Shown here one piece after another: positions 1 through 64,000 of a DNA stretch of 64,000 nucleotides (positions are counted from its first letter, which is position 1; each line of letters starts with the position of its first letter). Both the position numbers and the translations under genes were made by a program. A model generated the notes under the pieces. The model had not been told where the DNA came from, did not search any database, and was given only the letters and a program-made list of their open reading frames with translations. The stretch spans positions 558,001 through 622,000 of the forward strand of contig NW_027253183.1 in the NCBI RefSeq assembly GCF_044704955.1. The letters run 5' to 3'. Source of the DNA: Pristiophorus japonicus. Lineage: Eukaryota.

Positions 1-875
1 TGGAGCAGGCTCGAGGGGCCATATGGCCTACAACGGCTCAAATGTCTTATGTTCTTGTGTCTACAGATCCCTGAAGGTAGCAGGACAGGTATATAAGGTG
101 GATAAGAAGGCATACGGGATACTTGCCTTTATTAGCCAAGGCATAGAATATAAGAGCCGGGAGGTTATGCTTTGATGGTATAAAACACTAGCTAAGCCAC
201 AGCTAGAGTACTGTCTGCAGTTCTGGTCACCACATTACAGGAAAAGATGTGATTGCACTAGAGAGGGTATAGAGGAGATTTACGAGGATTTTGCCTGGAC
301 TGGAGAATTTTAGCCATAATGAATGATTGGATAGGCTGGGGTTGTTTTCTTTGGAACATAGGAGGCTGAGGAGAGACCTAATTGAGGTGTATAAAATTAT
401 GTGGGGCTGAGATAGAGTGGATAGGAATGACCTATTTCCATCAGCAGAGGGGTCACCAACCAGGGGGCATAGATTTAAAGTAATTGGTACGAGGTTTAGA
501 GGGGATTTGAGGAGAATTTTTTTTCACCCAGAGGGTGGTGGGGGTCTATAAGAACATAAGAAATAGGAACAGGTGTAGGCCATATGGCCCCTTGAGCCTG
601 CTCCGCCATTCAATAAGATCATGGCTGATCTGATTATGGACTCAGCTCCACTTCCCCACCCGCTCCCCATAACCCCTTATCCCCTCACTGCCTGACAGGG
701 TGGTAGAGACAGAAACCTTCACCACATTTAAAAAGTACTTGGATATGCACTTGAAATGCCGTAACATACAAGGCTATGGACCAAGAGCTGGAAAGTGGGA
801 TTAGGCTGGATAGCTTTGTCGTCCGGCACGGACACGATGGGCCGAATAGGTCGCTTGTGTGCTGTAAACTTTCCA
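1..875 (+). mobile_element. Nested CR1 LINE 3' fragments, with a short minus-strand CR1 3' end inserted at ~549-685
   Basis: RT C-terminal and 3'UTR sequence matches other CR1 copies in the window (e.g. 11240-12410); the insert begins with an ATAAGAAC tail repeat. Confidence 0.8.
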
Positions 876-1915
876 AGTCCTGTAAACCCATCTCCCCTGT
901 GCTCGCTGACCTACATTGGCTCCCGGTTAAGCAATGCCTCGATTTTAAAAATGCTCATCCTGGTTTTCAAATCCCTCCATGGCCTCGACCTTCACACTCT
1001 CTGTAATCTCCTCCAGCCCCATGACCCCCCGCCAAAGAGATGTCTGCGCTCCACTAATTCTGGCCTGTTCAGCACCCCCGACTATAATTACTCAACCACT
1101 GGCGGCCGTGCCTCCAGCTCCCTATGCTCTGGAATTCCTTGCTAATCCTCTCGACCCTCTTTTCTCCTGTAAGACGCCCCTTAAAACCTACTTCTTTGAC
1201 CATTTGTGTCATGTGTCTTGGTATCAAATTTTTTGTCTTATCTTCTCTTCGGCGGTCCCTTGTATCGAGTATGACTTGCTTCCACCAAAAAGGGATGAGT
1301 TCACATGTGTTTCAATGAAGGACTGGCTATTCCAAGTCCCGAACTGCAGATTGAAGGATGGATGATGCCAGAGTGTGGATTTTTTTAACGTGTGGTGACC
1401 GTTGCACACCAACCACCACACGGGCTTGACAGAGCTAGGTCTTGGTCCAGTGGCAAGGATTAACCTTGACGACTGGAAACCAGCTCTGCTGCACGGATCT
1501 ACTGTGCACACATATTGCAGTGTGGGCTGGCCCGTGTGCCCCTGGGCCCTCGCCTCTTCTGGTCCCCGAACTCATGCCTCTCCTGGGCCCCGATCACGTT
1601 GGTCTGCAATCCCTCGCCACTACTTCGCACCGACCTCATCGCTCCTGCTGTACCTGCCCACGCTCCAATCACCGACCTGCATTATGAGGATGTCCATTCC
1701 AGTCGCCCTCTTCACAGTCGTTGCCCTCCCTGACTGGCTCACGCTGTACCTTGCAGTGGTATGCCGCCATGCTGCTCCTCCTTTTAAAGCCCCGACCTTC
1801 CGCTGATGGTTCCTCGCAGCTTGAAGGAACCATCTTATGTCTAATAACACTCCTGTGAAGCACCTTGGGACCTTTTACTGCATTAAAGGCGCTATATCAA
1901 TACCAGTTGTTGTTC
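876..1915 (+). mobile_element. L2 LINE 3' end, split by an RTE-derived insertion
   Basis: Translates to SPVLADLHWLPVKQ...FK and ILVFKSLHGL; ends AAAGGCGCTATAT...GTTGTTGTT; paralogous to 17640-17950. Confidence 0.8.
1239..1834 (-). mobile_element. Non-autonomous RTE-derived element (RTE 3' end joined to RTE 5'UTR)
   Basis: Both ends match the RTE at 12541-13530 (GTCCCT..ATCGAG..GACTTGCTTCCAC; CCACACGGGCTT..GGTCTTGGTCCAGTGGCAAGG); near-perfect 8-bp TSD TTTTGTCT (1231-1238) / TTATGTCT (1835-1842). Confidence 0.7.
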
Positions 1916-2252
1916 CCTCCCCAGGTCTCCCTTTACCAGTTTCCATGATAGAATCAGACAGCACCGAAGGACACTGATTCGGCCCATTGTACCCGTGCCA
2001 ACGCCAGCCGGTGAATGAAAAGAAAAAGAACCTTCTCTTATATTGGTGAACTTGTTCAAATAAAAGACAGGGTTCACAACACAGGTTTTCCACATTTTGG
2101 ATCGGAATCAGTAACTGACTAACCGCACTGCTCCAGGATTGCAATCTTTGATCTCCGTCTAACTTGTACTGCCTGGACTGGCCCTTTAAATACCGGGGAC
2201 ACTTTGTAACCTTCAGACCGGTTTTTAAGTGATTGATATTTTACCATTAAAG

Positions 2253-2597
2253 GTGCAGTTGTCCCTGTCCTGACCCAGTCTCCGAGCCTGGAACTTGTCA
2301 CAGAGGGTCACACGGCACGGTTACAATGCACCATGTGGAACGCCAGAGTGAGTGACACCGATGTCCACTGGTACCGGCAACTCCTGGGGCAAGATATGGA
2401 GTGGGTTTTAACACATGAGGCAAGTGGCAGCACACGCGGGAGCCCAGGTTCCACTGACCATCTCCAGCCTTCCAGAGACACCTCCAATGACAGCTTCATT
2501 CTGACAGTCACAGAAGTGCAGCCCAGTGACACTGTCGCCTATTACTGTAAAGTGTGGGGCGATATCAGCGGGAACGGAACCCAGCTCAATGTAACCA
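2253..2597 (+). CDS. Intact Ig V-set exon with germline-fused J-like G strand (non-rearranging VJ domain)
   Basis: AG acceptor at 2251-2252 and GTAAAT donor at 2598, phase 1 at both ends. Translation AVVPVLTQSPSLELVTEGHTARLQCTMWNARVSDTDVHWYRQ...SFILTVTEVQPSDTVAYYCKVWGDISGNGTQLNVT has the B-strand Cys, WYRQ, DxxxYYC and GxGTxLxV; no stops. Confidence 0.92.
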
Positions 2598-2700
2598 GTA
2601 AATACAGTTTACATTATATTAACCTGAATAGAAGGAATAACCTCTTACACATGGATTTATTGATCAGTATCTGATTAATATCACAAAAACCGCTGGTAAA

Positions 2701-5499
2701 CTTAATGCAATAAGGTGGACGAATTAACTGCGCAGATAGATGTTAATGGATATGATGTAATTGAGATTACGGAGACATACTCCAGGGTGACCAAGGCTGG
2801 GAACTCAATATCCAGGGGTATTCAATATTCAGGAAGGATAGACAGGAAGGAAAAGGAGGTGGGGTAGCGTTACTGGTTAAAGAGGAGATTAACGCAATCG
2901 TAAGGAAGGACATTAACGTGGATGATGTGGAATCTATATGGTAGAGCTGCGAAGAACCAAAGGGCAGAAAACGTTCGTGGGAGTTGTGTACAGGCCATCA
3001 AACAATAGTATGGGGGTTGGGGATGGCATCAAACAGGAAATTAGGGACGCGTGCAATAAGGTTACAGCAGTTATCATGGGTGAATTTAATCTACATATTG
3101 ATTGGGCTAACCAAACTGGTAGCAATACTGTGGAGGAGGATTTCCTGGAGTGTATAAGGGACGGTTTTCTAGAACAATATGTCGAGGAACCAACAAGAGA
3201 GCAGGCCATCCTAGACTGGGTCTTGTGTAATGAGAGAGGATTAATTAGCAATCTGGTCGTGCGAGGCCCCTTGGGGAAGAGTGACCATAATATGGTAGAA
3301 TTCTTCATTAAGATGGAGAGTGACACAGTTAATTCAGAGACTAGGGTTCTGAACTTAAGGAAAGGAAACTTCGACGGTATGAGACGTGAATTGACTAGGA
3401 TAGACTGGCAACTGATGCTTAAAGGGTTGACGGTGGATAGGCAATGGCAGACATTTAAAGATCACATGGATGAACTACAACAATTGTACATCACAGTGTG
3501 GCGTAAAAATAAAGGGAAGGTGGCTCAGCCGTGGCTAACAAGGGAAATTAGGGAAAGTGTTAAATCCAAGGAAGAAGCATATAAATTGGCCAGAAAAAGC
3601 AGCAAACCTGAGGACTGGGAGAAATTTAGTATTCAGCAGAGGAGGACTAAGGGTTTAATTAGGAGGGGGAAAATAGGGTATGAGAGTAAGCTTGCAGGGA
3701 ACATAAAAACTGACTGCAGAGGCATCTACAGATATGTGAAGAGAAAAATATTAGTGAAGACTAATGTAGGTCTCTTGCAGTCAGAATCAGGGGAATCCAT
3801 AATGGGGAACAAGGAAATGGCAGACCAATTGAAAAAATACTTTGGTTCTGTCTTCACTAAGGAAGACACAAATAACCTCCCGAAAATACTATGGGACAGA
3901 GGGTCTAGCGAGAAGGGGGAACTGAGGGAAATCCTTATTAGTCAGGAAATGGTGTTAGGGAAATTGAAGGGACTGAAGGCCGATAAATCCCCAGGTCCTG
4001 ATAGTCTGCACTCCAGAGTACTTAAGGAAGTGGCTCTAGAAATAGAAGATGCATTGGTGGTCATTTTCCAACATTCCATGGACTCTGATTCAGTTCCTAT
4101 GGATTGGAGGGTAGCTAATGTAACACCACTTTTTAAAGAAGGAGGGAGAGAAAACAGGGAATTATAGACCGGTTAGCCTGACATCGGTGGTGGGGAAAAT
4201 GCTGGAATCAATTATTAAAGATGAAATAGCAGCGCATTTGGAAAGCAGTGACAGGATCGAACCAAGTCAGTATGGATTTATGAACGGGAAATCAAGCTTG
4301 ACAAATCTTCTCGAGCTTTTTGAGGATATAACTAGTAGAGTGGATAAGGGAGAATAAGTGGATGTGATGTATTTGGACTTTCAAAAGGCTTTTGACAATG
4401 TCCCACACAATAGACTAGTGTGCAAAATTAAGGCACATGGTATTGGGGGTAATATATTGACGTGGATAGAGATGTTGGCCGACAGGATGCAAAGAGTGGG
4501 AATAAACGGGTCCTTTTCAGAATGGCAGGCAGTGACTAGTGGGGTGCTGCAGGGTTCAATGCTGGGACCCCAGCTATTTACAATATACATTAATGACTTT
4601 GACGAAGGAATTGAATGTAATATCTCCATGTTTGCAGATGACACTAAGATGGGTGGCAGAGCGAGCTGCGAAGAGGATGCTAAGAGGCTGCAGGGGACTT
4701 GGACAGGTTAGGTGAATGGGCAAATGCAGTATAATGTGGATAAATGTGAGGTTATCCACTTTGGTGGCAAAAACAGGAAGGTAGATTATTATTTGAATGG
4801 TGACAGATTAGTAAAAGAGGAGGTACAATGAGACCTGGGTATCATGGTACATCAGTCTTTGAAGTTAGGCATGCAGGTACAGCAGACAGCAAAGAAAGCA
4901 AATGGCATGCTGGCCTTCATAGCAAGGGGATTTGAGTATAGGAGCAGAGAGGTCTTGCTGCAGTTCTACAGGACCTTGGTGAGACCACACCTTGAGTATT
5001 GTGTGCAGTTTTGGTCTCCTAATTTGAGGAACGTGCTTGCTATTGAGGGAGTGCAGCGAAGGGTCACCAGACTGATTCCCGGGATCCAGAAGAATGAGGG
5101 GAGAATCTCATAGAGGCATATAAAATTCTGACGGGACTAGTCAGGTTAGATGCAGGAAGAATGTTCCCAATGTTGGGGAAGTTCAGAACCAGGGGTCACA
5201 GTCTAAGGATAAGGGGTAAGCCATTTAGGACCGAGATGAGGAGAAACTTCTTCACTCAGAGAGTTGTTAACCTGTGGAATTCTCTACCACACAGAGTTGT
5301 TGATGCCAGTTCGTTAGATATATTCAAGAGGGAGTTAGATATGGCCCTAACTGCTAAAGGGGGTCAAGGGATATGGAGAGAAAGCAGGAAAGGGGTACTG
5401 AGGTGAATGATCAGCCAAGATCTTATTGAATGGTGGTACAGGCTCGAAGGGCCGAATGGCCTACTCCTGCACCTGTTTTCTATGTTTCTATGTTTCTAT
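2701..5499 (+). mobile_element. CR1 LINE, 5'-truncated, ORF2 (APE endonuclease + RT) with frameshifts
   Basis: VGVVYRPS, GKSDHNMV, KSPGPD, YLDFQKAFD, QGSMLGPQLF, FADDTK; 3' tail (TATGTTTC)n at ~5478-5499. Confidence 0.95.
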
Positions 5500-5520
5500 C
5501 ATTGCTCTGTTCCCTGTTAG

Positions 5521-5563
5521 GCATTGAAGGAATCGGATCAGTCCATATACAGTGAGCTTAAAG
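5521..5563 (+). CDS. Candidate cytoplasmic exon encoding the distal half of an ITAM (ALKESDQSIYSELK)
   Basis: Pyrimidine-rich acceptor CTCTGTTCCCTGTTAG and strong donor AAG|GTATGT; the phase-0 reading gives xL-x7-YxxL. Confidence 0.5.
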
Positions 5564-6007
5564 GTATGTTTCTCTCACACTTGGCAAGGGTAGAGGCAAA
5601 GCGTGTGATATCTGTCACTTTTTGTATAAATGGTGAAACTGTGGGAAACCTTCACCTAAAATGGATCCATAGCAGCAACACTGCCTGGAATAGACCGAGA
5701 GCAATGGGCCCAGTGTGGTAACGGGCCATCAGTAGCCCAGTACGGTGATGGATTGAATGTTGTGTGGTGATGAACAGCTTTTACTAAATCATTAACACCC
5801 ACAGCCGCACACACACAAATCCTCTCCTTTGTTCACACTGAGTATTGTAACCAGGTTAAAAGTAGCCAGCACATTTCATTTTCTGATTCAACATTTTCCA
5901 TTGGTTTCAAGGGTTAAGTAAATTATTGGCTCTGATGTTTTCCAACAAGAGCTATGTCACATTAATTCTGGGAAAACAGACCATAATAATCAAGGGAAAG
6001 CTACGTA

Positions 6008-9000
6008 TAGAATCATAGAAATTTACAGCATGGAAGGAGGTTATTTTGGCCCATCGTGTCCGCACCGGCCGACCAAGAGCTATCCAGCCTAACCCCACTT
6101 TCCAGCTCTTGGAACGTAGCCCTGTAGGTTACGGCACTTTAAGTGCACATACAAGTATTTTTTAAATGTGGTGAGGGTTCCTGCCTCTACCACTCTTTCA
6201 GGCAGAGAGTTTCAGATTCCCACTACCCTCTGGGTAAAGACATTTCCCCTAATATCTCCTCTAAACCTCCTCCCAATTACTTTAAATCTATGTCCCCTGG
6301 TTGTTAACCCCTCTGCAAAGGGAAACAGGTCCTTCCTATCTATTCTATCTAGGCCCCTCATAATTTTATACACCTCAATCAGGTCTCCCCTCAGCCTCCT
6401 CTGTTCCAAAGAAAACAGACCCAGCATCTCCAATTTTTCCTCAAAGCTAAAATTCTCCAGCCCAGGCAACATTCTTGTAAATCTCCTCTGCACCCTTTCC
6501 AGTGCAATCACATCTTTCATAGAAACATGGAAAATAGGTGCAGGAGTAGGCCACTTGGCCCTTCCAGCCTGCATCACCATTCAAAAAGATCATGGCTGAT
6601 CATTCACCTCAGTACCCCTTTCCTGCTTTCTCTCCATATCCCTTGATCCCTTTAGCCGTAAGGGCCAACTCCCTCTTGAATATATCTAACGAACTGGCAT
6701 CAACAACTCTGTGTGGTAGAGAATTCCACAGGTTAACAACTCTCTGAGTGAACAGATTTCTCCTCATCTCGGTCCTAAATGGCTTACCCCTTATCCTTAC
6801 TGTGACCCCTGGTTCTGGACTCCCCCAGCATCGGGAACATTCTTCCTGCATCTAACCTGTCCAGTCCCGTCAGAATTTTATATGTTTCTATGAGATCTCC
6901 TCTCATCTTTCTAAACTTCAGTGAATAGAGGCCCAGTCGATCCAGTCTCTCCTCATGTCAGTCCTGCCATCCCGGGAATCAGCCTGGTGAATCTTCGCTG
7001 CACTCCCTCAATAGCAAGAACATCCTTCCTCAGATTAGGAGACGAAAACTGAACACAATATTCCAGGTGAGGCCTCAACAAGGCCCTGTACAACTGCAGT
7101 AAGACCTCCCTGCTCCTATACTCAAATCCCCTCGCTATGAAAGCCAACATGCCATTTGCCTTCTTCACCACCTGCTGTACCTGCATGCCAACTTTCAATG
7201 ACTGATGTACCATGACACCCAAGTCTCGTTGCACCTTTTCCTAATCTGCCGCCATTCAGATAATATTCTGCTGTCATGTTTTTGCCACCAAAGTGGCTAA
7301 CCTCACATTTATCCACATTATACTGCATCTGCCATGCATTTTCCCACTCACCTAACCTGTCCAAGTCACCCTGCAGCCTCTTAGCATCCTCCTCACAGCT
7401 CACACCGCCACCCAGCTTAGTGTCATCTGCAAACTTGAAGATATTACTCTCAATTCCTTCATGTTAATCATTTATGTATATTGTAAATAGCTGGGGTCCC
7501 AGCACTGAACCCTGCAGCACCCCATTAGTCACTGCCTGCCTGTTCAGAAAAGGATCCGTTTATCCCGACTCTCTGCTTCATGTCTGCCAACCAGTTCTCT
7601 ATCCACGTTAATACATTACCCCAATACCATTTGCTCTAATTTTGCACATCAATCTCTTGTGTGGGACCTTGTCAAAAGCCTTTTGAAAGTCCAAATACAC
7701 CACATCCACTAGTTCTCCCTTCTCCACTCTACTAGTTACATCCTCAAAAAATTCCAGAAGATTTGTCAAGCATGATTTCCCTTTCATAAATCCATGCTGA
7801 CTTGGCCCGATCCTGTCACTACTTTCCAAATGTGCTGCTGTTTCATCTTTAATAATTGATTCCAACATTTTCCCCACTACTGATGTCAGGCTAACCGGTC
7901 TATAATTACCCATTTTCTCTCTCCTTTTTTAAAAAATGGTGTTACATTAGCTACCCTCCTTTCCTGTAATGGGGTGACAGAACTGCACACAGTACTCCAG
8001 CTGCGGCCTAACCTGTGCTTTTACAGTTCAAGCATAACCTCCTAGCTCTTGTATTCCATGCCTCGACTAACAAAGGCAAGTATTCTCTCTGCCTTCTTAA
8101 CCACCTTATCTACCTGGCCTACTACCTTTAGGGATCTGTGGACCTGCATTCCAAGGTCCCTTTGTTCCTCTACACTTTTCAGTGTCGTACCAGTTACTGT
8201 GTATTCCCTTGCCTTGTTAGACCTCCCCAAATGCATTACCTCACACTTATCCGGATTGAATCCATTTTCCACTGTTCCAACCGCCTGACCAGTACATTGA
8301 TATCGCCTTGCAATCCGCAGCTTGCTTCTTCATTATCAACCACACAGCCTATTTTAGTGTCATCTACAAACCTCTTAATCATACCCCCAACATTCAAGAC
8401 CAAGTCATTGATATATACCACAAAAAGCAAGGGATCCAGCACTAAGCCCTGCGGACCCCTACTGGAAACAGCCTTCCAGGCACAAAAACACCCATCAACC
8501 ATTACCCATTGCTTCCTGCCCATGAGCCAATTTTGGATACAACTTGCCACTTTGCCCTGGATCCCATGGGCTTTTACTTTCGTGACCAGTCTGTCATGTG
8601 GGATCGTATGAAAAACGTTGCTAAAATCCATATACACTATATCATACACACCGTCCTCTTTGACCCTCCTTGTTACCTCCTCAAAAAATTCAATCAAGTT
8701 AGTCAGACATGACCTTCCCTTAACCAATTTGTGCTGACTATCCTTGATTAATCCATGTCTTTCCAAATGAAGATTTATCATGTCCCTCAGGATTTTTCCC
8801 ACCACTGAGGTAAGACTGACTGGCCTGTAATTACTTGGTCTATCCATTTCTCCCTTTTTAAACAAAGGTACAACATCAGTAGTCCTCCCAGTCCTCTGGT
8901 ACCACACCTGTAGCCAGAGAGGATTGGAAAATGATGGTCAGAGCCTCTGCTATTTCTTCTTTTGCTTCTCTTAACAGGGATACATTTCATCCGGGCCTGG

Positions 9001-9290
9001 GGATTTATCCACTTTCAAAGTTGTTAAGCCCCTTAATACTTCCTCTCTCACTATGTTTATCTCATCTAATATTTCACACTCCTCCTCCCTCATTGCAAAG
9101 TCTTCATCGCCCCTCTCTTTTGTGAAAACAGATGCAAAGTATTCATTAAGAATCATACCCACATCTTCTGCCTCCACACACAGATTTACTTTATGGTATC
9201 TAATAGGCCCCACTCTTTTTCTAGTTATCCTCATGCTCTTAATATATTTATAAAACATCTTTGGGTTGTCCCTGATTCTACTTGCCACGA
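6008..9290 (-). mobile_element. CR1 LINE (second subfamily) with another minus-strand CR1 nested at ~6518-7960
   Basis: RT motifs NYRPVSLTSVVGK and KGRSCLTNLIEFFE; the host element is interrupted at 6517 and resumes at ~7961. Confidence 0.9.
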
Positions 9291-12200
9291 ATGGCAGCAA
9301 AACATTCCTGGTTACAGGGTTTTCAGATGAGATAGAGAGGGGGATAAAAAATGGAAGGGGCAGTCGAAATATTGGAAACAATTACAGCTGTGAGGAGGGA
9401 TAATACGTTAGAAAGATCATCAAATGAGGCCTTATGGGTTGAACTGAAGAACAAAAAAGGGGCAATCACACTGCTGGGAGTGTACTATAGACCCCCAAAT
9501 CATCAGAGGAAGAGAGAAGAGCAAATATAAGCACATTTCTGAGAAGTGCAAAAACAATAGGGCAGAAATAGTAGGGGATTTCAACTACCCTAACATTAAC
9601 TGGGATAGAATCAGTGTAAAACGTACAGAGGGTACAGAATTCATAAAATGCATTCAGCAGAACGTTTTTAGTCAGTCGTAGCAAGCCCAACAAGAGAGGG
9701 GCGGTTCTGGACTTATGGAATGATGCTGGACAGATGGTAGGGGTATCAGTGGGAGAGCATTTTGGTGTTAGTGATCATAATTCAGTTAGATTTAGTGTAG
9801 TTATGGAAAGGAGAAAGATAAACCAAGAGTAAAAGTTCTCAGTTGGGGAAAGGCCAATTTTACTAAGCCGAGATGTGACTTAGCAAAAGTGGACTTCAAA
9901 CAGCAACGAAGGTAAATCAGTGTTGGAGCAGTGGTGGGACTCCCAAATCTAGAACTCCATGGATGTCAAGGGACATACAGTGGGATAAGGCAAAAAAGGG
10001 AAGTGTATGTTGGATACCAAGAGCTAAATACTGCAGAAAGCCTAGAGGAGTATAGAAAGTGCAGGGGTAAAATTAAAAAATGAGGAATGCAAAGATATGA
10101 AAAAATATTGGCAAGTAAAATCAAGAATGTTTTATAACTATATAAAGAGCATGAGGATAACTAAAGAAAGAGTAGAGTCTGTGGGAGACCAAAAAAGGAA
10201 GATTGTGATGGAGGATATGGGTATGGTTCTTAATGAATACTTTGCATCTGTCTTCACAAAAAGGAGGGACAATGCAAACATTGTAGTTAAGGGGGAGGAG
10301 TGTGAAATATTAGATGAAATAACCGTAGTGAGAGAGGAAATATTAAGGGGTTTAACATCCTTGAAAGTAGATAAATCGCCAGACCCGGATGTAATGTATC
10401 CCAGACTGTTAGGAGAAGCAAGGAAGAAAATAGCAGAGGCTCTGACCATCATTTTCCAATCCTCTCAGGCTACAGGCGTGATGCTGGAGGACTGGAGGAC
10501 TGCTAATGTTGTACTATTGTTTAAAAAAGGAGAACGGGATAGAGCAAGTAATTACAGGCCAGTCAGCCTAACCTCGGTGATGGGAAAATTGTTGGAAACA
10601 TTTGTGAGGCACAGTCTTAATCATCATTTAGCAAGGCATGAATTAATCAAGGACAATCAGCATGGATTTGTTAAAGGAAGGTCATGTCTGACTAACTTGA
10701 TTATTTTTGAGGAGGTAACAAGGATGGTTGATGAGGGTAGTGCGTTTGTCTACATGGATTTTAAGCAAGGCATTTGACAAGGTCCAACCTGGCAGACTGG
10801 TCAGGAAAGTAAAAGTCCATCTGATCCAAGGGGAAGTGGCAAGTTGGATCCAAAATTGTCTCAGTTGCAGGAAGCAAAAGGTAATGGTCGACGGGTGTTT
10901 TGGTGACTGGAAGGCTGTTTCCAATGGGGTTCCGCAGGGCTCAGTAGTAGGTCCCTTGCTTTTTGTGGTATGCGTCAATGATTTAGATTCCAATATAGGA
11001 GGTATGATTAAGAAGTTTGAAGATGATACAAAAATTGGCCGTGTGGTTGGCACTGAGGCATACTGCAGGAAGATGCCAATGGACTGGACAAGTGGGCAGA
11101 AAGATGGCAAATGGAATTCAATCCGAAGAAGTGTGAGATATTCCATTTGGGGAGGGTTAACAAGGCAAGGGAATACACAATAAATGGTAGAATACGGAGA
11201 AGTGTAGAGGAATAGAGGGTTCTTGAAATGCATGTCCACAGATCCCTGAAGGTAACAGGACAGGTAGATACGGTGATTAAGAAGGCATACGGGATACTTT
11301 CCTTTCTCAGCTGAGGCATAGAATATATGAGCAGGGAGCTTATGCTAGAACTGCATTAAAACACTTGATAGGCCACAGCTAGAGCACAGCATACTGTTCT
11401 GGTCACCACATTACAGGAAAGATGTAATTGCACTAGAGAGTGTGCAGAGGAAATTTACGAGAATTTTTTCATGACTGGTGAATTTTAGCTATGAAGAAAG
11501 ATTGGATAGGTTGGTGTTGTTTTCTTTGGAACAGAGGTGGCTGAGGGGAGACTTATTGAGGTGTATAAAATGATGAGGGGCCAAGATAAGAGTGGATAGG
11601 AATGACCTACAGGCAACTCTCGATTATCCGTACACGGATCCAACGGGAAACCGTTGTATCGGGATTTAAAATTCTGTGGCTAACAAGTGAAAAGACAGCT
11701 CCAAATAATTTGGAAAAATCGCCTTCCAAACACTGTGCTCATTTATATTTGCTCATTCTCTCTCGCACACACAATCTCGCACATTTTCTCTCTCACACAC
11801 ACTCTCTCACTCACCATAAAAATCACCCTCCTCTGCCTTTGCTTTGCTGAGGTGTGTGCGCGCTGCTGCAGCCGCTGTCTCTCGCGGCCGCCGCTGACGT
11901 TGGGAACGGGGATGGTGCTGGCACCGGGTTCCAGGCACAGAACCTGTACATGCATGCTGGTAATGTCTATCTTTTGTTACTGTTTGTATTGATTCATTCA
12001 AGTTTTAACTTATAAATGTCAACTCGCCATAACGGAAAAATCGTTTACCCGAAATAGCTCAATCCCCGTGGGACCCGGATAATCGAGAGTTGCCTGTATT
12101 TTCCTTAGCAGAGGGGTCAACAACCAGGGGGTATAGATTTAAGGTGATTGGAAGGACTAGAGGGGAGTTGATAACTTTTTCCACTGAGAGAGCAGTGGGG

Positions 12201-12410
12201 CTCTGGAATTCACTGCCTAAAAGGCTGGGAGAGGCAAAAACCCTCATCACATTTAAAAAGTACTTGGATATGCACTTGAAGTGCCATACCCTACAAGGAT
12301 ACAGACCAAGAACTGGAAAGTGGGATTAGGCTGGATAGCTCTTAGTCCTCCGGCACAGACACGATGGGTCGAATTGCCTCCTGTGCCATGAATTTCCACG
12401 ATTCTGATTC
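9291..12410 (+). mobile_element. CR1 LINE (second subfamily), endonuclease to 3' end, head-to-head with the previous copy
   Basis: EN motifs YRPP and GDFNYPNI; RT ORFs 10097-10777 and 10728-11183; 3'UTR ends near 12410. Confidence 0.9.
11610..12096. mobile_element. Tc1/mariner-superfamily (pogo/Tigger-like) MITE, 487 bp
   Basis: Perfect 21-bp TIRs CAGGCAACTCTCGATTATCCG (11610-11630) / CGGATAATCGAGAGTTGCCTG (12076-12096) with TA duplicated on both sides; removing it restores the CR1 sequence. Confidence 0.9.
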
Positions 12411-12540
12411 ACACAATCCTGAGACCTACCAGTCTGTATGGCTCAGATATGCCCGGGATAAACTCAATGTCTGAATTGTCACATTTTACACGAGATTACT
12501 GCAGATAACTGTTTTTAATTTTGTTCAAAACAGGCAATAT

Positions 12541-13530
12541 CATCATCATAGGCAGTCCCTCAAAATCGAGGAAGACTTGCTTCCACTCTAGAAGTGAGTT
12601 CTCAGGTGATTGAACAGTCCAATAGGGGAATTACAGTCTCTGTCACAGGTGGGACAGACAGTCATTGAGGGAAAGGGTGGGTGGGACTGGTTTGCCGCAC
12701 GCTCCTTCCGCTGCCTGCGCTTGTTTTCTGCACACTCTCGGTGACGAGACTCGAGGTGCTCAACGCCCTTCCGGATGCTCTTCCTCCACTTAAGGCAATC
12801 TTTGCCCAGGGATTCCCAGGTGTCAGTGGGGATGTTGCACTTTATCAAGGAGGCTTTGAGGGTGCCCTTGAAATGTTTCCTCTGTCCACCTGGGGCTCGC
12901 TTGCTGTGTCGGAGTTCCGAGTACAGCGCTTGCTTTGGGAGTCTTGTGTCGGACATGCGGACAATGTGGCCTGCCCAATGGAGCTGGTCGAATGTGGTCA
13001 GTGTTTCGATGCTGGCCTGATTGACAACACTGATGTTGGTGCGTCTGTCCTCCCAGGAGATTTGCAGGATCTTGCGGAGACATCGTTGGTGGTATTTCTC
13101 CAGCGATTTGAGGTCTCTACTGTATATGGTCCACGTCTCCTGAGCATATAGGAGGGCGGGTATCACTACAGCCCTGTAGACCATTTGCCTTCCCAGAAGA
13201 AGGTGTAACCTCCACCTTGTTCTTTGATCTGGCCTTCCCCTACTCACCGGATCTGCTTCGGGCGGCACTGTCGATATCGAAGCCTCTAAGTTCCCGGGCA
13301 TCGATGGCGGTGCGGCATTCCAGTCTGTCGCTGTTGGGGTTGTCCATGAGGGGCCGGACGTTCCAAGTCCCAAACTTCATTTGAAGGGTGGAAGATACAT
13401 GTGCGTGAGTTTTTTTACGGTGGGGTGGCCACCGAACACCGGCTACCACACGGGCTTAGCAGAGCAAGGTCTTGGTCCAGTGGCAAGGTGGTCTGAGACG
13501 ATTGGAGACCAGGCACTACTGTATGGGCCT
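12541..13530 (-). mobile_element. RTE-clade LINE with a large internal deletion
   Basis: EN start MKFGTWNVRPLMD is joined to the RT C-terminus (WAGHIVRMSDTRLPKQALY) and a C-terminal CPTC..HLRTH finger; (ATG)n tail. Confidence 0.9.
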
Positions 13531-16090
13531 AATTGCCTATAGTGGGGTGTGAGCTGTAAGCTCGGCACTGAGCAGTGCCTTCAGGAGAGGTGGTGGGAGA
13601 TCTGAGGTGTGATGAGGGAATGGGATGAAACACGCTGGGGTCCTGCTCCATTTTAGCTTCTCGAAGGATTGTGGGAGAAGTCAGAGTGGCCGCCACCATT
13701 ACCCACGCCACATGCCGAACAGGTGCACCAGGCTCGCGCTGCCTCCGTTGTCCCGGAGACGCTGATGTTTAACTCTCCCTCAGCTGCTCCAGGCTCATGC
13801 TGCTGTCTTACGGAGCATCTTACTGCTGTAGTCTCTGGTGGCATTGAGACTGTATCTGCTCTCATGCAGTCTCAGCTGGATGCCAAGCGAGATCTGACTG
13901 TTGCCATCGCGGCTGGGTCCACCACGGTCCACGGGGAACTTCCGGTGTCGTGCCACACCACTGACCTGTGCTCCAGCTGATTGGTGGGGATGGTGAGGTG
14001 CTGCCCCGGGGGAGTGGAGCAGGCTCCTCGGACCAGGATTCTGATGTGCTCTCTCAGTAGTCCTGAGCTGAGACCTCTCAGTCCGCCATTGCCATCAAGC
14101 ATGGAATCGCCCCAGCCAATCCCGACTGAATGCACCGAGGAGAGTGCGGTGCAGTCTGCAGCTGGCACTTCCAGGGAAAGAGCTGGTCGAGGGCGTCCTA
14201 GAAGGACATCTGCAGCTTCTACACCTGAAACACAGCAGCCTTCCCAGACGCATGATGCAGCCACAGGCGAGACACTGGGGCATAGTTCAAGAATAGGTTT
14301 GTGTAAGAATAAGCAAATGCACAAGGATGATAATTGATGGTGTATGTTTTTTTGCACCATTCTTTCTTGTGTAATAAATCTTTATTTTGTGTTTCAATAT
14401 CTGTGCAGGTGTCTCATTTCACTGTGGGTAATGATGTGTGAGAGGGCTCATTGGGTTGGCCATGGAGATGCACAGGTGAAGGGTGAAGTGCGCATGAACT
14501 CATCAGAAACGAGCAACAATGAGACGGCTTTGCACTTCCCTTGCAGGGTTTGGATGGCGACGCTGCCTCCAGTTTGGCCAGCGACCCGCATCCTGGTCCT
14601 CCTCCTGCACCTCCTCCTCCTTCTGTGCATCGTGCTCCTGTGCCTCCTCCTCCTCCTGGTACTGGTACTGGTCCTCCTCCTCCTGGTCCTCCTCCTCAGC
14701 TGATACTGGTGCCTCGTCCTCCAATGGTTGTGCCCTCATGATTGCCAGGTTATGAAGCATGCATCAGACGACCACGAATAGGGAGACCCGCTCAGGCGAG
14801 TACTGGAAGAGTGATCCAGGCAATGGAACCTCTGTTTAAGGATTCTGATGCACTGCTCAATGAAGCAGCTGGTGGCTGAATGAGAGTCATTGCCGGCTTG
14901 CTGCACAGCAGTCCTGGGGTTGTGAAGGGGAGTCAGCAGCCAAGTGCACAGTGGGTAGCCCTTGTCTCCAAGGACCCAGCCGCAACCTTGGCTTGGTCCA
15001 ACAAACACGTCAGGCGCACCGCTCTGGCGCTGGATGAAAGCAACGAGGCTGCTGCCAGGATACCGGGCATCAGCTGCCATGATTTTGTGGTGGGGTGTCA
15101 CACACCAGCTGCACATTGAGGGAGTGGAATCCCTTGCAGTTTCTGAAGATCTCGGGATTGTTCTGTGGTGCCCTCATTGCGACGTGGGTGCAGTCAATGG
15201 CACCCTGAACCCTGGGGAAGCCCACACACCTCCCGAATCTGGTCTCCACACCAACTGTTTGTCCCTGCTCATCGGGAAGGATAACTAGTCCCTCCTTCTC
15301 TTATAGAGAGCATCTGTCACTTAATGATGGAGCGACGCGCGGTGAAATGTGAAATGTTCGAGATGTCTACTGTAGCAGCTTGGAATGATCAAGTCGCATA
15401 GAAATGGAGTGCTATGGTCACCTTGGATGCAACGGTCAGCGCTGTCCTCAACTTTGTTCGAGGCTGGAGGTCTGGCTGCAGGAGATTGCACAGGAATCGA
15501 AGTCTCCGGAGACACTGGTCATCCGTCAGGTCCATGTATGAGAACTGCTGTCTGTACACCCTTGGACGATAGGGCCTTCTCCCCGCCATGTCTATGTTCA
15601 CGTCTTCCGATGGCAGCTGCCTCATTGCCTTCTCCTTCATGCTCTTGCTGCTCCTCACCCTCTGCAGCCTGCTGCTGGCAAGCATCTGCCTCCTGTGCAC
15701 CCTGCCTTCTCTCCATTTCACCCAATATCTGGAGTGGGAGGGTCAGTGCAGAATGCTGCTACATGCAACACACTTTTAAAGGCTGCTGGTGGTCTTGAGT
15801 TAGCACTGTGTACCGACCCAAAAAACTGTCGTTGGCATCGACAGGCGGCTGGAAGACTTTTTGAATGAATTTACCTTCCGGGGCGGGTCCGATGCGGTGC
15901 GTGCTCGGATGACATCGTTAACGACGCATCTGCTGGAGCGGGGCGGATCTTCACAATGCAGCAAAAACCTTTGAGGGCAATGCCACGAACATCGGCCAGT
16001 CCGCCGTGAGTCCCCGGCCATTCCGCGCCGCCCCATAGCCGCTGCTTTCAGGCAGCAAGAGGCTTTATCGGAAGGGGCAATTTCGGCCCC
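13531..16090 (-). mobile_element. PIF/Harbinger DNA transposon remnant (Harbi1-like transposase on -, second gene remnant on +)
   Basis: ARYPGS, WVLGDKGYPL..WLLTP, IEQCIRILKQRF, VYRQ..SYMDLTDDQCLRRLRF, TIALHFYAT; TIR-like GGGGCCGAAATTGCCC at ~16075-16090. Confidence 0.85.
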
Positions 16091-16914
16091 ACCCAACGTT
16101 AATAAGTGACCTGTTTTAAAATGCCCATGTTCTGTCTCTTTCTACAATGAAGTAAGCTTCCTGTTGGTTACTGTGGCACCTCCCTGTACAATCTCTCAAT
16201 GCTCAGCTCATGGATACTATTTAAAACTAGACTGAAATAAACGACCAGTAACCAGGGCATTTGCCATCTACATGGTCACCAGCTTGAAACTACCGTCAGT
16301 CGTAGGGAGAAGAGCCACTTTAAAATGAATCGCTATTTGAAGTTAACGAAAGGTTCATGTACATTGCTCCATAAAACAGAGCATTCTCTGACTTATTGTG
16401 AGTAACACAGGACATCCACTGGCAACCTATTAAAAATGGTGCACAGGATGCATTTCCTGTTTGACTGTCACATTTCCTGTGTCACACTTTGGCTGTCACA
16501 CCTTCTCATATGCAAAGTTCTCCCAGCCGATAGGATTAAATTTCATATTCATCAACCACCAACAGATCACAACTGCACAGGTGGAGAACGTGAGAATCAG
16601 CAAGTAACAAGCAGGAATGAAAAACACCAAAACACGAAGCTCCAAAAACTACAAATTAAGATGTGCAGTCAGCAGTAGCTATGATAGGCCCAGGCAAACC
16701 AATTCACATCTGGTTTCTTCATCTAACATCAACACATACGTTAAAATATACATTGAATCAAATACGTAAGATTTTCAACTTGCGTAAAACTGCTGTTGTG
16801 AGCTGACACCCAGTGTAGAATCCGCCCAATCCTCATTGCACAAGACAAGGTTCTTTTTAAAAATTAGCCAATCTCCTGTGACGTTGTACATTGTAACCGT
16901 AATGTCTTTGTGTT

Positions 16915-17955
16915 GTTCTTCTTGACTTGTCTGCAGACTTTGACATGATTTACCAATCCATCCTCCTCCAAACCCTCTCCACCGTTGACCAGCTGGGTGA
17001 GACTGCACTCACCTGGTTTCAATCTTATCTATCTAACCGTTGCCAGAGAATAGTTTCTCTTCCTACTCCTGCACCGTTAACTCTGGTTCCCCCCCACAAG
17101 GATCTATCCTTGGCCCCCTCCTATTTATCATCTACATTGGCAACATCATTCAAAAATACAGCGCCAGTTTCCACACATACACTGACGTCTCCCAGCTTCA
17201 CCTCACTACCACGTCTCTCCACCCCGTCACGGTCTCTAAATTGTCAGACTGCCTATCCAACATATCGTACTGGATGAGCAGAAATGTTCTCCAATGAAAT
17301 ATTGGGACAACCAAAGCCATTGTTTTCAGTCCCCGTCACCAACTCCGTTCCCCAGCCACTTACTCCATCCCTGTCCTGTCTGAGGCTGAACCAAGCTGTT
17401 CACAACCTTGGTGCCATATTTGACCCGGAAATCAGCTTCCAAACATTTATCTGCAGCTTAACTAAGACCACCTAGTTCCAACTCTGTAACATCGATCGTC
17501 TCCGACCTGCCTCAGCTCATCCGCTGCTGAAACCCTCATCCATGTCTTTTTACCTTTATTCTTGAATATTCAAACATTCTATCCTACACAAACTTGAGGT
17601 CATCCAAAACTCGGCAGCCCATGTCCTAACTTGCACCAAGTCCCACTCACCCATCACCCCTGAGCTCACTGACCTACATTGGCTCCCAGTTAAGCAACGC
17701 CTCAATTTGAAAATTCTCATCCTTGTTTTCAAATCCCTCCACGGCCTCGCCCCTCCCTTTCTCTGTAATCTCCTCCAGCCCCACAACCCCTCGAGATGTC
17801 TGCGCTCCTCTAATTCTGCCCTCCTGAGCATCCCGGATTATAATCGCTCCACCATTGGTGGCCGTGCCTTCTGTTGCCTGGCCCCAAGCTCTGGAACTCC
17901 CTGCCTAAACCTCTCCGCCTCTCTACCTCGTTCCTCCTTCAAGATGCTCCTTAAC
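16915..17955 (+). mobile_element. L2 LINE RT and 3' region
   Basis: LSADFD.I...ILL, WFQSYLSNR, PQGSILGPLLFIIY, LHWLPV, ILVFKSLHGLAP. Confidence 0.9.
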
Positions 17956-18519
17956 AACAACAACTTGTATTTATATAGTGCCTTTAATGTAAAATGTCCC
18001 AAGGCGCTCCACAAGCTCGGTCAAAGAGGTAGGTTTTATGGAGAGTCTTAAAGGTGTAAAGAGTAGAGAGGTCCCCCGCAACTTTCCTTATATCTCGGTT
18101 CTTTTCTGCTGTTGTCTTTTTTTTGTCTGAACTTATTTTTTGTGCACATCAGCTCCCTGCAGAATCTATTCCCTCCTTCACCCTGTCTTGCACTCTTGCT
18201 CCTGTTCTGCCCCTCCTGAAAACATTGCAATCTGATGTGTTTATGTTGCACTCCTGCACAATTCCCAGCCAGGTTTGTCAGTGCTGTTAAATCCGTGCCA
18301 CCATTGTTTCTCATTCCCTCAGTAAGCCCCACACTCCCAGCATTGACAGACTTTATCTTTTGGCCGTATTTAAAGCTGCTCCTTGCCCTTGTTTATCTGT
18401 CCAAGCTCACACTTCCTTTCAGGATTGTTGCTGCACACAACTCATTGATTTGATTTCCCGCTTCTATTCCTTCTCATGCTGTGATTGACCACAAATGGTT
18501 TGTTTGTATATTTGGGTCA

Positions 18520-18681
18520 TCCGGTTCAAACTTCCCGCGCGCCCAACCGTCCCCGCCCCGCGCGGGGGCCCCGCCCACCGGCCCCGCCCCGCTCGGCGCT
18601 GGGGACCAATCAGAATGGCGAGTGGATGAGGCGGGAACAGCGGAGCGGCGCCGCGGTTGGAGGCGATGGCGGCCGGTGAGC
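18520..18681 (+). promoter_or_regulatory. CpG-island promoter with GC boxes, CCAAT box and an E2F/CDE-CHR-like element
   Basis: High CpG density; several CCCCGCCC; CCAAT at 18606-18610; TTCAAACTTCCCGCGC at 18525-18540 (GCGCGGGAAG-TTTGAA on -). Confidence 0.7.
18666..18675 (+). CDS. Candidate first coding exon (Met-Ala-Ala, phase 1) of an unidentified gene
   Basis: Strong Kozak context GGCGATGG, then ATG GCG GCC G|GTGAGC donor; no downstream exon identified. Confidence 0.45.
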
Positions 18682-18835
18682 GGAGGCTGAGCCCGGGCCC
18701 GGGCGGGCGGGGAGAGGCTGGGGGCCGGGGCCGGGGCCGGGGCCGAGGGGCAGAGGCTGAGGGCCTGCAGTGTCATGGTTCATTGCCATTGGCCGCAGTT
18801 ACTGCCCTGACTGGGGAGTGTTGGAGGGAGTTTAT

Positions 18836-19385
18836 CCCCGCCCCGCCCCGCTCACTGCCTCCTCCAGCCCACTGCCGCCACACACTCCCCCCCCCCCGCA
18901 CCACCTCGGCCCCTGGAGCCCACTCCCCCCTAACCCCATCCATCCATCCCCCGCCCGGGTCCGCCCCCCGCTCACTGCAGGCCGGCCCCGGCCCCGGCCC
19001 TCAGCCTCTCCCCGCCCGCCCCCCGCTCACTGCAGGCCCTTCCCGGCCCTCAGCCTCTCCCCACCCGCCCCCCGCTCACTACAGGCCCTTCCCGGCCCTC
19101 AGCCTCTCCCCGCCCGCCCCCCCGCTCACTGCAGGCCGGCCCCGGCCCCGGCCCTCAGCCTCTCCCCGCCCGCCCCCCCGCTCACTGCAGGCCGGCCCCG
19201 GCCCCGGCCCTCAGCCTCTCCCCGCCCGCCCCCCGCTCACTGCAGGCCGGCCCCGGCCCTCAGCCTCTCCCCGCCCGCCCCCCCCGCTCACTGCAGGCCG
19301 GCCCCGGCCCTCAGCCTCTCCCCGCCCGCCCCCCCGCTCACTGCAGGCCGGCCCCGGCCCTCAGCCTCTCCCCACCCGCCTCCGG
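18836..19385. repeat. GC-rich minisatellite, ~40-47-bp unit (CCCCGCTCACTGCAGGCCGGCCCCGGCCCTCAGCCTCTCCCCGCCCG)
   Basis: About 10 visible tandem copies; an inverted partial copy at ~18700-18770. Confidence 0.9.
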
Positions 19386-20329
19386 CACGAGACCTGGGTG
19401 TCATGGTGCATCAGTCATTGAAAGTTGGCATGCAGGTACAGCAGGCGGTGAAGAAGGCAAATGGCATGTTGGCCTTCATAGCTAGGGGATTTGAGTATAG
19501 GGGCAGTTGTACAGGGCCTTGGTGAGGCCTCACCTGGAATATTGTGTTCAGTTTTGATCTTGTATTCTGAAGAAGGGACGTTCTTGCTATTGAGGGTGTC
19601 ATGTATGTAACCAGAATGTAACACCACTGTATTACTGGATACACTCAACCTAGATGCACACCTTGACCACAAGGGGTGAACTAGTGGGAGACACTCCTTA
19701 CCTGAACACACAGGTATAAAGAGGGAGGTCCCACGCAGGGTCAGCGTCTTTGGAGTCCTGTGAATAAAGAGTTACGGTCAGAGTGACCTTGTCCCCAGAA
19801 TGTGCCTCGTGTGGTTTCATGCTGTAGAGTAAGGACTTTACAGACGGAGTGCAGCGAAGGTTCACCAGACTGATTCCTGGGATGGCAGGACTGACATCTG
19901 AGGAGAGACTGGATCGACTGGGCCTCTATTCACTGGAGTTTAGAAGGATGAGAGGGGATTTCATAGAAACATAAGATTCTGACAGAACAGGTTAGATGCG
20001 GCAAGAATGTTCCCGATGTTGGGGAAGTCCAGAACCAGGGGACACAGTCTTAGGATAAGGGGTAGACCATTTAGGACTAAGATGAGGAGAAACTTCTTCA
20101 CTCAGAGTTGTTAACCTGTGGAATTCTCTACCGCAGAGAGTTGTTGATGCCAGTTCGTTGGATATATTCAAGAGGAATTTAGATGTGGCCCTTATGGCTA
20201 AAGGGATCAAGGGGTATGGAGAGAAAGCAGGAAAGGGGTACTGAGGGAATGATCAACTATGATCTAATGGTGGTGCAGGCTCGAAGGGCCGAATGGCCTA
20301 CTCCTGCACCTATTTTCTTTGTTTCTATG
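19386..20329 (+). mobile_element. CR1 LINE 3' part, interrupted by a solo LTR
   Basis: DLGVMVHQSLKVGMQVQQAVKKANGMLAFI; CR1 3'UTR ending GTTTCTATG. Confidence 0.9.
19597..19842 (+). mobile_element. Solo Gypsy-type LTR
   Basis: TG...CA ends, TATAAA and AATAAA inside, 5-bp TSD GAGGG/GACGG; the start TGTCATGTAT matches the LTR at 59489-59719. Confidence 0.85.
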
Positions 20330-20444
20330 GGACAACTCCCTCTTCCCTCCTGCAGCACACAGGCTCTCAGTCCTGGCTGAGAACGTGGGGCCAATCCTTT
20401 CAACCCAGCTCCCAATATGATCGCTTGTATTGGAGCTGTGACAA

Positions 20445-20520
20445 CAATGTGGGGAAGTGAAGTGACATTGAGCCACCTGTGGACCATGGACGGTAACAGG
20501 AGACAGTGTGTGAATGAACA
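20445..20520 (+). promoter_or_regulatory. Paralogous promoter element of the IgSF gene (copy B)
   Basis: GGGGAAGTGAA-GTGACATTGAGCCA...GTAAC...ACAGTGTGTGAATG, matching 49680-49741, which lies directly upstream of a leader exon. Confidence 0.55.
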
Positions 20521-21010
20521 GGAATTGGCCGTCGGAATTTCCCCTTTTTCCCGCCCGTGGGAGCCCCGGGGGTTGCTAACTGAGCGTGAAATACTTTTTG
20601 GCCGGGGGTGGGGGGCGCACTGGGCGATATCGGCTCCCAGGAAATTGCCCGGAGTTTGTGGCGGCACTATCATGGCACGCTGCCCCCGCGGCTAGTGGCT
20701 CGGGCCGCTGAGCAACCAGCGATGACGTATGGAAGTCCTTCTGGAAGGGCACAGGGCGTTGGTGAAGCCACACCTGGAGTACTGCGTACAGTTTTGGTCT
20801 CCGTATTTAAGGATTGGAGGCTGTTCAGAGAAGGTGCACCAGATTGATTCCCGAGATGAAGGGGTTATCTTGTGTAGTAAGGTTGAGCAGTTTGGGCCTG
20901 GACTCTTTGGAGTTTAGAAGAATTAAAGGTAATCTTATTGAAACGTATAAGATTCTGAGGGGGCTCGACAGGGTCGATGCAGAGAGGATGTTTCTCCGTA
21001 TCGGGGAATC

Positions 21011-21642
21011 TAGAAATGGTGTTTTCCTCTTTCTGGGTGTCGCAGCTTTTAATTTCCTTTGTGGTGATACGCTGTATGATTTCCTCCAAATAATCAGCTA
21101 ATTTAGGGCGATAAACAGAGTAAATTGAGTTCTCGGGCGACTGCCTCAAGTCTACTGCAACAAAAGTGCCCCTGAATTATATTCCCAAAAAAGCACCAGA
21201 CTCCTTTGAAGTCTGTCAGGAGCCCACCTGTCTAATGGGAATGGCTGCTCCCCCGATCCATTTTCCCAAACCTCTGCCCCAAGTACGTCTCACCACTATA
21301 AGTGACCGTACAGGAGGTAAGAAGGTATTCCTGAGGCGGATAGAGCATTGACAAGGCCATGTAATGTACAGCTGTTGAGAGTTGCCATTATTTTGCTTGC
21401 CTATTGGTGTCTTTGAATCAGTGAAGTACTAATCAGGACTTTTGCCATTAGTGGCTGCTTTCAAATGGAAAAACGGCACGTGCACGGAAATTTGAATGGG
21501 CCGCACAGCCATTTCAAGGTGTCGCTCACCCAAAATAAATGAGCAGGAATAATGATGGTGGGAATTTTATTCTTATGCTAGTGAGGAGTTATCGAAAAGA
21601 AGCCAGATTGAAGGTGCTCAGTCAGTGTGATTCTTCCCTACA
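21011..21642 (+). other. Duplicated non-TE block (copy B), paralog of 55028-55603
   Basis: Collinear similarity by eye, e.g. TAGAAATGGTGTTTTCCTCTTTCTGGGTGT, TATATTCCCAAAAAAGCACCAGAC, GTCTGTCAGGAGCCCACCTGTCT, TGATTCTTCCCTACA. Confidence 0.85.
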
Positions 21643-22066
21643 TGCTGATAACCGGTCTGCAGTCTGAGAGGCCTAGAAATTCAGGCGTACCCGTTTTGGG
21701 GCGCGTGGTGGGTGCAGGGTTCGATACTGGGTCTCGGGGTGATGGGAGTGGAGGTGTTCATGGGGGGAGGTGGGGAGCAGGAGCAGTGATGATCAGGGTG
21801 GGGGTGATGGTGATAACAGGGTTGGGGAGGTACACCTGGTGATCGTGGAGGGGGTGATGGTGGTTATCACAGGAGAGGTGGAGCGGTGATGATCGGGTGG
21901 TTGGAGCAAGATGGGCGGTGATCAAGGGAGGTCTGGAGAGCAAGTGGCGGTGATCACAGAGGCGGCTTGCCGGGGGGGAGAGCGGCTTACTGCGGCTCGT
22001 GTATCTGTTAATGTGGCACCAGGAGAAGGATTCCTGCTCCTTTCCCAGTTCCACGTTCAGGTAAGT

Positions 22067-25000
22067 AGAAACATAAAAATTTACAGCACAGAACGAGGCC
22101 ATTTTGGCCCATCGCGTCCGCGCCGGCCGACAGAGAGCCGCACGGCCCATGGTCAGCAGCCCTAAAGGTTACATATAAACTTGTGAACAATGACAAAGGC
22201 AAAGAGCAACCAGTCCGCCTCACTACCCTTATACTGAAACATTCCACACTCCAACCCAACCGGAGCCATGTGATCTCCTGGGAGAGGCAAAAACCAGATT
22301 TAAAAACCCAGGCCAATTTAGGGAGAAAAAAATCTGGGAAAATTCCTCTCCGACCCATCCAGGCGATCGAAACTAGTCCAGGAGATCACCCTGGCCGTAT
22401 TCGATTCCCTGCAGTACTGACCATTATATCTGCTCCGTCCAACAAAAGGTCATCCAGTCTGTGGTGACCGAGGAGCAGACCAAGTGATAGACAAGATCGA
22501 CACTCGGGTAGAGACGTCAGACTTCGGTAGGTGGTTCACAACGGTCTTTATTCGCAGGCCTGGAGAGAACCTTCCAAGATTGCTCTTGGATCCGACTCCG
22601 CCGGGGAATCATCTGCTACAGTCTTTTATACTTTATTCTCACAAGCTTATCGTACAGGCAAAGTCTGCAGCTCAGCATTCTTCGAACTAAATCATTGTGT
22701 GTCTGCATTCTTAGAAAATTACATTTCACCATATCTTGTACAGATAGCTACAACATCTTGTTGTACAATTCCCAAGGCCTCAATCTGGTGTTAACGTGAC
22801 TGGGTTTTGTTACAAGCCAGTCGTCTTAATACTTTATGGTCAATTTGTTACCGTGCTTTTACCTTGGGGCTTTCTACCAGTATACTTCAGTCTAATCCCA
22901 ATTACCAGCTCGAGGTCCGTAACCCTGCAGGTTACTGCACTTTAAGTGCCCATCCAACCATCTCTTAAAAGTGGTGAGGGTTTCTGCATCCACCACCCTT
23001 CCAGGCAGCGAGTTACTGATCCTCTCAACCCTCTGCGTAAAAAAGCCCCCCTCAAATCCCCTCTAAACCTTCCACCATCCACCTTAAACCTATGCCCCCT
23101 CGTAATAGACCCCTCCACCAATGGAAATCGGCCCTTACTATCCACTATGTCCAGGCCCCTCAATATTTTGTACCCCTCGATGATGTTTCCTCTCAACCTC
23201 CTTTGTTCCAATGAGACCAAACCCAGTCTATGCAATCTGTCCTCATAACTAAGATTCTCCATTCCAGGCAGCATCCTAGTAAATCTCCTCTGCACCCTCT
23301 CTAGTACAATCACGTTCTTCCTATAATACGGTGACCAGAACTGCGCACACTACTCCAGCTGTGGCCTAACCAAAGTATTATACAATTTAAGCATAACCTC
23401 GCTGCTCTTATATTCTATGCCTCGGGCAATAAAGGCAAGCATTCTGTATGTCTTCTTAACCACCTTATCCACCTGGCCTGCTACTTTCAGGGATTTGTGG
23501 ACAAACACTCCAAGGTCCCTTTGTTCATCCACACTATTAAGTGACCTACCACTTAATGTGTATACCCTTTGCTTATTAGCCCTCCCAAAGTGCATCACCT
23601 CACACTTCTCTGAATTGAATTCCATTTGCCACTGCTCTGCCTACCTGACCCGTAGATTGATATCCTCCTGCAGCCCATGACTTTCCTCTTCATTATCAAC
23701 CACACAGCCAATATTCGTGTCGTCTGCAAACTTCTTAATCATACTCACTATATTCAAATCTAAATCATTGATATATACCACAAAAAGCAACGGTCCCACT
23801 ACTGAGCCCTGCGGAACCCCACTGGAAACAACCTTCCACTCACAAAAGCATCCATCAACCATTACCCTTTGCTTCCTACCTCCAAGCCAATTTTGGATCC
23901 AACTTGCCACTGTATCCCATGGGCTTTAACCTTCATGACTAGTCTACCATGTGGGACCTTATCAAAAGCTTTGCTAAAGTCCATATATACTACATCGTAC
24001 GCACTACCCTCATCGACCCTCTTGGTTACCTCCTCAAAAAATTCAATTGGGTTAGTAATACACGATCTTCCCTTAACAAATCCGTGCTAACTGTCCCTAA
24101 TTAATTCTTGCCTTTCCAAATACAGATTTATCCTGTCTTTCAGGATCTTCTCCCAATAATTTTCCCTCCACTGAGGTTAGGCCGACAGGCCTGTAATTAC
24201 TCGGCCTATCCCTTTTTCCCTTAAACAAGGGTACTACATTACCAGTCCTCCAATCCTCCGCCACCATGCCCAGATCCAAAGACGACTGGAAAATGATGGT
24301 CAAGGCCCCTGCTATTTCCTCCTTTACTTCGCTCAACAGCCTGGGATGCATTTCATCCGGGCCTGGGGACTTATCTACTTTCAAAGCTGCTAAATCCTTT
24401 AATACTTCCCCTCTCACTCCATTTATTTCATCCAGAATATCACACTCCTCCTCGATAGCAGTATCTGCATTACCCCTTTCCTTTGTGAAAACAGATGCAA
24501 AGTATTCGTTAAGAACCTTATCAACATCTTCCGCCTCCACACAAAGATCACCCTCATGGTCTCTAATAGACCCTACTCTTTCTTTAGTTACCCTCTTACT
24601 CTTAATATATTTATAGAAGATCTTGGGGTTTTCCTTAATTTTACCAGCCAAGAATTTCTCATGCTCTCTCTTAGCATTCCTAATATCCTTTTTAATTTTG
24701 CCTCTTTCTATATTCCTCTAAAGATTCTAAAGTATTTAGCCGTTGGTATATGACATAAGCATCCCTTTTTTTCTTAATCCTCCCCTGTAAGTCCCTAGAC
24801 ATTCAGGGGGTTCGAGAATTATTTTTCCCAGCCTTTTTCTTTAAGGGCACATATTTGGCCTGAGCCATCCAGATCTCCTCCTTAAATGACTCCCACTGTT
24901 CCGATACTGATTTACCCACAAGTAGCTGTTTCCAGTCCACTTTGGCCAAATCACTCCTTAACTTAACAAAATTAGCTTTTCCCCAATTTGGAACTTTTAT

Positions 25001-25430
25001 TCCAGGCCTATCCTTGTCCTTATCCGTAACCAACTTGAATCTGACTGAATTATGGTCACTGGCACTGGTGCTCTCCCCCCTTCAACCTGCCCAGCTTCAT
25101 TCCCCAAAACTAAATCCAAGTCAGCCCCCTCTCGTGTTGGGCTTGCTACAGACTGACTAAAAAAAGTTCTCTTGAATGCATTTCAAGAATTCCGCACCCT
25201 CTATAGCCTTCACACTAAATTTGTCCCAATCAATATTTGGATAGTTAAAATCCCCGACTATTACTACCCTTTGGTTTTTGGACTTCACAGTAATTTGCCT
25301 ACATATTTGCTCCTCTATCTCCCTCCCACTGTTTGGGGGTCGATAATACACTCCCAGCCGTATGATCGTCCCTTTTTAACTTTTCAGTTCGACCCATATG
25401 GCCTCATTTGATGATCCCTCTAACATATAT
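22067..25430 (-). mobile_element. CR1 LINE (second subfamily, extended 3'UTR), endonuclease to 3' end
   Basis: YYRPPNS, VGDFNYPNIDW, KSPGPDEMHPR, VPQGSVVGPLLF, FADDT. Confidence 0.92.
22460..22889 (-). mobile_element. Solo LTR-like insertion, possibly ERV-type
   Basis: 430-bp insertion in the CR1 3'UTR; on - it begins TGAAG and ends CACCACA, with AATAAA ~90 nt before the end; 3-4 bp of target (GTC/GTCT) duplicated. Confidence 0.6.
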
Positions 25431-25994
25431 GTCCATTGTGCCCCTTAGTGGTCCACACTTCAGCCAGCAACACTTCCATAGTTGAGAATCTGGGAGGCCA
25501 TCCAGCTGCTGACCCCTCCCCTCACCTCATTCGACTTAATGAAGGGAAGGTGGGAGCTGTACCGGAGAATCACCAGGGAGGGAGAGAGTAGCGGTTTTGC
25601 TGGGAACACGAGCATCAAATTTTGTTTTCTCCAAAGTCCTTTTAGTAACATTCACGTAACTTCATAACTACGGGAAACAGCAGTTTTAACAATAAAAAAG
25701 TACAAGTAGTAAACCGATCAACTCACTTAAAATACTTTTACAATTGAAAACGTAACTGGCATAAAAATTTTAAATATTTCAAACTCCCAATAAAAAAGCC
25801 CTGCTGTTGATTAAAATGCTTTGTGACGTTTTGCCTTCAGGCCTGCCTCTAACCCACTGTTCCAGTCCCCAACCCCTCTCTGCTATTTGCTCACAAACCG
25901 GGCCCCTGTCTCGACCTGCCCTCGACCTGTTGAGCACTGATTATATCTTGTGGTTCCTCATCTGTTCTGATCATCAGTTATTTACTATTCACGG

Positions 25995-26351
25995 GTCTAA
26001 AGGCAAGTCCGGTTCTTATCCAGTCCCCAGAAGTTGTGACGATGCTCGAAGATGGGATGGTGTAGTTTCGCTGTGCCCTGGAGAGCAGCAATGTGAATGA
26101 CCGTGTGGATAAATATACTGTACACTGGTACCACCCATCAATTGGGAAAAGCAAACCTTTATTGACTCTTTCTGTAGCTGGCGAGGTTTAACAAAACAAT
26201 GGCTTCTTTAAACAGTTTGAGCTTTCCAGAGATGTTTCCATTAACAGCTACATTCTGACCATCAGAGGCGTGCAGCACAGAGACAGCACTGTCTATATTT
26301 GTGGTATTTGGGGAACAATCTATGGAAATGGAACCCGGCTGAATGTAACCG
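25995..26351 (+). pseudogene. Pseudogenised Ig V-set exon with fused J-like strand, paralog of 2253-2597
   Basis: LKASPVLIQSPEVVTMLEDGMV*FRCALE...VHWYH...GEV*...SRDVSINSYILTIRGVQHRDSTVYICGIWGTIYGNGTRLNVT; stops TAG 26063-26065 and TAA 26189-26191; acceptor CAG changed to CGG; donor G|GTAAGT intact. Confidence 0.9.
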
Positions 26352-26858
26352 GTAAGTACCTTTTACATTATATTGCTTTTATTCCCAACTATGTTACCAT
26401 ACAAGCATCTTATTTATGTTACACAAACTGTTTCTTTTCCAGTAACAATACGGAGTTATGCGTACAGAATAGAGGGTGAAATCTGAGCCAGACTTTGATA
26501 TTTTTGCCTTCCACGTTGAGCAGGAGAGGTGTGTTCAAGAGTTAAATACTGGAAACACGTCCCCAACATACCACGCAAGAAGGGGAGGGTTATTGTGGTC
26601 TCCAAGCATCCTGCCCTGGAGCGGCAGGACACTTTATTAAGGTATTTAAATCAGGCTCCCACAGTGCAATTGGGAGCCTGATTTAAAATGTACTGTTGCT
26701 GCACGGGTTGCCTGTGGCCTCTCTCAGCCCCTCCAGATCACAACCTGTCCATCTCTCTCCCTCCGGGTTGCCGTGGACCGACCAAGTGTTGCCGCTGCTG
26801 TTCCCTCCCTACCGCTGACCAGGCTGTCCATGTGTCCAGCTGCCGGGCAGGACATGGA

Positions 26859-27627
26859 ATTACATTGGGCCAGAAATTGCGGGTGGAGGCGTCCGACCTG
26901 AAAAATTTCTACGAATGTACCTGGTGGTCCCGGAGGAGCATGGGATTGTGGGATTGCGTTAGGGAAGCCTTCTCATCCCGTGCTGCAAAAGGTGCTCCCG
27001 TCCTCCAGGTTCCCTCACAGAAGGTGCAGTCACATGTGACTGCTCACCCAATCAGGTACAATATTCCACAACTTGCTCATTAATAGCAATGAGAACTCCG
27101 TATCTACCAGTTCTCATTGCTATTAATGAGAAAAAACAAACACAATAAACACCATAATAAAAAATTTAAAAACACACCTCACATAATTAAAATTAATTGA
27201 AATTAAACTTAAAAATGCATTAGAAAAAAAAGATTTTTCCGATTTTTTTAAAAAAGTTTTGTAATTAGGGTTAAAAATAAACTTACCTTGGTGGGCAGGG
27301 TTTTTAACAATAAAATGTGTTTTGTTATTATATTTTTGTGCTTTAAAACTCTTATGCCTGTAACAGTAGGCTATGCACCTGCTTTTATCAGGTGCAAGAG
27401 TTTTGAGGACATTTGCTGGGCAAGATATGGGTAAATCCCACAGTCTTGCCCAAGCAAATGTCCTCGCTCCCGAGATGCGGATGATCTGTCAAGCCTTGAC
27501 AGATCGGAAAACCCGTTTTTCAGCGCATGCGCATTGTGCGCTGAAAACCGACGTTTGCGATGCATTCCCGGGTCCGTACACACTCCGTACGGACCTGGGG
27601 AGGCCGGGATTTCCAGGCCAATGTAAT
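26859..27627. mobile_element. Non-autonomous TIR element (Harbinger-like MITE)
   Basis: Imperfect ~19-bp inverted ends ATTACATTGGGCCAGAAAT / ATTTCCAGGCCAATGTAAT; AT-rich core without an ORF. Confidence 0.6.
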
Positions 27628-27799
27628 GGGGTCTCGCCGTTAAGTTCAGCTGGACCCAAGTGTCCTGCTCTTACCGCGTTTTCTGTCCATGTTCAGCCTC
27701 CGTGTAGATATCAGGGCCTCTATATCGGTTCGTGAGGAGTAAGCTGGTAGTTCAATACAGTACCGAGTGAGTGTGGTATCAGGTGTGATGCCTGTTGAT

Positions 27800-28080
27800 T
27801 GAGACATTAAATTGAGGCTTTGTCTGTTCATGGGATATAAAAGGTGCTGTGACACGATTTGGACCTCCCGCTGTCCCACCGCGATTTGGACCTCCCGCTG
27901 TCCCGGACAATATTTGTCACTCAGCCAACATTACTAAAACAAATTATCTGAACGTTTATCTCATTGCTGTTTGTGGGAGCTTGCTGTGCACAAATTGGCT
28001 GCTGTGTTTTCATAAATAAGTGGCTATAAGTCAAAATGATTTCATTGGCTGTGAAGTGCTTTTCTGGAAACTGCTATATA
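27800..28080 (+). mobile_element. Degraded DeuSINE (SacSINE1-like) copy
   Basis: GAGACATTAAATTGAGG..GTCTG and CTGTTTGTGGGAGCTTGCTGTGCACAAATTGGCTGC resemble 63480-63730. Confidence 0.6.
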
Positions 28081-29039
28081 ACTGGTTTATCTATTTGTTC
28101 TGGGGTATGTGTGGTACTGATGAGGAATATTCAATGCCCAGCCTTAGTTGCCGGTTGCATTGAGTCAGCAATGTCGTGTGGGACTGGAGTCACGTGTAGG
28201 TCAGAACAGTTAGAGGTAGCACGTCCATCCCTGAAGGACATTATTGTATCAGTTGGCTTTTTAATGACAATCCAGCAGCTTTCATGGTCCTTTGTCTGGT
28301 GCCAGCCCATAAATTACCCAGATTTAAAACATTTTATTTCACAATTTCCCATGCTGAGATTTGGGCTCTGATTTGGTAGTACCACAACTATTGGACCACA
28401 ATAATCTCTGCAAGTTAATCTATTAAAATGCATAAAGTTTACAAAATGTACAGGAATAATAAAGCAGCTGGCAAAGTGGCAATAACAAAATCAATAAAAC
28501 AACTTGTATTTGTACAGAGCACCTGGAGATTTTTCTTTGCCATGGAATAAGCAGGAAAGGGATATGATTAATATTAAGTTTGGGGGGAGGGGATGAAATG
28601 GAGCAGTGCGGTGTCACAGGTGCTTGGAGTCCACGGAAGGAACCTGACCCGTTCTAATGTATATCCTGTGTTGTTACAGCATTCATTAACTTCCTTCCTT
28701 TAATCTCTCTCTCTCCCCGACCCAACGAGCCACAGGGTCAGCCGAGTAAAGAAAGAACTTATGTTAATATAGCGCCTTTCATGACCTTTAGTCCCAAAGC
28801 CCTTTACAGCCAGGGAAGTACTTTTGAGGTGTCGTCACTGTTGTAATGTAGAAAACACGGCTGACAATTTGGGCACAGATAGGTAGTTGTCACAGAGGTG
28901 ATTTCATCCAGTTGTTCAAACTACAAACATCACATCAAGAGATTGATCATCGGGTTCATAGGTGGGTTTTCATACTAAAATCAGGAACCCAAAATATTCA
29001 ACTAACAGTTTTTCTTCTTCACCAACATTTCTGCAACAG

Positions 29040-29145
29040 GACTTACTGACATTAAAGAGCTTGTGATATTTGTCCTGCCTGATCATTTTACTGATGCAGT
29101 TGTGCATGCAGCACCACTCGTACTATTCATTGGCTGCTCGTCCTG
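29040..29145 (+). pseudogene. Possible frameshifted transmembrane exon
   Basis: Branch-like CTAAC, pyrimidine tract and CAG acceptor, phase 1. Joining two frames gives KELVI-LSCLIILLMQLC-AAPLVLFIGC, but this needs two compensating frameshifts. Confidence 0.3.
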
Positions 29146-29191
29146 TAGTGCGGTGGTGGGGTGGGGGGGCAACTAATGGACAGGAGGAACG

Positions 29192-30411
29192 AGATCCACC
29201 TCTGGGCAGGTACCCCTCCAGATCCACCTCTGGCCAGGAGCCCCTCCAGGTCCACCTCTGGCCATGAGCCCCTCCAGATCCACCTCTGGCCATGAGCCCC
29301 TCCAGATCCACCTCTGGCCATGAGCCCCTCCAGACCCACCTCTGGGCAGGTACCCCTCCAGATCCACCTCTGGCCATGAGCCCCTCCAGATCCACCTCTG
29401 GGCAGGTACCCCTCCAGATCCACCTCTGGCCATGAGCCCCTCCAGATCCACCTCTGGGCAGGTACCCCTCCAGATCCACCTCTGGGCAGGTACCCCTCCA
29501 GACCCACCTCTGGGCAGGTACCCCTCCAGATCCACCTCTGGCCAGGAGCCCCTCCAGGTCCACCTCTGGCCAGGAGCCCCTCCAGGTCCACCTCTGGCCA
29601 GGAGCCCCTCCAGGTCCACCTCTGGCCAGGAGCCCCTCCAGGTCCACCTCTGGCCAGGAGCCCCTCCAGGTCCACCTCTGGCCAGGAGCCCCTCCAGGTC
29701 CACCTCTGGCCAGGAGCCCCTCCAGGTCCACCTCTGGCCAGGAGCCCCTCCAGGTCCACCTCTGGCCAGGAGCCCCTCCAGGTCCACCTCTGGCCAGGAG
29801 CCCCTCCAGGTCCACCTCTGGCCAGGAGCCCCTCCAGGTCCACCTCTGGCCAGGAGCCCCTCCAGGTCCACCTCTGGCCAGGAGCCCCTCCAGGTCCACC
29901 TCTGGCCAGGAGCCCCTCCAGGTCCACCTCTGGCCAGGAGCCCCTCCAGGTCCACCTCTGGCCAGGTGCCCCTCCAGGTCCACCTCTGGCCAGGAGCCCC
30001 TCCAGGTCCACCTCTGGCCAGGAGCCCCTCCAGACCCACCTCTGGCCAGGAGCCCCTCCAGACCCACCTCTGGCCAGGAGCCCCTCCAGACCCACCTCTG
30101 GCCAGGAGCCCCTCCAGACCCACCTCTGGGCAGGAGCCCCTCCAGACCCACCTCTGGGCAGGAGCCCCTCCAGACCCACCTCTGGGCAGGAGCCCCTCCA
30201 GACCCACCTCTGGCCAGGAGCCCCTCCAGACCCACCTCTGGCCAGGAGCCCCTCCAGACCCACCTCTGGCCAGGAGCCCCTCCAGACCCACCTCTGGCCA
30301 GGAGCCCCTCCAGACCCACCTCTGGCCAGGAGCCCCTCCAGACCCACCTCTGGCCAGGAGCCCCTCCAGACCCACCTCTGGCCAGGAGCCCCTCCAGACC
30401 CACCTCTGGCC
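29192..30411. repeat. 28-bp minisatellite (GGCCAGGAGCCCCTCCAGGTCCACCTCT), ~43 copies
   Basis: Direct tandem repetition with blocks of variant units. Confidence 0.97.
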
Positions 30412-30412
30412 C

Positions 30413-31903
30413 AGTTGGTGAGAGGCGGGAGCGGCCTATAAAAGGCCCAGCGGGAGATCGAGAGCCAGCGGCAGTTGGTGAGAGGCGGGAGCGGCCTATA
30501 AAAGGCCCAGCGGGAGATCGAGAGCCAGCGGCAGTTGCTGAGAGGGGAGCGGCCTATAAAAGGCCCAGCGGGAGATCGAGAGCCAGCGGCAGTTGGTGAG
30601 AGGTGGGAGCAGTGTTGGAGCGGCCTATAAAGGCGTACTTGTGCAGCTACTGCGGGAGAGAAAGCAAAATAGAAGTAGAAAGGGATCAAAAGGTGACGTC
30701 ACAGCCAATGGGGTAAGTGATTTGCTAGTGATTGGTGAGTAGCTTTTCTTTTTATTTTTATATCAGTAAGTGAACTGTAACATTGTTATTACCAATTTAA
30801 GGGTATCTAAGGGTTAAGGCATGGCAGGAGAGCTCGATCACGTGATATGCTCCTCCTGTACCATGTGGGAACTCAGGGACACTTCCGGTGTCCCTGACGA
30901 CTACGTGTGTGAGAAGTGTATCCGCCTCGAGCTCCTGACGGTCCGCGTTGCGGAATTGGAGCTGAGGGTGGATTCACTCTGGACCATCCACGATTCTGAG
31001 AATGACGTGAGTATCACGTGTAGTGAGTTGGTCTTACCGCAGGAGAAGGGTCCACAGCCAGATAGGGAATGGAAGACCAGCAGGAAGAGCAGTGCAAGGA
31101 AGGTAGTGCAGGGGTCCCCTGTGGTCATCCCCCTGCAAAACAGATACACCGCTTTGAGTACTGTTGGGGGGGATGACTCATCAGGGGAGGGCAGCAGCAG
31201 CCAAATTCATGGCACCGTGGCTGGCTCTGCTGCACAGGTGGGCAGGAAAAAGCGTGGGAGCGCGATAGTGATAGGGGATTCAATGGTGAGGGGAATAGAT
31301 AGGCGTTTCTGCGGCCGCAACCGAGACTTCAGGATGGTATGTTGCCTCCCTGGTGCAAGGGTCAAGGATGTCTCGGAGCGGGTGCAGGACATTCTGAAAT
31401 GGGAGGGAGAACAGCCAGTTGTCGTGGTGCACATTGGTAAAAAAAGGGATGAGGTCCTACGAAATGAATTTAAGGAGCTAGGAGCTAAATTAAAAAGTAG
31501 GACCTCAAAAGTAGTAATCTCGGGATTGCTACCAGTGCCACGTGCTAGTCAGAGTAGGAATCGCAGGATAGCGCAGATGAATACGTGGCTTGAGCAGTGG
31601 TGCAGCAGAGGAGGACAAAGGGTTTGATTAGGGCAGGGAAAATGGAGTGCGAGAAGAAGCTTGCAGGGAATATTAAGACGGATTGCAAAAGTTTCTATAG
31701 GTATGTAAAGAGAAAAAGGTTAGTAAAGACAAACGTAGGTCCCCTGCAGTCAGAATCAGGGGAAGTCATAACGGGGAACAAAGAAATGGCAGACCAATTG
31801 AACAAGTACTTTGGTTCAGTATTCACTAAGGAGGACACAAACAACCTTCCGGATATAAAAGGGGTCAGAGGGTCTAGTAAGGAGGAGGAACTGAGGGAAA
31901 TCT
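30413..31903 (+). mobile_element. CR1 5' portion: 60-bp 5'UTR repeats, ORF1 (zinc finger/leucine zipper + SGNH esterase), internal deletion into ORF2, no 3' tail
   Basis: CSSC..W..CEKC, VAELELRVDSL, VIGDSMVRG, CLPGARVKDV, VVVHIG; junction at CAGCAG microhomology near 31602. Confidence 0.9.
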
Positions 31904-32131
31904 TGGCCCTCCAGGTCCACCCCTGGCCAGGAGCCCCTCCAGGTCCACCCCTGGCCAGGAGCCCCTCCAGGTCCACCCCTGGCCAGGAGCCCCTCCAGGT
32001 CCACCCCTGGCCAGGTGCCCCTCCAGGTCCACCCCTGGCCAGGTGCCCCTCCAGGTCCACCCCTGGCCAGGTGCCCCTCCAGGTCCACCCCTGGCCAGGT
32101 GCCCCTCCAGGTCCACCTCCGGCCAGGAGCC
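31904..32131. repeat. Continuation of the 28-bp minisatellite (~8 copies, CCACCCCT variant)
   Basis: Same unit as 29192-30411. Confidence 0.95.
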
Positions 32132-32985
32132 TCTCCGGGCATCTACTGTGGAGGCAGCGCGAAGGAATTGCAGAGCATGTCAATGGCAGGAATATTGCAC
32201 CCAGATCGTGGCTACAATGCCGGAAGACATTTAATGATCTACCTGGAGTTGTTAAGATACGAACACTGATCTCATCCCTGCTCACAGCTGCACCACCTCA
32301 CAGCACCCAAGTCCCTTCCATAAGTTCCCTTCATTCTCCTACACTCACTAAACCATACTTCACTGCTTCTCCTTCTCATACTCAGACACTCATCACGGGT
32401 ACAACCCTGACTTGCCCACAACTCACATCTCACACACTCATTATCAGCTATTCCACCATGACCACCACATGTTCCTCAAGTCTCTCACTAACATGACACT
32501 GTTTTCTTGCAGAAGGTGGTCACACACAACTCAAGACAGCAACTGTCACCGGAGGAGGCACAGTCCACCTGCACACTCTCCTTCCCCGCCCTTGAAGAAA
32601 ACGTGCTTGCCATCAGGGGCGGGAGAGAGTTGATGTCGAGGCAACTGGCAGAGGTTGGGGCAACTGGAGGTGACGTTGCACAGGGTGTCTTCACACCTCA
32701 TTCTCTCTGTCCCTTCTGACCTCTCTCACCACTCTCACTGCAAGCTTCAGATACTTTCAGCACTTCTCTCTCTCGGCACTCCATTCTCACCACAGGCTAA
32801 CCCTTGTTTCTCTCTCTCCATTTTAGGTCATGATAATGGAGAAGAGGAGTATAGGCAGAGGAGGCCAGCCTTCCGGAAGATGCAGTCACAGGCACCAACT
32901 CAGATACTGGTATCATGCGGATCTTATAGGCTTGATTAGAGTAGATGTCTACACGCGGTGACACACAGGGCACAAATGCTCAGCG
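32120..32985 (+). mobile_element. Harbinger-associated Myb/SANT-like gene remnant
   Basis: EGIAEHVNGRNIAPRSWLQCRKTFNDL followed by intron-like pyrimidine-rich sequence. Confidence 0.65.
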
Positions 32986-35900
32986 TCTAGAAACATAGAA
33001 AATAGGTGCAGGAGGAGGCCATTTGGCCCTTTGAACCTGCACCACCATTCAATAAGATCATGGCTGATCATTCACCTCAGTACCCCTTTCCTGCTTTCTC
33101 TCCATACCCCTTGATCCCTTTAGCCATAAGGGCCATATCTAACTCCCTCTTGAATATATCCAATGAACTGGCATCAACAAATCTCTGCAGTAGGCATTTC
33201 CACAGGTTAACAACTCTCTGAGTGAAGAAGTTTCTCCTCATCTCAGTCCAAAATGACTTGCCCCTTATCCTGAGACTATGTCCCCTGGTTCTGGACTTCC
33301 CCAACATTGGGAATATGCTTCCTGCATCTAACCTGTCCCGCCCCCTCAGAATGTTATATGTTTCTATGAGATTCCCTCTCATCCTTCTAAAATCCAGTGA
33401 ATACAGGCCCAGTCGATCCAATCTCTCCTCATATGTCAGTCCTGCCATCCCGGGAATCAGTCTGGTGAACCTTCGCTGCACTCCCTCAATAGCAAGAATG
33501 TCCTTCCTCAAGTTAGGAGACCAAAACTGAACACAATATTCCAGGTGTGGCCTCACCAAGGCCCTGTAGAACTGTAGCAACACCTCCCTGCCCCTGTACT
33601 CAAATCCCCTCGCTATGAAGGCCAACATGCCATTTGCTTTCTTAACTGCCTGCTGTACCTGCATGCCAACCTTCAATGACTGATGTACCATGACACCCAG
33701 GTCTCGTTGTACCTCCCCTTTTCCTAATCTGTCATCATTCAGATAATAGTCTGTCTCTCTGTTTTTACCACCAAAGTGGATAACCTCACATTTATCCACA
33801 TTATACTTGACCTGCCATGCATTTGCCCACTCACCTAACCTATCCAAGCCTCATAGCATCCTCCTCGCAGCTCACACTGCCACCCAACTTAGTGTCATCC
33901 GCAAATTTGGAGATACTACATTTAATCCCCTCTTCCAAATCATTAATGTACAATGTAAACAGCTGGGGCCCCAGCACAGAACCTTGCGGTACCCCACGAG
34001 TCACTGCCTGCCATTCTGAAAAGTACCCATTTACTCCTACTCTTTGCTTCCTGTCTGCCAAACAATTCTCAATCCACACTACCCCCAGTCCCATGTGCTT
34101 TAACTTTGCACATTAATCTCTTGTGTGGGACCTTGTCGAAAGCCTTCTGAAAGTCCAAATACACCACATCAACTGGTTCTCCCTTGTCCACTCTACTGGA
34201 AACATCATCAAAAAAATTCCAGAAGATTTGTCAAGCATGATTTCCCTTTCACAAATCCATGCTGACTTGGACCTATCTTGTCACCTTTTTCCAAATGCGC
34301 TGCTATGACATCCTTAATAATTGATTCCATCATTTTACCCACTACCGATGTCAGGCTAACTGGTCTATAATTCCGTTTTCTCTCCCTCCTTTTTTAAAAA
34401 GTGGGGTTACATTTGCTACCCTCCACTCCATAGGAACTGATCCAGAGTGTATGGAATGTTGGAAAATGACTCTCAATGCAGCCGCTATTTCCAAGGCCAC
34501 CTCCTTATGTACTCTGGGATGCAGACCATCAGGCCCTGGGGATTTATCGGCCTTCAATCCCATCAATTTCCCCAGCACAATTTCCCAACTAATAAGGATT
34601 CCCCTCAGTTCCTCCTTCTTACTAGACCCTCTGACCCCTTTTATATCCGGAAAGTTGTTTGTGTCCTCCTTAGTGAATACCAAACCAAAGTACTTGTTCA
34701 ATTGATCTGCCATTTCTTTGTTCCCCGTTATGACTTCCCCTGATTCTGACTGCAGGGGACCTACGTTTGTCTTTACTAACCTTTTTCTCTTTACATATCT
34801 GTCGAAGCTTTTGCAATCCGTCTTAATGTTCCCTGCAAGCTTCCTCTCATACTCTATATTCCCTGCCCTAATCAAACCCTTTGTCCTCCTCTGCTGAGTT
34901 CTAAATTTCTCCCAGTCCCCGGGTTCGCTGCTATTTCTGGCCAATTTGTATGCCACTTCCTTGGCTTTAATACTATCCCTGATTTCCCTTGATAGCCACG
35001 GTTGAGCCACCTTCCCTTTTTTATTTTTACACCAGACAGGGATGTACAATTGTTGTAGTTCATCCACGTGGTCTCTAAATGTTTGCCATTGCCCATCCAC
35101 AGTCAACCCCTTAAGTATAATTCGCCAATCTATCCTAGCCAATTCACGCCTCATACCTTCAACGCTACCCTTCTTTAAGTTCTGGACCATGGTCTCTGAA
35201 TTAACTCTTTCATTCTTCATCCTAATGTAGAATTCCACCATATTATGGTCACTCTTCCCCAAGGGGCCTCGCACAACGAGATTGCTAATTAATCCTCTCT
35301 CATTACACAACACCCAGTCTAAGATGGCCTCCCCCCTGGTTGGTTACTCGACATATTGGTCTAGAAAACCATCCCTTATGCACTCCAGGAAATCCTCTTG
35401 CACCGTATTGCTTCCAGTTTGGTTAGCTCAATCTATATGCATATTAAAGTCACCCATGATAACTGCTGCACCTTTATTGCATGCACGCCTAATTTCCTGT
35501 TTGATGCCCTCCCCAACATTACTACTGTTTGGAGGTCTGTACACAACTCCCACTAACTTGTTTTGCCCTTTGGTGTTCTGCAGCTCTACCCATACAGATT
35601 CCACATCATCCAAGCTAATGTCCTTCCTAACTATTGTATTAATCTCCTCTTTAACCAGCAATGCTACCCCACCTCCTTTTCCTTTTATTCTATCCTTCGT
35701 GAATGTTGAATACCCTTGGATGTTGAGTTCCCAGCCCTGATCATCCTGGAGCCACGTCTCCGTAATCCCAATCACATCATATCTGTTAACATCTATTTGC
35801 ACAGTTAATTCATCCACCTTATTACAGATACTCCTTGCATTAAAACACAAAGCCTTCAGGCTTGTTTTTTTAACACCCTTTGTCCTTTTAGAATTATGAT

Positions 35901-37050
35901 GTAGTGTGGCCCTTTTTGTCTCTTGCCTTTGTTTACTCGGCGTTCCACTATTGCTTGTTACCTTTCTACCATCTGTTTCTGATACCATATTACTTCGCCC
36001 TGTCTTGCTGCATAGGTTCCCATCCCCGTGCCATATTAGTTTAAACACTCCCGAACTGCATTAGCAAATGTTACCCCCAGGACATCAGTTCCAGTCTTGC
36101 CCAAGTGCAGACCGTCCCTTTTGTACAGGTCCCACTTCCCCCAGAACTGTTCCAATATCCCAGGAATTTGAATCCCTTCCTCTTGCACCACTGCTCAAGC
36201 CATGTATTCTAACTATCCTGCTTCCTCTACTCTGATTAGCACGTGGCACTGGTAGCAATCCAGAGATTACTACCTTTGAGGTCCTACTTTTTAATTTAAC
36301 TCCTAGCTCCCTAAATTCAGCTTGTAGGCCCTCTTCCCGCTTCTTACCTATATCGTTGGTACCGATATGTACCACGACAACTGGCTGTTCACCCTCCCTC
36401 TCTAGAATGCTCTGCAGCCACTCCGAGACATTCTTGACCCTTGCACCAGGGAGGCAACATACCATCTTGGAGTCTCGGTTGCGGCCGCAGAAACTCCCAT
36501 CTATTCCCTTTACAATAGAGTTCCCTATCACTATAGCTCTCCCACTCTTTTTCCAACCCTTCTGTGCAGCAGAGCCACCCATGGTGCCATGAACCTGGCT
36601 GCTGGTGCCTTCCCCTGGTAAGTCATCTCCCCCAACAGTATCCAAAACGGTATATCTGTTTTGGAGGGAGATGACCGCAGGGGACTCCTGCACTACCTTC
36701 CTGCTCTTGCCTTGTCTCTTGGTCACCCATTCACTATCAGTCCTAACTCTTACCTGCGGTGTGACCAACTCACTAAATGTGCTATCCATAACATTCTCAG
36801 CATCGCGTATGCTCCAGAGTGAGTCCATCCGCAGCTCCAATGCCATCATGTGGTCTGTCAGGAGCTGCAGCTGGACACTTTTCGCACACATACAGTAGTC
36901 AGGGACACTTCCCACATAGCACAGGATGAGCATGACACGGGTCTGAGCTCTCCTGCCATGACTTAACCCTTAAATTATTCACTTACTAAAATTTACTTAA
37001 ACACCAAACAGCTACTTAGTAGTTCGCTGCCAATTAAACCGATCTAAAAG
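32986..37050 (-). mobile_element. Near full-length CR1 LINE (ORF1 esterase + ORF2 EN-RT), frameshifted
   Basis: ORF1 36085-36960 (VVVHIGTNDIG); EN 35428-36048 (GITETWL); RT 33077-35313; 3' tail at ~32990. Confidence 0.95.
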
Positions 37051-38552
37051 TCACTGCCTGCTGTACCTGCATGCCAACTTTCAATGACTGATGTACCATG
37101 ACACCCAGGTCTCATTGCACCTCTCCTTTTCCTAATCTGCCGCCATTCAGATAATATTCTGCCTTCGTGTTTTTGCCACCAAAGTAGATAACCTCACATT
37201 TATCCACATTAGACTGCATCTGCCATGCATTTGCCCACTCACCTAACCTGTCCAAATCATCCTGCAGCCTCTTGGCGTCCTCCTCACAGCTCACACCCAG
37301 CTTAGTGTCATCTGCAAACTTGGAGATATTACACTCAATTCCTTCATCTAAATCATTAATGTATATTGTAAATAGCTGGGGTCCCAGCACTGAACCCTGC
37401 GGCACCCCACTCGTCACTGCCTGCCATTCTGAAAAGGACCCGTTTATCCCAACTCTCTGCTTCCTGTCTGCCAACCAGTTCTCTATCCACGTCAATACAT
37501 TACCCCCAATACAATGTACTTTAATTTTGCACACCAATCTCTTGTGTGGGACCTTGTCAAGAGCCTTATGAAAGTCCAAATACACCACATCCACTGGTTC
37601 TCCCTTGTCTACTGTACCAGTTACATCCTCAAAAAATTCTAGAAGATTTGTCAAGCATGATTTCCCTTTCATAAATCCATGCTGACTTGGACCGATCCCG
37701 TCACTGCTTTCCAAATGCGCTGTTATTTCATCTTTAATAATTGATTCCAACATTTTCCCCCCTACTGATGTCAGGCTAACTGGTCTATAATTATCTGTTT
37801 TCTCTTTCCCTCCTTGAAGTGGTGTTACATTAGCAACCCTCCAGTCCATAGGAACTGATCCAGAGTCGATAGACTGTTGGAAAATGATCATGAATGCATC
37901 CACTATTTCTAGGGCTACTTCCTTAAGTACTCTGAGATGCAGACTATCAGGCCCCGGGGATTTATCGGCCTTTAATCCCATCAATTTCCCGAACACAATT
38001 TCCCGCCTAATAAGGATATCCTTCAGTTCCTCTTTCTCACTAGGTCCTCGGTCCCCCAGTATTTCCGGAAGGTTATTTGTGTCTTCCTTCGTGAAGACAG
38101 AACCAAAGTATTTGTTCAACTGGTCTGCCATTATTTGTTCCCTGTTATAAATTCACCTGAATCTGACTGCAAGGGACCTACGTTTGTTTTCATAATCTTT
38201 TATCTTCACATAAATAAAGAAGCTTTTGCAGTCAGTGTTTATGTTCCCAGCAAACTTCCTCTCATACTCTATTTTCCCCCTCGTAATTAAACCCTTTGTC
38301 CTCCTCTGCTGTATTATAAAATTCTCCCAGTCCTCAGGTTTGCTGCTTTTTCTGGCCAATTTATATGCCTCTTCCTTGGATTTAACACTATCCTTAATTT
38401 CCCTTGTTAGCCACGGTTGAGCCACCTTCCCCGTTTTATTTTTACTCCAGATGTACAATTGTTGAAGTTCATCCATGTGATCTTTGAATGTTTGCCATTG
38501 CCTATCCACTGTCAACCCTTTAAGTATCACTCGCCAGTCTATTCTAGTCAAT
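37051..38552 (-). mobile_element. CR1 ORF2 internal fragment (RT)
   Basis: 339-aa ORF 37112-38131 with PQGSVLGP and FADDTKL. Confidence 0.92.
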
Positions 38553-40120
38553 AGGGCTGGGGGTAGGACGTCACAGCTGTCAGCTCGCCAGGGGCGTGGT
38601 CGCATTTAGTTCTGCTACAAAGGACTCAGATGCAGACCTCGAGGGCCCAGACTAGCAAAGAAGGCTCATGGGCATCTCGGCTAGTGTCACTGGGCAGCCT
38701 GCCAGAGAGCATGTGCACAATGTCACGGATCATGGAGCAGTCCAGCTCCAACTTGTCTCAAAGCTTTGTGCAGAGTGTGGAGACTATTCTGTCCAACATG
38801 GTCAGCTCTGCCATGATAGTGCCTCTGCTGACAGTTTGGATAGCAGTACAAGCTTGGATGGCTGCCATCTTGGCTTTGGGGCTCACTGTTGACGGGAACT
38901 CACAGAGCATCACGTCACATCTGTACTGCGTTCTCGAGCAGAGCAGAGCTGAGGCTCCAGCCCAAGAGCATGGCCATGGCTCCATGGGAGAGGCACCGGC
39001 TGTCCTCTCTCAGGATGGCAGCCTGTCTGACAAAGCAGCTGGCAGGGGAAACAATGACCTTGTTGGTGTCACACAGCCAGTCGGCTCAAACTGCTCTAGC
39101 CCACGCTGTAATTCTGCGGGCTTCAGCCAGGCTCTCTCAACACAGCTGGTTGAAGTCACCCACCACAGCCATCTGAAGTGTCCTCAATGGAAGCTCAGTA
39201 ACCTCACACCTCCCAAGCTGCAGCCACTGGGGAAACATCTCACTCTGTCCATCGGAAAGGAAATGCAGTTAATTTTGGCAGATAGAGCTGAAGTGACCTC
39301 ACTGATACATCTGTTGACTGCACTCTGAGATGTTTCTAGTGTCACCTGTTGCAGACTGAAAGGAGCCCATAGCATAGAAATTGAGGGCGATGGTGAGCGT
39401 GGCAGTCACAGGCAGTGCTGTCCATGCCCTGGTGTGTGGCTCGAGCTGGTGACAGAGCTTAGCCACAGCCTCCTTAGTACAGCAAAGGCACCTCATACAT
39501 TGCTCCTGCGTGTAGTTAAGGTCGGGGAAGTGCTCCCTGAATACTCTGAGGATATGGCCTCTTACACAGTCCCCCGCTCTTCCTCCTCCTCCTCCCTCTT
39601 CTGGCTGCTGCTCCTGCTCTGGGATGCCTGTCCTGCTGCTCCCACTCAACTTCCAACCCCAAAGGCAGCCCTATGAGCCTAACCCGTGGGTACAGGCAAG
39701 CTATCTGCCTCACAAATACCAGCAATCTGACAACAGCTAAATCTGCGCCGAAGCCGATAAAGTCTAATTTGCAGAGTGCTAAAACGCAACAAACAATCCT
39801 GGGGAGTTGAACCATCAGCCTAAAAAGACAAACTCGCCTGTGAGTTCAGCATGGTCCCTTTAAATCCCCCCTGGCAGGGGCGTTTCCTGCCGGTTAGCAC
39901 CACGATTTTCTGAGTGAGACCAGCACATGGTGGGGCACTTGCTGGGATAGCTGAAAATTTAAAGTCCATCACAGGGAACACCACGGGTAAAGATTTGCGT
40001 GCACCTGACATTCATTTTAAATTTGCCAGTGGCGCAGCTCCTGACTCCTTTCCCAATATGGCGGGTGGCAAAATTCCAGTCGGAAATGTGTCTGCGCTTC
40101 CTGCCCCCGTATTGGGGCCT
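38553..40120 (-). mobile_element. Degraded Harbinger transposon remnant
   Basis: RVFREHFPDLNYTQEQCMRCLC, TLTIALNFYAMGSFQ, SQSAVNRCISEVTSAL (Harbi1-like N-terminus). Confidence 0.7.
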
Positions 40121-40251
40121 TCAGTGTTCACGCAGCACCTGACAATAAAATATTGAGGCCATTGAATGTTCTAGAGTGGTAAAACTCACAAAAATGTCCA
40201 GAAGTTCCAACCTGTAATGAGAAACCAGCAACTGACCTGTAAGTTCTGCAT

Positions 40252-43200
40252 GAACATAAGAATTCGGAGCAGGAGTAGGCATTCGGCCCCTTGAGCCTAC
40301 TCCGCCATTCATTGAGATCTTGGCTGATCTTCTACCACAACTCCACTTTCCTGCATATCCCTTGATTCCCGCAATATTCACAAATCTATCGATCTCTGTC
40401 TTGAACATACTCAAAGACTGAGCCTCCACAGCCCTCTGGGGTAGAGAATTCCAAATATTCCCCAACCTCTGAGTGAAGAACTTTCTCCTCATCTCAGTCC
40501 TAAATGGCCGACCCCCTCTTCTGAGACTGTGAGCACAGAGGAAACATTCTCCTTGCATCTACCCTGTCAAGCCCTGTAAGAATTTCAATGAGACCACCTC
40601 TTATTCTTCTACACTCTAGAGAATATAGGGCTAGTCTACTCAATCTCTCCCCATAGGACAATCACCCCATCCCAGGAATCAGTCTGGTAACCTTCGTTGC
40701 ACTCCCTCAAGTATATCGTTAGGTAAGGAGACCAAGCAGTACACAATACTCCAGGTGCGGTCTCACTAGGGCCCTATATAATTGCAGTAAGACCGCTTTA
40801 CTCTTATATTCAAATCCTCATGCAATAAAGGCCAACATATCATTTGCTTTCTTAATTGCTTGCTGTACCTGCATGTTAACTTTGTGATTCATGTACAAGG
40901 ACACCCAGGTCCCTTTGAAAACCAACATTTCCTAATCTCTCACTATTTAAAAAAAAATACTCTGCTTTTCCATTGTTCCTACCAAAGTGGATAACTTCAC
41001 ATTTCTCCATATTATATTCCATTTGCCATGTTCTTGCCCACCCACTTAGCCTGTCTATATTCACTTAAAGTCTCGTTGCATCCTCATCACAACTTACATT
41101 CCCACCTAGCTTTGTATCATCAGGAAATTTGGATATATTACATTTGGTTGCCTCATCCAAATCATTGATATTGATATAGATTGTGAATAGCTGAGGAGCA
41201 AGCACCAATCCTTGCGGCACCCCACTAGTGACAATCTACCAACCCGAAAATAGAAACATAGAAAATAGGTGCAGGAGTAGACCATTCGGCCCTTCTAGCC
41301 TGAACCGCCATTCAATGAGTTCATGGCTGAACATGCAACTTCAGTACGCCATTCCTGCTTTCTCACCATACTCCTTGATCCCCCGAGTAGTAAGGACTTC
41401 ATCTAACTCCTTTTTGAATATATTTAGTGAATTGGCCTCAACAACTTTCTGTGGTAGAGAATTCCACAGGTTCACCACTCTCTGGGTGAAGAAATTCCTC
41501 CTCATCTCGGTCCTAAATGGCTTACCCCTTATCCTTAGACTGTGTGCCCTGGTTCTGGACTTCCCCAACATTGGGAACATTCTTCCTGCATCTAACCTGT
41601 CTAACCCCGTCAGAATTGTAAACATTTCTATGAGGTCCCCTCTCATTCTTCTGAACTCCAGTGAATACAAGCCCAGTTGATCCAGTCTTTCTTGATAGGT
41701 CAGTCCCGCCATCCCGGGAATCAGTCTGGTGAACCTTCGCTGCACTCCCTCAATAGCAAGAATGTCCTTCCTCAAGTTAGGAGACCAAAACTGTACACAA
41801 TAATCCAGGTGTGGCCTCACCAAGGCCCTGTACAACTGTAGCAACACCTCCCTGCCCCTGTACTCAAATCCCCTCGCTATGAAGGCCAACATGCTATTTG
41901 CTTTCTTAACCGCCTGCTGTACCTGCATGCCAACCTTCAATGACTGATGTACTATGACACCCAGGTCTCTTTGCACCTCCCTTTTTCCTAATCTGACACC
42001 ATTCAGATAATAGTCTGTCTCTCTGTTTTTACCACCAAAGTGGATAACCTCACATTTATCCACATTATACTTCATCTGCCATGCATTTGCCCACTCACCT
42101 AACCTATCCAAGTCGCTCTGCAGCCTCATAGCATCCCCCTCGCAGCTCACACTGCCACCCAACTTAGTGTCATCCGCAAATTTGGAGATACTACATTTAA
42201 TCCCCTCGTCTAAATCATTAATGTACAGTGTAAACAGCTGGGGCCCCAGTAGTCACTGCCTGCCATTCTGAAAAGTCCCCATTTACTCCTACTCTTTGCT
42301 TCTTGTCTGACAACCAGTTCTCAATCCATGTCAGCACACTACCCCCAATCCCATGTTCTTTAACGTTGCACATTAATCTCTTGTGTGGGACCTTGTCGAA
42401 AGCCTTCTGAAAGTCCAAATATACCACATCAACTGGTTCTCCCTTGTCCACTCTACTGGAAACATTCTCAAAAAATTCCAGAAGATTTGTCAAGCATGAT
42501 TTCCCTTTCACAAATCCATGCTGACTTGGACCTATCATATCACCTCTTTCCAAATGCACTGCTATGACATCCTTAATAATTGATTCCATCATTTTACCCA
42601 CTACCGATGTCAGGCTGACCGGTCTATAATTCCCTGTTATCTCCCTCCTTTTTTAAAAAGTGGGGTGACATTGGCTACCCTCCACTCCATAGGAACTGAT
42701 CCAGAGTCAATGGAATGTTGGAAAATGACTTTCAATGCATCCACTATTTCCAACGCCACCTCCTTAAGTACTCTGGGATGCAGTCCATCAGGCCCTGGGG
42801 ATTTATCGGCCTTCAATCCCATCAATTTCCACAACACAATTTCCTGACTAATAAGGATTTCCCTCAGTTCCTCCTCCTTACTAGACCATCCGACCCCTTC
42901 TATATCCAGAAGGTTTTTTGTGTCCTCCTCAGTGAATACCGAACCAAAGTACTTGTTCAATTGGTCCGCCATTTCTTTGTTCCCCGTTATGACTTCCCCT
43001 GATTCTGACTGCAGGGGACCTACATTTGTCTTTACTAACCTTTTTCTCTTTACATATCTATAGAAACTTTTGCAATCCGTCTTAATGTTCCCTGCAAGCT
43101 TCTTCTCGCACTCCATTTTCCCTACCCTAATCAAACCCTTTGTCCTCCTCTGCTGAGTTCTAAATTTCTCCCAGTCCCCGGGTTCGCTGCTATTTCTGGC

Positions 43201-46200
43201 CAATTTGTATGCCACTTCCTTGGCTTTAATACTATCCCTGATTTCCCTTGATAGCCATGGTTGAGCCACCTTCCCTTTTTTATTTTTACGCCAGACAGGA
43301 ATGTACAATTGTTGTAGTTCGTCCATGCGGTCTCTAAATGTCTGCCATTGCCCATCCACAGTCAACCCCTTCAGTATCATTCGCCAATCTATCCTAGCCA
43401 ATTCACGTCTCATACCTTCAAAGTTACCCTTCTTTAAGTTCTGGACCATGGTCTCTGAATTAACTGTTTCATTCTCCATCCTAATGCAGAATTCCACCAT
43501 ATTATGGTCACTCTTCCCCAAGGGGCCTCGCACAACGAGATTGCTAATTAATCCTCTCTCATTACACAACACCCAGTCTAAGATGGCCTCCCCCCTAGTT
43601 GGTTCCTCGACATATTGGTCTAAAAAACCATCCCTTATGCACTCCAGGAAATCCTCCTCCACCATATTGCTTCCAGTTTGGTTAGCCCAATCTATGTGCA
43701 TATTAAAGTCACCCATTATAACTGCTGCACCTTTATTGCACGCACCCCTAATTTCATGTTTGATGCCCTCCCCAACATTACTGCTACTGTTTGGAGGTCT
43801 GTACACAACTCCCACTAACGTTTTTTGCCCTTTGGTGTTCTGCAGCTCTACCCGTATAGATTCCACATCATCCAAGCTGATGTCCTTCCGAACTATTGCC
43901 TTAATTTCCTCCTTAACCATCAATGCTACCCCACCTCCTTTTCCTTTTATTCTATCTTTCCTGAATGTTGAATACCCCTGGATGTTGAGTTCCCAGCCCT
44001 GATCATCCTGGAGCCACGTCTCTGTAATCCCAATCACATCATATTTGTTAACATCTACTTGCACAGTTAATTCATCCACCTTATTGCGGATACTCCTTGC
44101 ATTAAGACACAAAGCCTTCAGGCTTGTTTTTTTAACACCCTTTGTCCTTTTAGAATTTTGCTGTACAATGGCCCTTTTTGTTCTTTGCCTTGGGTTTCTC
44201 TGTCCTCCACTTTTCCTCATCTCCTTTCTCTGTTTTTCTTTTGCCTCCTTTTTGTTTCCCTCTGTCTCCCTGCATTGGTTCCCATCCTCCTGCCATATCA
44301 GTTTAAATCCTCCCCAACAGCACTAGCAAACACTCCCCCTAGGACATTAGTTCCGGTCCTGCCCAGGTGCAGACCGTCCGGTTTGTACTGGTCCCACCTC
44401 CCCCAGAACGGTTCCAGATTAGGAGAACCAGACCCATTTATTCCTGCTCTCTGTTTTCTGTGCATTAACCAATCCTCAATCCATGCTAGTATATTACCCC
44501 CAATCCCATGAGCCCTAATGTTGGTCAATAACCTCTTGTGTGGCACCTTATTGAATGGCTTCTGAAAATCCAAATACACCACATCCACTGATTGCCCCCT
44601 TAACCATCCTGCTCGTTACATCCTCAAAAAAACTCTTAACAGATTTGACAAACATGATTTCCCTTTCATAAATCTGTGTTGACTCTGCCCAATCCTATTA
44701 TTACTTTCAAAGTGCCCTGTTACCACATTCTTAATAGATTTTAGCATTTTCCCTACGACTGATGTCAGGTTAACTGGCCTATAGTTCCCCGTTTTCTCTC
44801 TTCCTCCTTTCGTAAATAGCGGGGTTACTTTAGCTACCTTCTGGAACCGTTCTAGAACCTATCGTATTTGGAAGATGACAACCAATGCATCCACTATCTC
44901 GATAGCCAACTCTTTCAAAACCCGAGGATGTAGGACATCAGGTCCAGGGGATAGAAAATAGGTGCAGGAGTAGGCCTTTTGGCCCTTCAAGCCTGCACCA
45001 CCATTCAATATGATCATGCAACTTCAGTACCCCAGACCCCATTATTGGCTTTCAGTCCGATTAATTTCCCCAGTACAATTTTTTTTACTAATACAAATTT
45101 TTTTCAATTCCTCATTCTTGCTAAACCCTTGCTAATCCACTATTTCCGGGAGTCTTTTCGTGCCTTCTTAGAAACATAGAAAATAGGTGCAGGATTAGGC
45201 CATTCAGCCCTTCGAGCCTGCACCACTATTTAATAAGATCATGGCTGATCATTCACCTCAGAACCCCTTTCCTGCATTCTCTCCATACCCCTTGATCTCT
45301 TTAGCCGTAACGGCCAGATCTAACTCTCTCTTGAATATATCCAATGAACTGGCATTAACAACTCTCTGCGGTAGGGAATTCTGCAGGTTAACAACTCTTG
45401 AGTGAAGAAATTTCTCATCTCAATCCTAAATGACTTACCCCTTATCCTTAGACTATGTCCCCTGGTTCAGGACTTCCCCAACATCGGGAACATTCTTCCT
45501 ACATCTAACTTGTCCAGTCCCATCAGAATTTTATATGTTTCTATGAGATCCCCTCTCATCCTTCTAAACTCCAGTGAATACAGGCCCAGTTGATCCAGTC
45601 TCTTCTCATGTCAGTCCTGCCATCCTGGGAATCAGTCTGGTGAACCTTCACTGCACTCTCTCAAAAGCAAGAAAGTCCTTCCTCAGATTAGGAGACCAAA
45701 ACTGAACACAATATTCCAGATGAGGCCTCACCAAGGCACTATATAACTGCAGTAAGACCTCACTGCTCTTATACTCAAATCCCCTAGCTATGAAGGCCAT
45801 CATACCATTTGCTTTCTTCACCGCCTGCTGTACTGGCATGCCAACTTTTAATGATTGATGTACCATGACACCCAGGTCTCGTTGCACCTCCCCTTTTCCT
45901 AATCTGCCACCATTCAGATAATATTCTGCCTTCGTGTTTTTGCCACCAAAGTGGATAACCTCACATTTATCCACATTATACTGCATCTGCCATGCGTTTG
46001 CTCACTCACCTAACCTGTCCAAGTCACCCTGCAGCCTTTTAGTGTCCTCCTCACAGTTCACACCACCACCCAGCTTAGTGTCATCTGCAAACCTGGAGAT
46101 ATTACACTCAATTCCCTCATCCAAATCATTAATATGTATTGTAAATAGCTGGGGTCCCAGCACTGAGCCCTGCGGCACCCCACTAGTCACTGCCTGTCAT

Positions 46201-49130
46201 TTATCCCCACTCTCTGCTTCCTGTCTGCCAACCAATTCTCTATCCATGTCAGTACATTACCCCCAATACCATGTGCTTTAATTTTACACATCAATCTCTT
46301 GTGTGGGACCTTGTCAAAAGCCTTTTGAAAGTCCAAATACACCACATCCACTAGTTCTCCCTTGTCCACTGTACTAGTTACATCCTCAAAAAATTCTAGA
46401 AGATTTATCAAGCAGGATTTCCCTTTCATAAATCCATGCTGACTTGGACCAATCCCGTCACTGCTTTCCAAATTTGCTATTTCATCTTTAATAATTGATT
46501 CCAACATTTTCCCCACTATTGATGTCAGGCCAACCGGTCTATAATTAGCCATTTTCTCTCTCCCTCCTTTCTTAAAAAGTGGTGTTACATTAGCTGCCTG
46601 CAGTCCATTGGAACCGATCCAGAGTCGATAGACTGTTGGAAAATGATCACGAATGCATCCACTATTTCTAGGGCTACTTCATTAAGTACTCTGGGATGCA
46701 GACTATCAGGCCCCGGGGATTTATCGGCCTTCAATCCCATCAATTTCCCTAACACAATTTCCCGCTGAATAAGGATATCCTTCTGTTCCTCCTTCTCACT
46801 AGACCCTCGGTCTCCTGCTATTTCCGGAAGGTTATTTGTGTCTTCCTTCGTGAAGACAGAACCAAAGTATTTGTTTAACTGGTCCGCCATTCTTTGTTCC
46901 CTGTTATAAATTCACCTGATTCTGACTGCAAGGGACCTATGTTTGTTTTCACATATCTATAGAAGCTTTTGCAGTCAGTTTTTATGTTCCCAGAAAGCTT
47001 CCTCTCATATTCTATTTTCCCCCTCCTAATTAAACCCTTTGTCCTCTTCTGCTGTATTATAATTCTCCCAATCCTCAGGTTTGCTGCTTTTTCTGGCCAA
47101 TTTATATGCCTCTTCCTTGGATTTAACACTATCCTTAATTACCTTGTTAGCCACGGTTGAGCCACCTTCCCTGTTTTATTTTTACTCCAGACAGTGATGT
47201 ACAATTATTGAAGTTCATCCATGTGATCTTTAAATGTTTGCCATTGGCTATGCACCGTCAACCCTTTAAGTATCATTTGCCAGTCTATTCTAGCCAATTC
47301 ACGTCTCATACCATCGAAGTTACCTTTCCTTAAGTTCAGGACCCTAGTCTCTGAATTAACTGTGTCACTTTCCATCTTAATAAAAAAATTCTACCATATT
47401 ATGGTCACTCTTCCCCAAGGGGCCTCGCACAACAAGATTGTTAGTTACTCCTTTCTCATTACACATCACCCAGTCTGGGATGGCCAGCCCTCTAGTTGCT
47501 TCCTCGACATATTGATCTAGAAAGCCATCCCTAATACACCCTAGGAAATCCTCCTCCATCGCATTGCTACCAGCTTGGTTAGCCCAATCTATATGTAGAT
47601 TAAAGTCACCCATGATAACTGCTGTACCTTTATTGCATGCATCCCTAATTTCTTGTTTGATGCTGTCCCCAACCTCACTACTACTGTTTGGTGGTCTGTA
47701 CACAACTCCCACTAGCGTTTTCTGCCCTTTGGTATTCCATAGCTCCACTCATACAGATTCCACATCATCCAAGCTAACGTCCTTCTTTACTATTGCATTA
47801 ATTTCCTCTTTAACCAGCAACGCCACCACACCTCCTTTTCCTTTCTGTCTATCCTTCCTAAATGTTGAATACCTCTGGATGTTGAGTTCCCAGCCTTGGT
47901 CACCCTGGAGCCATGTCTCTGTGATGCCAATTACATCATTTCTGTTAACTGCTATCTGCGCAGTTAATACGTCCACATTATTCTGAATACTCCTCGCATT
48001 GAGGCACAGAGCCTTCGAGCTTGTCTTTTTAACACCCTTCGCCCCTGAAGACATACACAAAGTATTTATTTGATTTCTCTGCCATCTCCTTATTCCCCAT
48101 TATAATTTCTCCTGTGTCAGCCAGTAGGGGACCCACATTTACTTTTGCTAATCTTTTCCTTTTTACAAACCTATAGAAGCTTTTACAGTTTGTTTTTGTC
48201 TCTCGCTAATTTACTTTCATATTCTGCTTTCTCTTTTTTTGTCAATTTCTTGGTCCTCCTTTGCTGGGTTCTAAAATTCTCCCAATCCTCAGGCTTACTG
48301 CACTTTTTGGCATTATTATCAGCCTCTTCCTTTGATCTAATACTATCTTTAACTTCTCTTGTTAGCCACGGTTGGACCACTTTTCCTCTCGGGTTTTATT
48401 GCCATAAAGGAATGTATGTTTGTTGTAAATTATGTATTAATTCTTTAAATACGAGCCATTGCTTGTCTACCATCGTACCCTTTAATGTAGTTTTCCAATC
48501 TACCTTAGCCAACTCACCCTTCATACCTATGTAGTTTACTTTGTTTAGATTTAAGACCCTAGTTTTGTGTTTAACTAAATCACTTTCAAACTTAATGTAA
48601 AATTCTATCATATTATGGTCACTCTTCCCCCGGGCCCCTTTACTACAAGTTTATTAATTAACCCTTTCTCATTGTATACTACCACATCTAAAAATAGCCT
48701 GTTCTCTAATTGGTTCCTCAACATACTGGTTGAGAAAAAAGAATTTGTCCTCTACGCTATTACTGCAAATTTGGTTTGCCCAGTCTATATGTAGATTAAA
48801 GTCCCCCATGAGTATTGTATTACCTTCTTAACATGCACCTCTAATTTCCTGATTGATATTGTGCCCTACATTACCATTACTGTTTGGGGGCCTATAAACT
48901 CCCACAAATGTTTTCTGCCCCTTGCTGTTTCTTAGCCCCACCCAAACTGATTCTACTTCTTGATTTCCTGAGCTAAGATCTTTCCCTCTACTGGCTTTTT
49001 AACCATCCTTTTATTATCAGGGCTATTCCTCCTCCTTTTCCATTTGGCCTATCTCTTCTAAAAGTTAAGTATCCTGAAATATTTAGTTCCCAACTGTGGT
49101 CACTTTGCAACCACGTCTCTATAATAGCTA
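40252..49130 (-). mobile_element. Nest of CR1 LINEs: an older copy split by younger copies at ~41249-44410 and ~45169-48045
   Basis: 527-aa EN-tether ORF 42637-44220; RT ORFs 41341-42601 and 45648-46890; repeated 3' tails CATAGAAA mark the insertion points. Confidence 0.9.
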
Positions 49131-49639
49131 ATGGCAAATGAGCCCTTTAAGAGCTCTGGTGAGGGGGTTCCCACCAATTAGCGACACATTGTGCTGTGTG
49201 AGTTCTGCACACGGTGAGTGAAGCGAGGGACTTTCCAGAACGGGTGCTGCAATGCTCATTTAAATAACTAAATCTGCCCTATAAATGCCACCGATGTGCG
49301 GTTCTGATGCCAGTGTGTCCACCTTAACCAAAATGGCGGGTGCCACACTTGCAGATTAAAATGTGTGCGCTTCCTGCCCGCCATATTGGGATGTTAAGCT
49401 GGTTAGCGGTCGAAAAACGGGCAGTGTGTGGACAAATCTTTCGGCCGCTGTATCTATCTCACACGGGAAGAATGGATTTGGGGGTAAGATGTGGAAGGGC
49501 TGCCAGTGCCCGTGAATCTCCGCCCCAGCAAGTCCCTTCCTTCAGGAGAGAAACTGGAGGGAAGAGAAACAAATCGATTGCAAGTCGTGGCTGCTTGTCT
49601 GTGATGTGTGACTACATTTTCAGGACACGATTTGTTCTC

Positions 49640-49745
49640 ACTCCTTCCTGTTTGTGGTTTGTAATCGACAAAGAACATAGGGAAGTTGAGTGACATTGAG
49701 CCATCTCTGAAACACTGCCAGTAACACACAGTGTGTGAATGCAAT
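49640..49745 (+). promoter_or_regulatory. Candidate lymphoid promoter of the IgSF gene (copy C)
   Basis: Ets CTTCCTG (49644-49650) next to Runx TGTGGTTT (49653-49660); GGAAGT; motifs GTGACATTGAGCCA (49690-49703) and ACAGTGTGTGAATG shared with copy B; ~30 nt upstream of the leader ATG. Confidence 0.55.
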
Positions 49746-49768
49746 CTTTTAAAAATAAATTTGATGAA

Positions 49769-49820
49769 ATGTTTGGCCCGAGGCTCACAGCCGTGACTCT
49801 GACCCTCTGTGTCGCAGTGG
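49769..49820 (+). CDS. Signal-peptide (leader) exon MFGPRLTAVTLTLCVAV-G
   Basis: ATG, a basic residue, a hydrophobic core, 52 nt, and a phase-1 consensus donor G|GTAAGT; joins in frame to a VJ exon of the 25995 type (..VAV-G-LKA-SPVLIQSP). Confidence 0.7.
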
Positions 49821-50215
49821 GTAAGTAAATGCCCAGAGTGGGGGCACCCAACCTGGGTTTGGTTTTTCATGATCACATTTCTGAGATTGATTTTCCGATT
49901 GTGGCCGGGTGGTGTGAGTCGGGTATTTTGCAGTCAGATATTTATGTTTAAGAATTGAGATATGTTGGGATTTCTCATGGTTCAGTGGGCAAATACACGG
50001 TAAGATGTGACACTGAGCCACACTGCCCAGTTATCCCACGCCTGACTGCTTGGGTGTGACGATCAATAGACTCAGCTGTGCTGCTCTTCAAGAAGTCATC
50101 CAGAATGTATTGTCCTGACTCATTTATAAAGAACAGACATTTGGATGAGCTATCAGAAGGCTGTCACCACCTGTGGAATCATTCCCCACAGTGGGACACA
50201 ACTTCAGGGTGAGGA

Positions 50216-53200
50216 TATTATAAAGAGTCTGACTGGATACTGTGAGCTCAAAGTAAAGTGTGACCTTAGTCTTTTATTGCAGGTCTCCAGTGTGCATCTC
50301 CGGCCTGTTCGGCTTCCTTAAGTACCTGTGCTCCCAAGGGATTGTGGGATCCCTTGGGACTCCAGGAGATGAGCCCTCTGGTGGTTGTACGAGGTATATA
50401 CAAGTTCACATATATCACAACACTCTTTCTCCCCTCCCGCCCCCCCATAGTCAACATTGTAACTATTTACAAGGTGAGTCGATCTGGGGCCTTACTTTCC
50501 CTGGTTGATCGTGTCGGTACAAATGCTGGTTTTGGTGAATCGTTTGTTGGGCCCTCGCTGGGCTGCTGTGCAGTTGGCCTTGCTGGGCTGCCTGGTGTGG
50601 TGAGTCCTGCTGGGCTGCTGCGGGTGATGGGTTCTGCTTCGTGGCCAACCGCGGTGTCGGTCGTCGCTGGTGTGTATGTTGGGGGTCAAAGAAGGTAGGG
50701 TCCAAGGTGGATTGCTCGGGATAGTCCGTGAATCTGAGTTTGATTTGGTCCAAGTGTTTCCGGTGAATGAGTCCATTGTAAAGTTTGACCCAAAACACCC
50801 TGCTCCCCTCTTTGGCCACAATGGTGCCAGGAAGCCACTTGGAAACTTGTCCATAATTCAATACAAACACAGGATCATTGATTTCAATTTCGCGTGACAC
50901 ATTTGCGCTGTCATGATATGCACTTTGTTGAAGCCGGCTGCTCTCTACCTGTTCATGTAGATCAGGGTGAACTAACGAGAGCCTTGTCTTTTCATGAGCA
51001 GTTCAGCAGGTGGGATCCCAGTGAGCGAGTGGGGTCTCGTGCGGTAGCTAAGCAGGACTCGGGATAGGCGAGTCTGCAGTGAGCCTTCAGTTACCCTCTT
51101 CAAACCCTGCCTGATGGTTTGCACTGCTCGCTCTGCCTGACCATTGGATGCTGGTTTGAACGGGGCAGATGTAACATGTTTAATCCTGTTACGGGTCATG
51201 AACTCTTTGAACTCGGCACTGGTAAAACATGGCCCGTTGTCGCTCACAAGGACATCAGGTAGTCCGTGCGTGGCAAACATGGCCCGCAGGCTTTCAGTGG
51301 TATCTCACATTCAATCCGTTTGGAGTACGCATCTACAACCACAAGGAACATCTTACCCAAAAACGGGCCTGCATAGTCGACATGGAACCTGGACCACGGT
51401 TTGGAGGGCCAAGACCATAAACTTAGTGGTGCCTCCCTGGGGGCATTGCTTAACTGTGAGCATGTGTTACATTTGTGCACACAGGACTCTTAAGTCCGCA
51501 TCGATACCGGGCCACCACACGTGGGATCTGGCTATCGCTTTTATCATTACGATGCCTGGATGGGTACTGTGGAAGTCACTGCTGAAAGTGTGTCTGCCTT
51601 TTTTGGGGACCACTACCCGATTGCCCCACAGAAGGCAGTCTGCCTGTTTAGACATTTCATCTTTGCGCCGCTGGTGCGGCTTTATCTCTTCCTGCATTTC
51701 CACTGGGACACTGGACCAGTTCCCGTGAAGCACACAATTTTTTACTAGGGACAGTAAGGGGTCATGGCTTGTCCAGGTTCTAATCTGTCGGGCTGTGACT
51801 ATTGTTCACTCTCGAATGCTTCCATAACCATGACTAAATCTGTGGGCTGAGCCATTTCCACCCCGTGGTGGGCAACGGCAGCCTACTGAGAGCATCGGTA
51901 CAATTTTCTGTGCCTGGCCTGTGGCGGATGGCGTAGTTGTGAGCGCGCATCTCTGGATGCGGGCTCATGCATTCGTATTTATCCCCTTACTCTCGGAAAA
52001 CAGGGATATTAGTGGCTTATGATCAGTTTCCAATTCAAATTTTAGCCCAAACAGATATTGATGCATTTTCTTTACCCCATAAACACACGCTAACGTTTCC
52101 TTTTCAGTCATGTTGTAGGCGCTCTCAGCCTTAGACAGACTTCTGGATGCATAAGCAACTGGTTGCAATTTCCCAAAATCATTAGCTTGTTGCAATACAC
52201 ACCCGACACCATACGACGACACATCACATGTTAGTACCAAACGCTTACATGGATCATACGACACAAGCAATTTGTTTGAGCATAACAATCTTCTAGCTTT
52301 TACAAAGGCATTTTCTTGGCTTTTTCCCCATACCCATTCATCTCCTTTATACAGTAAGGTGTGCAGTGGTTCTAACAGTGTGCTGAGACCTGGTAAGAAG
52401 TTACCAAAATAGTTCAGGAGTCCTAGACACGACCACAGCTCCGTCACGTTCTGTGGCCTCAGTGCGTTCTCGATTGCCTCCGTCTTCGAATCGGTGGGCC
52501 TGATGCCGTCTGTCGCGATTCTTTTCCCCAGGAACTCCACTTCAGGCACCGGGAAAATGCACTTTGAGCGTTTTAACCTGAGCCCCATGCGGTTGAGTCG
52601 ACTAAGAACCTCCAGGTTCTGCAGATGCCCACTTGTGTCCTGACCTGTACCCAAGATGTCGTCCTGGAAAACCACTGTGCATGGGACCGAATTCAGTAAG
52701 CTTTCCATGTTTCTCTGGAATATCGCCGCCGCTGATCGAATTCCAAACGGACATCTGTTGTAAATGAAGAGACCTTTGTGCGTGTTGATGCAGGTGAGGC
52801 CCTTTGATGATTCCTCCAGCTCCTGCATCATGTAGGCTGAGGTCAACTCCAGCTTCATGAACGTCTTTCCTCCTGCCAGCATAGCAAAATGGTCATCAGC
52901 CTTTGGTAGTGGGTATTGATCCTGCAGGGAGAAACGATTGAAAGTTACTTTGTAATCACCACAGATTCTGACGGTGCCGTCTTCCTTGAGGATTGGAACA
53001 ATCGGACTGGCCCAATCATTGAATTCAATCGGCGAAATTATGCCCTCTCTTTGCAGCCGGTCCAGCTCGATCTCTATCCTTTCATCATGTACGGTACTGC
53101 TCTCGCCTTGTGATGGATGGGTCGCGCCCCCGGAATTAGGTGGATCTGCACTTTTGCTCCTTGAACTTCCCGATGCCTGGTTCGAACAGCGAAGGGAACT

Positions 53201-54705
53201 TGTTTAAGACCTGGGCACACGAAGTGTCATCAGCGGACAAGAGCACTCGGACGTCGTCCCAGTTCCAGCGTATCTTTCCCAGCCAGCTCCTGCTGAGCAG
53301 CGTGGGACCATCGCCCGGTACAACCCAAAGTGGTAGGTTGTGCACCACTCCATCATAGGAGATCTTTACTGTAGCACTGCCGATTACTTGAATCAGTTCC
53401 TTTGGATAAGTTCTCAGTTTCGTGCGAATGGGAGTCAAGACTGGCCTTGAGGCCTTGCTGCACCACAATTTTTCTAAAGTCTTTTTGCTCATAATGGACT
53501 GGCTCATGCTCGTGTCCAACTCCATTGACACCGGGAGTCCTTTAGTTCAACCTTCAGCATTATCGGGGGACACATTGTGGTAAAAGTGTACACCCCATAT
53601 ACCTCTGCCTCCTCGGTCTGAGGCTCTGGTTCGTCGTGATCTGCCCTCCTCTGCAACATGGTGGTTTGCAGGATTAACAGGGTTTGCAACTTGCCTACAC
53701 TTACATTGGAGGTGTCCCATTGTTCCACAGCCCTTACAAACGTACCCTTTGAAGTGGCATGAATGGAAACGATGATCACCTCCGCAGCGCCAACAAGGTG
53801 TTAATGGCCTTGCATTCATTACCCTTGATGGTGGACTCAGAGACATCTGCGGATGTGCAGCTGCAGGCATGTGGGGCCTGCCCTGTACGTTGCGATTTGA
53901 AAACAACATTACTTTGTTCACAGTACTTGTAGCAGCACTCGTGTGCTGAGAGATTTGCTTAGTATTGTCACTGGTGGCAATGAACACCTGGACTAACGCT
54001 ATGGCCTTACTCAAGGTTGGGGTCTCCACAGTCAAAAGTTTGCGAAGTATCACTTCATATCACTTGTATCACTTCAAGTCTCTGAGCATGTGCTCCAAAT
54101 GTCCTTCAAATTCACAATGTCCTGCAAGGCGTCTTAGCTCGGCAACATAACTCGCTACTTCCTGGCCTTCAGACCTTTTGTAGGTGTAGAACCGGTACCT
54201 CGCCATCAGAACGTTTTCATTCGGGTTCAGATGCTTCCGGACCAATGTGCATAAATCATCATACAATTTCTCTGTGGGTTTCGCTGGAGCAAGCAGATTT
54301 TTCATGAGGCCATACGTTGGTGCCCCGCAAACAGTGAGGAGAATTGCTCTTCGTTTGGCAGTGTTCGCTTCTCCTTCCAGCTCGTTGGCCACGAAATATT
54401 GGTCGAGTCGCTCCACGGAGGTTTCCCAATCATCTCCCTCCGAGAATTTCTACAGGGTGCCCACTGTTGCTGGCATCATTGGGTTTGTCATCTGTAACTC
54501 GTCGCCAGTTATTATGTATGAATAAAGAGTCTGACTGGTTACTGTGAGCTCAAAGTAAAGTGTGACCGTAGTCTTTTATTGCAGGTCTCCAGCGTGCCTC
54601 TCCAGCCTGTGAGGCCCCCTTAAGTGATTGTGGGATCCTTTGGGACTCCAGGGGATGAGCCCTCTGGTGGTTGTACAAGGTATATACAAGTTTACATATA
54701 TAACA
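50216..54705 (-). mobile_element. Full-length but decayed Gypsy (Mag-like) LTR retrotransposon
   Basis: LTRs 54510-54705 and 50216-50419; PBS TGGCGACGAG; purine tract at ~50420-50447; gag CCHC, protease LDTS, RT FQDD, RNase H ETDHKPL, integrase VSDNGP; TSD GAGGA/GAGGG. Confidence 0.95.
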
Positions 54706-55027
54706 GAGGGGAAGAAAACTAATCACTGTGGAATAGAATGAAGATATGTGCATCGATTCAGCGATGGTGAGCTCTCAGAGGATCCGTGCTCCTGGAGTGG
54801 ACCTTGCTAAATTGAGAGAATAGGAAGGAGCTTTTGATCATCTTCTCCAATCGCTCCTCCTTTGGCTTGACACCTGCTTCCCTCACACCTCTGTTAAGCG
54901 CCATGAAATATTTTTCTGCGGTAAGGGACTGTTAAAGGCAAGTTGTTCTTGGCCCAGCCTGTGCTGGATACAGCACAGCACCACAGACTGGGCTCACTGC
55001 AGCAACATCCATGAAAGTCTGAGTAAA

Positions 55028-55603
55028 TAGAAATGGTGTTTTCCTCTTTCTGGGTGTGGCTGCTTTTAATTTAGTTTGTGGTGATATGCTGTGTAATTTC
55101 CTCCGAATTATCCGTCATTTTGGGGCGATTGAGTAAATTGAGTTCTTGGGCGACAGCCTCAAACCTGTTGCTACAAAACTGCCCGAGTTATATTCCCAAA
55201 AAAGCACCAGACCCCTTTATCGTCTGTCAGGAGCCCACCTGTCTGATGGGAATGGCTTACTCCCCTGACCCATTTTCCCAAAGCTCTGCCCCAAGTTCTT
55301 CTCCTTACTATGTAAGTTATAGTACGAGATGCAAGAAGGTATTCCTGAGATGGATAGAGTATCGAGGAGGCCATGTAATGTGCAGCTGTTGAAGATTGCC
55401 ATTACTTTGCCGGTAGATTGGCGTCTTTAATACTCCAGTGCTTCAGTCTGGACTTTTGCTATTAATTTTACTAATCTCTGCTCACATCACTACCTTGCAT
55501 TGGGGACATGAACTTCCCAGTGGAATCCTATTATGGTATCGCGAAGGATATGGAAAAGGGGCTAGATTGGAGGTGATCATAGTCAGCGTGATTCTTCCCT
55601 ACA
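55028..55603 (+). other. Duplicated non-TE block (copy C), paralog of 21011-21642
   Basis: See copy B. Confidence 0.85.
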
Positions 55604-55775
55604 AATCAAGAAAGTCGTCATTGAACTTTTCCACCACCAGAGCCTCAGAAAGCTGCCCCTTGCATTCATGGCTCACGGCTCCAGTAAGGCTTCTGGAGGC
55701 TGGGGAATGGGTGGGCAACAGATACAGATACACCACAGTACCCATGCCACTGCACAAAGTGTCACAGAGCAGACT

Positions 55776-56704
55776 GAGTGTAATGTAGCCAAGTTTGCTG
55801 ATGATACAAAGATGGGTGGGAAAGCAAGTTGTGCGGAGGACATGAAGAATCTGCAAAGGGATATAGACAGGCTAAGTGAGTGGGCAAAAATTTGGCCGAT
55901 GGAGTATAATGTGGGAAAGTGTGAGGCAGGAAAAATACAAAAGCAAATTATGATTTAAATGGAGAGAGATTACAAAATGTTGCAGTACAGAGAGACCTGG
56001 GGATCCTTGTGCATGAAACACAAAAAGTGAGTATGCAGGTTACAGCAAGTGATCAGGAAGGCAAATGGGATGTTGGCCTTTATTTCAAGGGGGATAGAGT
56101 ATAAAAGCAGAGAAGTCCTGCTACAACTGTACAGGGCGTTGGTGAGGCCACACCTGGAGTACTGCATCTAGTTTTGGTCTCCTTATTTAAGGAAGGATAT
56201 ACTTGGATTGGAGGCAGTTCAGAGAAGGTTCACTAGGTTGATTCCGGAGATGAAGGGGTTGACCCATGAAGAAAGGCTGGGCCTATACACATTGGAGTTC
56301 AGAAGAATGAGAGGTGATCTTATTGAAACATCTAAGATACTGAGGGGGCTCAACAAGTCTGATGCAGAGAGGATGTTTTCACTCGTGGGGGAAATCGCGA
56401 ACTTGGGGGCATAATTTAAGAATAAGGGGTCGCCCATTTAGAACTGAGATGAGGAGGAATTTCTTCCCTGAAGGTTGTAAATCTGTGGAATTCTCTGCCC
56501 CAGAGAACTGTGGAGGCTGGGTCATTGAATATATTTAAGGTGGAAATCGACAGATTTTTGAATGATAAGGGAGTGAAGGGTTATGGGGAGCGGGCAGAGA
56601 AGTGGAGCTGAGCCCAAGATCAGATCAGCCATGATCATATTAAATAGCGGAGCAGGCTCGAGGGGCCAAATGGCCTACTCCTGCTCCTATTTCTTATGTT
56701 CTTA
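55776..56704 (+). mobile_element. CR1 LINE 3' part
   Basis: KFADDTKMGG, VQRRFTRLIP; tail TTCTTATGTTCTTA. Confidence 0.9.
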
Positions 56705-57639
56705 ATTCTCAAATCCCATTTTAGGTGCTAGATAAATCCAGTGGAGACCTACAGTGTAACCAAGAATCAATACATCCTAGTCTCCAGAATCATTCGAGTT
56801 TGCTGTGTTCTGCATAATATCACAATGAGAAAAGGTTTGTTGCTTCAGGAAGCTGAATGATTGGGTGGAAGAACCTGGTTGTATGTCTAAACTATCGTAG
56901 GCCATCTGAGGCAGAGCAGACAATATGAAGGGCAGGTGAGTGGTGAGGCCAATTTCTCTTCTTTGAGTACATGCTGCGATGTAGAGGTACACTGACGCTT
57001 TAAATGAAGTGTCCAAGAAGACTAACAGTAGCCCACATGGCAGGCAATGTGAGTTGCCAGAGTGGTTTTGAGTAATTGATTCATTGCAGGGGTTATCCCA
57101 TGTAGAAGTGAGATCCTCTGCTATCCAGCTGCTGAGAGGGCAGGAGAACGATAAATAGCAGTGGACTCACACTGGTGGGCAGCATTCCTCCTGTGCTGCC
57201 CTCCTCTGGTCTGGGCCCGCTGTGTTGTCCCGCTGGGCTACACCTCTGGCACCCTCCAATGCACCCTCCCTCACTCAGTACTGTCAATCCTACTCCAGTC
57301 ACATCGCTCCTCACCCTCACATAAAATAACTTTCATCAGCACCAATCGGACAAGTTCACGCACCTCCTCTCATCCTCACTCCCTTAACAAGCTCACCTCC
57401 CCCTTCCTCTGGTCCTGGCCCTCTCCCTGGCATTCTGCGCACTCTTCATCCTGCAGACCTGTGAGGAATGTGTGCATCTGATGGATGCAGTGCAAGGTGA
57501 GAATCAGGCAGATGCATAAGGAGTGGGAATGGCATGCCTTTGAGGAACATGGTCACGGTGCCACCTCAGGATGTGTAATGAGAGTGGGTGGAGGCGAGTG
57601 AGGTCAGATGAATTGAGGATTGTAGTTGCTGGCAGTGGT

Positions 57640-59719
57640 GCACATTAACACAGGTTTCTTACATGGGTCATATAGCGTTAACAGATTATTGGAACAGAAC
57701 AAATTGCATGCTCTATTAAAAGCCCTTTCCTGGCTGTCCCCCCAGACCCATTTGCGACCTTTGCGTAGGAGCACGTGTAGCGGCTCTAGCAGCCTGCTCA
57801 ATTTGGGAAGAAAGTTACCAAAATAGTTCAGGAGCCCCAGGAACGAACGCAGCTCCGTCGTGTTACGGGGTCTGGGTGCTCTCTGCATCGCTTCCGTCTT
57901 GGACGCAGTAGGGCTGATCCCGTCTGCTGCTACCCTCACCCCCAGGAATTCTGCATCTGGAGCTAGGAAGACGCACTTCGCCTTTTTCAGTCGCAGCCCT
58001 ACCCGGTCCAGTCTGCGTAGCACCTCCTCCAGGTTGTGGAGGTGTTCTTCAGTATCGTAACCCGTAATGAGGATGTCGTCCTGAAAAACCACCGTCCCTG
58101 GAATCGACTTGAGGCTTTCCATATTTCGTTGGAAGATCGCAGCGGCCGAGCGAATCCCGAACGGACATCTGTTGTACTCAAACAACCCCTTGTGTGTCGT
58201 GATGGTGGTCAGCTTCTTCGACTCACTCGCCAGCTCCTGGGTCATGTAAGCTGAGGTCAGGTCCAATTTTGAAAAAAGTTTGCCACCGGATAGCGTCGCA
58301 AAGAGGTCCTCCGCTCTCGGTAGCGGGTACTGGTCTTGGAGTGACACCCGATTGATGGTGGCCTTGTAATCGCCAAATATCCTGACCGACCCATCCGCCT
58401 TGAGCACCGGCACGATCGGGCTCGCCCAGTCACTGAATTCAACTGGCGAGATGATGCCTTCCCTCAGCAGGCGGTCCAATTCGCGTTCTATCTTTTCCCG
58501 CATCACGTACGGCACCGCTCTGGCCTTCTGGTGTACTGGCCTGGCGTCCGGGTTTATGTGAATCACTACCTTGGCCCCCATGAAAGTGCCAATGCCGGGT
58601 TGAAATACTGAGTCAAATTTGTCCAGGACCTGTGAGCATGATACTCGCTCCACAGAGGAAATTGCATTGACATCGTCCCATTTCCAGTTCATGACAGCAA
58701 GCCAACTCCTCCCCAGTAGTGCGGGACCGTCCCCTGGGACAATCCAGAGTGGCAGTCTGTTCTCCGAATCTTTGTGGGTCACGACTACCGTGGCGCTGCC
58801 TAGCACCGGAATGATCTGCTTTGTGTAAGTCCGTAGTTGTGCGTCAATCGGCGATAATTTTGACCTCCTGGCCTTGGACGCCCACAACTTTTCGAACTGT
58901 TTGATACCCATCAGGGGCTGGCTGGCCCCCGTGTCTAACTCCATTGATACTGGGATGCCATTGAGGAGCACTTTCCTCATTATCGGTGGTGTCCTGGTGT
59001 ATGAACTGTATACGTGCTCCACATGAACTCGCTGAACTTCAACTTCCAGCGATTTCCCCCAGCGTTCATTTCTGCAATTTCTGCAGGTATTCTGCTCACC
59101 TCTGCAAACTCCGGCTGAGTGTGTGCCTCCACGCCCAGCATGAGCTGTGGTTTGGAACAAAAGGTCCCTTGCCAGTCGATCGTCCCTGACTGCCCCTGTT
59201 ATTGCCCTTGATTGTGCCATTAACAGGTGTTGATGGCCCCATTACTGGCCGCATTGTCCCTTGCAATGGCGTGAATTGCCGTTCAGCTTGCCATTGTCTC
59301 TGTCGAACTCCCCCTCTGGGTTCGACAACATGTTGGGGCATGCCCGACTGCCCTTGTCTGCCTGGAGAACAGTGTGCTGCTTTAACAATGTTGAATCTCT
59401 CTCCCAACCATTCCTTAACACAGTACCTCTCGTCTGTTCTGCTAGTGGCCATGCTCGCGTGGTTTAAATCCCAGTTTCTTGTTGCTATTGGCACGTCCTT
59501 ACTATACAGTATAAATGCATACGAGGCCCATGCTTGAGAGGTCAGTCTGTGACCTGTCCTTTATTCCTTAGCACTCAAGTGCAGGAAGTGGGTGGAGCTT
59601 CCCCTTTTATACCTGAAGGTCCAGGTTAGGAGTGTCTCCCACCCAGTGGTCATTGTTCTCACAGTGTACAACTGAGGTCAGATTATACATGGGTTACAAT
59701 GCTGGTTGAATACATGACA
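57640..59719 (-). mobile_element. 3'-truncated Gypsy element with 5' LTR (59489-59719), partly deleted gag and open PR-RT
   Basis: 538-aa ORF with LDTGAS, WASPIVPV, YPLP, LDLTSAY, FQDD; breaks off at the start of RNase H. Confidence 0.92.
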
Positions 59720-59960
59720 GAGGTGTTGGTGACAGGGAGCTAATGTCGGTCAGCGGGTGATGGGTGAATGGGACTAGTACGAGTTAGGCTAAGGGCAGCA
59801 GAGTTTTGGATGAGTTCAAGTTTATGAAGGGTGAAGATGTGAGGCCGGCCAGGAGAGTGTTGGAATAGTTGTGTCTGTAGGGAACGTGGGAGGGTTTCAG
59901 TAGCAGATGGGCAGGGGCAGAGACGGGCGATATTACAGAAGTGGAAGAAGGTGTCTAAGT
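59720..59960 (-). mobile_element. L2 LINE fragment
   Basis: FFHFCNIARLCP, TLHKLELIQNSAA. Confidence 0.7.
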
Positions 59961-60594
59961 GTGCCCAGATCACAAGCTCACAATTTCCTCTCCCGTAAAA
60001 TTGTGAAAACACAGTAACAAGGAGGAACTCTCAAAATCATTTGTTCTTGTCCTCTCTTATCTGTGACATTTGTAACCAGACTGATTGTACTGGCTGCCTT
60101 AAATGTCACTGTGCACAGCCCAAGTGACCATCAGCAGGGGTGAATGTTATCCCCAGTTTAAAATGTATGTACACACGTCATCAAACCCACAAACAAAGCC
60201 GCTCTTTCAAAAATGGTCAATCCAAAAATAATCTGCAGTGGTTTTATTTCGAATTGACTTCCTCTTTCACTGCTTCCTTAATGATACTTCCGTAACAGGA
60301 ACAGATTTTGGTCTTTCATACACGTGATTGGCATCCAAAACCGGGCCATGAACAACCTCTTAGAAGCCGTACCACAACAGGAAAATGCCCAACCAGGGTA
60401 TTTCCTGTAAATGCTGACCTGATCTCCTATAATAAGTGGTAATGTTAAGAACGTAGGAAGAATTAGGGATGAATTATACATAATCTACAACGCACACAGG
60501 CCCTGAGGCGCAATGGGTCCGCGCCGGTGTTGATACCACACAAGCTCCTCCCACTTGAATTACCATCAGCTGTAGCTCAGTGGGTAGCACTCTC

Positions 60595-63350
60595 TCGGTG
60601 GGAGGGGCCAGGAGTGAGCAGGGACTGCTGGTTGTTTGATTAATGCTGGGGGTTGGAGTGAGTTTGTAAAAAGTTGCTGTTGGGTTTTAAGGCCATTTTG
60701 GCCCATGAACTGATGTCTGCTGAGGGACCCGGAGTGCAGGGACCCGGAGTGCTGGGCCCCTCAGAGAACAATGTTCCCAGGATGCATTTAATCAGGGGAG
60801 AAAATGTTGGGGGAAGGGAGAATAAAAGACCCAAAGATTTGGGCCGTGACCCCAGGAGATTGGGAAAAGAAAACACGGTGGTGGTGCAGTGCGAGGATAA
60901 GGAGATACGAGCTTGGGACATTATCCAGGCAGTACATGAGGACTGCGGTGAGAGAAGCTGCTTTGCCTGCCGACCAAAGCCCAATGTTGGGTTCGAGGTG
61001 ACGGTCAGTGGCTGAGAGGAGGTGGGAAGACTTTTACTGAGTTTGAAGGTTGGTGGTAAGTTCTTGGATGTATCTCTGCTGTATTCTGAAGAGGTGGTGG
61101 TCTCATTCTTAAACCTGACGGTTTATATTGAGGACCATGTGCTAATAAAAAAGTTGGAGTCGTGGGACATTAAAATTTACTCGGCAATAAAGAGGAGATA
61201 CTCTCCAGGAACGCGGGAAGCAGGTGGAACCTGTTATGTAAAGATACGGTTCCCAGAGGGGATGATGTCATTACCCTGCAACATGAAATTTGAGACAATG
61301 GAAGGACTGCAGTACTTCCGGGTACTGCATGATAACCAGGTGAAGATTTGTTGTTATTGTCTCGGACACGACCAGCTTGGAAGAAGCTGTCCAGACCTGT
61401 ACTGCTATAACTGCGGTGAATCTGGACACATTGCGCGGCGTTGCAAGGCAGAGAGCTGTGGGGTGTGTCACAAAGGCCCCACCCTCTGAGTGTGAGGCAG
61501 AAGGAAGCCCCTTGAGTGACGAGGAGATGGGAGAATGAGCAGGAGGTGTGAGTGGAGTGGCTGGAGGAACAGAGCAGGCGGAGGACACTGCCGGCGAACG
61601 GAATGAGAAAAGAGCACAAGAAGAGGCAGAAAATTGCGGAGCAGAGAACAGGACGGAGATGGTGGAAAACATACCAAGTGTGGTGGAAAAGGACAAAGAC
61701 AGCGAGGGGCAGCATTGGTCAAGGGCAGAGTCGAGCCATAATACGGCTCAGCTCACCCTAAGGAATCGGGTGTCCGTGGGGGGAGCGGAGGTGGGAGCGG
61801 GGTAAGTGTAAGTACTCCAAAGAAAGGCGGGGAGTCAGATATCCTGGGGAGCAGGAGGGGGCAAGACAAGGAGAGGGTGCAAGAGGCAGGAGTCTTAAAG
61901 GGCCAGCAGGACAATGAGTGGGGAGACAAAGAAGCCAAAAGGGAGCAAGATAGGTGAAGACGCACCATTGTCCCAGAGAGAGAAGAAACGGGGAGCAAGG
62001 GTCAGTGGTGGAGCTGAGGCCGAAGGGAGCGGCACTGTTGGAGAAACCACGATAGCAGGAAGACTGTCGAAGGGAGATAATGGCCCGAACTTGGTGCACT
62101 CACCGCCCGCTGCCACTGGGTTTAATGGGCGGTCTCCCCTCCCAGCCAGTTTGGTGGAGACCTCCTGCCGGCGGGCAGGGAAGACCGCTGGGAACTGTCC
62201 GCTGGTGTGCAACTCACGTCAGTGTCCTCCCGCCCGCCGAGCTGCCAGTTTGGTCCAGGCGGGAGTCCGCTGCAGCAGGGGGAAGGATCACCGCGTGGAG
62301 GCAGGTCTAAGCTCAACAGTAAGTACGAAGTCCCGCAAAAAAAGGTTAGTAAACTTCTTTTATTTTTATTTTCCTGCGATTCATGTGGATGGGGTCCCCT
62401 GAAGGCTTTCCAGTGTTTTTTTATTTTTTGGAAAGTTTGAATTTTATCTGTTCGCCCTCCCTGGGCCCGACTCAATCCGCGGCGGTACTTTGCCGAGGAT
62501 TGCATTTGGTGCTGAGATTGGGAGGTCCCGCCCACTGCCGCCCAGATTCATGGTGTAAATGTTTTTTTTGCTGCCGAGCGATATTTCCAGGACTTTTCCA
62601 CCAAATTCCGGCCCAAAGTACCGTCAGGTATCTCAGCGGTCCATTGGGTGGAACTTGGGCAGAACTTAGCTTCCACAAGTTCGGGGCCGATGTATCTGAC
62701 GGGGAGCAGGGACGGGAGATTACAGAAGAGCTCGAGAGTGAGGAGTCAGGGGGATGGAGATATGGAAGTGGGGGGTGGGGTGCCATTATGTGCAAAGGGA
62801 AAGGTTAGTGAGGGGCAGAAGGAGGGAGAAGGGGCAGCTCCTCGGCCTAAACCGATTGTAAGGAAGAGGCTGAAATGGCAGGGAAGGTTCAAACAGGAGG
62901 TGAAAAGGAGCCGGAGGCTGCAGGAGAAAGCAACAGCTGCCCCAAAAGTTGAGAAGCAGCTTGAGAGAAGGGAAGAGCCAGAGATTAAATGATGGGGATT
63001 ATCAGGCACACTTTTATTAGGAGCCATGATACATTGGTCTCGATTAATGTGAACGGACTGAGGGGGGAGAAGAAATTGCAGCAGTTGTTGCAGCGTTTTA
63101 AAGGCACTGACCTGTTTTGTCTTTTTGGGATGAGGATATCCTAGAAAGAGTTCGGAAGGTTTGGTTATGATCATTTTTAAAGTACTATAGATTAATATAT
63201 GTTACGGGAGACAAATTAAACTTCAGGTTCTGATGTTACTGTGTGTTGGAGGAACGGCTGTGCGAGTGATGGAAAGGATTTGTATGATACAGTGGAATGA
63301 TCACGATGTTGTAAATGTTTTTAATGTTGAATAAATTATATTAAAAAAAT
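60595..63350 (+). mobile_element. Tx1/L1-clade non-LTR element, ORF1 only (ORF2 internally deleted)
   Basis: ORF1 with tandem zinc knuckles (CYNCGESGHIARRC); EN start SINVNGLR..DLFCL at ~63040; AATAAA and A tail; perfect 15-bp TSD. Confidence 0.85.
62082..62688. mobile_element. Harbinger-like MITE inserted in the Tx1-like ORF1
   Basis: TIRs GGCCCGAACTTG / CAAGTTCGGGGCC; 3-bp flanks AAT/GAT. Confidence 0.7.
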
Positions 63351-64000
63351 GTGGGTAGCACTCTCGCCTCTGAGTCAGAAGGTTGTGGGTTCAAGTCCCA
63401 CTCCAGAGACTTGAGCACAAAAAAGTCTCGGCTTACACTCCAGTGTGGTGCACTGTCGGAGATGCCGTCTTTCGGATGAGACGTTAAACCGAGGTCCCGT
63501 CTGCTCTCTCAAATGGACGTAAAAGATCCCATGGCACTATTTGGAAGAAGAGCAGAGGAGTTATCCTCGGTGTCTTGGCCAATTATCCCTCAATCAACAT
63601 AACAAAAAAAACAGATTATCTGGTTATTATCACTTGCTGGGAGCTTGCTGTGCGCATATTGGCTGCCGCATTTCCTACATTACAACAGTGACTACACTCC
63701 AAAAGTACCTAATTGGCTGTAAAGCACTTTGAGACATCCGGTGATCATAAAAGGCGCTATATAAATGCTAGTCTTTCTTTCTTTACCACTTCCCACCCTG
63801 CCATAGTATCCCTCGATCCCTTCTCCCTCATGGATGCACCAAGCCACCAGCTTCAACTGCTCCGTGTGGCATCGAGTTCCACATTCTCACCACTCTCTGT
63901 CAACAGATCCCTCCTAAATTCTTGATTTGATCTGTTAGTGACTATCTTGCCTATTTCTGTCCCTTTATTCTAGACTCACTCAAAGGTGGAAACAATCTCT

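Follow-up and report, generated by a model that had tools for sequence, protein, structure and literature searches.

We conclude with high confidence that the exon at positions 2253 to 2597 (plus strand) of the window, the 64,000-nucleotide stretch of Pristiophorus japonicus DNA analyzed here (G000:C2571:558001-622000; genome size, 5.9 Gb), codes for one (V2, the second) of several pre-joined V-J domains in a non-rearranging receptor family of cartilaginous fish, that members of this family are likely paired inhibitory and activating sensors, and that the window's own copy is likely a pseudogene. The family is apparently undescribed: a full-text literature search, of main texts largely outside subscription journals, listed no paper on it. 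Database entries for its members carry the labels IGSF3-like, pIgR-like, SIRP-like, and Ig heavy chain-like, and these are mislabels. Its members constitute a conserved, expressed, multicopy set of single-exon VJ genes. According to the excerpted text of PMC12227049, such genes are sought as witnesses of antigen-receptor origins.

The V2 exon and its receptor family

The V2 exon is 345 nt long, open throughout, in phase 1 at both ends (frame 2 of 2201-2700), and matches the Pfam V-set domain (E=1.9e-14). An acceptor AG at 2251-2252 and a donor GT at 2598-2599 fix its limits at 2253 and 2597. The sequence-only reading had extended the exon to 2625; its start holds, but positions 2598 to 2625, which the open reading frame enters past the donor, are intron, and RNA contigs leave at 2597. 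The motifs described in that reading (QSPS, Cys, WYRQ, SRDTS, and YYC, followed by KVWGDIS and GNGTQLNVT) all lie in a single open frame. Comparison with relatives showed that features noted in this one domain are shared: the very short CDR3 has the same length in 241 of 242 family domains parsed (from 310 extracted), Ser replaces the J Phe/Trp in 94 of 123 V2-type domains, and 100 of the 123 carry the NGT sequon, which has been lost in 10 of the 25 P. japonicus V2 copies outside the deleted class described below. The window's V2 differs from the family majority by eight amino acid replacements. Searches of PDB by sequence and by fold returned only antibody V domains, with no shark receptor and no UrIg2 among the matches listed.

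The absence of a recombination signal sequence (RSS) was also borne out: when both strands of the entire 64-kb window were scanned, no RSS-like element was found near the V2 exon, and the sole RSS-like site in the window is a weak one on the minus strand at 5643, with a spacer of 11, 3 kb from the exon. A scan of both strands for V domains found no other credible one in the window apart from one broken copy.

Several lines of evidence place V2 inside a multi-V receptor, as had been proposed. The preceding phase-1 V exon (V1) was found 17 kb upstream, outside the window, at G000:C2571:543051-543399. Database models of relatives are ordered leader-V1-V2-(V3, V2...)-TM-tail, where TM is the membrane-anchor exon. 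RNA contigs from four coded runs were aligned to window positions 2100 to 2700, and the spliced contigs of relatives break off exactly at the two predicted junctions. Before 2253, the loose ends of X9 and X10 contigs are the end of a V1 exon; past 2597, the loose end is the start of V3 in an X10 contig and the TM exon in X1 and X5 contigs. At no fewer than 12 positions these contigs depart from the window sequence, always toward the family majority (all 12 positions at which X9 and X10 differ carry the majority letter), and they thus demonstrate expression of paralogues and not of the window's copy.

The family as a whole has a leader, two to four or more pre-joined V-J exons, a membrane anchor, and a tail with ITIM/ITSM or ITAM motifs. 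At least 41 V2 exons that are full length, stop free, and at least 88% identical were present among the 150 genome matches listed, and further classes of match at ∼50% and ∼45% identity represent two other domain types, V3 and V1. Protein searches recovered 109 longer relatives, of which the named ones come from sharks and rays and the closest (89 to 93% identical) are P. japonicus models; chimaera members were also named among the matches. By pattern, 30 of 108 longer relatives have ITIM- plus ITSM-like tails and 22 have ITAM tails. P0044 and P0061 end in a tail with ITIM- and ITSM-like motifs and P0066 in YxxL-x7-YxxL, an ITAM, yet their ectodomains are nearly identical; such opposite tails behind matching ectodomains in one cluster are what identify paired receptors. 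The TM segment of P0066 contains no charged residue, and the ectodomains of all models inspected consist of two-Cys V domains. The genome matches listed include 18 sites with one ITIM-type TM exon and 4 sites with the ITAM-type exon.

Placed copies lie at C9:0.65-6.25 Mb. None was placed on the contigs that carry the MHC class I cluster (C19), PBX (C8, C20, C24, and C1847), or the IgH V genes (C23), in a linkage check that covered two marker families only. Unplaced contigs may be haplotigs, as illustrated by C3782, a twin of the window region that is 99.88% identical over 22 kb, so the copy numbers given here should be read as upper limits for a single haploid set, although they count only the matches listed. 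Separately, nine near-identical MHC class I alpha1-alpha2 matches were found at G000:C3:316.6-319.3 Mb, away from the C19 cluster; each is uninterrupted in an open frame of 419 to 777 codons, and they look like intronless copies.

Lesions of the window's copy and of its class

The V2 exon had been called intact, which is true of the exon but not of the gene copy, which is broken outside it. The V1 partner exon upstream of the window carries a one-base insertion (349 nt, one more than its intact counterpart), and splicing it to V2 would be out of frame, with a stop inside V2. All 17 truncated V1 exons that could be parsed (from a set of 18), including that on the twin contig, carry the same extra T, which is therefore inherited rather than a sequencing error. 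Downstream of V2, a LINE retroelement, presumably of the CR1 type, occupies 2707 to 5490 (plus strand), the place taken in intact genes by V3, the membrane exon, and two cytoplasmic exons. Its extent is indicated by an endonuclease-reverse transcriptase Pfam match at 2926-4164 and by a gap in similarity to an intact ITAM gene on C3961, which stops at about 2615, some 18 bases past V2, and restarts at 5491. No match to the TM exon or to the two cytoplasmic exons was found in the window. What is left of the tail is an orphan cytoplasmic exon with the second half of the ITAM (5521 to 5563, plus strand; a relative's contig splices to these ends) and a remnant of the terminal exon's acceptor region (12482 to 12539, plus strand). 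In the latter, only the first few bases of the exon still show similarity, and the exon is interrupted near 12540.

No leader for this copy was found within 60 kb upstream, and the nearest is 285 kb off, beyond another gene. The family leader exon inside the window (49769 to 49820, plus strand) lies downstream of the V2 exon and cannot serve it. Another leader with identical coding sequence lies 16.5 kb past that one, ahead of the next intact V1. In view of these lesions the copy is likely a pseudogene, and in itself it matters little.

The broken V domain elsewhere in the window is a second V1-type exon at 25995 to 26351 (plus strand), a separate decayed unit with two stops and an acceptor changed from AG to GG; five copies of this class were present among the genome matches listed. 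Beyond the receptor units, the window contains an open reading frame with reverse transcriptase and RNase H domains of LTR-retrotransposon type (51965-53203, minus strand), other long open reading frames that are pieces of LINEs, and GC-rich minisatellites with units of 28 and 49 bp (29192-30411, 31907-32136, and 18988-19380).

The combination of frameshift and deletion is common to 18 copies. Among the matches listed, the last ITAM exon occurs in 25 places, of which 4 are behind a TM exon, 2 on C9 are unassigned, and 19 have no TM match; 18 of these 19 TM-less units follow a truncated V1 exon, when paired by coordinates. We propose that a unit such as the window's lost its leader, V3, anchor, and most of its tail, that its V1 gained a frameshift, and that the unit would then have been multiplied by segmental duplication. 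The one TM-less unit with intact V1 and V2 exons (L112 and L086, at G000:C3248:219703-203519, minus strand) has no leader in the 40 kb upstream.

Might these units instead be alive, with the broken V1 skipped and V2 spliced to the orphan exon to give a soluble decoy? A leader-V2-last exon splice would yield a short secreted protein with an early stop 11 residues into the orphan exon, and NITRs, themselves a paired-receptor family, include secreted forms in the excerpt available of PMC2442602. The state of V2 agrees with this idea in that all 12 ungapped deleted-class copies examined keep their splice sites and reading frame and that pN/pS is alike in the two classes (0.61 in 12 deleted-class copies versus 0.64 in 25 others; Fisher p=1.0; L092 was left out as gapped and three loci as duplicates). 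The class has, moreover, been amplified some 19 times, and one unit (L112) retains an intact V1. Nonetheless, none of 18 deleted-class units has a leader within 60 kb upstream, versus 16 of 29 intact V1 exons (p=7e-5), a difference to be read with the fact that the search, which listed leader exons in 32 places, misses some (the other 13 intact V1 exons had none within 60 kb, partly because of contig ends). The terminal exon is interrupted, and 7 of 19 units have a V2 exon that is split or gapped. Amino acid changes per V2 copy are more numerous in the deleted class (p=0.0004). Over 5491-6008, X9 and X5 contigs splice the preceding cytoplasmic exon and the terminal exon of intact genes to 5521-5563, completing the ITAM, and none joins V2 to 5521, although contigs cannot prove absence. 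We therefore regard a soluble decoy as improbable.

Likely function and comparison with known receptors

The intact members would be type I membrane proteins in which a distal, loop-variable V1 binds ligand and V2 and V3 act as glycosylated, unpaired spacers. The 26 intact V1 exons all differ, with a mean pairwise identity of 87%, versus 97% for V2 (25 exons). Nonsynonymous and synonymous changes in V1 number 46 and 8 in the loops versus 32 and 18 in the framework (Fisher p=0.022), and the loop pN/pS of 1.54 is not significantly above neutral (p=0.32). The near constancy of V2, set against the loop variation of the distal V1, makes a spacer role likely for V2. The J Phe is the residue on which V-V dimers pack, and the Ser found there, together with the adjacent sequon, is best read as belonging to an unpaired domain. 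The structure prediction that had been suggested for the window's domain was run on the intact paralogue P0066; AF2 gave two confident V folds, one TM helix (residues 255-282), and a disordered tail, with a low overall pTM of 0.45. Its fold matches were antibody fragments, with scFv-type entries superposing at an rmsd of 13 to 20 Å, and the model therefore predicts no Fv-like pairing. ITIM/ITSM motifs recruit SHP-1/2 and ITAMs recruit Syk/ZAP-70, and the tails of this family are predicted from their motifs to do the same. The family likely works as a set of paired inhibitory and activating immune sensors, and its members are candidates for the NK/myeloid paired receptors that are still missing from sharks.

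In one family member, the J segment has been copied in tandem about 200 times into a predicted glycosylated stalk. The V2 exon of this gene (L133-L134; G000:C9:4433058-4442226, minus strand) has lost its donor and reads on for 3,056 codons with 206 N-glycan sequons. The extension contains ∼199 unit starts, with 190 of 198 spacings equal to 14 residues. Its majority unit matches the CDR3-J segment of its own exon in register at 27 of 42 bases. The best match to any other part of the V exon is 19 bases, and 2,000 shuffles gave no more than 24. Ray P0083 (1,999 aa, with TM) and bamboo shark P0110 have sequon-rich stalks at the same place.

In its manner of working the family resembles the NITRs of bony fish, which, in the excerpt of PMC2442602, are likewise multigene, non-rearranging V receptors with a J-like end in inhibitory (ITIM) and activating forms. 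By analogy, NITRs are what the family works like. It lacks the six-cysteine I domain of NITRs, has two to four or more V domains, and, where NITRs rely on a charged TM residue, has activating members that carry their own ITAM (in the 22 models counted above). The rows that we take to be NITR-like share only ∼27% V identity with it. NITR membership was rejected, there being no I-type second domain in the models inspected and the activating models having an ITAM.

The closest V framework is that of Ig light chain sigma-2 (type I, NS5, or sigma-cart), in which V and J are germline-joined in several lineages, going by the portion of PMC5985310 that was available. Unlike sigma-2, the family has no C1 domain, has tandem V domains, a TM segment, a signaling tail, and a fixed short CDR3, carries Ser, Tyr, or Phe at the J Phe position, and lies on a contig different from those of IgH and the other light chains. 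Light-chain membership was rejected, given that neither the window nor the family models contain a CL C1 exon, splice partners are V or TM exons, and Ser (in the 94 V2-type domains noted above) breaks the FGxG J motif. A rearranging IgL or TCR V segment was rejected because no RSS follows V or precedes J.

Other families show narrower likenesses. CTLA-4 has a GxG motif in its G strand, and in this respect the CD28/CTLA-4 family resembles the GNGTQ of the V2 domain. SIRPs, which contain C1 domains, are paired activating and inhibitory Ig receptors like the present family, as are CD300/pIgR-like receptors. Skate MDIRs are a further such case, from cartilaginous fish, and are set apart by their description in the excerpt of PMC3031540, with CD300/TREM/pIgR-like rather than antigen-receptor-like domains. 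CD28-family proteins have a single V domain, proline-rich CDR3 motifs, and conserved synteny (PMC11599192, as excerpted), and membership was rejected because none of those CDR3 motifs occurs in the family's domain. UrIg/UrIg2, PRARP, and NKp30 share the single-exon V plus J without RSS; unlike the family, they have one VJ domain, mostly C1 domains, and linkage to the MHC or antigen-receptor complexes in the available parts of PMC12227049 and PMC10751288. UrIg/PRARP-type membership was rejected, as the family is all V, with no C1 after a single VJ, is multicopy, and has its placed copies on C9.

Origin of the VJ domain

The resemblance to IgL or TCR V domains that had been read from the motifs holds for IgL, whose sigma-2 is the nearest antigen-receptor V, and fails for TCR. 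Over V-segment columns, the window's domain is 44% identical on average (48% at most) to sigma-2 V, and an intact paralogue reaches 52%. Joined VJ-C1 genes follow at 37 to 38%, as does a light-chain-like group that was left unclassified, and the averages for sigma, kappa, lambda, IgH, TCR, and NITR-like rows are 26 to 31%. The basis of the sigma-2 label is a record named Igsigma-2 in the P0147 cluster; the remaining row labels were assigned from motifs and are presumed, and own-genome rows were checked for RSS and C1 exons. In a 114-row tree built from an alignment of only 98 columns, the family forms one clade (99/94) within a group that includes sigma-2 and the VJ-C1 genes (85/82). AU tests on 62 of the 114 rows (30 family and 22 other rows having been dropped) reject only the grouping of the family with all TCR V (p=0.037); placements with sigma-2 (p=0.45), with lambda/kappa (p=0.11), with IgH (p=0.065), and outside all rearranging V (p=0.36) are not rejected.

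The history that we favor, at about even odds and from sequence comparison, is that an antibody light-chain VJ exon joined by RAG was fixed in the germ line of the ancestor of all cartilaginous fish and rebuilt into a large family of innate ITIM/ITAM paired receptors, its J being reused some 200 times in the stalk of one member whose outline is conserved in ray and bamboo shark. A germline-joined, sigma-2-like exon would have had its junction trimmed, been duplicated in tandem, and been put on signaling exons before sharks and chimaeras split. The uniform CDR3 length points to one ancestral junction. If this origin is right, the family shows traffic from adaptive to innate immunity and cautions against taking every unsplit VJ exon for an ancient relic; an antibody exon put to use in innate sensors would supply the direct example that Lee et al. 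2000 called lacking. The excerpt of PMC2193156 holds that an Ig gene, once rejoined, could turn into a new kind of receptor, with "no direct example" at that time.

In the opposite history, which appears somewhat less likely, though it is a serious contender, the family's VJ domain was never split: it would descend directly from the exon into which the RAG transposon jumped, like those of UrIg, PRARP, and NKp30, and sigma-2 would be no more than a slowly evolving relative. The position outside all rearranging V that the AU test does not reject would fit this history, as would the joined VJ-C1 genes in the nearest group and sigma-2 itself being joined in gar, turtle, and coelacanth (PMC5985310, in the same excerpt). 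However, the best trees nest the family among antigen-receptor V domains near sigma-2, named matches to the family come only from cartilaginous fish, and the placed copies are on C9 and not on C19 (MHC class I), the PBX contigs, or C23 (IgH), unlike UrIg/UrIg2 as the available text of PMC12227049 describes them. Joining of light-chain V to J, moreover, is known to take place in shark germ cells (PMC2193156, as excerpted). RSS-flanked split V and J homologues, which the sequence-only reading had named as evidence for a germline-joined segment, were absent among the own-genome V exons examined; this absence is not fully decisive, and an ancient germline-joined origin remains the favored history. 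It is extremely unlikely that the exon simply belongs to an ordinary shark minicluster, as a light-chain or TCR gene joined in the germ line. Its framework is closest to sigma-2, and this genome does contain germline-joined lambda clusters (C8), but neither the window nor any family model contains a C1 exon, no split leader precedes the V2 exon, the J Phe is absent, and the transcript neighbors are other V exons or the TM exon, which refutes this explanation.

When a shark sigma-2 V was used as the query, nothing closer than this family (51%) and nothing above 52% was found among the 150 scored of 794 genome candidates; sigma-2 loci may be absent from the assembly, lost, or unscored. Two other V genes on the IgH contig were observed. 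L031 (G000:C23:8901841-8902170, minus strand) is a single-exon VJ gene without RSS that groups (100/99) with the shark VJ-C1 proteins P0166, P0191, and P0202 and may be sigma-2-related, PRARP-like, or something else. L032 (G000:C23:3514017-3514310, plus strand) is a light-chain-like V with a 12-spacer RSS that falls outside the sigma, sigma-2, kappa, and lambda clades and lies loosely near the caecilian and turtle chains P0217 and P0236.

What the first reader, a model, noticed from the sequence alone, without database searches (positions are those of the whole stretch)
5500..5860. 43-nt exon with the conserved ITAM intron position and spacing
Seen: AG|GCA TTG AAG GAA TCG GAT CAG TCC ATA TAC AGT GAG CTT AAA G|GTATGT = AL-KESDQSI-YSEL-K. 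Established: in FcR-gamma (YT|GL-STRNQET-YETL) and DAP12 (YQ|EL-QGQRSDV-YSDL) a phase-0 intron splits the first YxxL, so the next exon starts xL-x7-YxxL, as here. A possible terminal exon at 5855 (CAG|GT TAA) would end the protein ..ELKG*. SIYSEL alone also fits an ITIM consensus. Caveat: only a CR1 lies between this exon and the V exon, so the TM and proximal Tyr exons are missing, and direct V splicing would read another frame (SIEGIGSVHIQ*), giving a short secreted form.
Basis: partly seen in the sequence, partly recalled or inferred. Interest (0 to 1): 0.7.

Follow-up and report, generated by a model that had tools for sequence, protein, structure and literature searches.

The report
Dead half-ITAM exon, shark paired receptors
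This short exon encodes the second half of an immune activating motif (ITAM) that intact sister genes splice into membrane receptors built of antibody-like domains, but this copy has lost its membrane anchor and the motif's first half beside a transposon and is likely a dead passenger in an amplified, apparently undescribed shark and ray family of predicted activating and inhibitory receptor pairs.

Summary
The 43-nt exon (5521-5563) is real and is the distal half of a classical ITAM. In 4 of 25 genomic copies it follows TM and two cytoplasmic exons; the last ends ..ATYM in phase 0, giving YMAL-x7-YSEL. That 102-nt intron is spliced out in contigs of 4 of 4 runs laid, and the motif stands in 22 of 105 homologues from 13 shark and ray species. 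The family carries tandem V domains with an encoded J-like strand and either this ITAM tail or an ITIM/ITSM tail: likely paired receptors. The window copy is likely dead. A CR1 replaces the TM and proximal exons (19 of 25 copies share this junction). The upstream V exon is frameshifted (17 of 18 scored units), no leader was found within 285 kb, and the true last exon (12534) is cut after 6 nt. The proposed 5855 exon and the secreted form are unsupported. Ten paper searches found no description of the family. The scan found this family, and a stranded half-ITAM, before on other DNA (e1-8659446, e1-8604729, e1-10291425).

The parts
2253..2597 (+). V-set exon with germline-encoded J-like strand (second V type of the family, 'VA'); open frame, phase 1 to phase 1
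   Evidence: 89-93% identical to predicted proteins labelled Pristiophorus japonicus
2598..2705 (+). stub of the intron after V; found only in the 19 deleted-type copies
2706..5493 (+). 5'-truncated CR1 LINE standing where TM and two cytoplasmic exons lie in intact paralogues; its 3' tail meets the ITAM intron over a short TTCTAT-like match
   Evidence: ends approximate to a few bases
5494..5520 (+). last 27 nt of the 102-nt phase-0 intron that splits the first YxxL, with intact acceptor
   Evidence: identical to the intact C9 copy back from the acceptor
5521..5563 (+). 43-nt distal ITAM exon (xL-x7-YSEL); 4 substitutions against intact copies, 3 of them changing residues (QQP to KES)
   Evidence: spliced in intact copies
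   Evidence: no joint to it; an unspliced contig runs through it; spliced contigs use another exon
12534..12539 (+). relic of the true terminal exon (acceptor and first 6 nt), then cut by unrelated repeat-like sequence
26004..26351 (+). separate first-type V exon (V1) with 2 stops; same family, next unit (start approximate)
49769..49823 (+). leader exon of the family, downstream of the finding; a second leader and an ITIM-type gene follow beyond the window end

Best explanation
The exon is the distal half of an ITAM that intact sister genes splice behind a transmembrane exon, and the window copy, which lacks the transmembrane and proximal exons, is likely a pseudogene fragment that was broken once, likely during a CR1 insertion, and then likely copied as a passenger with neighbouring inhibitory-type genes. 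Shown: intact genes run leader - V1 - VA(n) - (VB) - uncharged TM - cyt1 (DYENV) - cyt2 (..ATYM, phase 0) - this exon - short last exon; sister genes with near-identical V exons end in an ITIM/ITSM tail. Inferred from established ITAM biology, untested: ligand binding clusters the intact receptor, Src-family kinases phosphorylate both tyrosines, Syk/ZAP70 binds, YENV may bind Grb2, and the ITIM/ITSM twin would recruit SHP phosphatases, as in CEACAM3/CEACAM1 pairs. Inferred history of the window unit: a CR1 integrated 27-29 nt upstream of the acceptor and the upstream target (TM, cyt1, cyt2) was lost; V1 took a +1 frameshift; the last exon was cut; the block then multiplied to 19 assembled copies (14 distinct).
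For: Exon order and phases in 4 complete copies. Spliced joint across the 102-nt GT..AG intron in 4 of 4 runs (2 studies), with cyt1 upstream and the true last exon downstream as loose ends; run X9 has 0 differences from the C9 copy in both exons. 22 of 105 homologues (13 species) have YxxL/I-x7-YxxL/I, all 22 with D/E/N three before the first Tyr and, in the 20 with a TM, no charged TM residue; 41 of 105 have ITIM/ITSM-type tails; 42 of 105 fit neither (names). This matches the ITAM consensus and exon split stated in PMC4536121, PMC2110893 and PMC5112662. ITAM-type VA is closer to same-species ITIM-type VA than to any other-genus ITAM-type VA in 11 of 12 species. Window type: 19 of 25 exon copies share the CR1 junction and 19 places hold the post-V stub; TM+cyt1 exists at only 4 places. 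V1 is frameshifted in 17 of 18 scored units, the window's included. VA is frameshifted in 6 of 19. The Leu of the first YxxL is Met in 11 of 19. The last exon is cut after 6 nt in 5 of 5 deleted-type copies read. The nearest detected same-strand leader is 285 kb upstream of the window's V1, against 12-32 kb in intact genes (read by hand).
Against: The window's own VA is open with intact splice sites, as are 13 of 19 deleted-type VA exons. YSEL and both splice sites are kept in all 19. One unit (C3248, L095) has an in-frame V1. pN/pS of deleted-type VA (0.70; 24 nonsynonymous, 11 synonymous variants, p=0.18 against neutrality) does not differ from that of the other VA exons (0.62, p=0.15), so selection does not separate dead from live copies. 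A low-depth unspliced contig in X9 continues into window-type sequence, so this region is present in that run as pre-mRNA, read-through or DNA. The runs laid are contigs whose RNA nature is guessed or not on record. Leader counts are lower bounds, and some contigs end close upstream. 18 of the 19 copies lie on sub-1.1-Mb contigs and 5 pairs are identical over 743 nt, so the copy number may be inflated by haplotype duplicates. The within-species V similarity uses predicted gene models that may join exons of neighbouring genes; Hypanus goes against it (0.65 against 0.85). No signalling was tested.
Confidence: 0.85

Rival explanations
1. The deleted units make a short secreted V-domain decoy (V spliced to this exon in the other frame, ending SIEGIGSVHIQ*), amplified because it is useful, like secreted members of paired-receptor families.
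For: Splice sites kept in 19 of 19 copies and VA open in 13 of 19. The stop lies 8 nt before the next donor, so by the usual 50-nt rule (recalled) it could escape nonsense-mediated decay. One unit has an in-frame V1.
Against: No leader detected within 179 kb upstream of any of the 19 units (8 have one further away, 11 have none upstream on their contig, read by hand). V1 frameshifted in 17 of 18; by my reading of the frames this stops translation in VA or at the exon's first codons. VA frameshifted in 6 of 19. No loose end matching a V exon at this acceptor in 4 runs (weak).
Confidence: 0.06
2. The deletion arose by unequal recombination between two CR1 copies (one in the V-TM intron, one in the ITAM intron), not during one insertion; the unit is dead either way.
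For: CR1 copies 80-95% alike are dense in these introns. No target-site duplication is evident at the two ends.
Against: The 6 copies without the junction have no CR1 just upstream of the acceptor. A 250-nt tile scan of the CR1 shows no clear switch to an orthologous copy from an intact gene. No copy with the CR1 in the intron but TM retained was found.
Confidence: 0.3
3. The exon is an ITIM exon (SIYSEL) of an inhibitory receptor.
For: SIYSEL fits the ITIM consensus; the family does have inhibitory-type members.
Against: In intact genes and in spliced contigs it is joined to ..TYM in phase 0, forming a two-Tyr ITAM. The inhibitory-type tails are different exons (LYYADI, TEYAAI).
Confidence: 0.03
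4. Most of the 19 copies are assembly or haplotype duplicates of one or two loci.
For: 18 of 19 lie on small contigs; 5 identical pairs over 743 nt.
Against: 14 distinct versions among 19, up to 3.4% apart, with private lesions and insertions; a diploid locus gives at most 2.
Confidence: 0.08

Closest known systems
CEACAM paired receptors (CEACAM3-type ITAM and CEACAM1-type ITIM/ITSM; PMC2110893, PMC5112662, passages read)
   Same: Ig-V ectodomains near-identical between activating and inhibitory members; ITAM in the receptor's own tail, first YxxL split by a phase-0 intron; a YxN motif upstream of the ITAM; ITIM+ITSM twin; many broken copies
   Different: The ectodomain here is one to several V-set domains with an encoded J-like strand and the canonical Cys pair, closest by sequence to Ig light-chain V. 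CEACAM N domains lack that disulfide (recalled). Synteny not tested. Works like a CEACAM pair; no evidence that it is one.
ITAM signalling subunits CD3, CD79, FcR-gamma, DAP12 (PMC4536121, passages read)
   Same: [quoted passage not shown]
   Different: Those are adaptors with an acidic TM residue; here the ITAM sits on the ligand-binding chain and the TM is uncharged
Ig light chain sigma-2 V of cartilaginous fish
   Same: Nearest named V outside the family among the 10 hits looked up: 42% identity of the window V to Heterodontus Ig sigma-2, 41-48% for related hits
   Different: Non-rearranging, tandem V exons, TM and Tyr-motif tail, no C1 exon in the genes mapped. The tree leaves the sister group open
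UrIg / UrIg2 and NKp30, non-rearranging VJ genes of elasmobranchs (PMC12227049 abstract and passages; PMC10751288 passages)
   Same: Single-exon VJ domain, non-rearranging, elasmobranch
   Different: UrIg has VJ plus C1 domains and is antibody-like; neither paper contains the words ITAM or ITIM. Sequences were not compared here.
SIRP, NITR, skate MDIR, hagfish APAR/NICIR (recalled, not tested)
   Same: V-type or VJ-type innate receptors with activating and inhibitory forms
   Different: SIRP has V-C1-C1, NITR V plus I domain, MDIR CD300-like domains, and activating forms mostly use a charged TM (all recalled). No sequence comparison was made; NCBI's automatic names for family members vary (SIRP-like, pIgR-like, IgSF3-like).

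Membership tests
Classical ITAM (intact paralogues) | D/E/N-x-x-YxxL/I-x7-YxxL/I | tested here: met
   N-A-T-YMAL-x7-YSEL in P0060; 22 of 105 homologues match, all with spacer 7 and D/E/N at -3 (consensus from PMC4536121)
Classical ITAM (intact paralogues) | Two exons, phase-0 intron inside the first YxxL | tested here: met
   ..TACATG|GT, 102 nt, AG|GCA in 4 complete copies; spliced in 4 of 4 runs
Classical ITAM (intact paralogues) | Phosphorylation recruits Syk/ZAP70 and activates | not testable with these tools
   needs a binding or reporter assay
Classical ITAM (window copy) | Both tyrosine modules present behind a TM | tested here: not met
   TM, cyt1 and cyt2 absent; a CR1 joins 27 nt upstream of the acceptor
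Paired receptors | Near-identical ectodomains on activating and inhibitory members | tested here: met
   VA 99% alike between types among the Pristiophorus-labelled proteins; within-species closer than across genera in 11 of 12 species (predicted models)
Paired receptors | Opposing tail motifs on linked genes | tested here: met
   ITAM-type TM at 4 places, ITIM-type TM at 18 places; both on contig C3961; tails
Paired receptors | Shared ligand and opposite signalling in leukocytes | not testable with these tools
   no ligand, tissue or signalling data
Germline-joined Ig light chain (sigma-2) | VJ followed by one C1 exon, no TM | tested here: not met
   mapped genes have tandem V, TM and cytoplasmic exons; 3 of 105 homologues carry a precomputed C1-set hit, not inspected
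Germline-joined Ig light chain (sigma-2) | V nests within or is sister to sigma-2 V | tested here: inconclusive
   family V domains group together (91/85), sigma-2 groups apart (100/97), their relation is an open fork; 77 rows, 98 columns
UrIg/UrIg2 | VJ-C1-C1.. antibody-like chain in MHC or AgR complex | tested here: not met
   architecture differs (against abstract); linkage not tested
CEACAM / SIRP / NITR / MDIR | Family-specific domain type and synteny | not tested
   no reference sequences or flanking-gene map obtained; features recalled

The most novel reading that the evidence does not exclude
The intact members are single-chain receptors that join antigen-receptor-type VJ domains to an ITAM with the CD3/CD79 exon split: a surviving form of the pre-RAG receptor from before recognition and signalling were divided between Ig/TCR and CD79/CD3, kept in elasmobranchs as a paired activating/inhibitory family. 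(The milder reading, an undescribed elasmobranch paired-receptor family whatever its origin, I put at about 0.65, interest 0.6.)
Probability: 0.1. Interest if true: 0.85.

Novelty: new variant of a known kind. Interest (0 to 1): 0.5.

Why it matters
The window copy itself is likely an ordinary casualty of birth-and-death evolution. It matters as a pointer to a family. Sharks and rays have antibody-like VJ receptors with a built-in ITAM and ITIM/ITSM twins whose V domains are homogenised within species, the pattern seen in pathogen-driven receptor pairs. No description turned up in ten searches of the held library. It offers concrete candidates for innate or NK-like receptors of cartilaginous fish and a new set of unsplit VJ exons for the question of where Ig/TCR V genes came from. 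In this genome the amplification favoured inhibitory-type genes (18 TM places) and broken activating copies (19) over complete activating ones (4).

Tried and rejected
Terminal exon at 5855: rejected. ITIM reading: rejected. RNA search: no RNA holder listed for the V exon. First read-laying on a 7.7-kb stretch was swamped by CR1 matches and showed no exon joints in the rows displayed. pN/pS could not separate deleted-type from other V exons. Excess divergence of the exon (4 of 43) over its flank (18 of 436) is not significant, p=0.12. The CR1 mosaic test gave no clear switch. The V-domain tree did not resolve the sister group and lacked TCR, NKp30, SIRP and UrIg rows. The PDB search gave only antibody V domains. 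Paper searches: 0 papers; 20 of 33 listed; 2; 20 of 71; 5; 20 of 37; 3; 2; 12 of 275; none of the listed titles describes this family. Two papers that could mention it were not held (a 2023 Immunogenetics paper sought by a recalled DOI; Ohta 2019, PMC6761025), nor were the original MDIR, APAR and NICIR papers seen. No supplements were opened; gene tables in supplements of PMC12227049 or PMC10751288 could list these genes. No structure or complex prediction was run. Flanking-gene synteny was not mapped.

Full report
Observation. The V exon upstream (2253-2597) is an open V-set domain with an encoded J-like strand and ends in phase 1. Between them lie a 108-nt intron stub and a 5'-truncated CR1 (about 2706-5493). 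It is the only AG-43nt-GT stretch reading xL-x7-YxxL in the window. The window is G000:C2571:558001-622000 of a 5.9-Gb genome; the closest database proteins (89-93%) are labelled Pristiophorus japonicus.

The exon is half an ITAM. A DNA search found 25 places with the exon, and all 25 were fetched and read. Six lack the CR1 junction. Four of these (C3961, C691, C699, C9:6.23 Mb) have, upstream, a TM exon, a cytoplasmic exon with DYENV and an exon ending ..NATYM|GT in phase 0, then a 102-nt intron and ALQQPDQSIYSELK; the TM and first cytoplasmic exon occur at exactly these 4 places. Joined, this is N-x-x-YMAL-x7-YSEL. [quoted passage not shown] PMC2110893 and PMC5112662 (passages) note the phase-0 split in CEACAM ITAMs, and the latter also notes YxN motifs in such tails. 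Contigs of 4 of 4 runs laid (2 studies; one run's kind is not on record, three are guessed RNA) skip the 102-nt GT..AG intron. They carry the first cytoplasmic exon as the upstream loose end and a further exon as the downstream loose end; run X9 matches both exons without a difference. Of 105 longer homologues, 22 from 13 shark and ray species have YxxL/I-x7-YxxL/I, all with D, E or N at -3 and with uncharged TMs in the 20 that have one. 41 have ITIM/ITSM-type tails and 42 fit neither pattern, many of them truncated models.

The last exon is not at 5855. No joint leads to the 5855-equivalent site, and an unspliced contig runs through it. The exon actually used lies 5-9 kb downstream in intact genes and adds GNK* or DNK*. 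Its acceptor and first 6 nt survive at window 12534, followed by unrelated sequence, as in 5 of 5 deleted-type copies read; the genome search shows 17 such short matches.

The window copy. 19 of 25 copies share one junction: the CR1's 3' tail meets the ITAM intron 27 nt before the acceptor, over a short match to the CR1 tail. The intron stub after V occurs at 19 places, the same 19 units, so the parent gene survives only in deleted form. In intact genes the TM-to-exon distance is 6.7-10 kb, so the loss is likely several kb. A single insertion with loss of target DNA is the simplest account (such events are known for L1; recalled). Recombination between two CR1s cannot be excluded. Further lesions: the V1 exon 17 kb upstream of the window's V is one base too long, and 17 of 18 scored units carry a V1 frameshift (1 in frame, 1 cut off by the fetch). 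VA is frameshifted in 6 of 19. The Leu of the first YxxL is Met in 11 of 19. Of 32 leader places, the nearest on the window's strand is 285 kb upstream of its V1, beyond another gene, against 12-32 kb in intact genes; none of the 19 units has one within 179 kb (read by hand; a lower-bound search, and some contigs end nearby). Against 'dead': the window's VA and splice sites are intact, YSEL is unchanged in 19 of 19, one unit has an in-frame V1, pN/pS is uninformative (0.70 against 0.62), and a low-depth unspliced contig of window type is in X9. The shared lesions suggest that the unit broke before it was copied. The 19 copies give 14 distinct versions over 743 nt, up to 3.4% apart, and lie among ITIM-type genes (18 TM places; one follows the window). 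It likely travelled as a passenger in segmental duplications. Some copies may be haplotype duplicates.

The family. Members have a leader, one to several V exons of three types, a TM and a tyrosine tail. The VA domains of ITAM-type proteins are closer to ITIM-type VA of the same species than to ITAM-type VA of other genera in 11 of 12 species (Hypanus is the exception; I assigned proteins to types by hand; predicted models and 90% clustering may bias this). In G000 the two types are separate loci, so the pairing is not only a modelling artefact. How it likely works (inferred, untested): the ITAM form signals through Src-family kinases and Syk/ZAP70 without an adaptor, the ITIM/ITSM form through SHP phosphatases, both seeing the same ligand.

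Relation to known systems. It works like a CEACAM3/CEACAM1 pair, but its domains are antigen-receptor-like. The nearest named outsiders, among 10 proteins looked up, are Ig light chains, sigma-2 first (42% for the window V), a lead taken from e1-8604729. A tree of 77 V domains groups the family's domains with a chimaera protein (91/85) and leaves the relation to sigma-2 open. It is not a light chain or UrIg by architecture. PMC12227049 (abstract, outline, passages) and PMC10751288 (passages) discuss non-rearranging VJ genes but contain neither ITAM nor ITIM. PMC6795676 (passages) names no such shark family. PMC3308329 (passages) gave only a reference title. SIRP, NITR, MDIR and APAR are recalled comparisons, not tested.

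Novelty and verdict. Ten searches of the held library listed no paper on this family; two likely papers were not held and no supplements were read, so 'undescribed' is provisional. My reading was written down before the look-up of earlier notes. Those notes show that the scan has met this family on other pieces of this genome, including a stranded half-ITAM, and likely in another genome; they are leads, not support. The copy is likely dead (0.85). Interest 0.5, resting on the family, not on this copy.

Noticed in passing
G000:C9:4442208 downwards, minus strand (L040, L100): A VA-type exon without its donor runs into one open frame of 3050 aa made of short repeats with 206 N-x-S/T sites: a V domain on a huge, likely glycosylated stalk. 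Similar proteins in a bamboo shark (P0103) and a skate (P0077, 1999 aa with TM).
   Followed up: partly
G000:C1414:446329-446911 (L058): A third TM type follows VA after a short intron; related proteins (P0067, P0068, P0079, P0080, P0084, P0091) have two YxN motifs and no ITAM or ITIM.
   Followed up: partly
proteins P0004, P0076, P0087, P0092: Predicted proteins that join the TM and first cytoplasmic exon of an inhibitory-type gene to the ITAM exons: tail swaps by recombination, or chimeric gene models.
   Followed up: no
L002:3324, L019:5044, L036:3435, L013:1204: The donor of the third V type (VB) is AT in 2, GC in 1 and GT in 1 of the 4 copies read, so VB is likely skipped or read through in several otherwise intact genes.
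   Followed up: no
G000:C9:6084771-6234979: The predicted protein P0062 joins a V exon and a TM exon that lie 150 kb apart on the large contig; none of the 18 ITIM-type TM places is on C9, so the small contigs may belong in or near this interval.
   Followed up: no
G000:C9:5691716-5720463, minus strand (L021, L022, L062): Two more ITAM-tail relics without V or TM in the stretches fetched: one with a stop in the distal exon, one lacking the proximal exon.
   Followed up: partly
window 26004-26351 and 49769-49823: A V1 exon with two stops and a leader exon of the same family; a second leader 16.5 kb further on starts an ITIM-type gene beyond the window end.
   Followed up: partly
window 29100-32300 and 50300-59600: A GC-rich tandem repeat array giving long frames on both strands, and two gypsy-like pol fragments by the look of their translations; the rest of the window is mostly LINE debris.
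   Followed up: no
protein P0146 (Callorhinchus milii): A chimaera V domain falls inside the family's group in the tree, so the family may predate the shark-chimaera split.
   Followed up: partly
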